From Mobula hypostoma (Eukaryota), in assembly GCF_963921235.1 (NCBI RefSeq), contig NC_086108.1, positions 73,410,001 to 73,474,000 of the forward strand: 64,000 nt of DNA. The letters are read 5' to 3'. Shown here in pieces: positions 1 through 64,000 of the stretch. How positions within the stretch are numbered: position 1 is the first letter of the stretch; the number at the start of each line of letters is the position of its first letter. The notes beneath the pieces were generated by a model. It saw nothing but the letters and a program-made list of their open reading frames with translations. It did not search any database and was not told where the DNA came from. Position numbers and translations under genes: made by a program.

Positions 1-605
1 ACACTATTCCATTTGCCACTTTTTTGCCCATTCTTCCAATTTGTCTCAGTCCTGCTGCAATTACATTGCTTTTGCTCAGCACTACCTACCCCTCCACCTA
101 TCTTCATATCATCTACAAACTTTGCCACAAAGTCATCTATTCCACTAGCTTAATCATTGACAAACAATGTGAAAAGTAGCAGACCCAATTCTGACCCCTA
201 AGTAACACCACTAGTCACTGGCAGCCAACCAGAAAAGGCCCCTTTTATTCCCACTCACTGCCTCCTGCCTGTCAGCCATCCCTCTATCCAGGCTAATATC
301 TTTCCTGTAACACCACAGGATTTTATCTTGTTAAGCTGCCTCACGTGTGGCACCTTATCAAACACCTTCTGAAAATCCAAATAAATGACATCTACTGCCT
401 CTTCTTTGTCCACCTTGCTTGTTACTTCCTCAAAGAACTCTAACAGATTTGTCAGGCAAGATTTCCCTTTACAGAAACCATGCTGACTTTGATTTATTTT
501 ATCATTAGTCTCCAAGTACCTCGAAAAGTTATCTTTAATAATAGACTCCAACACTTTCCCATTCACTGAAGTAGGGCTAACTGGCCTGTAATTTCCTTTA
601 TTTCT
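1..605 (-). mobile_element. CR1-clade LINE fragment (RT region), runs off window start
   Basis: ORF 255..566 gives SQHGFCKGKSCLTNLLEFFEEVT...VIYLDFQKVFDKVPH, collinear with ORF2 at 52897. Confidence 0.9.
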
Positions 606-609
606 CCTT

Positions 610-780
610 CTCTGTCCTAGCTGGTCCTTTATCTTCTAGCTGGTCTCCCTTCCCCTCTCCCCATTTTTTCTATTTTGGCGCCTTCCCCCTTCTTTTCCAG
701 TCCTGATGAAGGGTCTCAGCCTAAAGCATCGACTGTTTATTCATTTCCATAGAAGCTGAATTCCTCCAGCACTTTGTGTG
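610..780 (+). mobile_element. Penelope-like element terminal fragment with decayed hammerhead motif
   Basis: Pyrimidine-rich tract then cagtcCTGATGAagggtctcagcctaaagcatcgactg (698-735), homologous to the terminus of the copy at 33758-34748. Confidence 0.75.
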
Positions 781-1365
781 TCTTACTATGTTGCACAAAG
801 TATCTTCCACATTCTCAGACATTTCATCTTATTTTTGAACAGAGTTGTTTCCTGGGAATCGGTTTAATTATTTGGTCTGATGACTTATGCAAAACCACAC
901 TCGGAGCCGCCCTTATTGACAGAATCAGTTTTTCTCCAATTTTATGGGGCTTTCCAGATTTAACAACGAGCAATGAAATGTTGTGTGAAACATGCCACCA
1001 TTGTTTTGTGAAGTGCTAGCAAGCATGTTTTGAAGTGTTTTTTATTTATGAAACTTTTCAGGAGGTGACTGAAAATAAGCCAAGTTCTTTTTTGTTTTAT
1101 CAAAGCGTATTCTCTTCAAATGTTCAAGGAGCATGAACAGTTTCATTGCCTCATTTGAAAAAAAACATTTTCACACAACAAATATATTGGCTGCTGTTGG
1201 TTGCTTGGTGCTGTCATAAATTTATATTTCAGATACTCCACACTATATTGTCTACATTTCTTTTCAGTTTGGTCTTCTTCTGCCATTTTCATTAGAGATT
1301 AATTACCATGGTCAATCTCTGAGCCAATTAATCCTTAGATACTGTTGTTTGTCCAACCTCAAGCA

Positions 1366-1512
1366 CTGTGATTATTAAGTTATGATGTCACGGATTGTGA
1401 TTAAAGTTATGATGTCATGATGTATGTGATTGATAAAGTTATGATGTCATTATGTATGTGATTGATAATGTTATGATGTCATGTGTATGTGATTGATAGT
1501 TATGATGTCATG
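1366..1512. repeat. Minisatellite, ~26-31 bp unit (gttatgatgtcatgatgtatgtgattgataa), about 5 copies
   Basis: Direct tandem repeats visible in the sequence. Confidence 0.85.
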
Positions 1513-2590
1513 TTTGTTTTATTAATAGCATTTGATAAGGTGAAACACAGTTATTTGAAATATTACAGGAAACTCAGCTCTAGATTCGAAAGACCTCCAC
1601 CTAATCAGAAATCTGTACTGGGAACAAACTGCCGCTGTAAGAATAGATGGAGAAGTGAGTCAGTTTACGAAAATTAAGAGAGGCGTTAGACAAGGGGGTG
1701 TTTTCTCCCCTGATTTGTTTAATGTGTACAGTGAGACAATATTACAAAAAATAAGAGACATCTTGGGTATCAAAGTTGGCGGTGAAAACATCAATAATTT
1801 TAGATATGCGGATGACGCTGTGTTAATTGCAAGTACGGAGGAAGAACTACAAAACTTAATCGATATAGTTGTTGAAGAAGGCGCTTAAATGGGTCTATCT
1901 ATCAATTGCAAAAAGACAGAATGTATGATGATATCCAAAAAGAAAGAGAATCCTATCTGCAGGCTGAGAATAAACGGGGAAGACATACAACAAGTACAGA
2001 ACTTTTGCTACTTAGGAAGCTGGGTGACATCAAATGGCAGGTGCGACATGGACATCAAAAGAAGAATAAGGATGGCAAAAGACACCTTTATGAGAATGAA
2101 GAGTATACTGACCAACACTAAACTAGGCATGACAACCCACCTCAAAGCACTGAAATGTTACATTTATCCAGTTATGTTATATGGCTCAGAATGTTGGACA
2201 ATATCTAGTAACATGAGGAAACGAATTGAAGCAGCAGAGATGTGGTTTTTGAGGAGGATGCAAAGAATATCATGGATGAAACGAATATCTAATGAGGATG
2301 TCATGAACAGAGCAAGCACAAAAAGAGAAATTTGTATGAGATCATGAAAAGACAATGTAACCTCATTGGACATGTGATTAGGAAAGAGGAGTTAGAATGC
2401 ACGGTAATTATGAGAAAGATTGAAGGGAAGAAAACAAGAGGAAGCCAAAGACAAATGATGATGGAGACAGCAGCCAGAGAATTGGAAATGAATACCAATG
2501 AATTGATCCACTTGACCTGAAACAGGAGTGTGTAGGCCATGGCAGTCAAAACTCAATTTGGGCATGGTACCTGATTGATGATGATGATGT
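1513..2590 (+). mobile_element. 5'-truncated RTE-clade LINE (RT C-terminal half), degenerate
   Basis: AFDKVKH, RGVRQG.VFSPDLFNVYSE, FRYADD, YLGS, MLYGSECW, EAAEMWFLRRM motifs; (GAT)n tail; TSD ATGATGTCATG at 1502-1512 and 2584-2594. Confidence 0.9.
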
Positions 2591-3360
2591 CATGATGTCT
2601 GAGATTAATAGTTATGATGTCATCATAGCTCAAGGAAAACATGACTGTACCTGAAGGTACGTAAAGTGGGTCAGTGATATCTCATTTAGGCCATGGGCAA
2701 GATAAATGCAGTCAAGGCCATTCGAAAGGACAGCTTCTGGACTTTAACTCATTAAAGCCATACCCTAAGTCACAGGAATTGTGTCACTGCATGATTAAAG
2801 TATGGGAATTGTACTAGATAACACTGTACTACAGAAGTGAATGTCAATAATGTGCGGGCCAGTTCTGGAAATTGCACATTTCTTCAGTTCAGATTTCTCA
2901 TGATATGCCAAATAGAAAAGTGTCATATTGCTTTTCAACAACTATAACATGTTTTGAGTAAGGTCTGTATAATAAGTAATTCATTTCTTAAACTAAGCCT
3001 GTAACCCTCAGCTGCCCTCCTTGTAACCAAGTGTCCCCAATGCCCCCTTTATCTTTATCATCCCCCTTAGAAACTCCCACCAGCCCCAGGGCAATATCGC
3101 CCACTTTGGGAACCACTAGACTAATATTTTCCCAGCCTGAAGTGAGGGACTCCTTTTGTTGCAGTAGAAGAGACATCAAAGAGGTCTGTGAGATTTCAGT
3201 AATATTGAGGGAATTCAGTTTAAAGATTTGGCAGCTCTTTATAAGTGAATAAAAATGCACTTAAGTATAAACTAAATAAAGAAAAGCACAGTTACTGCCC
3301 CAGCAACAGAACAACTGGCATCCAGGGAATCATCGACAACAGCATTTACAAGTGGGATTG

Positions 3361-4824
3361 CAGACATCCCACCCTGCAAAAACTCATTTCAGGGAGGCAG
3401 CACCCCCGTCCCCCGCAACCCCATATCCCCTCACCACCGGTCGACCTTCAAGGGTGTATGTAATACTTTGCTTAGTGATTTTGTCTAATCTGTAAACCAA
3501 GTTGGGTATATGCAGAAAATGTGACATTAAAATAGGTACTTACATTATATTATATTATCATGTTTATTCTATTACAACTTTAAGCAAGTCTACAGGGTGT
3601 TTGGCATCATCACGTAGGAAATCAATAGCGTAGCTCCTTAGCAGCCAGCCAGCTAGTTTAAATAACGTTAGCTATGCTAATGAACGAATCACACTTGTTA
3701 AACTCACCTCAACATGTCTTCTACATTTTAACTCACCATGGACAATAGAAAAGTCACTGTTGCAAACAGTGCAGCGAGCAACATTGTCATTATTTTTGAG
3801 GTCGGCTGTAAAGCCCGCCCACAAAGAAAACTGATAGGTCTACTTAGCAGGGGTCCCCAACCTTCTTTGCACCGCGGACCAGTTTAGTATTGTCAATATT
3901 CTTGCGGTGGCCGACTGGGTGGGGGGGGGGGGGCGGGGTGTTAATCACGACCGGAATATAGGTGATAAGTCAACTATAAGTCACTTATAAGTGGCTAATA
4001 CACTCAATTTCATTCCTAAAAGGGTTTATCTAACGAATTTAATATTAAACACACAGAGCACATTTTCCTTGTATGAATATAGTGATGTCAATTATAAATC
4101 AATAGCATCATAACATTTTAAATAACATTTGAATATTAAACACACAGTGCATATTTTCATTGTATGAACATATAAAATCATTGCAACACACCAATATCAC
4201 TGAATCAGTGGAAGACCTGGGCTTGTTTTCCTGCAACAAGACGGTGCCATCGAGGGGAGATGGGAGACAGCGATACTCGAAGGGGGTTCCTTATGTCCAG
4301 TCTATTCCGCAATTTTGTTTTTGTTGCACTCATTGCAAAAAACCCTGCTTCACAGAGGTATGTTGGAATTGGAAGCAACGTTTTCAGTGCTTCCGTGACT
4401 ATCTCAGGATATTCAGCCTTGACTTTGATCCAGAATGCCGTCAGAGGTGTTATGTCAAACATACTTTTCAGCCCACCGTCATCTGCAAGCTCGAGGAGAT
4501 TGATCTTCTTCCCGCGCTGACATGGATGACGTGCGCATAATGACCTCGCGTGCGTTCAAGTTCAACAGTGCGTGATGGGGAATGAGGAAAGGTGCAGCTG
4601 ACTCATATCGATTCATATCGCCAAATCATATTGTTTCCTCGCAGCCCGGTGCTTGGGGACCACTCTTAGCATGAAGAGAGACCAATCAGGATGCTCGCTC
4701 TCCCTCTCCCTCTCTTTCTCAAAAAAATTATTTTCCAGGATATTGTATATAATTTCCGGGCGTCAGGGAGCCACTATCAAAATGTGGAAGACTCCCTGAA
4801 CTTCCAGGAGAGGTGGAATGTCTG
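3361..4824. mobile_element. Non-autonomous DNA transposon with 13-bp TIR and apparent 6-bp TSD; hosts a nested Charlie-like element
   Basis: CAGACATCCCACC (3361) and GGTGGAATGTCTG (4812-4824); GGATTG on both flanks (3355-3360, 4825-4830). Confidence 0.7.
3848..4664 (-). mobile_element. hAT Charlie3/MER1-like internally deleted element
   Basis: TIRs CAGGGGTCCCCAA / TTGGGGACCACT; ORF 4205..4462 is a hAT C-terminal dimerisation domain (FW...EYPE...TYLCEAGF...KTKLRNRL). Confidence 0.85.
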
Positions 4825-7349
4825 GGATTGTGATGCTTGTGGTACTGTCAGCCATTTATAGAGGCAGGGGAGCAAGTTGCTTTATTGATTATGAACAAGT
4901 GAGGATTGCATTTACAAAGGTTGGCAGCCATTCAGCCAGTCGGAGAGTGTCTGTACAACATTTAACTTGATGAGAATTGAGGCTAGTTAGGTCTGAACTT
5001 TCCATCACCATGTTCACATATGCATCCATCAGACGGGGTGACCATGGACAGTCAGAGTCCAGGTTGAAGACTTGGATAATTTTAGTATTCCCTGCCTGTC
5101 AACTTTGGTCCAACTACTACTGGAGGAAAATAAGCAACATAGAGTAATTCATGAGCAAAATACCGCAGATTCTTGAAATCTGATATAAAATGTGAGAGTG
5201 GAATAGTTGCAATGCCTAGAGATAATAGAGATATGGGGGTAATTTTAGTGGTAAGAGCCCATAGCTGAGGGGGGTGATAATCTGAGAGCTAGTAGGCAGC
5301 CTCTGGGTTTGCAAAAGTGGTGATAATTCAAGACTGAGCAGATGCTGACTCTGATAAACATCTGAGATGATAAGAAAGTACAGACCTCCCAAGGCTGGCT
5401 GACGACTTCAAGAACATGGAATGCCCTGAGAATAATAATAAGCAGATTATGTATGTATGAGAAGGAGACATTGTCAATATCTTTGCTGCTGTACAAACTA
5501 CTCTTCTGTATCCTGGCTTTCTTACATACTAATTTTATTTAATCTCACTTATTGAGATTATAAAGATATGAAATCATAGCAGTTCAAAGAAATTGTAAGT
5601 AAACTCCCTTGAGCAATCAAAAACTTAGTCCATGCATCCTAATAAGTTAGTCATTTGTGAATTTTTTTATGCTTGGTTTCTATTCATTTAATAAAAAATG
5701 GTGATAAGATTGTCTTTGACTTTATACGCCTATATTCATGAAATAGGATAGAATTGCCCCTGCAGCCCATTTCACACCAGCTAAATTAATGAAGAGATGC
5801 AGTTTGGATATCTTCGTATCACTCAGAACAGTTGTACAATAAACCTTTAAGATGGTAGGAAGTAGATGTCTTGAAGAAAATTCAGAAGAGCTGTTTTATA
5901 ATAAATTGGAATTTAGTGCAATGGATTTGAGTTCACCAGCTTATAGCTCAATATGATAAACTCAGCAATCTTAGCTGAGTTCTGCTTCTTTGACACAGCT
6001 TTACTGCTTAAAAATGTAATTGTAGAACATTATTTTTTTTGGTATTTTTCCATTGAAAATTGATCTATTACAGTGAAGTGTGATAATAATAATTTTCAAA
6101 AGCTTTTGTAATATTCCAGAAATTCATTCAGTTACTTCTTGACGTCTTCGTTAACCAGAGACTGATACAATGCATGAGATGACTTTACTCATTTTGGCCC
6201 ATTGCAGGTGAGACTTTAAGGTCACATTGTCTGGAGGCATTTCATCAGAGGGCACTCCTGGAACAAGAGAGATTTACCAGCATAGTGCTAGTGAGGATAT
6301 AACACAGAGAGCCAGGTAACTGAATGACTTAAATTTACATATGGGCCAGACTCTACACTATGTTTTTCCTCATTGTCATACCTCCCAATGTTCAATCCCA
6401 TATGTAGCCACACATGACCCCATAGTCACATCTATGAAAAATCCTTAAACCCGATGGCCTTGTGATGGTCTTATACCTTTCTGCTCTCCCCACCCCAGCC
6501 CTGCAGTTGCCCAATCATTGGTCATCCTCCATCACATTCAAAACTCCAAATTTGATCCTTGATTCCAATCCTCTCCTCAAACAAATTACCGGTCTGATAA
6601 ACCCAACCCCACTTCCACTACGAAACCTGTCACCAAAATGCCAACAATCAAAGTGGTGATATATGATGCACTTTATTGTGCACCCATAGAGAAACCCATA
6701 TTGGATCCATTGGAATTTCTGCAGCTGGCATTAAAACTTTAAGCTCTAAAGAATCAATCCAGCCATACAATCTTCAGAATTTTTAATGAAAATACACAAA
6801 AAAAATTGGGCAAATTCCAGTCTGCGAAAGGTTGATGTGAACAATTTTCTGCAAATTCTATGAATCTCACCTGTACCAACCATATTAATTTAGACTTGCA
6901 TCTATGTATTGAATTCTTATCAATCTGCCTTTTGTAAAGTTAAACTACCAAAAAGCCAAGTATTGTTAAAATTACAGAAACAACTGTGACATTTCATTAG
7001 CAGCTCTCTCTGCTACCACTCTAACTGAAGACTGTCCAAGGCATTCTCATTCACTGATTACTGCTTCTGATTTCTGCTTCATAATGTGGAAGAATCAGAA
7101 ATGCAAAACATCTCTTCAAGCTCTGTTTTATACTGTATTCCTTCGGTGCTGAAATTAATGTCTTTGTCCAACTTCCCACTCAAGCCCTGTCTTACATCTT
7201 CTCTCTCTACTTAGAAAGGAAAGGCACATACTATGCCTATGCTTGCTTAATCTCTTGTACATAATTAAATGCTGGTTTGACATTATTTGTCTCTGTTTTT
7301 CAAGATATGGCATTCATTTAGTGGCCATAATATTTGTAAATGTAGGTGT

Positions 7350-7615
7350 TTTATTTAGAGATACAGTGTGGACCAAGCCCTTCCACCCAACAAGCTGCAC
7401 CACCCAGCAACCAACCCAGTTAACCTGAGCGTAGTCACAAAACAATTCACAATGCCCAATTTATCTACTAATTGCTAGGTCTTTGGACTGTGGGAGGAAA
7501 CCAGAGCAACTGGAGGAAACTCATGTGGTTCACGGGGAGAATGTACAAATTCTTTACAGACACCTGACTTGAACTTTGAACTCCAGAACATCTAGAGCTC
7601 TAATAGCATCATGCT
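7350..7615 (-). mobile_element. HE1/V-SINE-like SINE
   Basis: Core tctttggactgtgggaggaaaccagagca..tggaggaaac...cacggggagaatgtacaaa (V-SINE-type central domain, reverse); same family as 10228-10525. Confidence 0.7.
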
Positions 7616-8169
7616 ATTTAAAATCCGTCTGATCAATCCTACTTTTACTTTTATTTATTAATGAAGGGTCCAATGATTTGTTTCAAGCACAGCTGAAAGG
7701 TTACCATATCCAATATTGCAATTGGAATTTTTGCAACACAAGTTAGGCGTCATTGGGCAAAGCACATGATTCATCCCCTATGTTTCTTTTATGCTACACG
7801 AAGCCCAGTGGTGAACCAGGGACTTGTTGAGTCCCTGGATTTATTCTTAGTTTTGCTGCTCTCAGACCGTGCATAAGATTGGACCTGATGTGGGATCCAA
7901 CAATCTATTCACTTCGGAGGAGTTAACACACTTGGCACAAAGGAAGATAAGAACACATGAATTCCAATCTTTTTTTGTCATTGTAGTAATTCATCAATGA
8001 GCCAAAAGTGATTTCATTTTTAAATATTTTAACATTATAATAAATTTAATCACAATTCATTGCTTATTTCATTTTTCATACCTGCTGAAAGTCTTTCACA
8101 GGTTTGATAGACACTAAAACTAGGGGGTGCAGTGAGAGATTACTTCAGCAGTTCCTTAGCCAAGGCTTA

Positions 8170-8420
8170 GAACACTGAACATAGAACAAACAATACAGCA
8201 CAATTCAGGCCTTTTGATCAACAATGTACTGCCAGCTTATATAAAACTACTCCACAATGCCTTTCCTCCTACACAGACATAACCCTCCATTTTCCTTACA
8301 TCCATATGCCTACAAAAGAGTCTATCAAAGGCACCTATTTGATCAGCCTGTACCATCACCCCTGGCAATGCACTCCAGGCACCTACCACTCTCTCAGTAA
8401 ACAGCCTACCCCTAACAGAT
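8170..8420 (-). mobile_element. CR1 3' end fragment
   Basis: catagaac..tacagcacaa..caggcc tail signature and cacccctggcaatgcactccaggcacctaccactct (WN.LP region), as in other CR1 ends. Confidence 0.7.
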
Positions 8421-9066
8421 CCTGAATATCATGTAGGTTCTGGTCCAACCCACATGACTATGTTGTGTTCAGGCCTTACCACAGCTCATGGTCAGGGTTA
8501 TACATGACTAATTTTAGGAAATTGTATGTCTTTATGTTGCAAGTAAGTGGTTATTTTACACTTGATTTCAACTCCAAAGGATGTATTAAACTAAATTGCA
8601 TCAATTTTGAATTGTAAAGATTTAAGGTGGATATAAACACCCCCAGTAGGCAGATATATTCTTGTATATTTGCAATTCATCATCTTAGTGGTCCAAGAGA
8701 ATAAATTTAATGGGATTGCCAATTATAAAAAAAAATGAGCATCATTAAAAATGGTCCAATCAATCCTATTAACAAGAATTATATAGTCTTATATAAAAAT
8801 TAACATACATATTTCCAGGAATCAGCTAGTGTGCATTGCTTGTAGATTACATTTCTCTCGTAGATTACACTGCTACTTTCACAAGTAAATAAATACACAT
8901 TATATTTCAAGAAATAAAGGGCAATCAATTATTCCTATGAATAAATCACCAGTGTTTCTGTGTAAATAATAAATAAATGGAAGCACATGATTATTATTGG
9001 TTCAGTTAATAAAATGATTCTCAGACTTTCAGGTGCAGGCTGTCTTTTCACTTTGTTCAGTATAAT

Positions 9067-9515
9067 CAAAGTTCAAAGTAAATTGAATCATATACTGCCT
9101 TGAGATTCATTTTCTTGCAGGCATACACAGTAGAAGAAAATACAATATAATCATTGAAAATCTACACACAATGAAAGACCGACAAATAACCAAAGTGCAG
9201 ATAAAAAATGACTGAATAAGTAAATAAATAGAAAAGACAGCATGAATTGTAGAGTCCTCAAAAGTAAGTCTGTAGGTTGTAGAATCTGTTCAGAGTTGAG
9301 GTCAGTGAAGTTAGCCACTCTGGTTCAGAAGCCTGATTGTTAAAGGTCAATAACTGTTCCTGAACCTGATGGTGTGGGACCTAAGGATCCTGTACCTTTT
9401 TCCCACTGGCAGCAGTGAGAAGAGAGCATGGCCTGGATAGTGAGGATGTTGGTTGCTGCTTTCCTGGGACAGCACTTCTTGTGGGTGTGCTCTGTGGTGG
9501 GAAGGGATTTTCCGG
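9067..9515 (-). mobile_element. Rex1/Babar-type LINE 3' fragment
   Basis: aaagttcaaagtaaatt...tgagattcattttcttgcaggcat tail and taactgttcctgaacctg (RFRNSY) shared with 28670 and 38475 copies. Confidence 0.7.
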
Positions 9516-9779
9516 TTTAGATTGGCAAAATTGAATTAAAGGAGTTTTTGGCCTTATCAATCACTTATTCAGTTCAGAAGTAGTAATGTCTGGTATATAT
9601 GTGTGGGCACCAATGATATTTTGATGGTTCTAGAACAAGCAAGAGCAAACATTTGGTAGGAACCTTGTCCTAGCAAGTTCATAACTTCACAAACATGCAT
9701 ACCATCTTGCCTACATCCACCAGCATAAAATAGCCATATTATGAGAGAAAGTAAATGGGAGAAATAGGATTGGCAATTA

Positions 9780-9933
9780 CAGGTCGACCTTCACTAATCC
9801 GACTACCTGTAATCCGGTTCCTTCGATAATCCGGCACTGATTATGCTTAATGTGATCCTTCTGCAATTCGGCATTTTCATTAATCCGGCACCCCTCAGGT
9901 CCCATTGGTGCCGGATTAGTGAAGGTCGACCTG
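9780..9933. mobile_element. Tc1/mariner-pogo (Tigger-like) MITE
   Basis: Perfect 22-bp TIR CAGGTCGACCTTCACTAATCCG; TA on both sides (9778-9779, 9934-9935); internal TAATCCGG repeats. Confidence 0.9.
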
Positions 9934-10227
9934 TAATTAGATCTGATTTATTTTGGACATTTGTTTTTCCAACATCATCTGAACTGCAAATTATTCGCAC
10001 GAAGCTGCAGGCTTAAAATAAATGATGGACATTCACAGGAACATAGCATTTCAACTCTGTTATATGCAGCTAAGAAAATTGTCTGACCAGAATATCATCC
10101 ACAATCAGGGAGGAGATTCCAGAAAAAGACACATCTAACCTAACTTATTAAATGTGGAAAAACTAGATCATTGTATTTCACTGCACATTGATTATGTAAT
10201 ATACATTCTACATTTCATTTGATTTTT

Positions 10228-10525
10228 ATTTATTTATTTAGAGGTATAGTGCGGAGTAGGCCCTTGTGGCCCTTTGAGCCATGCGGCCTAGCAACCCTCG
10301 ATTTAACCCTAGTCGAATCATGCAAAAATTTACAAAGACCAATTAACCTATTAACCAGTACAATACATCTTTGGACTGTGGGAGGAAACCAGAGCACCTG
10401 GAGAAAACCCACACATTCCACAGAAAGGACAGACAAATTCCATACAGAGGATGCCAGAATCGAACTCCAAGCACTGACACCCGGAGTTGTAATAGCATCA
10501 CACTAACCTCTTACGCTACCGTGGA
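10228..10525 (-). mobile_element. HE1/V-SINE-like SINE
   Basis: (TTAT)n tail, core ctttggactgtgggaggaaaccagagcacctggagaaaacccac, tRNA-like head remnant near 10450-10525. Confidence 0.75.
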
Positions 10526-11155
10526 AACCAAAGGTAGTCAGAAAAAGAAAATAGCTCTGAGAAAGGACATTCACACTTCATTCAATCTGGAGTAAATTTT
10601 CCGAGTAGAAAATGTACTGATTTTGGACAGGATTTCCTCTTAGTTGTGTGGGTGTGCAGACATGCAGTAACTGAAATGTTCCTGCACACACGCCTTCTGT
10701 TGCCAAACAGTTGTATTTTTTTATATAATGTTAATTTAAAGAGCTATGCAGTTTTCAGGCCATGTAAAAACTTCCTGCTCAGAGCAATGGCTGGTCCAAC
10801 CCAGCTGTAAAAAAATTAGAGGAAACACTGATTTGAACACTACCTGAGCAATAAACTCCCCCATATAATACTTGTCAATATAGCCAGGAATTGAGAGTGT
10901 GAATTTAGATTCTGTGAATGCAAGGAAATGCATTGTACTTTAGCTTTTTGAAACTTCTGCAACACAAAGACTGACAGGATAAATCTGGCTATTGTCTGTA
11001 AATTAGTATTTAAATGCAACTGGATATCTAAACAAGGTGAAAAATAATAGGCTTTAGAATGATCCGGAAATGCAAACATAAAAAAAAACACATAGCAATT
11101 TCCATGACCTTGGGACTTTACAGTCAATGAGATATTACTGAAATGTAGCAAAAAT

Positions 11156-11252
11156 CCAGGGAGTGGGAAGCGCAGAATCAAATATCGCTGTGATGATTGT
11201 ACATTCTAGTACCAATTGTTTGGCGACGATAAAGTATAAAGTATAAAAGTAT
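11156..11252 (+). mobile_element. ~95-bp Rex1-type LINE 3' tail
   Basis: Matches the reverse complement of 39066-39155; ends in (AAAGTAT)n. Confidence 0.8.
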
Positions 11253-11469
11253 GTGGGAAACAAACTTGCCAGGGAAATGCTGAAATCACAACGTTTACAA
11301 ACAATATGTTTTTTTATATATTCTAAACTACATCCACTGAGATTATTTCTGTATCTGTATCTGAGATCCCTAGTTAATTCATGTTTTTCTTAATTATACA
11401 TAAATTCCCAAGGAAATTACTTTCTTCGGACTACATGTTACTTTTCTGCACATATGCCTGTGTGATGTC

Positions 11470-11645
11470 TAAAACACAAATAGAAAATGCTGGAAATACT
11501 CAACAGGTCAGGCCACATCTCTTGAAGAGAAACAGAGTTAGTATTTTAGATTGGGATTTATGTTTTCTTTTAAATTTTGTCCCAAAAGGTTGACTCTGTT
11601 TCATTTCTCACAGATGATGCCTGACCTGCCAGTTATTTCCACATA
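11470..11645. repeat. Inverted pair of old Penelope-type termini
   Basis: Arm 11490-11540 (tggaaatactcaacaggtcagg..catct...gaaacagagtta) is an imperfect reverse complement of 11590-11642. Confidence 0.6.
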
Positions 11646-12699
11646 TTATACATAGAACGTAGCACAGCACAGGAACAGGGGCTTTCTAGTCGCACTGTCT
11701 GTGCCAACACTTCTTTTCTTGTGGTTTAGATTTGCAGCAAACAGTTGTTATTTGATTTTCATTCTGTATGCTAAGGTCTAAAGAGCCACAGTCATCTCTA
11801 TTAGCATATCTAATGAGTGACAATTCAAATAGTTAAAAGAAATGAATAGAATCAATGGAATATGTGAACCATTGAAAAAGTTGTTTAATGTAAGTTTCAA
11901 AAGTGACAGCTATAATTAGCAACAAAACAATGCAATCTAAATAGCATTTCTCCATTTTAAATGCTAACTAAGTAAGTCAAATCAATCATTTTGACAGTGG
12001 GGCATTAAAGTCTTTTGCCCGACAATTTAAGGAGACTGCAATGACCCTATGAGATTAATATACTCTGTTTCTTTTCCCAATGACAATGCCTAGCAATCTC
12101 TAGTCAGTCTCGTCAACTCAGAATGAAACGCTTGGTGATCTACTACATTCAACTTGATTTAAATTTGGTACTATCAGCAAATAAATTACTGAAGTTAAAA
12201 CAGCAACAATTTATTTTCAGATTTGTGAATAAAAATGTAATTAGAAAGTTATTAATGTCTAATCGCATTGCTGGCCATGCCTCTACGTTGCAAGACTGCA
12301 TGGGTAATAATCGCCCCCCCCACTCCCCCTCCCACACACAAGTATCAACCCTTCCCTCCCCTACATACTTCAGCAAAAAGCATCAGCACCTTCCACTCAC
12401 CAGTCCCCAAGAAAGACCATGATCTGCAGTACAACAAAATCTAATCGCTCACCCAACAATTCAACGTAGCTCAGGCTCTCTCTCTCCTTCATAAAGGGAC
12501 AGAGAGGTGTCACACAGAGAGGGGGGAGACAGAAACAAAATACTCACTGATTTACGGTGTTAAAGCCTGCCACGTTGCTTTTTCTCGAGAATCTGTAGCA
12601 AACTCTCCCCCACCAACAAGAGAAAGAGAGGGAGCGAGAGTGATCCAAGTACAGAGGCCTCCGACAGCTGATCCACTGTTCCCGATATTTTGTTTTATC

Positions 12700-14185
12700 C
12701 CGCCTGTGATGCCCTGGGCTGAAACCAGTACTTTTTGTAGGATTTTTTGTTCAAAGGCATTGGTGTTTCCATACCAGACTGTGATGCAGCCATTCAATAT
12801 ATTCTCTACTGCACACCTATAGAAGCTTGTCAAAGTTTTAGATGTCATGCCGTATCTCCACAAACTCATACGGATGTAGAGGCGCTGCTGTGGTTTCTTT
12901 GCAATTGCACTTATATGCTCGGTCCAGGACAGGTCCTTTGAAATAGTGATACCCAGGAATTAAAAATTGCTAACCCTCTCCACCTCTGATCCTCCTGAGG
13001 ACTGGTTGTGGAACTCTGGTTTCCCTCTCCTAAAGTTTATAATCAGTCCCTTGGTCTTGCTGACATTGAGTGAGAGGTTGTTATTATGACACCACTCAGC
13101 CAAATTTTCAGTCTCTCTCCTTTATGCTGTTTCATCACCACCTTTGATTCAACCCACAACAGTGGTGTCATCAGCAAACTTGAATATAGCATTTGGAGCT
13201 GTGCTTAGCCACACAGTCACAAATGGAAAGCAAATAGAGCAGGAGGTTAATCATACAGCCCTGTGGTGCACCTCTGCTGATGGAGATCATGGAAGGAGTG
13301 TCTTTGTCAATTTGAACTGTCTGAGGTCCTCAATTAAGGAAATCTGGGATCAAATTGCACTAAGAGTTATTGAGGTCAAGGTCTTGGAGCTTATTGATCA
13401 GTTTTGAGGAGATGATAGTATTGAATGCTGAGATGTAGTCAATAAAAAGCATCCTGGTGTATGCATCTTCGCTGTCCAGAAGTTGCAGGATTGAGTGAAG
13501 AGCCACTGGGATGGCATCTGCTGTGGTCCCTGTTGCTCCAGTAGACAAACTGGAGCAGATCCATGTCACCTCTCAGGCCAGGGCTGATATGTTTCATCAC
13601 CAGCCTCTCAAGACACTTCATCACTGTGGATGTAAGTGCAACTAGGCGTTGGTTATTGAGGCAGGTCACCATGCTCTTCTTGGGCACTGGTATAATTGAA
13701 GCAGGTGGGTACCATGCTCTGGCAAAGTGAGAGGGTAAAGATCTCAGTGAACACACCGGCCAGTTGGTCAGCACAGGCCTTTAGAACGTGGCTAGGCACC
13801 CTGTTCAGTCCAGATGCTTTCCATGGATTCACCCTCTTAAGGCAGCCTGCACATTAGCTTCAGAGACTGAGGTCATTGGATCATTGGGGGATGTGGGAGC
13901 TTGTGATGTTTCCTTCATGATCTGATGGTCAAAGTAAACACAGAAGGCACTGAGCTCATCTGGAAGCGAACCCCTGCTGTCACCTATATCGCCTGATTTA
14001 ACTTTATCGTATTCACGCCCTGCCACAGCTGTCAAGCATCCCTTGCTGATTCAAGTTTGGTCCAGAATTTCCACTTTGTCCATTTGATGGCTTTCCAGAG
14101 ATCATACCTGCATCTCTTGCAGCTTTCTTGGACTCCAGACTTGAAAGCCCCTGATCTGCCCCTTAAGAGATCATTATGCATGGTA
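12700..14185 (-). mobile_element. Rex1/Babar LINE fragment (RT), degenerate
   Basis: [63 protein letters not shown]. Confidence 0.85.
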
Positions 14186-14830
14186 AGAAAAAGTAAGAAC
14201 TGCAAACTCAAAGCAGTGGTAAATAATTGCAAAAATTATTTGAATCTATTTAAATCTACAAATAAAATAATTTCATTACTGAATTACAGTAAAAATAATT
14301 CTCATCATTAATTTTAGAGTGTAATTTAGTAGTCCAACTATTCACTACTTCATTGCTTTTTCACCTTTCAATGAGATGGATGGCTTGGTGCAGTGATATC
14401 AGCTTCTCAGCATCAGGCTGAATGTCACTCAGATCCCCATGCTCAGTAATTTGCAGTCTGTTTCATTACTTTGAAAGAAGTTGGGTGACTGCACTGAAAC
14501 CACGCTCCATTAAATATGATGTTAGAAAGGCAATAAAGAACATATTGGCCATTTTCCACTGGGCAGGATAGTGTTCAGATATTACTGTCTGCAACTGAAA
14601 GTCTTGATATGATCTTTTGAACCTTGGCTCACTACAAGTCATTGTGTAGTGAGATCAGTTCTTTCTTCATCCTTCCTGTTAATTCCTTATTACAAGTGTT
14701 CAGGAATGGATTTAATACCCAATCTGGAACTTGGATTGAGAGAAGAACCTGACATGTCTTTATTGAGCTCACCCAGTTGGGCACAGTATATTTGAAGATC
14801 ATTTGGTGTTCTTTCTTTGTCTTCCAAGTC

Positions 14831-15285
14831 AGAGGCTCAGAAACCCTGACAAAATGGTGTCAAGAAAACAACCTCTCCCTCAATGTTGCAAAGACAGAGG
14901 AAGTGGTTGTGGACTACAGGAGGAATGGAGACAGGCTCACCCCTATTGACATCAACGGATCTGGGGTTGAGAGGGTGAACAGCTTTAAGTTCCTTGGCAT
15001 AAACATCACCGAGGACTTCATGTGGTCTGTACATAATGGCTGTGTGGTGAAAAAGGCAGAACAGCACCTCTTTCACCCCAGAGAGTTGAAGAAGTTCAGC
15101 AAGAGTCCCCAAGTTCTAAAGACTTCATACAGGGACACAATTGAGGGCATCCTGACTGGCTGCATCACTGCCTGGTATGGGAACTGTACTTCCCTCAATG
15201 GCAGATCTCTGCAGAGAGTGATGCTGACAGCCCAGCGCATCTGTAGATGTGAACTTCCCACTATTCAGGACATTAACAGCAACAG
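14831..15285 (+). mobile_element. Rex1/Babar LINE fragment (post-RT region)
   Basis: WCQENNLSLNVAKTEEVVVDYRR, VERVNSFKFLGINI, ILTGCITAWYGN. Confidence 0.85.
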
Positions 15286-15314
15286 GAGAGGAGAGGAGAG
15301 GGTTTTCCATCTCT

Positions 15315-16180
15315 CGTCAGAGAGGAAGCGATGTTATCACCAATTTGCACAGATTGTGGTCTTCCAGTTAGGAAGCTGAGGATCCAATTGCAGAGGGAGG
15401 TACAGAGGTCCAGGTTCTGTGACTTCTCAATCAGGGTTGCAGGAATGATGATATTAAACGCTGAGCTATAGTCGACGAACAGCATCCTGACAGGTGCTTG
15501 TGTTGACCAGGTGGTCTAAAGCCGTGTGGAGAGCAATTGAGATTGCAAGAGCTGTTGATTTATTGTGGTGATAAGCAAACTGCAGTGGGCTAGGTCCTTG
15601 CTGAGGCATGAGTTCAGTCTAGTTATGACCAACCTTTCATAGCATTTCATCGCTGGAGATGTGAATGCTACTGGGCGATAGTGATTAAGGCAGCTCACAT
15701 TATTCTTCTTAAGCACTGGTATAATTGTTTCCTTTCTGAAGCAAGTGGGAATTTCCACCCAGAGCAGTGAGAGGTTGAAAATGTCCTTAAATTCTCCTGC
15801 CAGCTGGTTGGCACAGGTTTTCACAGCCTTACCAGGTACTCCATCTGGACCTTCCACCTTGCGAGGGTTCACCCTCTTTAAAGACAGCCTAACATCAGCC
15901 TCTGAGACAGAGATCACAGGGTCATTAGGTGCAGCAGGGATTTTTACAGCTGTAGTTGTGTTCTCTCTTTCAAAGTGGGCATGGAAGGCGTTGAGTTCAT
16001 CTGGTAGTGAAGCATCGCTGCCATTCATGCTATTGGGTTTTGCTTTGTAGGAAGTAATGTCTTGCAAACGCTGCCAGAGTTGTCATACATCTGATGTCAC
16101 CTCCAACTTCATTCAAAATTGTCTCTTCACCCTTGAAGTAGCCCTCTGCAAATCATACCTGGTTTTCTGGTACAGGTTTG
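15315..16180 (-). mobile_element. Rex1/Babar LINE fragment (RT N-terminal part)
   Basis: [55 protein letters not shown]. Confidence 0.85.
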
Positions 16181-16189
16181 GGAATGTAC

Positions 16190-17705
16190 AGTAAGTGTTT
16201 ATAGGCACATTCTCAATACAAAGCTCTTGAAATAGCCAACAATTAAGAGCATGGTACTCGATTTTATTTACCACTGTGATAAAAAGTATTTAATGCTTTG
16301 TGCAGCTGGACACTTAAGTATTTTTTTGTGCAACAAGATGTTGTCTGTGAATTACATAGTGAATTGTAAAGATATTAGGTACCAGTATTTTTCAAGAAAG
16401 TAATAACTCCACGGTGGTGTCCTGTCATTGATGGTGCCCAATCTGTTGCACAAGCAAGAACTTTGGTGAGTGGAATGTTTTTCTGTTTGAAAAATTGCTC
16501 AACAACCTGAAAAATCAAATCCCCTTTCAAATATGTTTCTAGTTCCCTTGCCAGTAACAACTTTTGAACCAATCTTTCATCTTTAATGAAGTGAATATAA
16601 CCAAGAGGCAAAGATTCATAGCTTGCCAAAGTTTACTCATCCAACTGCAGAGCAAATTCTGTTGTCCTAAGTACATTGCACAATATGCTTTCCACATTCT
16701 CAGACATTTCCTCTGTTCAATTTTGAACAGAGTTATTGCTGAGCAGAATTGCTTTAACTATTTTGTCTAGTGAATTATACAAAACCATACTCAGAACCTC
16801 CCTTAGTGCTGGCAGAATCTCCAATTCTATGGAGCTTTCCAGATTTAGCGATAAGCAATGACATTTTGTACGAAGCATGCAAACCATCACTGTTTTGTTA
16901 TGAAGTGCTGGCAAACATGTTTTGAATTGTTTTCTGTTTCTGAGAGTTTTCACACAGAGATTGAAAATAAAGGAAGATCTTGTTTTTTTTATCAGAGTGT
17001 ATTTCCTTCAAATGTTTAAGGAACCTGGATGGTTTCATTGCCTCATTTGAAAAACACCTTTTCACACAACAGATACATTGGTTGCTTGGTGCTGGTATAA
17101 ATTGATATTTCAGATACTCCACACTATGCTGTCTACACTTCTGTTTCATTTGGTCTGCTTCTGCTATTTTTGTTATTGATTAATGACTACAGCCAGTTGC
17201 CTATCGTTGAAGTTCAACATCAAGCACTGCAGAAAGCTATGACGTATCACAACTCAAGTAAGACTCAACTCTCTGCCTGAAGATACATAAAGTGGGGTAA
17301 CGATATCTTGGTTAGTCCATGGGAACCGTACTAGCTAACAGTAGTGAACAGCAATAATACGTGGACCGGGCTCAGAAATAACAGTTTCTTCAGTCCAGAT
17401 TTCTCATGAGATGCCAAATACAAAAGAGTCACATTGCTTTTTAATTTGCCTTGCACTCTGAGCAAAGTCTAAGAGAATGGTGGGTTAGTAAGAGGTGAGG
17501 TAATTACGTGATCATTGAATCATTTGTGAGGCATTGAGGATCAAATGATAATAAGTAATTAACTTTTTAAATTAAGCCTGTAATTCCTCAGCTTCCCACC
17601 TTGCTACCAAGCACCCCTCCCCCCACCACCAAATTTATTTTTATCATCCCTTCAAAACTGCCACCACCCCTAGAGGGTCAAAATTGCCAGATTTGGGAAC
17701 CTTTG
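16190..17705 (-). mobile_element. hAT (Buster type) transposase 5' remnant with one TIR
   Basis: KCRQHSVEYLKY, FSNEAMKPSR..HL...H (BED-like), LQLDE, ACATDWAPSMTG (DGAPSM motif), IHYVIHRQHL; end TTTGGGAACCTTTG at 17705. Confidence 0.85.
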
Positions 17706-19149
17706 ATGTAGAATATTGCACTGTAAATATAATCTCATGGGGCCAAACATCCTGCAGATAATGAACCATCTGTTCCCATAATACATACACACTCGTGTGG
17801 CTTTATCTGTTCCAGCACTCTCAACATAGATATCCCATTTCAATATGGCAGGGCCCTATACTGTGACAGGGCTTTATATTATACCCTGGGAATGTTCCCT
17901 CTTCCCTGTTCTGAGAACCGCTCTCCCACCCACACCCAAGCAATTTTTGCCTTTCGTGAAACTCCTATCATCCTCATGGTACCTCCAGCCATATCCACAA
18001 ATCAATGACTCCATATAATCTGCCACAACCTCTGAGCACTCCAGATCTTCTTCCATTCAGATCACTAGAATCACTTCTTCACTCCCAACGCAAACCTTTC
18101 CCTACATCCCAGTTTTCCACCAAACATCCCCAATGCAATGTTCCTCTACCCCCAAATATACCACTGGTTTTCCACACTGACCATCCCAATGCCACCTTGT
18201 ATCACTCCCTCACACTTCCTCACACTTCCTCCTTGATCTCCATTCACCACAACAAAATGAATTACAGAGAAAAGGCCCATGCCCATGTTTATACCATCCA
18301 TAAAGCCTTAACCCTTGCATAGGGTAGTGGGTCCAGGAGCTTCCCACAATATGATTATGACTGCCACCCAACATCTCCTCAATATGCCTTTCATAACTTG
18401 AATATTTTCTAGACCATATAGATTCCTGGAAAATGTGGATAATTTTCATTAAAAAGTATCCACGCATTAAATTTTAATATTTTTATATTTCACAATGTCT
18501 ATGTAAGCCTGGAAAAATCCAATGCATTCAAATCCTGGTGGGTATGTAATAACAGTAATGATATGCCAGAATGTCAAGGTTAAAATCAACCTCGTGCTAA
18601 CAGAAGTATGAGCATGATGTTCGGAGTGGTTTAATCTAATATGGCAGGGGGATAGGAACCAGGACAATAGAGCTGAGGACGAGCTGGCAGGTTTACAAGT
18701 AGATGATGTAATATATAATATGAATGTAAGGAAGGCCAAGCCAATGATTGGGTACAACTGCAGACAGAGCAAAGAGTTAAGTTGTAGCGCAGAGGCAAAA
18801 GTCATAAGGGCAGAGAATGGAGAACTGAAGGTGCTGTATCTAAATGTATCTAAAACATTCAGAATAAGGTGCATGAACTCGTAATGCAATTAGAGATTGG
18901 TCAAGATGATGTTTTGGGCATCATTGAGCCATGGCTGAAAGAAGGTCATAGTTGAGAGTTTAACATCACAGGATATTCATTGTATCAAAAGGACAGGCAG
19001 AAAGGCATAGGTGGTGGTGTGGCTCATTTGGTAAGAGATGGAATTACATCTTTAGAGAGAGGTGATATAGGGTCAGAAAATGTCAAATCTTTGCGGGTGG
19101 AGTTAAGAAACTGCAAGGGTAAAAAAACATGATTATGGGAATCATATTC

Positions 19150-19958
19150 TGTAGGAAACTTTGTCACATGGTGTGAGCAGAATTATCTGCGGCTTAATGT
19201 GAAAAAGACTAAGGAGCTGGTGGTAGACCTGAGGAGAGCTAAGGTACCGGTGACCCCTGTTTCCACCCAAGGGGTCAGTGAGAACATGGTAGAGGATTAC
19301 AAATACCTGGGGATACGAAATGACAATAAACTGGACTAGTCAAAGAACACTGAGGCTGTCTACAAGAAGGGTCAGAGCCATCTCTATTTCCTGAGGAGAC
19401 TGAGGTCCTTTAACATCTGCCGGACGATGCTGAGGATGTTCTACGAGTCTGTGGTGGTCAGTGCTATCATGTTTGCTGTTGTATGCTGGGGCAGCAGGCT
19501 GAGGGTAGCAGACACCAACAGAATCAACAAACTCATTCGTAAGGCCAGTGATGTTGTGGGGATGGAACTGGACTCTCTCACGTTGGTGTCTGAAAAGAGA
19601 ATGCTGTCTAAGTTGCATGCCATCTTGGTCAATGTCTCCCATCCACTACATAATGTACTGAGTGGGCACAGGAGTACATTCAGCCAGAGACTCATTCCTC
19701 CAAGATGCAGCACAGGGCGTCATAGGAAGTCATTCCTGCCTGTGGCCATCAAACTTTACAACTCCTCCCTTGGAGGGTCAGACACCCTGTGCCAATAGGC
19801 TGGTCCTGGACTTATTTCATAATTTACTGGCATAATTTACATATTACTATTTAACTATTTATGGTTCTATTACTATTTATTATTTATGGTGCAACTGTAA
19901 TGAAAACCAATTTCCCCCTGGGATCAATGAAGTATGACTATGACTATGACTATGACTA
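19150..19958 (+). mobile_element. 5'-truncated Rex1/Babar LINE nested in CR1
   Basis: WCEQNYLRLNVKKTKELVVD, YKYLG, LRRLRSFN, HPLH...RKSFLPVAIKLYN; (TATGAC)n tail. Confidence 0.85.
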
Positions 19959-19960
19959 TA

Positions 19961-20772
19961 CAGGTCCACAATCCCTTATCAGAAATCCTTGGGGCCAGTT
20001 GCATTTCGGAATTCAGAATTTTTCGGATTTCAGACCCCCCCCCCATACCAAAAAGCACGTATGCTCAAGTCCCTTATTTAACGTGGCTCAGTGCGGTGGA
20101 CTTTAGGACCCAGCGGCACACCAAACCTACGCACATCCTCCCGTATATTTTAAGTCATCTCTAGATTACTTATAATACCTAATACAATGTAAATGCTATG
20201 TAAGTAGTTGTTATACTGTATTGTTTAGGGAATAATGATGAGAAAAAAATTTATTTCCAACAAAAACATTCAATAAATCATAAAAATATACAGCTTCAAA
20301 TGAACCAAATCAAACATGGTAACTGACTTATTGGAATAAATGTAAAACGTCACAGTCACTATAAAACTTCAGTAACTGGCCTTTCTGTTTATTTAAGTCA
20401 TATACAGTGGTAGTTCCAACACCATACTCTTCAGTAAGACGCCGCACAGACACACCACGATCAAGCTTCTGCAATAACTCCACTTTCTGCGTCACTGATA
20501 ATGATAGATGCTTCCCTTCTCTTTTTCTCATTGTAACCCATAGTGGTATCTGCAGCTCTTTTTGATATTTTCACAGTGAAATTAAACACAAAGTCAACAG
20601 CGAACAGCAAATGCACATGTAACCAGTACAAGCACTGAGTCACAACTGACACCTTGCGGCCTCTGCTAGTGCTGCCACATCACACCTGAGTAACGTCAGC
20701 TGTTGGCAAAAAAAACTTCGGTTTTTGGAGCTTTTTGGATTTCAGAATTTCGGATAAAGCAATGCGCACCTG
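19961..20772 (-). mobile_element. Tigger (pogo, Jerky/Zombi-like) non-autonomous derivative
   Basis: Termini CAGGTCCACAATCCCTTATC / GATAAAGCAATGCGCACCTG with TA flanks; ORF 20328..20531 is a CENP-B/psq-type HTH (LSVTQKVELLQKLDRGVSVRRLTEEYGVGTTTVYDL). Confidence 0.85.
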
Positions 20773-21097
20773 TATAGGCCTCCAAATAGTAGCCAAATGT
20801 GGGATAGAGATTGCAAAGGGAGCTGGAAAGGGCATGTAGTAATTGTAATAACACAATTGTAATGGGGGACTTCAATATGCAAGAGGATTGGGAAAATCAG
20901 GTTGGTGTTGGATTGCAAGAGAGAGAATTTGTTGAATGCCTACAAAATGGCTTTTTTGAGCAGCTTGTGCTCGAGCCTACTTGGGGAAAGGCTGTTTTAG
21001 ATTTACTGCTGTTTAATAACTGAGATCTTATTAAGGAACTTAACATAAAGGAACCCTTAGGAGGCAGTGATCATAATATGATTGAATTCATACTGCA

Positions 21098-21303
21098 TTA
21101 CCTTAAACAGCTGTGATGTTTCTGCTGCTGGACCGTCCAGTCATCAGCTGGGTTCAGAAGTTTCATCCCCTAAACCGGAACATCCTCAGGATGGTGGGAC
21201 AGCAGAAGGTGATCAGTCTTCTACCCCCAGTGGTCAGACATCCAGCTACTATCGTCGCTTCGCAGCCAAAGCCAACTGGACGCTCTCTCTGCTGCTTGGG
21301 CTG
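21098..21303. other. Orphan ~205-bp insertion inside the CR1 endonuclease region
   Basis: CR1 reads ...gaattcatactgca | tttgagaaggag...; the sequence between matches nothing else in the window. Confidence 0.7.
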
Positions 21304-23025
21304 TTTGAGAAGGAGAAGCAGAATTCACATGGGTCAGGATCGCAATGGAATAAAGGGAATTAAAGAGGCATGAGAGACGAGCTTGCCCAGGTGGATTAGA
21401 GGGGAATACTGACAGGGATGACAACAGAGCAGAGGTGGAGGAAGTTTCTGGGAATGGTTCACAAGGTGCAGGATAGAGATGTCCCACAGAAGAAGTTGTT
21501 CTCAAGCGGTAGGGCTCGGCAACCGTGGCTGACGACGGAAGTTAAGGACTGCATAAAAGCCAAGGAAAGGGCAAATAAGGCAGCAAAAGTGAGTGGGAAG
21601 TTGGATGATTAAAGTTAAAGTGCAACAAAAGGGAACTGAAAAAGCTATAAGAAGGGAAAGAATGAAATATGAGGGCAAACTAGCTGATAATATAGAGCAG
21701 GATACTAGAAGGCTTTTTTCTCCATATAAAGAATAAAGGGGAGGTGAGAGTGGATATTGGACCACGGAAGATGATGCTGGTGAGGTAGTAATGGGAGACA
21801 AAGAAATGGCAGATGAACTTAATCAGTACTTTGCTTCAGTCCTCATTGTGGACAACACTAGCAGTGTGCCAGAGGTTCATAAGTGTCAGGGAGCAGGAGT
21901 GAGTGCAATTGCGATTATGTAGGAAAAAGTGCTGGGCAAACTCAAAGGTCTTAGGGTGGATAAGTCAGTTGGACCAGATGGACTACATCCCAGTATCCTG
22001 ATAGAGGTTGCTGAAGAAAGAACAGATGCATTGCTCATAGTCATACAGGAATCACGATTCTGGCATGGTTCCAGAAGACAGGAAAATTGCAAATGACACT
22101 CCACTTTTTAAGAAGGGAGGAAGACAAAAGAGAGGAAATTATAGGCCAGTAAGCCTAACCTCAGTGGTTGGGAAAGTGTTGGAATCCATTATTAAGGATG
22201 AGGTTTCAGAATAGTTGGAGACTAATGATAAAATGAGTCAAAGTCAGCATGGTTTCTATGAAGCAAAATCTTGTATGACAAATCTGTTAGAGTTTTTCAA
22301 GGAAGTAACAAGCAGGGTAGACAAAGGAGAGACAATGGATATCATTAACTTACATTTTCAGAAGGCATTTGATAAGGTGCCTCGCATGAGGCTGCTTAAC
22401 GAGATAAAATCCTATGGTGTTACAGGAAATATACTGGCATGAATAGGGGAATGGCTGACAGGCAGGAGGCAATGGGTGGAAATAAAGGGGGCCTTATCTG
22501 GTTGGCTGCCAGTGACTAGTGGTGTTCCTCAGGGGTCTGTATTGGGACCGCTACTTTTCACATTGTTTGTCAATGACTTAGATTGTGGAACTGATGGCTC
22601 TGTGGCAAAGTTTGTCAATGATACGAAGCTAACCGGGGTGGGGGGATGGGGGGAGTGAGGTTAGCCAGTGCTGAGGAAGCAATGCAATTGGAGCAGGACT
22701 TATGCAAATTGAAAGAATGGGCAAAAAATGTGGCAGTGTTGGAAAATGTATGATAATACAATTTGGTAAAAAGAACAATAGTGCAGACTGTTATCTAAAT
22801 GGGGAGAAAATTCAGACATAAGAGGTGCAAAGGGACTTAGGAGTCTTCGTGCAAGACTCCCAGAAGGTTAATTGACAGGTTGAGTCTGTGGTAAAGAAGG
22901 CAAATGCAATGTTGCCATTTATTTACAGGGGAATAGAATACAAAAAATAGGAGATAATGCTGAGGCTTTAAAAGACACTAGTCAGGCTGCACTTGGAGTA
23001 TTGCCAACAGTTTTGGGACCCATAT

Positions 23026-24578
23026 TAGAATCAGAATCAGAAACAGGTTTATTATCACTGGCATGTGACTTGAAATTTGTTAACCTAGCAGCAGCAGTTC
23101 AATGCAATACATAATGAGAAAAAAAAATAATAAATAATAAATCACTATAATAAATAAACAAGTAAATCAATTATGTATATTGAATAGATTTTAAAAATGT
23201 GCAAAACAGAAATGCTGTATATTTTTTACAAAGTGAGGGAGGGTCCAAAGCTTCAAAGTTCATTTAGGAATTGGATGGCAGAGGGGAAGAAGCTGTTCCT
23301 GAATTGCTGAGTGTGAGCCTTCAGGCTTCTGTACCTCCTACCTGATGGTAACAGTGAAATAAGGGCATGCCCTGGGTGCTGGAGGCCCTTAATGAAGGAC
23401 ACTGTCTTTCTGAGACACCGCTTCCTAAAGATATCTTGGGTACTTTGTAGGCTAGTACCCAAGATGGAGCTGACTAGATTTACAACCCTCTGCAGCTTCT
23501 TTCAGTTCTGTGCAGTAGCCCCTCCAAACAGACAGTGATGCAGCCTGTCAGAATGCTCTCCATGGTACAACTATAGAAGTTTTTGAGCGTATTTGTTGAC
23601 ATGCCAAATCACTTCAAACTCCTAAGAAAGTATAGCCGCTGTCTTGCCTTCTTTATGACTACATCAATATGCTGGGACCAGGTTAGATCCTCAGAGATCT
23701 TGACGCCCAGGAACTTGAAGCTACTCACTCTCTCTACTTCTGATCCGTCTATGAGGATTGGTATGTGTTCCTACATCTTACCCTTCCTGAAGTCCACAGT
23801 CAGCTCTTTTGTCTGACTGATATTGAGTGCCAGGTTGTTGCTGCGGCACCATTCCACTAGTTGGCATATCTCACTCTTGTACGCCCTCTCGTCACCACCT
23901 GAGATCCTACTAACAATGGTTGTATCGTCAGTAAATTTGTAGATGGTGTTTGAGCTATGCCTAGCCACACAGTCATGTGTATACAGAGAGTAGAGCAGTG
24001 GGCTAAGCACACATCCTTGAGGTGTGCCAGTGTTGAGCGTCAGCGAAGAGGATATGTTACCACCAGTCAGCACAGACTGTGGTCTTCCGGTTAGGAAGTC
24101 GATGATCCAATTACAGAGGGAGGTACAGAGGCCCAGGTTCTGCAACTTCTCAATAGAATTGTGGGAATGATGGTATTAAGTGCTGTGCTATAGTCGATGA
24201 ACTGCATCCTAATGTAGGTGTTTGTGTTGTCTAGGTCAGGGGTCCCCAACCTTTAGCACACCACGGACCGGTTTAATATTAACAATATTCTTGTGGACTG
24301 GCCGACTGGTGGGGGGGGTGTTCAAGTTCAACGGTGCATGACAGGGAATGAGGAAGGGTGCAGCTGACTCATATTGTTCCATGTCACCAGATCATATTGT
24401 TTCCGCGCGGCCTGATAGCGCATGTTCGCGGCCCAGTGGTTGGGGACCACTGGTCTAGGTGATTTAAAGAGCCATGGAGTTTGCATCTGCCGTTGACCTA
24501 TTGTGATGATAGGAAAATTACAATGGGTCCAGGTCTTCGCTGAGGCAGGAGTTCAGTCTAGTCATAACAAACCTCAGA
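23026..24578 (-). mobile_element. Rex1/Babar LINE nested in CR1
   Basis: [43 protein letters not shown]; (TTCTGA)n tail at 23026-23042. Confidence 0.85.
24237..24452. mobile_element. hAT Charlie-like MITE (same family as 3848-4664)
   Basis: TIRs CAGGGGTCCCCAACC / GGTTGGGGACCACTG; perfect 8-bp TSD GTCTAGGT (24229-24236, 24453-24460). Confidence 0.92.
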
Positions 24579-24963
24579 ACCATCTCAGAAAGGATGGATT
24601 GTCTTCGGAGACAGTCCAGAGGAGACTCACAAGGATGATTCTGGGAATGAAGGGGTTAACATATGAGGAACATTTGGCAGCTTCAGGCCTGTACTCACTG
24701 GAATTTAGAAGAATGCAGGGGGATCTCATTGAAACCTACCGAATGTTGAAAGGACTAGATAAGTTGGATGTGGAGACGATGTTTCCTCTGGAGGGGGCAT
24801 CCAGAACTAGAGGGCACAACCTCAAAATTGAGGGGCAACCTTTCAGAACAGAGTAAGGAAGAAATTTTTTAGCCAAAGTGTGGTGAATCTGTGAACCTCT
24901 TGGACTTTGCTGGAGGCCACACCTGTGGGTATATTCAAATGGAGAAGTTGATAGTTTCCTGAT

Positions 24964-26717
24964 TGTCACAATGGGGTGCTGGAAACGGACCCAAATGCGA
25001 GACACAGGCACAGGACTTGACTAGAGTAGGGACATGACAGGATTCAGGCAAGGAGCAGGGACAAAAACGCAGAGTTGGGCTAGGGTAAGTGGGACCAGGA
25101 CTAGGAACCATGGACCAGGAGACAAGGCTCGGACTCCGAGCCCAAGACTGGACAAGGACCCAGAACCTGGGTCTTGCCTCGGGCTCGGACCCCAGAAACA
25201 GGCAAGGACATCACATGGCTTCAGGACAGGACGTGGCTGGAGTCTAGGGGTCTGAGCTTGGAGACAAGACAAGGCTCGGACTTCGAGCCCGAGACTGGAC
25301 AAGGACCCAGAACCTGGATCTTTCCTCGGGCTCGGACCCCAGAACCAGGCAAGGACATGACATGGCTTGAGGCTGGGGTCTTGGGTCTTGAGCTTGGCTT
25401 GGGATCCTCGAGGCTTCGGGTCTTGGGTCTTGAGCTTGGCTTGGGATCGTTGAGGCTTGGGGTCGTGGGTCTTGAGCTTGGCTTGGGATCCTTGAGGCTT
25501 GGGGTCTTGGGTCTTGAGCTTGGCTTGGGATTCTTGAGGCTTGGGGTCTTGTGCCTTGAGCTTGGCTAGGGATCCTCAAGGCTTGGGTTCTTGGAGCTTG
25601 GCTTGGGATCCTCGAGGCTTGGGTTCTGGGAGTTTGGCTTGTGATCCTCGAGGCTTGGGTTCTTGGAGCTTGGCTTGGGATCCTCGAGGCTTGGGTTCTT
25701 GGAGCTTGGCTTGGGATCCTCGCAGCTTTGGGTTCTTGGAGCTTGAGCTTGGCTTGTGATCCTTGTGGCTTGGGGTCTTCGTCTTGAAATGCGGAGGCTG
25801 ATAACTTGGAGACTGGAGCTGAGAGACAGACTGGGAACTGAACATCAACGTAGAGCCAGGACTTATCCTTCGACAAGCCAGGACTCATCTTTAACACAAC
25901 ACAAACATGAGACAGGACAGAACATAGACATAGAGCCCAGACTTATCCTACGACAAGCCAGGACTCAACTTCATCTCCACACCAAGGTGGGATAGGTCTC
26001 TCCATCAGGTAACGGCAGAACGGCTGGACTTACCCAACAGAGGCAATGACAAGACAAGACAGGTCCCCCCGCAGGGCAACGGCAAAATGGCCTGGCTTAC
26101 CCCACAGAGGCGAGGACAAGACAAGACCGATCCCCCCGCAGGGCATCGACAAAACAGCTTGGCTTACCCCACAGAGACGAGGACAAAACAAGACAGATCC
26201 CCCTGGAGGGCAACGGTAAATCAGCCTGGCTTACCCCACAGAGGCAAGGACAAGAAGAGACAAACACCAAAGAATGACGGTCAGTTCCATCTCTGCTCCA
26301 GGAAAGCTCCAAGTCTCAGGTCGGCCAGCAACCTCAGCTGGCTACGGAACAGCCAGATCCCTAACTAGCTTGGAGTGGCTGGCAGCCACTCAGCTGGGCT
26401 GGGAAACAGCCAAATCCATACCACAAAGACCACTCCAATGAGTGGCAACAAGGCTCCATGAAGCAGTGGTCCTCCAACCAGGCCTAGAGATCACAGATGG
26501 TTTCACTAGCCTTCCATCAGCAGGTTGCTCCAAGGGGGACTGACAAGACAAACCAACAGCCCACACTCAATCCCAAGGCTACTTATATTGCAAGCCCAAA
26601 GATGAGAATTAGGTGCCTATGATTAACTCAACAAGGGACAGCTGGAAGACCCGGAGTCCTGAGTCCACGGACAAGACCGTGAACCGGAATGCGGACTTCA
26701 TGGACCGGACCATGACA
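24964..26717 (-). mobile_element. Large solo-LTR-like element (probably Gypsy) with internal tandem repeats
   Basis: TGTCA...TGACA termini, 5-bp TSD CTGAT (24959-24963, 26718-26722), no RT or integrase coding; relative at 56673-58038. Confidence 0.75.
25370..25770. repeat. Minisatellite with 42-bp then 36-bp units inside the LTR-like element
   Basis: ggcttggggtcttgggtcttgagcttggcttgggatcctcga and ggcttgggttcttggagcttggcttgggatcctcga arrays. Confidence 0.9.
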
Positions 26718-27049
26718 CTGATTGGTTGGGGCATCAAGGGATATGGTGAGATGGCAGGTGTATGGGGTTGAATGGGTTCTGGGATCAGCCATGATGAAAT
26801 GGCAGAGCTGACTTAATGGACTGAATGGCCTAATTCTGCTCCTATGTCTTATGGTCTTACATAACTTAAGACTTGCAACAATCTGGAAAGAACAGAAAGT
26901 TATTCTGGATGTTAAAACTTCAAGCAGACATTTCTCAGGACAACATGAGGACATGGTTCAGAATCATGACAGAACTTTGTGAAGAGTGAAATGTTACTCA
27001 GTTAACTGCTTACTCCATACTGCATTAAAAGGAATAGGGTACATAAATG

Positions 27050-27725
27050 AGAAACACATTCAAAATTGCTGGAGGAATTCAGCATGGCAGGCAGCATCTA
27101 CAGAAAGGATGTTTTGGGCCAAGACCCTTCATCGGGTCTAGAAAGGAAGGGGTTAGAATCCAGAATAAGACAGTGGGAAAGAGGAAGGAGAACTAGCTGA
27201 TAGGTGATAGATGAGACCAGATGAGAGGGAAGTTGAGTGAGTGGGGCAGGGGCAGTGAAGTGAAAAGCTGGCGATAGGTGGAAGAGGTAATGGGCTGAAG
27301 AAGAAGGAACCCAACTGGAGAGGACAGTAGACCATGGAAGAAAGGGAAGTAGGAGGAAAACCACAGGGAGGTGATGGGCAGGTGAAGCGAAGAGGAGTGA
27401 GTGAAGTGGGGAATGGAAAAGAGAGAATGGGGAAGGGGGGAGAAATTACCGAAAGTTAGAGAAATCACTGTTCATGCCTTCAAGTTGGAGGCTACACAAA
27501 TGGAATATAATGTGTTGCTTCTCCAACCTGATTTTGGCCTCATGGTGGTAGTAGAGGAGGCCATGGACGACATGTCGGAATGGGAATGGGAAGTTGAATT
27601 GAAATGGGTGGCCGCCAGGAGATCCTGCCTTTTGCGGTGAACAGAGCAAAGGGGCTTGAAAAAGCCGCCCCTCAATCTGTATCAGATCTCATCAAAATAG
27701 GGGAGGGCACATTGGAAGCACCATA
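27050..27725 (-). mobile_element. Penelope-like element 3' fragment, degenerate
   Basis: RKRQDLLAATHFNSTSHSHSDMS and IRLEKQHIIFHL match the GIY-YIG C-terminus at 34213; decayed hammerhead at ~27108-27140. Confidence 0.85.
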
Positions 27726-28669
27726 TATCCCAATCATTTAACAAGATAGCAAAATTAACTCTGAGATAATAATTCAAAAGTTCAGTCTGCACATTGGTTC
27801 AAAACAGAACCAGATTCTGAAAGGAGAAATGTTTCCACCCACACTCAGAAGACAGGAGAAGTTGTTGAATCATTTGTCTGCAATTTCAATACACTAGGTG
27901 AATGTGATGAATTTATATGTCTTAAAATGAGTGCATTTGGGACAAAACTGCAATTCAATTTGTTGACAAAGACTTATCATGGAAGCTGCAAATTAAAGCA
28001 GGGCTGATTCTAGATATAGCTATCCAAATGGCCTGTCACTCAGAACTGATGAAATGCCAAGCAGCAGGTCAGGGGCCAACTAAAGAGCTGCAAGAGGTTA
28101 TGTAGAAGTCATAGTTTAGAAGTGTGGGTAAGGCAGTAGAGAAATAAATCAAACAATGAGATGGCTCTTCTAATGCATTGTAATCACAGACATAACCAAG
28201 ATGAGAACTCTCTAGAGCACAATTATAGATGCAGGAAATGTAATAAGATGGCATATTTTAAAATGATCTGTCACACAAAGGTTATTCAAGCAGTGATTTC
28301 TCCTAATAAATCACACCATCAGGAATTCTGGCATGAGTCATCTGTGACGACGACAAGCAAATCATGGCAGGTCATCAGTAGCAAGTCTGTAAATTTTAAG
28401 ATTGATAACAATGCAGGTACACAGATAATTCCCAGAGACAGCCATTGGCATTAAGCAACAAAGCCCAGGAGGAAAGCTATTGCAAAGGAAGAACATTTGT
28501 TTCAAATTTTGGAAGAGTAAATAAAAAGCAATAAAAGAAGCTGACAAATTTAAGAAGTTTCCTAAAATTACAGATTGGTTCAAGCAGCTTGTGATTATTA
28601 TTAAATTATTCTATGTACTAGGGCAGAAGTTAAATGTGGTTTGTGTAGCCAGACTCACAGCTATTTCAG

Positions 28670-30610
28670 AGTTCAAAAGTTCAAAATTAGTTTATTATTA
28701 AAGTGCATGTATGTCATCATTCACAATCCTGAGATTCATTTTCTTGCGGGCATTCCCAATAAGTCCATTATAGAATAACAACTATAAGTGAATCAATAAA
28801 AGACGATATCAACTTGAAAGTTCAACCAGTATGCAAAAGGCAACAAAGAAAGAAATAATCGCAATAAATAAGCAATAAATTTCAAGAACATGAGATGAAG
28901 AGTCTTTGAATGTGGGTCAATAGGTTTGGGAATATTTCAATGATGGGGCAAGTGAAGTTGAGTGAAGTTATGCCCTTTGGTTCAAGAGTATGATGGTTGA
29001 GAGGTAATAGCACTCCCTGAACCTGGTAATGTGAGTCCTCAGGCTCCTGTACTTTCTGATGGGGGCAGCGAGAAGAGTGCATCAACTTACTGATGTGATG
29101 GGGGGTGGGGGGAACTGTTTCCTGATGATGGATTCCGCTTTCCTCAAAATCTATTCATATAGATGCACTCAGTGGTGGGGAGGGCTTTACCTGTGATGAA
29201 CTGAGCTTTATCTACTACTTTGTGTAGGATTTTCCATTCAAGGGCATTGGTGTTTCCATACCAGGCTGTGATGCAGCCAGTCAATATTCTCTCCATCATA
29301 CATATATAGAAGGTTGCCAAAGTTTTAGAAGTCACGCCAAATATTTGCAAACTCCTAAGGAAGTAGAGGAGCTGCTGTGCTTTCTTCGCAATTGTCTAGC
29401 TCATGGACCTCTGGTTTCCCTCTCTTGAAATCAATAATCAGCTCCTTGGTCTCGCTGATGTTGAGTAAGTGGCTGTTATGGCACCATTTACTCAGATTTT
29501 CGATCTCCCTCCTGTATGCTCATTCATCAGCACACTTTGATTCAGCCAATGACAGTGCTGTGGTCAGCACACCTCAATAAGGCATTGGAGCTGTGCTTAG
29601 CCATACGGTCATAAGTGTGAAGTGAGTAGAGCAGGGGCTAAGCCGACAGCCTTGTGGTGCACCTGTGCTGATGGAGATCATGGAGGAGATGTTGTTGTCA
29701 ATCCGAGCTGACTGGGGTCTGCAAGTGAAGAAATTGAGGATCCAGTTGCACAAGGAGGTATTAAGACCAAAGTCTTGAAACATATTGATTAGTTTTGAGG
29801 GGATGATGGTACTGAATGCCGAACCATAGTCAATGAAGAGCATCCTGATGTGTGCATCATTGCTGTCCAGATGTTCCAGAGTTGAGTGAAGAGCCAATGA
29901 GATGGCATCTGCTGTGGACCTGTTGCTGCAGTAGACAAATTGGAATGGATCCAAGATGCTTCTCAGCCAGGAGTTGATTTGTGTCATCACCAGCCTCTCA
30001 AAGTACATCATCTCAGTGGACGCATGTGCTACTGGATGATAATCATTGAGGCAGGTTGTTATGTTCTTCTTAGAATTAATTGAAGCTTGCTTGAAGCAGA
30101 TGGGTACCTCAGCGTGCCAAAGCAAGAGGTTAAAAATCTCAGTGAACACTCCAGCCAGTTGATTAACACAGATCTTTGGTACTTGGCCGGGTACCCCGTT
30201 TGGGCCAGATGCCTTTTGCGAGCTCACCCTCCTAAAGGCTGCTCACACATCCACCTCAGAGACTGAAATCACAGGATCAACTGAGGGTGTGGGAGCTTGT
30301 GATGGTTCCTCCATGTTTTAATAGCCAAAGCGAGTATAGAAGGCATTGAGCTCATCTGGAAGCGAAGCCTGGTTACCACCTATGTCATTTAATTTAACTT
30401 CATCAGTGGTGATAGTAATCAAGCCCTGCCACAACGATCACCATCCTTCGTTGATTCAAGTTTAATTACCACTGTGCCAGTGAGCTGGCTTTCAAGTAGA
30501 CTTGAATGCCTCTGATCTGGCCGTCAGCAGATTGCAGATCTCATGGTTCATCCAGGGCTTCTGGTTAGAGAAGACTGAATAATTTTGTCGGACATACTCA
30601 TCTACAACTG
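28670..30610 (-). mobile_element. Rex1/Babar LINE, degenerate
   Basis: ORF 29574..30227 (GPNGVPG, YHPVA, RMLFIDYGSAF, GAPQGC) and ILTGCITAWYGN; ttttgaac-type tail at the left end. Confidence 0.85.
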
Positions 30611-31021
30611 CTTTAATAAGGCTTGTGACATTTGCTTCTGAATTTGAAGGTTATGGGATAAAAACCACCACTATCTTGAGCACATAATCTAACTTGACAT
30701 GTTAGTACAGCTCTGAGGGAATGCTGCATTGTCAAAAATACTGCTTTCCGATCAGCAGCAAAGTGAGTCTCTGTCAGCCCATACAAGTGGGTATAATAAA
30801 AGTAATCCATTGTACTATTTAAGAAGTAGGGTGTCTTGGGAGATAAGAACTACACCTTGATATAGTCCTAACCTGGAATCTCTGGTTATTGCAATCTATA
30901 AATCACAGTGTGTGCCAGTTTATTGTCATATCTTATTATGGAGTAAAATTGAAGCAATGTAGTAATGTTGCTGCTGACTTTAGAGCACTTGGATAAATCT
31001 TGACAAAAAGGTTCTTTATAA

Positions 31022-31660
31022 TCAGAACACAAAACTGCTTGAGGAACTCAGCAAGTCAGGCAGCTTTTGTGGAGGAAAATAAACAGTCATTATTTCGGGC
31101 CAGGACCCTTTGTGAGGATTGGAAAGGATGGGAACAGGACCCAGAATAATGTGAGGGCGAGGAAGGAGTACATGTTGGCAGGTGACATGTGAGGGGGAAG
31201 GTAGGTAGGTGGGGAGGGAGGTGATGAAGTACAAAGCTGTGAGGTGATTATTGGAAGACATAAGGGGCTGAAGAAGAACAAATTCAACAGGGGAGCACAG
31301 TGCACTATGGAAGAAAGGGAAGGAGGAGTGGACCCAGAGAGAGACAATGCGCAGATGGAGAAGAGAAGAGGTGAGAAGGAAACGAGAATGGGGAATGGAA
31401 AGGGGAGTAGGGGGAGGGGAGAGAAATTGCTGGAAGTTTGAGAAAGTAATATTCATGCCATCACCTTGTAGACTACCCAGATGCAATATGAGGTGTTGCT
31501 CCTCCAGCTGAGAGTGGCCTCATCATGTCGGTACAGGAGGCCGTGGACAGATATGTCAGCATGGGAACAGGAAGTCATATTGAAATAGGTGGTCTCTGCC
31601 GTTGTGGTGAGGAGAATGAGGATGTTCGATGAAGTGGTCGCTCAACCTGTGCCGGGTCTC
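31022..31660 (-). mobile_element. Penelope-like element 3' fragment, older
   Basis: Collinear with 33770-34430 (HLGSLQ.DGMNI.FSNF and terminal region). Confidence 0.8.
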
Positions 31661-31844
31661 TTGTACAGTTGTTTTAAAGCTTTAGCCTACTCTTGTGTGG
31701 TAGGCATGTGGAATGATCATGCAAAACCTTTCATTGTTGACATTAATGGTGTTCATTTTAATGTACTTAATTTGTGTGAAAAATACAAATAATGGCATTA
31801 CATTTCAAATGCAGGAAATGTTCCATACAGCGAACTGACTTTGC

Positions 31845-32915
31845 TTTGTTGATCCAGAAATGGCTTGCCCACAGAAGATAAAAGGTGGGTCTAGATGGTT
31901 CATATTCTGCACGGAGGGCGGTGACCAATGGTATTCTGTTCTGGGACCCCTTCTCTTTGTGATTTTTATAAATGACCTGGATGAGGAAGTAGAAGGGTGG
32001 GTTAGTAAGCTTGCTGATGACACAAAAGTTGGGGGTGTTGTGGATAGTCTGGAGGGTTGACAAAGGTTACAGAGAGACATCAATAGGATGCAGAACTAGG
32101 CTGAGAAGTGGCAGGTGGGGCTTAACCCAGATAAGTGTGAAGTGGTTAATTTAGGTAGGTCAAATTTGAAGACAGAATATAATATTAATAGTAAGACTCT
32201 TGGCAGTGTGGAGGATCTGAGAGATCTTGGGGTCAGTGTCCATAGGACATTCAAAGCTGCTGCATAGGTTGACAGTGTGCTAAGAAGGAGTATGGTTTGA
32301 TAGCCTTCATCAACAGTGGAATTGAGTTCAAGAGCCATGAGGTAATGTTAAAGCTATATAAGACTTTAGTTAGACACCACTTGGAGTACTGTGTTCAGTT
32401 CTGATTGCCTCACTACAGGAAGGATGTGGTCGCTATAGAGAGAGTACAGAGGAGATTTACAAGGGTGTTGCCTGGATTGGGGAGCATGCCTTCTGAGAAT
32501 AGGTTGAGTGAGCTTAGCCTTTTCTCCTTGGAGCAACAGATGATGAGATGTGACCCGACAGAAATGTATAAGATGACGAGAGGTATTGATCGTGTGGATA
32601 TCCAGAGGCTTTTTCCAAGGGCTGAAATGGCTAACACAAGGGGGCATAGTTTTAAGGTGCTTGGAAGTAGGTACAAGGGGGATGTCAAAGGTAAGTTTTT
32701 TTTACACAGAGAGTGGTGTATGTGTGGAAAGCACTGCCAGTGATAGTGGTAGAGGTGGATACAACAGGGTTTTTTAAGATAGGTACATGGAGCCTAGAAA
32801 AATAGAAGGCTATGTGGTAGGGAAATTCTAGGCAGTTTCTAGAGTAGGTTATATGGTCATCACAACATTGTGGGCCGAAGGTCCTGTAATGTGCTGTAAT
32901 TCTCTATGATTCTAT
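31845..32915 (+). mobile_element. CR1 3' fragment
   Basis: [16 protein letters not shown]...KLADDTK, PHYRKDV..IERVQRRFTR, TRGHS; ctctatgattctat tail. Confidence 0.9.
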
Positions 32916-33259
32916 ACAGTGAAGGGAAACACTATTTCAAATAAGTAACATTGACATCACAGGCTAAAGGGTTTTCAAATCAAAGAATTGCAAGTCAAAT
33001 ATTTCAACCCTGTGAACTGTACGTAATGCTTTATGTTCAGCATCACTCTTACATTTCTTTCAGAATAAACATGATGCAGCAACATTCTTTGGCACTTGGC
33101 AGTTCATTGTTTATTTCTAATAACTCACTGTCTCACACAGAACCCATAGTATGCCACTTTAAAAATCCCTCTAACTATATGACTTTTGCAACAACATTAT
33201 AAAGTGAGACCGACATTTTCAATCCATCTTGATTCTAATGTTACTGTCTTATATATCAT

Positions 33260-33740
33260 CTGACAGCTGTGTCTGGCACAGCTGCAGGGTCAGTTCAGTG
33301 TTGAGGCGAGTTAGACCTGTGTCCAGCTCTCTGCTCTGTGTCTTACTCACGGCACCACTGAATTGGCTCTGCAGCCATCGCCCCCTTCCCCAGACCAGCT
33401 GCAGTCGGCTCAGCTCTGAACTGGCTCTGCAGCTGTGGCCTGCAGCCATCGGTGCCCCCAGACAGGCTACAATCGAATCAGCCCTGAACTGGCTCTGTGG
33501 CCATGGACCCACTTTTAGAGACTCTGCTGTTCACATTCTGTGCATTATTTGTTTACATTTTTTATTGCTTGCTTGATTTGTTTTTTTTCCACACATTGAG
33601 TGACGGTTTTTGTTGTGTGGGGTTTTCCATGGATTCTATTGAGTTTCTTTGCTTTGTAGCTGCCTTCAAGAAGATGAATCTCAAGGTTGTAAGTCTATGG
33701 TATACATACCTTGATAATAAGTCTACCTCAAACCTTGAAT
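33260..33740 (+). mobile_element. Non-coding retroposon with Rex1-type 3' tail (unclassified)
   Basis: GC-rich head with repeated ctgaactggctctg motifs; tail aagaagatgaatctcaaggttgta...ttgataataa..ttgaa homologous to Rex tails in this window. Confidence 0.5.
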
Positions 33741-33857
33741 ACAGAGTACTTTTTTTTCGCAAACAACAGGAATTCTGCAGATGCTGGAAATTCAAGCAAC
33801 ACACATCAAAGTTGCTGGTGAACGCAGCAGGCCAAGCAGCATCTATAGGAAGAGGCG

Positions 33858-33895
33858 CAGTCGACGTTTCAGGCCGAGACCCTTCGTCAGGACTA
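33858..33895 (-). ncRNA. Minimal type I hammerhead ribozyme (Penelope-associated)
   Basis: Minus strand: tagtc-CTGACGA-agg gtctcgg cct-GAAA-C-GTC-gactg; full core, stems I and II pair, stem III reduced to palindromic ACGT. Confidence 0.8.
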
Positions 33896-34212
33896 ACTGA
33901 AGGAAGAGTGAGTAAGGGATTTGAAAGCTGGAGGGGGAGGGGGAGATGTAAAATGATAGGAGAAGACAGGAGGGGGAGGGATAGAGCCAAGAGCTGGACA
34001 GGTGATAGGAAAAAGGGGATACGAGAGGATCATGGGACAGGAGGTCCGGGAAGAAAGACGGGGGGGGGTGACCCAGAGGATGGGCAAGAGGTATATTCAG
34101 AGGGACAGAGGGAGAAAAAGGAGAGTGAGAGAAAGAATGTGTGCATAAAAATGAGTAACAGATGGGGTACGAGGGGGAGGTGGGGCCTAGCGGAAGTTAG
34201 AGAAGTCAATGT

Positions 34213-34512
34213 TCATGCCATCAGGTTGGAGGCTACCAGACGGAATATAAGGTGTTGTTCCTCCAACCTGAGTGTGGCTTCATCTTTACAGTAGAGGAGG
34301 CCGTGGATAGACATGTCAGAATGGGAATGGGATGTGGAATTAAAATGTGTGGCCACTGGGAGATCCTGCTTTCTCTGGCGGACAGAGCGTAGATGTTCAG
34401 CAAAGCGGTCTCCCAGTCTGCGTCGGGTCTCACCAATATATAAAAGGCCACATCGAGAGCACCGGACGCAGTATATCACCCCAGTTGACTCACAGGTGAA
34501 GTGATGCGTCAC
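34213..34512 (-). pseudogene. Penelope GIY-YIG endonuclease domain (truncated, frameshifted)
   Basis: FTCESTGVIYCVRCSRCGLLYIGETRRRLGDRFAEH...VATHFN...LRLEEQHLIFRL. Confidence 0.9.
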
Positions 34513-35836
34513 CTGGAAGGACTGTTTGGGGCCCTGAATGGTGGTAAGGGAGGAAGTGTAAGGGCATGTGTAGCACTTGTTCCGCTTACACGGATAAGTG
34601 CCAGGAGGGAGATCAGTGGGGAGGGATGGGGGGGACGAATGGACAAGGGAGTTGTGTAGGGAGCGATCCCTGCGGAATGCAGAGAGGGCGGGGAGGGAAA
34701 GATGTGCTTAGTGGTGGGATCCCGTTGGAGGTGGCGGAAGTTACGGAGTACTTTGTAAGTATCAATTATGAAGACTAGTTTTACATATTTTGCAATTGCA
34801 ATGAAATATACAGGCAACAATATTTTAAACACTTTTATAACTTATTTTTCAAACTTATCAAATTCAGTACAATCAATGGTACAAATCATACAAGGTTAAG
34901 ATCTCAAAAACCATTTCCGGTTGCTGCAGAACATTCTTATTGAGTAAGTTACTGTAAATAAAAATATCCCTCATTCCCTTATCTATGAATCACAGCAGAT
35001 AATAACAACTTGCATTTAGTTGATATTTCTTATATTCAGATTTGTCAAGGCAACATATCATCCATGATCCATTGATCTGGGCTAATAAATACCCACACAA
35101 TTTTTGGTTACAACAAAGAATAGGTTTGAAGAATTTTTCATGGTGGATATTTAGTTCCCATTCGACAACAGCAAGGAACAATGATTGTTAGCATTATATA
35201 TGGTCAGCATGCAGCTTCTCATCAATGTATTTTTGCAGGGGGAAGGATCAAGCTGCTCCACTGCATGGGGATGGTGGAGACATGTGCTAAATAGATACAA
35301 GGGCGTAGCGAAGTCACATTTCCAAGTGAAGATAAAGCCAAAGGATATAATCATAGACATTTACAGTTAATGTTTGGCAGTGTAATGGAAGATCATTGTA
35401 AAATATACGCAGTCTCACAATACCGTACTCAGAATGGGAAGTATAGGTAACTTCCTCTGTATCCCCTCGAATCGTTTCTCCCCTACCCCCACCCCCCTCT
35501 GACTCCACCTTTGGATGACAGGATAAAATCAGAGACAGCAAACCTGTTTTCATTTGCCCACACAACTCCCCTGGAGATCTACAAATATCCAATGCCATAT
35601 GGATCTCCTCTCAAGTACATGACTTCTTCTGGTGGGAATTCCTGACAAATTTCTGCTCTGTGGTCTTCTACTCCAATTCCTGCTGTGTTATCCTAACAAG
35701 AGATCTCTTCAAAGTCATAAAATGTAAAGCGATTTCTGAATCTTTAAACTGCTGCAGGACATTAAATCCTGCAGCAAGAAGCAACTTCCTGAATTCTAAG
35801 TACCCTCACTGGGTAAAACATTTCTAGCCGCTGATA

Positions 35837-36040
35837 ATAGACAATAGACAATAGGTGCAGGAGTAGGCCATTCGGCCCTTCGAGCCAGCACTGACATTCA
35901 CTGCGATCATGGCTGATCATCCACTATCAGTATCCAGTTCCTGCCTTATCCCCATAACCTTTGATTCCGCTATCTTTAAGAGCTCTATCCATCTCTTTCT
36001 TGAAAGCATCCAGAGACTTGGCCTCCACAGCCTTCTGGCC
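35837..36040 (-). mobile_element. CR1 3' end
   Basis: (atagaca)n tail, ggtgcaggagtaggccattcggcc hairpin as at 55930-55970. Confidence 0.85.
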
Positions 36041-36329
36041 ACAATGAGGCTCATCCAAGCGACGCACATGGAATTAACGCTAGGAATGTCAAGGGGGCAG
36101 ACACAGCACTCTACCCTATGATTCATTCAGTTGATAATGAAAGGTTCCAGGCTTGATGATGAAGATATAGGTAATTCCAACTTTCTGCAGGATGGACAAA
36201 TAGCATTCACCACAATCACCAGAAGGACACTTCTTTGTGAATTAAAACAAAAGACTATGTGTGTTTTCAGCAGCTTTAGATATTTTTTAAGTAACATTGC
36301 ACTTCTTTCACTTTATTCCCTGGAAAAAA

Positions 36330-36640
36330 GTGAACTTTATTCTCTGAAGCATAGGAGAATGAGGGGGTGTTTGATAGAGGTATAAAAAATTATGAGGAAT
36401 ATAGTCAGGGTAATTGTAAGCAGCCTCTTTCCACTGAGATTGAGTGAGACTAGAACTAAAAGTCATGGATTAATGTTGAAAGGTGAAATGCTTAAAGGAA
36501 CATGAAGGGGAACGTCTTCACTCAGAGGGTGTTGAGGGTGTGGAACAAGCTGCCAGGGGAAGTGGTGATGAGGTTTCAATTTCAACCTTGAAAAAATTAT
36601 TTGGATAGGTACATGGATGGGAAGGGTATGGAGGGCTATG
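36330..36640 (+). mobile_element. CR1 3' coding fragment
   Basis: LYSLKHRRMRGCLIEV...ttcactcagagggt...tggaacaagctgcca. Confidence 0.75.
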
Positions 36641-36642
36641 AT

Positions 36643-37370
36643 GAAGTTCAAGTTTACTGTAATTGTCATTCAACCATACAGCCAAATGAAAGAGCATTCC
36701 TCTGGGGCCAAGCTGCAAAACACAGTACCAACAGTCACACACAGCACATACAGCACATACAGCACATACAATTACGATAGCAGAAAAACATATGTACTTA
36801 CAAAATAATAGTAATAATACAGGCCAAACCACTGGGTGTCATGGCCTGCAGATTGATGGTGCATAGATATTGTCCTGGAGCCATGTTTCTGCAAGAACAA
36901 GGCACAGTAATTCCTCATCTCACACATTTGCAGCCATTGATGATCGTGATCTCCCCAGGAGTGAACACTGGAGAGCAGAACCAACAGGAGGGGTCAGCCC
37001 GCAACCCAGAATGGAATCCAGTTGCACGTAACCAACTCCAGCATCACCTTTGCCTGTCAACCCCAACAGGTAGCTCCAAGGCACAAGGGCCTTCTCCATG
37101 CAACAACCGAGACAAAGCAGACCCACCCATCCGCCCCCATCCCCCACTGTCAGTCTCGACAATGAACCAGTGAATTGGGCTTGCAGTTTTCCACAATTAT
37201 CAGTGTCCACCAGGATCTTGCGGTCACAAGAAAACTACCCAAGCCAATCATTTTCATCATTTGTTGGATCACGCATCATCTGGGTGGCTGAAGCAGGCAG
37301 CAACCCAGTGCACAAGAGTCCAGTTCCAACACTCTTCAACAGTGTCTTGCAGTCATAAAATAGATATAAA
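36643..37370 (-). mobile_element. Unclassified non-coding retroposon with LINE-like tail
   Basis: Begins with aagttcaagttta tail-type repeat (ttgaac)n directly interrupting the CR1; GC-richer body; no coding motifs. Confidence 0.4.
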
Positions 37371-37394
37371 GGACAAACCTTTGTTTGGAACATT

Positions 37395-38090
37395 ATAAGA
37401 CCATAGGGCATAGGAGCAGAATTAAACCACCTAGTTTATGGATTCAATCATGGTGGATCCTTTTTTTTCTACACCCTCCTCAACCCCAGCTCCTGGCTTT
37501 CTCCCCGTAACCTTTGATGCCATGTCCAATTAAGAACCTATCAATTTCTGCCTTAAATACACCCAATGGCCTGACCTCCACAGCTGCATGTGGCAACAAA
37601 TTCCACAAATTCACCACCCTTTGGCTGAAGAAATTTCTCTTCATCTCTGTTGTGAAAGGGCACCCCTCTATCCTGAGGCTGTGCCCTCTTGTCCTAGACT
37701 CTCCCACCATGGAAAACATCCTTTCCACATCTACTCTGTTTAGGCCTTTCAACATTCGAAATGTTTCGGTGAGCTCCCCCCTCATCCTTCTAAATTCCAG
37801 CAAGTACAGACCCAAAGCCATCAACCGTTCCTTGTATAATAAACCTTTCATTCCTAATGCTAATATGGCATTTGCCTTCCTCATCACCGACTCAACCTGC
37901 AAGTTAACCTTTAGGGTGTTCTGCACAAGGACTCCCAAGTCCCTCTGCATCTCAGATTCCTGGATTTTTTCCCCATTTAGAAAATAGTCAGCACATTTAT
38001 TTCTACTACCAAAGTCCATAGCCATGCATTTTCCAACATTGTATTTTATTTGCCGCTTTCTTGCCCATTATCCGAATCTGTTTGAGTCCT
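37395..38090 (-). mobile_element. CR1 3' fragment with internal deletion
   Basis: ORF 37480..38025 (QRDLGVLV..KANA|GMKGLLY..TRGHSL..VVNLWNLLP). Confidence 0.9.
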
Positions 38091-39065
38091 ATCTTAGTAT
38101 GTTTCTCTCCTTTACAATATTTATTTACATTTATAAATCTCTTATGTTAACTTTATGTAATTTTTAATGTATTGCACTGTACTGCTACCGCAAAATCACA
38201 AAGCTCATTTCACAACATACGTCAGTGATAGTGATTCTGAATTCAGTACTTTCAGTCAAGGAGAATCTACTTTTTGGATTTAACAGCATTGCTGCTGCAT
38301 TTCGTGGGGATTGTAGCCACTCTTGCCCAGAGATGATTTCACGCGCAGTTAATATCTGCAGCTCAGAGAACATCAACTCGACATCGAGAGGCAAAGTTTG
38401 AGTTACAGGTATTGAAATACACGAGCGACATATAAAGTTACCTCAACCTTTTCCCACAGGATGCAATTATAAAATTCAAAGTTTGAAGTAAATTTTATTA
38501 TCAAAGTACAAATATAGTATGTCATCATATACAACTCAGATTCATTTTCCTGCAGGCATACTCAGTAAATATATAGAATAGTAACTATAACAGGATCAAA
38601 GAAAGATCAACCAGAGTGCAGAAAACAACAAACTGTGCAAATGCAAATATAAATAAATATTAATAAATAACAAGAATATGAGACAATGAGATAAAAAGTC
38701 CTTAAAGTGACATCATTGGTTGTGAGAAACATCACAATGGATGGGCAAGTGAGTGTAGTTATACCCTTTATTCAAGAGCCTGATGACTGTGGGGTAGTAA
38801 CTGTTCTTGAACGGTGGAGCAAGTCCTGAGGCTCTTGCACCTTCTACTTGATGGCACAGTGAGAAAAAAGCATGGCCCCAGTGATGGAGATCTCTTTTGA
38901 TGTGTGCTACTATCCTACAACAGCATTTCAGTGGTTAGAAGGGCTTTACCGGTGATGTACTGGGTCAAATCCACTACCTTTTGTAGGATTTTCCATTCAA
39001 ACGTATTGGCGTTTCCACACCAGTGACTGATGCAGCCAGTCAATACACCTCCAACTGCACAGCTA

Positions 39066-39940
39066 CTTAACTTTACTTTATTGTCACCAAACAATTGATA
39101 CTAGAGCATACAATCATCACAGTGATATTTGATTCTGCATTTCGCGCTCCCTGGAGTACAAATTGATAGTAAATATTAAAATTTTAAATTATAAATCATA
39201 AATAGAAACTAGAAAAGGGGAAGTAAGGTAGCGCAAAAAAAACCAGAAGCAGGTCCAGACATTTGGAGGGTACGGCCCAGATCCGGGTCAGAATCCGTTC
39301 AGCGGTCTTATCATAGTTGGAAAGAAGCTGTTCCCAAATCTGGCTGTACAAGTCTTCAAGCTCCTGAGCCTTCTCCCGGAGGGAAGAGGGACGAGAAGTG
39401 TGTTGGCTGGGTGGGTCGTGTCCTTGATTATCCTGGCAGAACTGCTCCGACAGCGTGCGGTGTAAAGTGAGTCCAAGGACGGAAGATGGGTTTGTGTGAT
39501 GTGCTGGGCTGTGTTCACAATCTCCTGCAGCTTCTTCCAGTCTTGGACAGAACAACTTCCATACCAGGTTGTGATGCACCCTAGAAGAATGCTTTCTACG
39601 GTGCATCTATAAAAATTCGTGAGGGTTTTAGGGGACAGACCAAATTTCTTTAGCTTTCTCAGGAAGTAAAGGCACTGGTGGGCCTTCTTGGCAGTGGACT
39701 CTGCTTGGTTGGACCAAGTCAGGTCATTTGTGATATTGACCCCGAGGAACTTAAAGCTTCTGACCTGTTCCACTTGCGCACCACCGGTGTAAATGGGGTC
39801 GTGCGGTCCGCTACTCCTTCTGAAATCAACAACTAATCCCTTCGTCTTGCTGACGTTGAGGGATAGGTTATTGTCTTCGCACCATGCCACCAGGTTCTTA
39901 ATTTCCTCTCTGTACTCAAACTCATCATTACCCGAGATAG
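39066..39940 (-). mobile_element. Younger 5'-truncated Rex1/Babar LINE
   Basis: Uninterrupted 200-aa ORF 39288..39890 (WCEDNNLSLNVSKTK...PSGRRLRS...SFFP); (AAAGT)n tail. Confidence 0.9.
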
Positions 39941-40205
39941 CAATCTGTCAAAGTTTTAGATGTCATGCAGAATCTCCGCAGACTCCTAAGGAAGTAGGGG
40001 TACTAACGTGCCTTCTTCGCAATAGCACTTATGTGTTAGGCCCAAGTCAGATTTTCTGAAAGAGTAACACCCAGGAATTTAAAGTTGCTAACCCGCTCCA
40101 CCTCCGATCCTCTGATGAGGACTGGCTCATGGACCTCTGCTTTCCCTGTCCTGCAACCTACAATCAGTTCCTTGGTCTTGCTGACATTGAGTGAGAGGTT
40201 GTTGT

Positions 40206-41982
40206 TGTGTCTGTACAACTAATGTCAAATAAATAAATGCATTCTTTTGTCTGTAGAGGTAGTGAAGGAACTTCTTTATTCCCCATAGTAGACTAAAAGC
40301 CTTTTGGTCAATCTGTGAGCAGTTGTGTTCTTGCACTTGTCAGTGATCTTGAAGCAAGTGCAATCGGACGTTCAGATCTATCTTCTACAGTGTATGACAA
40401 AACGCCATAAGGGGACGCATCACATACCAGTCTGATGGGCAGAGATGGGTCATAATGGGAGAGCAGTTCATCTGATGTTATTAGTTCCTTTGTTTCCTTG
40501 AACGCTCTTTCACATCTTTCTGACCATTCCCACTTAGCTTCAGTCTGCAACTGCGCATTCAATGGATGCAGCACTGAAGTAATGTTTGGGAGAAACCAGT
40601 GATAGTAGTTTACAAGGCCCAAGTATGACCTGAGTTGTGACACATTTTCTGGTTTGGGTGTCTGTAGCACAGCTTCAATCTTCTCTTGTAACTTATGTAA
40701 GCCATGCTTGTCAATGATATGTCCACAACATGAGATTTCATTCTTGAAAAACTCACATTTCTCTCTCTTTACACGCAGACCACATTCACACCCCAGTAAA
40801 CAATTTACCAATGTTCTGGAGGAGCTCTTCATCATTTTTGACAGTCACGATGATGTCATTAACGTAACATTTTTCTCCTGGGATATCTTGGAGCATTTGG
40901 TCTATTTGCTCTTTGCCAAATTGCTATAACAGTCCCTTGTGGGTATTGATTACGAGGGACTTTCTGCTTCACTGCTCAATCCCCATTTGCAGATTGGCTT
41001 GTGATAGTCAATCTTTGAAGATGTTTCCCCCACCCCCCACAAAGATGCAAATATGTCTTCTATTCGTGGCAGGGAATACTGCACAGTACGCAACACAGGG
41101 TTGATGCTCACTTTGAAGTACCCGTATACATGAACAGCTCCAGCCTTCCCTTTCTTGATCACCAGGACAATAGGCATGCCCCAGTCACTCCACTCAGTCT
41201 TGGAGAGAATGCCATATGCCTCACAGTATTGGGAAAGTTTGCGTAGTTCTGCAATGTATTCACAAATGCTTTCATCCTTTGACTGGTTCCCTTTGTTACA
41301 TTTAAATCCTTGAGCTATTACTAGCAGTTTAGGGCTGAAGTGATTTTATGAAATAGTAATAATTTCATTGAACGTCTTGCTTGCTGGCTTTTCAGGGGTT
41401 ACTAAGTTGCATAAAAGCTTGTATGTTTTAGCACCCATTAAACTAAGAAGTGTGCATACTTTCCTTTCCTCGTCCACATCATGCTCATGACAATACAGTT
41501 CACCCCTCCTGACAAACAATTCCTTGTCCTCATTAGCACTACCAACTTCATCAACTATCCTGCCTAAGGATATCATCATGTTATTTTCACTTGAAGTTTG
41601 CTAGTTGTGCATCTTTCACTGTGTACTGTTACCCACACATCTCTTTGTTCACCTCCTTGACGGTCTTCTCCATACTGGCTAATTTTATCCTCTCACTCTC
41701 TCTCTCCCTTCCAAAATCTGTCATCCCGTAATTGTCCATGCAGTTGGTGATGTATGCTGACATTCAGGTTCGTACTCATCACCAATTTGTTTGTCTGTAC
41801 AACTACATAACAAATAAATAAAGGCAAGCATATGGGAGGAAGGTTAACTGGTGAAGTGTAAGAGAAAGAGCAGATCAATGCGCATGTGTAGGCAACAGGT
41901 CGATGTGCACAGCTAAGTTATCAGTCCATACATAGTGCTAAGGGGAGTCATTGCTCTAAAAGAAATAGATCCATACATTAGA
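40206..41982 (-). mobile_element. Internally deleted Gypsy LTR retrotransposon
   Basis: gag (LLSLMGAKTYKLLCNLVTPEKP), RT/RNase H (KCEFF, LRSYLGLVNYY, CDASPYG, ERPIALASRSL); 5' LTR ~41788-41982, PBS-like TGGTGATGAG next to it, remnant 3' LTR end 40206-40240; TSD GTTGT. Confidence 0.85.
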
Positions 41983-42599
41983 GTTGTTATGACACCACTC
42001 AGCCAAATTTTCAATCTCCCTCCTGTATACTGATTCATCACCACCTTCGATTCAGCCCACAACCTTGGTGCCATCACCCAACTTGAATGTAGGAGCTGTG
42101 CTTAGTGACATAGTAATAGGTATAAACTGAGGAGAGCAAGGGGCTAAACACACAGCCCAGTGGTCCAACTCTGCAGATGAAGATTGTGGAGGAAATGTTG
42201 TTGCCAATCCAAACTGCTTGGGGTCTACAACTGAAGAAATCCAGGATCCAATTGCACAAGGAGGTATTGAGACCAAGGTCTTGGAGTTTAATGATTAGTT
42301 TTGAGGGAATTGAATGCTGAGCTGTAGTCGATAAAGGACATCCTGATGGATGCATCCTTGCTGTCTAGATGTTCCAGGGTTGAGTGAAGAGCCATGAGAT
42401 GGACCTATTGATCTGGTAGGCAAAAAGGAGTGGATCCAAGTCATCTCTCTGGCAGAAGCTGACATGTTTCATCACCAGACTCTTAAAACACTTAATGAAG
42501 ACTATTCAAGACTTTGGAAAGAGAGATAGGTCCAGCAATGTAAAAGATAATGGATGAGAAGCTGAAGACCCTGCTTTCATCCAATAGATTTGAAGTCTT

Positions 42600-44130
42600 C
42601 TTAACACCTCCCTGTAGACATGCCTAAAGACCACAGTGGGGACAAGAAAACTGACCATGGTACCATGGCACAGGAAGCCACTTAAATGGGGATAGTTAAA
42701 AGAAATGTGTTTGCCATCAGAGAGACAGATTTTGAGGGAGGTGGATGTTTTGAAGTGGGGTAAATATATTTCAGGGGATAGGCGCTGTGCTCTGACATCA
42801 GGAGAAGGGCAATTACCTCGTAATAATTGAGCATTGTGCATTTACAACACAGTGAATTTGATCAGGAAAGTGAATGCATGGCCCAAATGTTGGTGTCAGG
42901 AGAAGTGGCTTTTGGTTTGTGATGCACTGTATTGGGAATGAAGGAGCTGCTCTTTTAGAGTGAACCATACCTGAACCACACTGCGACCAAGCTCTAGCTA
43001 GGTAAATGAAGCTTTAAAGTAAGTAAGGAGGAGGAGGCTGGTAGGGATGATCCTGGTGGAGAGTAACTTAGAATGCTAGGAAGCAAAAAGAAGGAAGCAG
43101 AGCATGAGAATGATTGGGATACGTACCTACAGGTTGTGTCAGGAAGGGACAGAGTTTACAAACAAAAGAGTACATCACCACAAAGTGCCAGGCAAGAAAC
43201 AAACGCAATGACAATCAAGACTAAAATCCAAAATAAAAACACTAAGATGTCTAAAGTTGTTGAAAAGATACATCTCAAACTGCATAAAGCATTTGCTAAC
43301 AGGTAAATGAATAAAAGCTGAAATTGGTGTAAACAGATACAATGTATTTGCTATTGCATAGCTGTGGTGTGGGATGATATCTAAATATCCAATGATATTT
43401 AATATTTAAGAAGGATAAGCAAAAAGGTTAACGAGATGAGGAGCTGTTATTTGTAAATGATGACATCTATAAAATAGTGAGAAAGGGTGTTAGTTTGGGA
43501 AACGGGATGTGGTATCACAAGAGAGACTGTGGAAGCTGGAAACCTGGAGGAACCTAGCTCCAGGATGTGATACCGGTCTGGCTGGAGTCAAAGAGCACCA
43601 GTATGCAGGACACTGGAGGGAACTATCTACGTTACCTCCAAGCAGCAATGTCAGGGATGGCGTCAAAGCAAGAAGATTTGAATTCAGGAGCAAAAAGTCT
43701 TGTTGCAGTTACACAAGGCTTTAGTAAAACACATTTAGAGTACTAGAGTATTGTGCAGTTTTGATTTCCTTATCTTAAGAAGGATAAACTTGCCATAAGG
43801 AGAGTGGAACAAATGTTCACCAGACTGATACTTGGATGATGAGTCTGAACATGAGGAGAGATTACAGAAACTGGCTTTGCAACTAATAGTTTAGAAGAAT
43901 GAGAGGCAATCTTATTTAAACTTATAACATTCTTACTGGGCTGGACGCACTGGATGCGAGAAGAATGTGTCACCTATCCAGAGTGCCTCAAATTGGGGGT
44001 CGCAGTTTCAGGATGCAGCATTGAGGATTGAGACGAGGAGAGATGTCTTCACAAGAGATGGTTTCCTGTAAAATTTGCCAACATAGTGGGCTCTGAAGGC
44101 AAAGGCACTGATTGCATTTAAGAAAGAGAC
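42600..44130 (+). mobile_element. Very old, heavily deleted CR1
   Basis: Residual esterase-like end (~42960-43022), EN-like segment and 3' motifs (gagtattgtgcagtttt..ccttatcttaagaaggata, tttagaagaatgagagg). Confidence 0.6.
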
Positions 44131-44457
44131 AGAATTTAAATTGTTAAATTGTTAATTCACATTGTCAAGCTCCTTGGATGTTGATACAGCTGCAGTCAAC
44201 CATGCAAGTGAAGAGAATTCCATCACATTATTGATGTTTAAATGTTAGAGCTTTGCTATTTATTGCAGAATGCACAGCCTCTAACATTTTTTGTAGCTAT
44301 AGTATTTGTGTGGAATTCCAGTAACAACAATGGTATTTCCATGGAACGGTAAAGTTTTGGAAATTTGCCATCACCTGGCATTTGTATGGCAAAAATATCA
44401 CTTGCCACAGATCAGCCCCTGAATAAATACTTCTGTATCCTAGCATGGATGGTTTCA

Positions 44458-44635
44458 TTATAAGACCATAAAACATAGGAGCAAAATTTGGCTACTCGGC
44501 CCATCAAATCCGCTCCACAGTTCACAAATCCTCATGATAGATTTATTATCCGTCTCAAATCCATTCTCTTACCTTTCCCCCGTAAACCTTGACACCCTTA
44601 CTAATCAAGAACCTATCTACTTCCGCCTTAAATTA
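44458..44635 (-). mobile_element. CR1 3' end
   Basis: ataagaccataaaacataggagcaaaatttggc tail signature. Confidence 0.75.
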
Positions 44636-45042
44636 TCTGAAAGAATTGGGAAAGAAAGTAGACATTCTGAAGTCAGGATTGAATAGCTCCACTTCTGATC
44701 CAATGATCAAGTCAAGTCCATTGCCGAAGCCATTGGGGACTGCAGATGTGGATTCTGAAGCAAAACAATACCAATGGAGAAACTGAGCAGGTCTAGCAAA
44801 ATCTGTGGGGCAAAGGGATGCTCGAAATATACAAATGTGATTATCTTCGGGTGAGTTGCTATACTCTAGAAATTTATCTAGATTAGAAATTGCAAGTGTT
44901 CATAAAATTGAGCTAAGAGATACCATATTCAGAATTGCACTGCTCCATATACCTCATGTAAAAAATACTCTATAAATATTCATCATTGCCAGGGCTAGAG
45001 GGCCTGAGTTACAGGGAAAGGATTTAGTATGAATAACTGAAG

Positions 45043-46370
45043 CTTTGAGTTTAAGGAACAATCATGGCCAGAACTAAGTTTTGTAAGTTGAATTAAAATT
45101 TCTTCCACACATTCTTTAAGTTATGCCATGAAATTTTAATGCTGTTGTGAAGCAGCAAATGTTGCCTTTATTTAATATTTCTTAGAGGATAACATGCTGA
45201 ATATTGCAGAATTACTTGGGAATAGCAACGTTGTTTTAACCTAGATATGAACCCAGAAGTCCTTCATCATCTAGAGTCGACAGCACTTCAAGTGAAGGAA
45301 CTTGTCAAATGAAGCAAACGTAGAACGTGGAACAGTACGATATAGTACAGGCCCATCTGCCTCCAATGAATGGCAGGGCAGACTTGAACGGCTATATAGG
45401 GAGGTTGGTCAGGCTAAGTCTTTATTTCTCGGAGCATAGGAGAATGAGGCGTGACCTTATACATGATTATGAAATCATGAGGGACATAGGTAAGGTGGAT
45501 GGTGGCAGCCATTTCCCCAGGGTAAGCGAGTACAAAACTGGGGGGCATAGTTATAAGGGGAGAGGGAGAAGATTTCTAAAGGGACAAGGAACAACCTCTT
45601 CACACAGTGTATGGCAAGTATATGGAATGAAATAGCAGAGGAAAATACAATAGTATCATTTAAGCAGCACTCTGATAAGTAGGTGCAAGGGTGGGGCTTA
45701 GAGGGTTATGGGCCAACCACAGGAGACTGGGACTAGATAGTAGTCAGCATGGACTCCTCGGGCTGAAGGGACTACATCCGTGCTGTATCACTCCATGACT
45801 TCCCTTATGACTCTTAAGGATACTTTTTTGTATTCTGATGCAGAATTTCAACCTAAAACATCAATAATTTATTCCCGCTAACTGATGCTGCTGGACTCTG
45901 AGGCACTGAGTTCCTCCAACAAGCTGTTTACTGTAATAAGTGTTCATTGATCTCCATTCACTATTAATTATCCATTCTCAGGGTCTAAAGTTCAAAGTAT
46001 ATTTATTATCAAAGAATGTATACTTTATACTTGACATTCATCTCCATAGTCTGAGGATCCAGGACTTTGAGTTCAAGGAGCAATCATGGCCAGGACCAAG
46101 TTTTACAACTTGAATTAAAATTTCTTCCACACATTCTTTAACTTATGCCATGAAATTTTAATGTCCTTGTGAAACAGCAAAATGTTGCCTCTGTTTAATA
46201 TTTCTTAGAGGAATACATACTGCATATTGCAGAACTGCCAGGGAATAGCAATGTTGCTTTAACCTAGCTATGAACCCAGAAGTCCTTCATCATCTAGAAT
46301 CAGCAACTCTTCAAATGAGGGAACTTGTCGAATGAAATAAACATAGAACAAAGAACAATACAGGCCCTTC
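45043..46370 (+). repeat. Local direct duplication of ~310 bp (copies ~45043-45352 and ~46065-46370)
   Basis: Shared blocks ttgaattaaaatttcttccacacattcttta and tatgaacccagaagtccttcatcatctaga. Confidence 0.9.
45390..45815 (+). mobile_element. CR1 3' fragment
   Basis: SLYFSEHRRMRRDLI...KTGGHS; ctccatgact tail. Confidence 0.7.
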
Positions 46371-47020
46371 AGCCTATGATGTAGTGCCAACTTTTTAATA
46401 CACTCCAAGATCAATTGCCCCCCATCCCCACATAGCCCTCCACTTTTCTTTCATCCATATGCCTATGCCTGTCTAAGATTTTCTTAAATGTCCCTACTGT
46501 ATCTGTATCTACCACCACAGTTGGCAGTATGTTCCACACACCCACTACTCTAATGTAAAAATAAACTACCCCTGACATCCACTCCCCCCATACTTTCCTA
46601 CAATCACCTTCAAATTATGCATTCTTGTATTAGCCATTTCTGCCCTGGGAAAAAGGCACTGGCTGCCCTCTCTATCAATTCAATTCTCATACACCTCCAT
46701 CAAGGAGCGCAAAGCCCAGAATCAAATATCACTGTGATGATTGTACATTCTAGTATCAATTGTTTGGCAACAATAAAGTAAAGTATAAAGTCATCTCCTA
46801 TTCTCCTTCACTCCAGTGAGAAAAACCCTAGCTCACTCAAACTTTCCTCATAAGACATGCTCTCTAATCCAGGCAGCATCTTGGTAAATCTCATCTGTAC
46901 CAACTAAAGCCTCCACATCCTTCCTATAATGAGGCAATCAGAAATGAACACAATACTCCAGGTATGGTCGAACCAGAGGTTTACAGAGCAGCGCCATTAC
47001 CTTATGGCTCTCGAACTCAA
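46340..47020 (-). mobile_element. CR1 3' fragment
   Basis: catagaacaaagaacaatacaggccc tail; reverse of PYLEYCVHF, MLPGLESMSY. Confidence 0.8.
46703..46791 (+). mobile_element. ~90-bp Rex1-type LINE 3' tail inserted in CR1
   Basis: Same sequence and same 5' start as 11156-11252; CR1 resumes at tcatctcc. Confidence 0.8.
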
Positions 47021-47228
47021 ATGGGATCAAAGTAGATCCCATGACATTCTTTTTTGCTGTTTTCCATAAATCAGCAGTACTCAATAATTTTTTTCTCTGT
47101 CACTAGGCCTTCTCCTATCATCATCACACAAAATGTTGAGCATAATGTTGTCCCAAGAATTATTCTTCCTCCTCATCTGCATTGATTTAGCCAACTGAGT
47201 TGAATTAGGAATATGGGCATATTTCAGA

Positions 47229-47866
47229 AAGGAGAAGGGAGGGGAAGATGGCGGCGCGCTGTTCTGAATGATATCGATATGTGTTAACGAGGGGGCCATG
47301 CACAATCCGGATTTGATGGAGACAGCCATGAGAAGCACAGAGGAACACCTGGAGAAACTTCTGAAATGCCCGATTCACTGCTGCTGCTACTGTGCGATCG
47401 AGAATCTCTGGAGGGGAAGGCCCCAAATCCTCGGCTTTGCCTATTGCCTGTTGCCAGGGCCGGGGTCGAAGCACTCGGCAGAGATGGTGCTCGGTGTTGG
47501 AGAGCTGTTCGGAGGCTCGGGGTTTTCGGACGGACTCGGAGTCGGACTGTGGTCGGATGCTTCCAGGGTGCTGCATCGGCAAGATTGCAGCGCTGGAGGT
47601 TCACCGTCTGTGTGAGATGATGGAACTTTCGAGAGACTTTGAGACTTTTTACCGTGCCCATAGTCTGTTCTTTATCAAAATACAGTATTGCTTTGCACTG
47701 TTGTAACTATATGTTATAATAATGTGGTTTTTGTCAGTTTTTCAGTAGGTTTGTCTTGTGTTTCTGTGATGTCATTCTGGAGAAACATTGTATCATTTCT
47801 TAATGCATGCATTTACTAAATGACAATAAAAGAGGACTGCGTGTCCTCATAATCTAATCTAATCTA
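47229..47866 (+). mobile_element. Non-autonomous non-LTR retroelement (LINE 5'/3' UTR type)
   Basis: AAGATGGCGGCG near the 5' end, CpG-rich head, AATAAA, GAGGAC-tgcgt-GTCCTC hairpin, (AATCT)n tail; near-TSD ATTTCAGA/ATTTCTGA. Confidence 0.7.
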
Positions 47867-49609
47867 ATTTCTGATCACAGAACTGATGATTAAAATATAA
47901 ATTAACATCCTCACCCTGGATTGTGGCCTGATAATCTATGAAAAACATTTGTGCAATAGTTTTATTCAAGAACAAAATGGTCAAGTCTATGAAATCTGCA
48001 ATATAGACGAATCATTCCACAGGCCATTCAAGTTTCTACTTCATTCTTGAAGTTAATTTTATTATGGTTATTCTAAATTATCCTATTTCTTTTACTGGAC
48101 TATGTTGAACATCCAATTGATTCTAAACCTTAAATAAAATGGAAAATGCCGGAGACACCACATCTGTAAAAGGAGAAAAGAGAGCTAATGCTTTAAGTCA
48201 AATCTCTTCATCAAAACGGAAATGCTGCCTGATCTGCCGAGTATCTCCACCATTTTCAGTTTTATTTCAGAATTCCAGAACCTGCTGATTTTTGCATTTC
48301 AACTACAACTTCCATTTTCTCAACAACTGTAGAACCTCAATGAGCTAAAGATAACTGAACAGCCGTCAACATCACTGTTATTGTGAGAATATTTTTAAGC
48401 CATGATTCTTGCACCTTCTACTTCCTCCACTCGGGCTTTATAAGACAATTCTAAAATAGAGTTTTTCAATATCCTCAGACAAGGACAAAATCTACACCAA
48501 CTCTACTATGTTATTGCCAAGTCATATTCAGGTCCTGACATCTGCAATGTGACTGATAATTGATACCAGAATTCATTTTCAGATTGTACATGCCATTGCA
48601 ACATGTAACATATAACAATATTGCCATACTTTTATCCTTATAAAGCAAGACAACAATGAGCAGTGGTGCATGAGTTACTGATAAAATATGTAATATTCAC
48701 GTGACACATGATTGAACACAAATCGGTGAGCGCTTGCACTTATTTGATTTGTTTCTTTCTCACTCGTCCTATCAGTTTAATCAGTGGCTCTTTAATATAG
48801 TTGTGTAGCTGCAGACTAAAGCTAAGATTTGTCATGTCGCAATACAATACTTAGAAGCTGAATCCCCAGAGTTCAGATAGAACCACCTGTAATCAGTGGT
48901 TTACCCTATGGAGTACTGTGACTCCATCTGCCTCACTGCGGAGGATGGTAATCATTTTAATTCTCTTCACTATGCAGTATGTTAGCTGGGTAATGACACT
49001 TACTTAAATTACAGTATGATTGACTATGCAAATGGGCCAACTGAACTGCTCATCATTCTCATTATTAAGTGCTGGGACAAAATTAGGAGACACGATAATC
49101 TAAATGTAACCATTTTGAGTCTAATACAAAGTACTAAATATAAGCCCGTTCCATCCCTTAAGATAGCATAGCTATTTGAAAACAATGATTTCAAACCGGA
49201 AAATATCAAAACCCTTCTAAAGATACTTCACCATTTAGAATATTGTGGTGATTTGTAACATACCCTTAACCACCCAATGAAAAACAGGCCAACCCAGGGC
49301 ATCTGGTGGATTTTGCCCATGTATATAGCCAGGGACTTAGGGTAAACAGAAGTAGCTGGAAATTCAGAGTAAAACACACACAAAAAATGCTGGAGTAGTT
49401 CAGCAGCACAGGCAGCATCTATAGAGGGTGTTTCAGGCAGAGACCCTTCAGAACTGTGCATATAGGGAGGCTGATTTTCAGAATGTGCTCACAACTCTCT
49501 ACAAGTTTTTTACTTGTGTATATGACAATCAACTTTTATGTGACTTTGACTTGTACCAACATAGACCACAATCTCTGCCTGCTCATCCTCCATTTTCAAA
49601 ATGTCCAGC

Positions 49610-50030
49610 GCCTGCTCCGAGTCATCCTTCACCCTGACACTAGAGAAGCAGGACTCCATCCTGGAGTCTCACTCACATACACAGAAACGCCTGTCTGTCC
49701 TCTTATGACTACGAAACCTTACGACTCACCTGAACTTTGACCTTCCCTGCAGTACACAATGGGTTATGATGCCACTGGTCTTGATGCTGCCCAACCACAT
49801 TTCCAATGAATAATATCCAAGTGATATACATCTTAAGGAATAGAATAGCTAGAGGAGACTCCTGCACTGCTTGCCAGCCTCTACTGGCAGTTAACCATCT
49901 ACTTGGCAGAATTTTCCATGTGTTCACTTCCTTTCTTTGATACTTTCTGCGTGCTGTATTCTATATGCTCCTCAGTGAGTCTGACTGATCCATGTAGTGT
50001 GAAAGGAACTCCAAATGGACACACTTCCTG
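49610..50030 (-). mobile_element. Old CR1 ORF1-region remnant
   Basis: ggagactcctgcact...ctggcagttaaccatct and ccatcctggagtctc resemble CR1 ORF1 DNA; very degenerate. Confidence 0.4.
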
Positions 50031-50127
50031 ATGTTGCACAATTCAAATAGGAGCACACCACTCTGCCTGAACTTAGGAACGTTTAGTATTTCCCTGCTAG
50101 ATAATATGCATTCCTGTCATTGATGGT

Positions 50128-50925
50128 CCAGAATCAAGTTTATTATCTCTGGCATATGTTATGAAATGTGTTATTTTGTGGCAGAAGTACAGTGCAAGAC
50201 ATAAAGTTATGATAAATTACAAAAGAGAACAGTACAAAATGATTAATGAGTTACTGTTCATGGACCATTCAGTGCAGAGGGAAAGAAACTATTTTTAAAA
50301 TTTTGCGTGTGATCTTCAAGCTCTCATACCTCCTCTCCAATGGTAGTAAGATGAAGAGGGCAGGCCAGGATGGTAAGCGTCCTTAATAACAGGTGCCCCA
50401 TTTTTGAGGCACCGCCTCCTGAAGAAGTCCTCAATGGCCAGAAGGGTTGTTTCCCATGATAGAACTGGCTAAGTCTACAATGCTCTGCAGCCTTTTGCAA
50501 TCCTGTGCAATGAAGCTTCTATTCTAGGCAGTGAATCAGTCAGTATACACTCCAAGGTACATCTCTTGAAAGTTGCAAGAGTCTTTGATGCCATACCAAA
50601 TCTTCTCAAACTCCGAATGTGTTGTCTTATTTGCGATTGCATCAATATGTTGGGCCCAGGATAGATCGTCTGAGACCTCAACACCCAGGTGCTTGAAGCT
50701 GTTTATCCATTCCACCATTGGCCCCTTAATGAGGACTGGCGCGCGTGCTCTTGACTTCCTCTTCCTGAAATCCACATTTATTTTCTTGGTCTTGCTGATG
50801 TTGAGTGCAAGGTTGTTGTTGTGACACCATTCAACCAGCTGATCTATCTCACTCTTGTGTGCGTCCTAATCATCATCTGACATTCTGCCAATAACAATGG
50901 TGTCACGGATGAATTTATAGATGGC
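50128..50925 (-). mobile_element. Rex1/Babar LINE fragment
   Basis: IYKFIRDTIV, DFRKRK, SFKHLGV.VSDDLSW; agaatcaagtttattatc tail. Confidence 0.8.
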
Positions 50926-50940
50926 CAGCAAAGCAGTTAA

Positions 50941-52103
50941 TAAGACCATAAGACCATAAGACAAAGGAGCAGAAGTAGGCCATTCGGCCCATCGAGTCTG
51001 CTCTGCCATTTTATCATGAGCTGATCCATTCTCCAATTTAGACCCACTCCCCCTCCTTCTCACCATAACCTTTGATGCCCTGGCTACTCAGATACCTATC
51101 AATCTCTGCCTTAAATACACCCAATGACTTGGCCTCCACTGCTGCCCGTGGCAACAAATTCCATAGATTCACCACCCTTTGACTAAAAAATTTCTTCGCA
51201 TTTCTGTTCTGAATGGGCACCCTTCAATCCTTAAGTCATGCCCTGTTGTACTAGACTCCCCCCATCATGGGAAACAAGTTTGCCACATCCACTCTGTCCG
51301 TGCCTTTCAACATTCGAAATATTTCTATGAGGTCTCCCCTCATTCTTCTAAACTCCAAGGAATACAGTCCAAGAGCGGACAAACGTTCCTTATATGTTAA
51401 CCCTCTCATTCCCGGAATCATTCTAGTGAATCTTCTCTGCGCCCTCTCCAATGTCAGCACATCCTTTCTTAAATAAGGAGACCAAAACTGCCCACGGTAC
51501 TCCAAGTGAGGTCTCACCAGCTCCTTATAGAGCCTCAACATCACATCCCTGCTCCTATACTCTATTCCTCTAGATAGAAATAAATACCAACATTGCATTC
51601 GCCTTCTTCACTACTGACTCAACCTGGAGGTTAACTTTAAGGGTACCCTGAACGAGGACTCCCAAGTCCCGTTGCATCTCAGAACTTTGAATCCTTTCCC
51701 CATTTAAATAATAGCCTGCCCGTTGATTTTTTCTGCCAAAGTGCATAACCATACACTTTCCAACATTGTACTTCATTTGCCACTGCTCTGCCCATTCTTC
51801 CAATCTATCCGAGTCTCTCTGCAGTCTCTCCGTTTCCTCAGCACTACCGGCCCCTCCACCTACCTTCGTATCGTCAGCAAACTTAGCCACAAAGCCATCT
51901 ATTCCATAATCCAAATCGTTGATGTACAATGTAAAAAGAAGCGGCCCCAACACAGACCCCTGTGGAACACCACTGGTAACCAGCAGCCAACCAGAATAGG
52001 ATCCCTTTATTCCCACTCTCTGTTTCCTGCCAATCAGCCAACGCTCTATCCACGTATATAACTTTCCCGTAATTCCATGGGCTCTTATCTTGTTAAGTAG
52101 CCT
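50941..52103 (-). mobile_element. 5'-truncated CR1
   Basis: [34 protein letters not shown]; (cttatggt)n tail. Confidence 0.92.
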
Positions 52104-52342
52104 TAAATAAATTGACCTCTTGATACATTTTTTTAATTGTAAATAACTTACATTTAAATTTCACCAGTACCAATCAAAAATGTCCTAAAATGCATTATAA
52201 TCTCAAACTTAGATCCAGCTGAGAGAGTGGTGCAAAAATTCTTGGCATTTCTATTACACTTCGTCATTTTCAGTGTATCATGTTTTAATTTGAACTGAAA
52301 CTTTCATGAAATCAAAATTGCAGAACTTCAATCAACACACCG

Positions 52343-52891
52343 TCTGGCCCTGTAGCTCAGAAGGGTAGGGCAAGGAAGAGGAGGGCAGTTGTGATAGGGG
52401 ACTCGATAGTAAGGGGGTCAGATAGGCGATTCTGTGGACGCAGTCCAGAGACTCGGATGGTAGTTTGCCTCCCTGGTGCCAGGGTCCGGGATATTTCTGA
52501 TCGTGTCCAAGATATCCTGAAGTGGGAGGGTGAAGAGCCAGAGGTCCTGGTACATATAGGTACCAATGACATAGGTAGGAAAAGGGATGAGGTCCTGAAA
52601 GAAGAATATAGGGAGCTAGGAAGGGAGTTGAGAAAAAGGACCGCAAAGGTAGTAATCTCGGGATTACTGCCTGTGCCACGCGACAGTGAGAGTAGGAATG
52701 CGATGAGGTGGAGGATAAATGCGTGGCTGAGGGATTGGAGCAGGGGGCAGGGATTCAAGTTTTTGGATCATTGGGACCTCTATTGGTGCAGGCGTGACCT
52801 GTACAAAAAGGACGGGTTACACTTAAATCCTAGGGGGACCAATATCCTGGCAGGGAGATTAGTGGGGGCTACTGAGGTGACTTTAAACTAG
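52343..52891 (+). CDS. CR1 ORF1 C-terminal SGNH/GDSL esterase-like domain (5'-truncated)
   Basis: VIGDS, LPGA, HIGTND, DGLHLN blocks; frame open from the element's 5' break to TAG 52889-52891. Confidence 0.9.
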   Translation, partial: SGPVAQKGRARKRRAVVIGDSIVRGSDRRFCGRSPETRMVVCLPGARVRDISDRVQDILKWEGEEPEVLVHIGTNDIGRKRDEVLKEEYRELGRELRKRTAKVVISGLLPVPRDSESRNAMRWRINAWLRDWSRGQGFKFLDHWDLYWCRRDLYKKDGLHLNPRGTNILAGRLVGATEVTLN

Positions 52892-52910
52892 AATGGTTGG
52901 GGGGTGGGAA
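52882..52910 (+). promoter_or_regulatory. Putative -1 ribosomal frameshift signal (T_TTA_AAC plus downstream G-rich tract)
   Basis: X_XXY_YYZ heptamer in ORF1 phase just before the stop; the -1 frame runs into ORF2, which has no AUG until codon 202. Confidence 0.6.
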
Positions 52911-55896
52911 TCAAATTAAAGAGTCTAGGTGTGAGGAGGTTAGTTCACAACAGAGGGATGGGGACCAGTGCAGAGAGACAGAGGGGTGTAAAGTGAGTGT
53001 AGAAGCAAAAAGTACAAAGGGGAAAAGTAAAAGTGGCAGGCCGACAAATCCAGGGCAAGCATTAAAAAGGGCTAAGAGAGTTGTAAAAGAGCGCCTGAAG
53101 GCTTTATGTGTCAATGCAAGGAGCATTCGTAATAAGGTGGATGAATTGAAAGTGCAGATTGTTATTAATGATTATGATATAGTTGGGATCACAGAAACAT
53201 GGCTCCAGGATGACCAGGGATGGGAGCTCAACATTCAGGGATATTCAATATTCAGGAGGGATAGACATGAAGGAAGGGGAGGTGGGGTGGCGTTGCTGGT
53301 TAAAAAAGAGATTAACGCAATAGAAAGGAAGGACATAAGCCGGGAAGATGTGGAATCGATATGGGTAGAGTTGCGTAACACTAAGGGGCAGAAGACGCTG
53401 GTGGGAGTTGTGTACAGGCCACCTAACAGTAGTAGTGAAGTCGGAGATGGTATTAAACAGGAAATTAGAAATGTGTGCAATAAAGGAACAGCAGTTATAA
53501 TGGGTGACTTCAATCTACATGTAGATTGGGTGAACCAAATTGGTAAAGGTGCTGAGGAAGAGGATTTCTTGGAATGTATGCGGGATGGTTTTTTGAACCA
53601 ACATGTCGAGGAACCGACTAGAGAGCAGGCTATTCTAGACTGGGTATTGAGCAATGAGGAAGGGTTAATTAGCAATCTTGTCGTGAGAGGCCCCTTGGGT
53701 AAGAGTGACCATAATATGGTGGAATTCTTCATTAAGATGGAGAGTGACATAGTTAATTCAGAAACAAAGGTTCTGAACTTAAAGAGGGGTAACTTTGAAG
53801 GTATGAGTCGTGAATTAGCTAAGATAGACTGGCAAATGACACTTAAAGGATTGACGGTGGATATGCAATGGCAGGCATTTAAAGGTTGCATGGATGAACT
53901 ACAACAATTGTTCATCCCAGTTTGGCAAAAGAATAAATCAAGGAAGGTAGTGCACCCGTGGCTGACAAGAGAAATTAGGGATAGTATCAATTCCAAAGAA
54001 GAAGCATACAAATTAGCCAGAGAAAGTGGCTCACCTGAGGACTGGGAGAAATTCAGAGTTCAGCAGAGGAGGACAAAGGGCTTAATTAGGAAGGGGAAAA
54101 AAGATTATGAGAGAAAACTGGCAGAGAACATAAAAACAGACTGTAAAAGCTTTTATAGATATGTAAAAAGGAAAAGACTGATAAAGACAAATGTAGGTCC
54201 CCTGCAGACAGAAACAGGTGAATTGATTATGGGGAGCAAGGACATGGCAGACCAATTGAATAATTATTTTGGTTCTGTCTTCACTAAGGAGGACATAAAT
54301 AATCTTCCAGAAATAGTAAGGGACAGAGGGTCCAGTGAGATGGAGGAACTGAGTGAAATACATGTTAGTAGGGAAGTGGTGTTAGGTAAATTGAAGGGAT
54401 TGAAGGCAGATAAATCCCCAGGGCCAGATGGTCTGCATCCCAGAGTGCTTAAGGAAGTAGCCCAAGAAATAGTGGATGCATTAGTGATAATTTTTCAAAA
54501 CTCGTTAGATTCTGGACTAGTTCCTGAGGATTGGAGGGTGGCTAATGTAACCCCACTTTTTAAAAAAGGAGTGAGAGAGAAACCGGGGAATTATAGGCCC
54601 GTTAGCCTAACGTCGGTGGTGGGGAAACTGCTGGAGTCAGTTATCAAGGATGTGATAACAGCACATTTGGAAAGCGGTGAAATGATCGGACAAAGTCAGC
54701 ATGGATTTGTGAAAGGAAAATCATGTCTGACGAATCTCATAGAATTTTTTGAGGATGTAACTAGTAGAGTGGATAGGGGAGAACCAGTGGATGTGGTATA
54801 TTTGGATTTTCAAAAGGCTTTTGACAAGGTCCCACACAGGAGATTAGTGTGCAAACTTAAAGCACACGGTATTGGGGGTAAGGTATTGGTGTGGGTGGAG
54901 AATTGGTTAGCAGACAGGAAGCAAAGAGTGGGAATAAACGGGACCTTTTCAGAATGGCAGGCGGTGACTAGTGGGGTACCGCAAGGCTCAGTGCTGGGAC
55001 CCCAGTTGTTTACAATATATATTAATGACTTGGATGAGGGAATTAAATGCAGCATCTCCAAGTTTGCGGATGGCACGAAGCTGGGTGGCAGTGTTAGCAG
55101 TGAGGAGGATGCTAAGAGGATGCAGGGTGACTTGGATAGGTTAGGTGAGTGGGCAAACTCATGGCAGATGCAATTTAATGTGGATAAATGTGAAGTTATC
55201 CACTTTGGTGGCAAAAATAGGAAAACAGATTATTATCTGAATGGTGGCCGATTAGGAAAAGGGGAGGTGCAACGAGACCTGGGTGTCATTATACACCAGT
55301 CATTGAAAGTGGGCATGCAGGTACAGCAGGCGGTGAAAAAGGCGAACGGTATGCTGGCATTTATAGCGAGAGGATTCGAGTACAGGAGCAGGGAGGTACT
55401 ACTGCAGTTGTACAAGGCCTTGGTGAGACCACACCTGGAGTATTGTGTGCAGTTTTGGTCCCCTAATCTGAGGAAAGACATCTTTGCCATAGAGGGAGTA
55501 CAAAGAAGGTTCACCAGATTGATTCCTGGGATGGCAGGTCTTTCATATGAAGAAAGACTGGATGAACTGGGCTTGTACTCGTTGGAATTTAGAAGATTGA
55601 GGGGGGATCTGATTGAAACGTATAAGATCCTAAAGGGATTGGACAGGCTAGATGCGGGAAGATTGTTCCCGATGTTGGGGACGTCCAGAACGAGGGGTCA
55701 CAGTTTGAGGATAGAGGGGAAGCCTCTTAGGACCGAGATTAGGAAAAACTTCTTCACACAGAGAGTGGTGAATCTGTGGAATTCTCTGCCACAGCAAACT
55801 GTTGAGGCCAGTTCATTAGCTATGTTTAAAAGGAAGTTAGATATGGCCCTTGTGGCTACAGGGGTCAGGGGGTATGGAGGGAAGGCTGGGTTCTGA
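52897..55896 (+). CDS. CR1 ORF2: APE endonuclease plus reverse transcriptase (active-site FADD reads FADG)
   Basis: NARS, GITETW, YRPP, MGDFN, ILD, SDH endonuclease motifs; NYRPVSL, QHGF, DFQKAFD, PQGSVLGP RT motifs; no internal stops. Confidence 0.95.
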   Translation: MGGGNQIKESRCEEVSSQQRDGDQCRETEGCKVSVEAKSTKGKSKSGRPTNPGQALKRAKRVVKERLKALCVNARSIRNKVDELKVQIVINDYDIVGITETWLQDDQGWELNIQGYSIFRRDRHEGRGGGVALLVKKEINAIERKDISREDVESIWVELRNTKGQKTLVGVVYRPPNSSSEVGDGIKQEIRNVCNKGTAVIMGDFNLHVDWVNQIGKGAEEEDFLECMRDGFLNQHVEEPTREQAILDWVLSNEEGLISNLVVRGPLGKSDHNMVEFFIKMESDIVNSETKVLNLKRGNFEGMSRELAKIDWQMTLKGLTVDMQWQAFKGCMDELQQLFIPVWQKNKSRKVVHPWLTREIRDSINSKEEAYKLARESGSPEDWEKFRVQQRRTKGLIRKGKKDYERKLAENIKTDCKSFYRYVKRKRLIKTNVGPLQTETGELIMGSKDMADQLNNYFGSVFTKEDINNLPEIVRDRGSSEMEELSEIHVSREVVLGKLKGLKADKSPGPDGLHPRVLKEVAQEIVDALVIIFQNSLDSGLVPEDWRVANVTPLFKKGVREKPGNYRPVSLTSVVGKLLESVIKDVITAHLESGEMIGQSQHGFVKGKSCLTNLIEFFEDVTSRVDRGEPVDVVYLDFQKAFDKVPHRRLVCKLKAHGIGGKVLVWVENWLADRKQRVGINGTFSEWQAVTSGVPQGSVLGPQLFTIYINDLDEGIKCSISKFADGTKLGGSVSSEEDAKRMQGDLDRLGEWANSWQMQFNVDKCEVIHFGGKNRKTDYYLNGGRLGKGEVQRDLGVIIHQSLKVGMQVQQAVKKANGMLAFIARGFEYRSREVLLQLYKALVRPHLEYCVQFWSPNLRKDIFAIEGVQRRFTRLIPGMAGLSYEERLDELGLYSLEFRRLRGDLIETYKILKGLDRLDAGRLFPMLGTSRTRGHSLRIEGKPLRTEIRKNFFTQRVVNLWNSLPQQTVEASSLAMFKRKLDMALVATGVRGYGGKAGF

Positions 55897-56672
55897 GTTG
55901 GATGATCAGCCATGATCATAATAAATGGCGGTGCAGGCTCGAACGGCCGAATGGCCTACTCCTGCACCTATTTTCTATGTTTCTATGTTTCTATGTAAAA
56001 CATAGAGTATAACTTTAAATTTATTGTTTTGCTTTCTTTTTCCTTTCTGTGTACTTTAATGAAAATCTTGGAGAAAACACTTTAGAAATCATTTCTGGAT
56101 GACTCACAATACAACGCAGTGCATATAAAGATGCAGACTGCATTGTAATCCAAATATTTTACTGTGCTTTAAATGGTTAAGTCATAGGTTTTAGGTCAAA
56201 GTGCTTTTAAAAGGCAGCATTGGGAAGGCTCTAAATTAAGAATGATTTTGAAAAGTTATAGCCATAAGCCAGTATAAACAGAATGGACAAAAGAACCTCT
56301 TTCATGATGTACACTTCCACAGGTCATTGGTTCGAACAGCTTAACTTTAGGTAACAGGCAGGAGCACGCAATTGATAATCACCTGGAATATTGTAAAATC
56401 ATGGGATCTTTCTGGGACATTTTTGTTTGTGTGTTCACATTACTCAAAAAATGCCTTCTAGCAGAAGAATGGAAGTAACTAAATTGACCTCTTGGTACAT
56501 TTTTTAAAAGTGTAAATAACTTACATTTAACTTTCACCAGCACCAATCAAAAATGTCCTAAGATGCATTATAAAAGAGAATAAATCTGAATAGGAGGTTG
56601 GGGAGATGGATGAATAGACAATTAAATAAACAAGGATGTTTTGAAAAGCAAGGAAGAATGTCACTAAGATTA

Positions 56673-58038
56673 TGATATAAGGTGGGTGTTGATGGCGGAG
56701 CCAAATGCAAGACACAGACGCTGAAGTGCTAGGAACAGGACTCGGGTTATCGAGATAGCAAGGTGAGTCAGGAAGAAACAATGCTGGACATTGACACAGG
56801 CCCTGGATGAGACTAGGATTCAGGGCCTGGGCTAGGACTTAGACTAGAGTCACGGGACCCGGACGTGGAACTAGGAACAAGGAGCCTGGACTAGGAACAC
56901 AGAACTCCGGAACCAGAACCTGGACAAGGAACTGGAACCTGGGCGTTGGTTGGGACTAGGAACCTGGGTCTTGACTCAGAACTGGAACCCGGGTCTAGGC
57001 AAGGACAGGACGTGGCTACAGGTACTGGACATGGAACTCCTGCACAGGATGAGTCACATGGACAGGACAAGAACACAAAGCCTTCACTTGGAGAGGACAA
57101 GGTTCTAGGACGTGGCTTGGGCTGGACCCCGAATCTAGGCGAGGACAAGACGTGGCTAAAGGACAAGACGAGGTATCCCAGCACAGAACAAGGTACCCCC
57201 AGCTGGGCGAGGAACTCCTGGGCTGGGCTGGGCAAGGCACTGGAACTAGATGAGGACACAAAGCTCAGATTTGGACAGAACTGGAACATGGCACCTGGAC
57301 TTGGTCTTGGAACACAGAGCCTTAGACTTGGACTGGACGCTCAGGGCCTTGAACGAGGTACTCCAGTGCAGGACAAGGCTCTTGGACTAAGTTTGGCTTG
57401 GCTCTTTAACTCAGCTTGGGTATGGAGCCGGGACTCCTCCTTGGAGCAAGGGCCGGGACCCTTTCTAGGACGCAAGGTCGGGATGACTGCCGAGGACGCT
57501 TGCCAAGGTAAACTGCCAAGGGACTCCTGGACTGGATGAGAACGCAAAGCCTTCACTTGGACAGGACTGGAACACGGCTCCTGAAACTTGGAACACAGGA
57601 TTACAGAACACAGAGCCAGGACCCCTCCTTGGGAACAGGACTTAGGGCCATGGCTTTACACAGATTCAAGACCCCTCCGAAGGAACGGGACCTAGGACCA
57701 GGACTCTTCTTTGACACGGACACTAAACATGGGGACACAAAGAGATAGTTCCAAACTCAGCGATAGATAGTTCCTTATCTTGGCGTGGCAAGGCTCCGGT
57801 CTCACTCCGGCGGTTGAACTTGATGAGGATGTAGGCGAGGCTTCAGAAGGAAGGGAAAGGGAACAGTCCAGCAGGGAATCCTTGGTTTGAGAGGTATTTA
57901 TGTGCCAGCCCAAAACAAGAATCAGGTGCCTCAATTAAGGCACACAATGGAACAAGGGAAAACAGGAAAACCTGGAATAGGGAGTCAAAGGACCGGACCG
58001 TGAACCGGAATGCATATTTTACGGACCGGACCATGACA
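56673..58038 (-). mobile_element. Second solo-LTR-like element, related to 24964-26717
   Basis: Shared ends (ccaaatgc.agacacag; ccgtgaaccggaatgc...ggaccggaccatgaca); flanks GATTA/GATAA (4 of 5 match). Confidence 0.7.
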
Positions 58039-58863
58039 GATAAGTAATATCACACTCAGTTTGGATTGGGACATAGAAGCAAGTTTCTTTCACAGATGTG
58101 AAGTCTATTAAATACTGAGGAACAAAAAGCCAGTGTAGATGACCAGTTTATCTTAATGAGTCTGTGTGTTTGAATGTGCAAAGAAAACTCAAAAGCCCAC
58201 CAAGGTGAAAACCGGGAAGGAAGGTAAGACTGTCGGTAACACAACACAATGGTGCTGGATATTTACTTGGAAACAAACTAGGCACCTTGATAATGGTACA
58301 TAAATATCGTCTGAGGCATTGCATGAACGGTTCATATTTGCACTCACTGCATCAGTATTAATTCTGGAAAACTCTGAAGATTTCATAGTATACTTGGATA
58401 CAAAAAATTAAAATACAAAACCTATTGGTTCTACACTGTAAAATCTGTCTTTAGAACTATAGGCATGTGGTCAAACAAACTAGCCCTCCTACCAGTCAAG
58501 TTACATAATACTATATGTGTATTGTGCACAGTGACTATCAAGAAGGTTGATAGGTGGAATTCACATCATAGTAGCAAAGGGTGACAGATTACTAGGAAGG
58601 GAAACCTATGCCAGCCAAAGAAACATTAATTCCCATCAACCTAAACTGAATGCTAGTTGGAGTGGAGGGGACCAGACTGCCTCACCAGAAATAATCACCA
58701 ATCCATTGTGAACGTAACAATGAGTGGAGGAGCATTTAAAAAATGATGCTATCTTGGTGCATTTATTTTACTTCTTATTAAAACTAAATTAATTTTAAAT
58801 TCATTGACCATGACACAATTTACTCATATTTTCAGAGACTGTTTGCCTCACATTTTCCCTGAG

Positions 58864-61520
58864 ATTCATAGATTCATAGAATAGTACAGCATAGTACAGG
58901 CCCGTTGGCCCACAATGTTGTGCCAACCCTCAAACCCTGCCTCCCATATAAGCCCCCACCTTAGATTCCTCCATATACCTGTCTAGTAGTCTCTTAAACT
59001 TCACTAGTGTATCTGCCTCCACCACTGACTCAGGCAGTGCATTCCACACACCAACCACTCTCTGAGTAAAAAACCTTCCTCTAATATCCCCCTTGAACTT
59101 CCCACCCCTTACCTTAAAGCCATGTCCTCTTGTATTGAGCAGTGGTGCCCTGGGGAAGAGGCGCTGGCTGTCCACTCTATCTATTCCTCTTATTATCTTA
59201 CCTCTATCATGTCTCCTCTCATCCTCCTTCTCTCCAAAGAGTAAAGTCGTAGTTCCCTTAATCTCTGATCATAATGCATTCTTTCTAAACCAGGCAGCAT
59301 CCTGGTAAATCTCCTCTGTACCCTTTCCAATGCTTCCACATCCTTCCTATAGTGAGGTGACCAGAACTGGACACAGTACTCCAAGTGTGGCCTAACCAGA
59401 GTTTTATAGAGCTGCATCATTACATCGCGACTCTTAAACTCTATCCCTCGACTTATGAAAGCTAACACCCCATAAGCTTTCTTAACTACCCTATCCACCT
59501 GTGAGGCAAATTTCAGGGATCTGTGGACATGTACCCCAAGATCACTCTGCTCCTCCACACTACCAAGTATCCTGCCATTTACTTTGTACCCTGCCTTGGA
59601 GTTTGTCCTTCCAAAGTGTACCACCTCACACTTCTCCGGGCTGAACTCCATCTGCCACTTCTCAGCCCACTTCTGCATCCTATCAATGTCTCTCTGCAAT
59701 CTTTGACAATCCTCTACACTATCTACAACACCACCAACCTTTGTGTCATCTGCAAACTTGCCAACCCACCCTTCTTCCCCCACATCCAGGTCGTTAATAA
59801 AAATCACGAAAAGTAGAGGTCCCAGAACAGATCCTCGTGGGACACCACTAGTCACAATCCTCCAATCTGAATGTACTCCCTCCACCACCACCCTCTGCCT
59901 TCTGCAGGCCAGCCAATTCTGAATCCACCTGGCTAAACTTCCCTGGACCCCATGCCTTCTAACTTTCTGAATAAGCCTACCGTGTGGAACCTTGTCAAAT
60001 GCCTTACTAAAATCCATATAGATCACATCCACTGCACTACCCACATCTATATGCCTGGTCACCTCCTTAAAGAACTCTATCAGGCTTGCTAGACATGATC
60101 TGCCCTTCACAAAGCCATGCTGACTGTCCCTGATCAGACCATAATTCTCTAAATGCCTATAGATCCTATCTTTAAGAATCTTTTCCAACAGCTTTCCCAC
60201 CACAGACATAAGGCTCACTGGTCTATAATTACCCGGACTATCCCTACTACCTTTTTTGAACAAGGGAACAACATTCGCCTCCCTCCAATCCTCCGGTACC
60301 ATTCCCGTGGACAACGAGGACATAAAGATCCTAGCCAGAGGCTCAGCAATCTCTTCTCTCGCCTCGTGGAGCAGCCTAGGGAATATTCCATCAGGCCCTG
60401 GGGACTTATCTGTCCTAATGTATTTTAACAACTCCAACACCTCCTCTCCCTCAATATCAACATGCTCCAGAACATCAACCTCACTCATATTGTCCTCACC
60501 ATCATCAAGTTCCCTCTCATTGATGAATACCGAAGAGAAGTATTCATTGAGGACCTCGCTCACTTCCACAGCCTCCAGGCACATCTTCCCACCTTTATCT
60601 CTAATCAGTCCTACCTTCACTCCTGTCATCCTTTTTTTCTTCACATAATTGAAGAATGCCTTGGGGTTTTCCTTTACCGTACTCGCCAAGGCATTCTCAT
60701 GCCCCCTTCTTGCTCTTCTCAGCCCCTTCTTAAGCTCTTTTCTTGCTTCCCTATATTCCTCAATAGACCCAGCTGATCCTTGCTTCCTAAACCTCATGTA
60801 TGCTGCCTTCTTCCTCCTGACTAGATTTTCCACCTCACTTGTCACCCATGGTTCCTTCACCCTACCCATTCTTTATCTTCCTCACCGGGACAAATTTATC
60901 CCTAACACCCTGCAAGAGATCTCTAGACATCGACCACATGTCCATAGTACATTTCCCTGCAAAAACATCATCCCAATTCACACCCGCAAGTTCTAGCCTT
61001 ATAGCCTCATAATTTACCTTTCCCCAATTAAAAATTTTCCTGTCCTCTTCGATTCTATCCTTTTCCATGATAATTATAAAGGCCAGGGATCGGTGGTCAC
61101 TGTCCCCCAGATGCTCACCCACTGAGAGATCTGTGACCTGACCCGGTTCATTACCTAGTACTAGGTCTAGTATGGCATTCCCCCTGGTTGGCCTGTCCAC
61201 ATACTGTGACAGGAATCCATCCTGGACACTCTTAGAACATTCTGCCCCATCTAAAACCTTGAAACTAATCAGGTGCCAATCAGTTAAAGTCACCCATGAT
61301 AACAACCCTGTTATTTTTGCACCTTTCCAAAATCTGCCTCCCAATCTGCTCCCCTGTATCTCTGCTGCTACCAGGGGGCCTATAGAATACCCCCAGTAGA
61401 GTAACTGCTCCCTTCCTGTTCCTGACTTCTACCCATATTGACTCAAAAGAGGATCCTGCTACATTACCCACCCTTTCTGTAGCTGTAATAGTATCCCTGA
61501 CCAGTAATGCCACCCCTCCT
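58864..61520 (-). mobile_element. 5'-truncated CR1 (different subfamily), frameshifted
   Basis: 558-aa ORF 59193..60869 with FADD; EN pieces 60862-61513 (YRPP, IMGDFN, SDH); (tatgaatc)n tail; possible TSD CCTGAG. Confidence 0.95.
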
Positions 61521-62264
61521 GAGGCCGATTAAACTTTCATATTTACACAATGAGTGAGGCTTTTTGTATTTCATTTTAGTTACTTGTCCTTTGTGGATAT
61601 ACAAGTTGAATCTAGGGCAATCCTGCTTGCTCAAGGGCCCACTGTAGGAAGCATTGACATTCCTGTCCAATGTAATGCCTTGGGCAACCAGCAGTATTTA
61701 GTTGGTAGGGTACAGTAAAGCCCTGGATTTGCCTTTATTTTTTAATATATCGAAGCCAGCTGACCTCGGCTATTATGTTTCATTTGTTTCTGACTCTTTT
61801 TAAGAAAAGAAATAAAGAAAAACTGTGTTTGAAAAATCTAAAGTTCCTTAATGTTATGACAAACGATTATAGCCACAGAATGTCTTTCAGTGCAATGCAG
61901 GAACAGAAATAACCCTGAAAAGCCCAAACCATGTTGCAGCCTTGACTGAAATTAATTATTTAACTTCCTCTGGTTTAAGAGATAAACGTTGTGACCTCAG
62001 TTGAACCACCAGTAATGATCTTTTCCTAAATCCTTTATAATTGATGCAGTGAAAAGAAAAGCAATAAAGGAATTGTGGAATTACTTCCCAACCCTAAACA
62101 GATAAGTAGAAAATAATTGTTTAGCTGTGGCCATTAAAACAACATTCAATATAGTAGAGAGGTTCTCTGGAAGAAGTGAAAGATACTCGCTGCATAGTAG
62201 AGAAGAGACATATTGCCAGGAAATGCTAAGACCTAAAGAACATCAAACTGAAGAAGCACAGGAT

Positions 62265-62495
62265 CAGATACCAGTATGACTGGAAATGTGCAGTAGACTC
62301 CAGTCCTTTTTTGGGGAAATACAGAGGCAGGCTTCAGTCAGACTTGGGAAGACCAGGGTCAGACACCATTCAGATGGCGATGTGCAGAGCCAGATTCCAG
62401 TCATATTCGAGAAGTACAGAGGCAGACTCCTGTCTGACTGGAAATGTGCAGAGACAAATTCCAGTCAGACTGGGAATGAGCAGGGGCAGGCCTAC
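62265..62495. repeat. Degenerate ~32-bp minisatellite, about 7 copies
   Basis: Consensus ccagtcagactgggaatgtgcagaggcagact. Confidence 0.75.
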
Positions 62496-62789
62496 CAGAG
62501 AAGACCAGTAAGAGACTTGGCGCTGGTGAACCATTGCTTAACAACCAAACTGAGGAAGGAAGGGAAGAAATCTGGAGTTCCACAGTGGTGACATCAGAGA
62601 GAGATTCCAGAGAAATGCCTTTGAAATAAGGAAAATAACGTGAATATTTTATTTTAAAGTTTTTGATTTTTCGGAAAAGGAACCAACAAGTCAGCATATC
62701 AAGTGGTGAAAATTTCTGCTCTAAGAATGCTCAACAGATATTATATCATCCAATATCTGATTATATCATCTAACAGATTCTCACATAAC

Positions 62790-63830
62790 ATGAACAATGG
62801 ATATTTAAGTTTGCCGACGACTCCACTGTCATTGGCAGAATCAAAGGTGGTGATAACTCATTATATAGGAGGGAGATTGAAAATCTAGCTGAATGGTGCC
62901 ACAGCAACAAGCTCTCACCCAATGTCAGCAAAATCTAAGAGCTGATTATTGATGACAGGAGGAAGAAGTTGGGTGTCTATGAGCCAGTCCTCATTAGGGG
63001 ATATAAGGGAATTGGAGGTGGAGAGAGTCAATGATTTAAATTCCTTAGTGTTATCATAACAGAGGATCTGTCCTGGGTCCAACATGTAAATGCTATCACA
63101 AAGAAGACACAACAGTACCTCTACTTTCTTAGAAGCTGGCACAGACTCATCTAAAAATTTAGCCAATCTCTATAGGTGCACAATGGAGAGTATCCAGACT
63201 GGTTGCATCATGCCCTGGTATGGAAACACCAATGCCAGGAATGGAAAATCTACAAAATATGGTGGATACAACCCAGTCCTTGGGATGCATGGTGTCCCCA
63301 AGGAGGGATAGCACCTTTGGTGAAAGGGCTTGACATGTGAGCTGCTTACTCACCCTTGCTCCCCACAAGACAACTAACTCTCATCTGCGGCTCCAAGTAG
63401 TGATTTGCATGTAACAGCGGCCACACCCCTGTACACCGCTTTGACAGGCAGGCTCAACCAGGTGAGGGTAGCCAACAGCCTCATACCCCGGTGAGATAGG
63501 GACCTGCCTGTCATAACATGTGAAGTCAGCTTTGGCGGGCTGGGTGGATGAGATCTACAGTGAGATCCCAGGGCCAGGAAGGCAGTACTGCAATGCTCTG
63601 TGGAGAGCCAAGGGCAGGACAAGGCTCAGAAGATATCATAGTTATTCACTGCAAACAAGAAAGATCCCAGTTTGTGACACTTGTTCGTACCACTGGACCT
63701 GCACCTGAGGTCAAGAGAGTGGAACTGCCCCAGTGCAATGGCTTTTCTGCTTCAAAAACTCCCCCACACAAGCTTTCCCATCATCATTGGACATGATGGA
63801 CAACCAGCAGAACCAGTCCATCACAGGCAA
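62790..63830 (+). mobile_element. Rex1/Babar LINE fragment, interrupted at 63280-63812
   Basis: tttaagtttgccgacgactccact (KFADD), WCHSN, FKFL, LYRCTMESIQTGCIMPWYGN. Confidence 0.85.
63280..63812 (+). mobile_element. Non-coding insertion, probably an RTE-derived non-autonomous element
   Basis: Splits the Rex sequence with duplication CCAGTCC (63273-63279, 63813-63819); head caccttt-ggtgaaagggcttg resembles RTE 5' UTR motifs from memory. Confidence 0.55.
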
Positions 63831-64000
63831 CATGAGATAACGAGATAAAGAGTCTTAAAGTGAGATCATTGGTTGTGGGAACATTTCAATGATGAGGCAA
63901 GTAATTGTAATTACTTCCTTTTATTCAAGAGCCTGATGGTTGAGGGGTAGAAACTGTTCTTGAGCCTGCTGGTGAAAATCCTGTGGCTCTTGGACCTTCT
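63831..64000 (-). mobile_element. Rex1/Babar 3' region in inverted orientation, runs off window end
   Basis: Collinear with 38675-38845 (ttattcaagagcctgat..ggggtag.aactgttcttga). Confidence 0.8.

Follow-up and report, generated by a model that had tools for sequence, protein, structure and literature searches.

How does a two-ORF retroelement reach its polymerase when the second ORF lies in the -1 frame of the first and has no AUG ahead of its endonuclease? The question is raised by a CR1 copy of Mobula hypostoma within a 64,000-nt stretch of contig NC_086108.1 (the window, whose numbering is used throughout), for which an earlier note had proposed that ORF1 and ORF2 are joined by a programmed -1 ribosomal frameshift. 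On the comparative evidence, the CR1 ORF1/ORF2 junction is most likely a site of this kind, at which ORF2 would be made as an esterase-endonuclease-reverse transcriptase (RT) fusion. The proposal has come through every comparative test run, namely phase, the -1 frame, nucleotide-level conservation, a stop-free linker and, in four of five abundant ray lineages, a lack of AUG ahead of the endonuclease, and has given way on the spacing of the G-run, the universal absence of an AUG and a further junction claimed at 43013.

The CR1 copy and its junction

The flagged copy comprises the following parts, all on the forward (+) strand.

52336..52891, +: ORF1 of a young CR1 copy, 5'-truncated, C-terminal SGNH esterase part, ending ...EVTLN and stop (Pfam Lipase_GDSL_2, E 4e-17)
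52873..52875, +: ORF2-frame TGA located 6 nt 5' of the heptamer, which bounds the ORF1/ORF2 overlap (kept in 29/30 young copies)
52882..52888, +: slippery heptamer T_TTA_AAC, in phase with ORF1, identified by phase and by conservation across copies and lineages
52889..52891, +: ORF1 stop TAG, directly 3' of the heptamer (TAA in other lineages)
52893..52919, +: 8-codon mini-ORF opened by the AUG closest to the stop, out of the ORF2 frame
52899..52904, +: G-run 10 nt 3' of the heptamer, a candidate unstructured stimulator
52888..53091, +: -1 frame linker ahead of the endonuclease, 203 nt in this copy
53152..53712, +: ORF2 apurinic-type endonuclease domain (Pfam PF03372, Exo_endo_phos, aa 93-279)
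54577..55224, +: ORF2 reverse transcriptase domain (Pfam PF00078, aa 568-783)
55897..55996, +: 3' UTR without poly(A), its last part an 8-nt tandem repeat

A full-length copy (L008) matches the flagged copy at 99.1% from about 52336, and the latter has no ORF1 start of its own because the 5' end of its ORF1 has been lost. The N-terminus of ORF1 in the full-length copy carries zinc-finger-like cysteines in two CxxC pairs, and C28 is invariant in the ORF1 protein alignment. CR1 elements end in short tandem repeats, have no poly(A) and are frequently truncated at the 5' end, and the flagged element has the tandem-repeat 3' end, the missing poly(A) and the 5' truncation alike. Domain content and 3' end are thus consistent with a CR1 LINE with an esterase ORF1, and the junctions resemble, by eye, those of published CR1 consensuses. 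The layout matches that of vertebrate CR1 subgroup 7 with ORF1 type IVB, described as having a zf/lz and SGNH esterase ORF1 and an ORF2 with APE and RT (excerpts of PMC4120745 and PMC13343379).

The end of ORF1 reads GTG ACT TTA AAC TAG, which places the TTTAAAC claimed at 52882-52888 in the X_XXY_YYZ phase, and a -1 slip would continue as CTA GAA TGG TTG GGG in a frame that is open to 55896 and 1006 aa long from stop to stop. The identity with a coronavirus site also holds, as U_UUA_AAC is the IBV site and is named as one of the four heptamers that slip most on mammalian ribosomes (excerpts of PMC5009743). A single occurrence is within chance, the forward strand of the window holding 203 slippery heptamers of generic form and four of the exact sequence.

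Conservation of heptamer, stop and frame

Across copies the heptamer is conserved beyond chance, being exact in 79 of 100 junctions versus 13 occurrences in 225,700 flanking nucleotides. Those 100 copies were selected by an upstream motif; the exact heptamer is also found in 30/30 young copies, in 21 of 30 from the lineage represented at 18630 and in 15/20 found with a distant protein, all counts coming from samples of 30, 30, 100 and 20 copies rather than genome-wide. The second junction that had been claimed in the window (18630..18639, +) is a true CR1 junction, of a second and older lineage (junction profile E 1e-5), and its one mismatch is decay, because 21 of the 30 lineage copies are exact. 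The third (43013..43022, +) is weak and faintly CR1-like, possibly a very old relic, and is not established as a junction: the site is essentially single-copy (two candidates), no ORF1 match was found there, the endonuclease matches are faint (E 0.0035 and 0.052) and the junction profile matches at E 3.

Over 31 lineages, made up of 22 ray clusters and nine distant relatives with 45% nucleotide identity, the heptamer columns reach a conservation of 0.90-1.0; the nine were picked from 48 loci because their ORF1 aligned to the last residue, a choice that favours LN ends. The first T is kept in 30 of the 31 lineages (22/22 ray clusters and 8/9 distant relatives), the ninth relative having G_TTA_AAC, a tolerated form of slippery heptamer (excerpts of PMC5009743). 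The codon before Leu encodes seven different amino acids, yet it ends in T in all 22 ray clusters; third-position T is also frequent at two other ray codons (19/22 and 18/22). The Leu codon itself is TTA in 9/9 distant relatives and 18/22 ray clusters, against an ORF1 background in which TTA makes up 6 of 29 Leu codons and AAC 3 of 8 Asn codons. Heptamer and -1 phase are therefore kept across ray clusters and distant relatives beyond what the protein needs. Among the supplement matches, read by eye, 17 of 20 fall at ORF1 ends of published consensuses (crocodilian, coelacanth, bony-fish, frog, chimaera, shark and ray); two dogfish consensuses have the same ten letters within their 5' UTR.

The stop and the frame behave likewise. 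After the exact heptamer, 46 of the 79 copies have TAG, 24 have TAA and none has TGA, with nine decayed. The linker is 230 nt in most of the flagged copy's family, the change from 203 nt being in-frame, and linkers of 80-302 nt all hold the -1 frame. In each of five abundant lineages the linker has no stop in the -1 frame versus three to nine in each other frame. The heptamer and stop being kept in distant lineages, with ORF2 in the -1 frame and mostly without a start codon, a fusion made by a slip is therefore likely.

Start codons, codon choice and competing readings

The first in-frame AUG of the flagged copy does lie at 53500, inside the endonuclease; it is codon 202 if counting begins with the TTG at 52897 and codon 209 if it begins at the upstream stop. 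The wider expectation that no AUG precedes the endonuclease stands in four of five abundant ray lineages and falls in the 18630 lineage, whose linker contains AUG as codon 30 and again as codon 38, and in four of the nine distant relatives, in which an in-frame AUG sits 2-3 codons past the slip, beside the stop. Could the ribosome instead terminate and restart a few bases past the ORF1 stop, at AUG or a non-AUG codon, to give a free ORF2 protein in the manner reported for L1, the conserved letters being a reinitiation signal? The AUGs of those four relatives, the GTG or TTG that some others have as codon 3 and the minimal ORF1/ORF2 overlap would all suit such a restart, a fixed stop-to-start spacing would likewise preserve the -1 frame, and L1 tolerates replacement of its ORF2 AUG by other sense codons (excerpts of PMC1965478). 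Against this, no start-like codon is common to the lineages, codon 3 being ATG, GTG, TTG, TGG, TGC, TCG, ACA, AGT or AGG, and the closest AUG in the flagged copy's family is out of frame. Termination-reinitiation of the L1 or SART1 type is marked by a conserved ORF2-frame start codon beside the ORF1 stop, and such a codon is absent in the ray clusters. Nor would a restart lead one to expect an X_XXY_YYZ pattern whose wobble base is constrained, a G_TTA_AAC variant or the exchange of LN for GN at the ends of distant proteins, and the reading is accordingly judged unlikely.

What of the possibility that the ORF1 protein simply needs a C-terminal Leu-Asn, its codons being inherited, and that ORF2 starts at a non-AUG codon in the linker? 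In the ORF1 protein alignment LN hardly varies, and the linker does contain near-cognate codons. Among 103 esterase representatives, 52 end in LN, at tail lengths of 25-39, and 51 have other ends; because LN is terminal over this range of lengths it follows the stop and not the fold. A protein requirement also leaves unexplained the exclusivity of TTA and AAC, the T in the variable codon before them, a G-run held at 10 nt at 45% identity and a linker that is without stops from the junction onward, so that it is very improbable. That the motif is some other RNA or DNA signal (a splice, protein-binding or slippage site), with ORF2 coming from a processed transcript, is just as hard to credit: the ten letters in the two dogfish 5' UTRs would fit, but no AG acceptor is conserved because the stop is TAA in 11/22 and TAG in 8/22 ray clusters, the tract is purine-rich, the T and A runs are just three long, and among 15 of 30 joints from four runs, which are only guessed to be RNA, none was GT..AG-ended or recurrent across runs.

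The same protein tails bear on how far a frameshift may extend. The residue before LN is E, K, Q, M or W in 1 of 114 tails, whereas 14 of the 16 tails with GN have Q or K in that place; counts of E, K, Q, M and W are low at positions -6 and -7 too. Distant esterases ending in Q-G-N would, at the protein level, fit a second slippery heptamer. No DNA was found for the GN-ending group, scans of IMG/VR, plasmids and GTDB gave no usable junction, and at the more distant esterase loci L114, L126, L127, L129, L130 and L138 ORF1 ends without a heptamer in phase. Longer homologues that look fused give no evidence of fusion: two from stingray (P0121 and P0035) read F-K-L where the ORFs join, the pattern expected when a single copy carries an indel further upstream, and those from catfish are gene models with RT placed before the esterase. 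The contigs of the four runs show the presence of the element only.

The downstream element, the proposed route and its meaning

A G-rich tract had been claimed 6 nt after the heptamer. The tract does begin at 52895, while the G-run that is conserved (52899-52904) lies at 10 nt, an offset found in 59/79 ray copies and 7/9 distant relatives, with conservation of 0.84-0.97 in its G columns over the 31 lineages. The whole junction signal is about 25 nt long, and the region downstream of the heptamer is C-poor. Across 24 folded sequences there is no conserved hairpin or G-quadruplex; at 100 nt two of the 24 fall below z -2, with no common fold, and the flagged copy gives z 0.09. A stem-loop 5-9 nt downstream, of the kind known from structure-stimulated sites, was not seen in folding that covered hairpins and G-quadruplexes. 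A marginal two-tier G-quadruplex forms in just 5/24 sequences, none with z below -2, and was rejected as a stimulator. For long-range pairing with the 3' UTR, the G-run ranks first in the flagged copy (-20.0 versus -19.5), but 12 elements show no preference for the own partner (own -16.7, others -16.9 kcal/mol). An Rfam search returned no match near threshold.

In the frameshift reading, most ribosomes would terminate at UAG, giving a free zinc-finger/esterase ORF1 protein. A minority would slip on U_UUA_AAC, tRNA-Leu moving from UUA to UUU and tRNA-Asn from AAC to AAA, and would take CUA next before proceeding through the linker, endonuclease and RT, with a predicted transframe junction of ...EVTLN running directly into LEWLGGG. 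Such a slip would set a low ratio of ORF2 to ORF1 and, as with Gag-Pol, would keep the enzyme attached to ORF1 particles. The least certain step is what promotes it: a pause caused by the stop codon in the A site, combined with an unstructured G-run near the mRNA entry channel that is probably protein-bound, may serve in place of a folded stimulator, a suggestion to which we give somewhat less than an even chance.

The proposed arrangement shares its heptamer grammar, and the fusion of a structural protein to a polymerase, with retroviral gag-pol and coronavirus ORF1a/1b. Those sites are usually followed, at 5-9 nt, by a stem-loop or pseudoknot, whereas folding shows none conserved in CR1, which is a LINE, not a virus. 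In spacing alone it resembles the arterivirus PRRSV, in which a C-rich motif 11 nt 3' of the shift site is bound by nsp1beta and PCBP (excerpts of PMC5009743): in both, a short linear motif and not a fold keeps a constant distance of 10-11 nt, the CR1 element being G-rich rather than C-rich and a candidate stimulator with no known binding partner. Precedent among LINEs comes from Dictyostelium TRE5-A and TRE3-A, two-ORF APE-type non-LTR elements that are reported to need a -1 frameshift for ORF2 (excerpts of PMC5911963), although host and ORF1 differ and those excerpts make no link to vertebrate CR1. Mammalian L1 and Candida Zorro3, for which reinitiation or internal initiation has been proposed (excerpts of PMC1965478), face the same problem of reaching ORF2 on a bicistronic LINE RNA; their ORFs are separated by a spacer and do not overlap. 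The word frameshift is absent from the main texts of PMC4120745 and PMC13343379, and no description of a CR1 frameshift was found in the literature searched, which did not extend to the founding CR1 papers. More tentatively still, the RT of esterase CR1 LINEs across jawed vertebrates and of their sister groups might arise solely by fusion to ORF1, at an ancient fold-free -1 frameshift site composed of heptamer, stop and a G-run 10 nt on that is read by protein or ribosome, with G_GGA_AAC, and perhaps G_GGU_UUU, taking the place of U_UUA_AAC in sister lineages.

The dominant retrotransposons of most vertebrate species belong to the CR1 group (abstract of PMC13343379), and the mode of ORF2 translation is unstated in the CR1 papers found. 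If the frameshift is real, a Gag-Pol-like fusion would change the annotation of CR1 ORF2, the esterase ORF1 would be directly involved in carrying the enzyme, and those who design CR1 retrotransposition assays would know which junction to keep. CR1 copies would also offer natural variation, in thousands of sequences, at a eukaryotic -1 site that has no obvious folded stimulator.

The CR1 copy and its ORF junction

A young CR1-type LINE, truncated at its 5' end, occupies 52336-55996 (+), and the best 40 genomic matches to it are 98-100% identical.

Parts of the CR1 copy at 52336-55996
ORF1, C-terminal esterase part; plus strand; ORF1 start absent
ORF2; plus strand; intact 1006-codon frame with endonuclease and RT
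3' end; plus strand; 8-nt repeats

Among named ORF1 homologues one from a devil ray is closest (96%), followed by those of skates, rays, sharks, a chimaera and frogs. ORF1 is complete in several sister copies, and their ORF2 is open through the end of the fetched sequence. The 5' UTR of full-length copies (L008:180-560) holds about three repeats of a long unit ahead of ORF1. Three genomic matches spaced at 3484 bp (L022-L024, G000:C45:45.25 Mb) represent a truncated CR1 copy arrayed in tandem, and a CR1 ORF1 protein that is 59% identical (P0022) is filed as Pseudomonas aeruginosa on a 4-kb contig and is likely vertebrate contamination. Other CR1 fragments in the window are an ORF1 piece at 49540-49713 (-), an RT piece near the flagged copy on the opposite strand at 51050-52157 (-), and a decayed ORF2 at 58942-61522 (-) in which no junction was detected. 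At 25369-26262 and 56760-57540 lie 42-bp and 67-bp tandem arrays with similar repetitive open frames, which are probably parts of another repeat family.

How is ORF2 reached from ORF1? An earlier note had proposed a programmed -1 frameshift on the heptamer T_TTA_AAC (52882-52888), and the heptamer, the following stop, the -1 continuation and the position of the first in-frame AUG are all borne out by re-reading of the sequence. A TGA in the ORF2 frame lies 6 nt upstream of the heptamer, such that any shift would have to fall within the last ORF1 codons. The AUG closest to the ORF1 stop (52893) is out of the ORF2 frame and opens 8 codons. A lone heptamer carries little weight, since there are 203 generic slippery heptamers on the plus strand of the window.

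Conservation of the heptamer

The junction is kept in 30/30 young copies fetched. In order to avoid selection on the heptamer itself, copies were also anchored on an ORF1 motif whose end lies some 45 nt 5' of it; in the first 100 of 19,502 matches the heptamer is exact in 79, has one mismatch in 12 and more in 9, against a background of 13 exact heptamers in 225,700 nt. An additional 20 copies, retrieved with a distant protein whose match ends before the C-terminus, have the exact heptamer at an in-frame stop in 15 cases. Clustering of the 74 anchored copies without an indel in the stretch (26 were omitted) gave 22 clusters with a mean identity of 71%. Seven amino acids (V, G, S, A, C, T and D) occur at the codon preceding Leu, yet the third base of that codon is T in 22/22 clusters, with TTA and AAC each retained in 18/22, the exceptions being clusters of one or two copies. 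Three bases 5' of the heptamer (52879 and equivalent columns) a G is found in 28/31 lineages, a possible upstream context effect. As for two further sites read previously as older CR1 junctions, that at 18630 is a real junction, with a perfect heptamer in 21/30 copies of its lineage, and that at 43013 finds faint support only.

The signal extends to distant DNA. A metagenome scan gave 48 loci, in 10 of which ORF1 aligned to its end with the stop directly after LN, its last two residues; T_TTA_AAC is present in 9 and G_TTA_AAC in 1, and where the endonuclease is in range (8/10) it lies in the -1 frame in 8/8, 80-257 nt away. Among the remaining loci the motif is nearby in three frame-broken copies and many stop short of the junction, and at the ORF1 end of six esterase loci that are more distant there is no in-phase heptamer. 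When nine of the 10 loci with ORF1 aligned to its end were stacked as distant relatives with the ray clusters (the tenth, reaching the contig edge, was omitted), identity over the preceding 23 codons was 45%, with column conservation of 0.90-1.0 in the heptamer versus 0.35-0.90 at other third positions. In the supplementary consensus library of PMC13343379, searched within at most 400 letters per cell for positives only and judged by eye, 17/20 matches sit at ORF1 ends, under species codes interpreted as alligator, crocodile, bowfin, halosaur, bullfrog, coelacanth, chimaera, sharks and rays. Two relatives (L126:700-1350 and L127:1270-1712) have esterase then endonuclease without any slippery site, so their ORF2 must be reached another way.

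Protein tails point to a variant of the site. Among 150 cluster representatives, 103 tails are readable: LN is terminal in 52, over five different tail lengths, and GN in 10. With 186 distinct tails pooled, the residue before LN is unable to end in T in 1/114, and that before GN is Q or K in 14/16, as a swap of U_UUA_AAC for G_GGA_AAC predicts; on the evidence of these tails, sister lineages may have made that swap. The GN-ending distant esterase ORF1s are mostly QGN, consistent with G_GGA_AAC before the stop.

Distant ORF1 proteins ending GN
P0251, P0253, P0259, P0268, P0270, P0273, P0282, P0300, P0302
P0332, P0341-P0345, P0348, P0349

Three others (P0320, P0327, P0350) have GF near the ORF1 end, and about nine distant ORF1s have KN at the equivalent position, then a short tail.

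Reading frame, start codons and stimulator

The linker between heptamer and endonuclease differs in length between lineages with its -1 frame preserved: in five abundant lineages that frame has 0 stops versus 3-9 in each other frame, and the 27-nt shorter, in-frame linker of the flagged copy's sub-family is common to 30/30 top matches. The absence of an AUG before the endonuclease holds in 4/5 abundant lineages but not in the 18630 lineage, which has two, nor in 4/9 distant relatives, where an AUG lies within three codons of the slip. The latter is the main opening for production of ORF2 by reinitiation after the ORF1 stop, which is nevertheless improbable. No start-like codon is common to the lineages. 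All remaining explanations together are less probable still.

Of the stimulator envisaged previously, a G-rich tract 6 nt after the heptamer, the conserved part is a G-run that begins 10 nt on (59/79 ray copies, 7/9 distant relatives) and has no shared fold. Folding of the 100 nt after the heptamer in the flagged copy was no better than shuffles (z 0.09), no structure was common to 24 folded junction sequences, and pairing with the 3' UTR showed no preference for the element's own partner. The run opens with a G at the wobble position of a variable codon, and the ORF1 stop is TAA or TAG, never TGA, in the 79 ray copies. In a distant element (L096:680-700) the heptamer is G_TTA_AAC, the -1 frame of ORF2 stays open over 500 codons or more, and the G-run lies 7 nt on instead of 10. 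In the sections available of a review (PMC5009743), folded stimulators are usually spaced at 5-9 nt, PRRSV has a linear motif bound by protein at 11 nt downstream, and no natural G-quadruplex stimulators were known. At the CR1 junction, stop and G-run together may provide the pause.

Precedents and interpretation

Full-text literature searches found no description of CR1 frameshifting, and an earlier proposal in the founding CR1 papers or Repbase is possible. The word 'frameshift' is absent from the available main text of PMC13343379, PMC4120745 and PMC3905857; in that of PMC4255032 it occurs once, in the sense of decay. In the portions available, PMC1965478 treats L1 and Zorro3, and the sole non-LTR passage of PMC5009743 deals with HeT-A and TART. 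A non-vertebrate LINE precedent is provided by Dictyostelium TRE5-A and TRE3-A, which, in the accessible part of PMC5911963, require a -1 frameshift to ORF2.

Unlike the classical -1 type, the CR1 junction shows no conserved folded stimulator. On sequence comparison it is nonetheless a real, deeply conserved recoding-type signal, and programmed -1 frameshifting is its predicted and quite probable function, by which CR1 elements would join ORF2 to ORF1 in the same way as Gag-Pol frameshifting.
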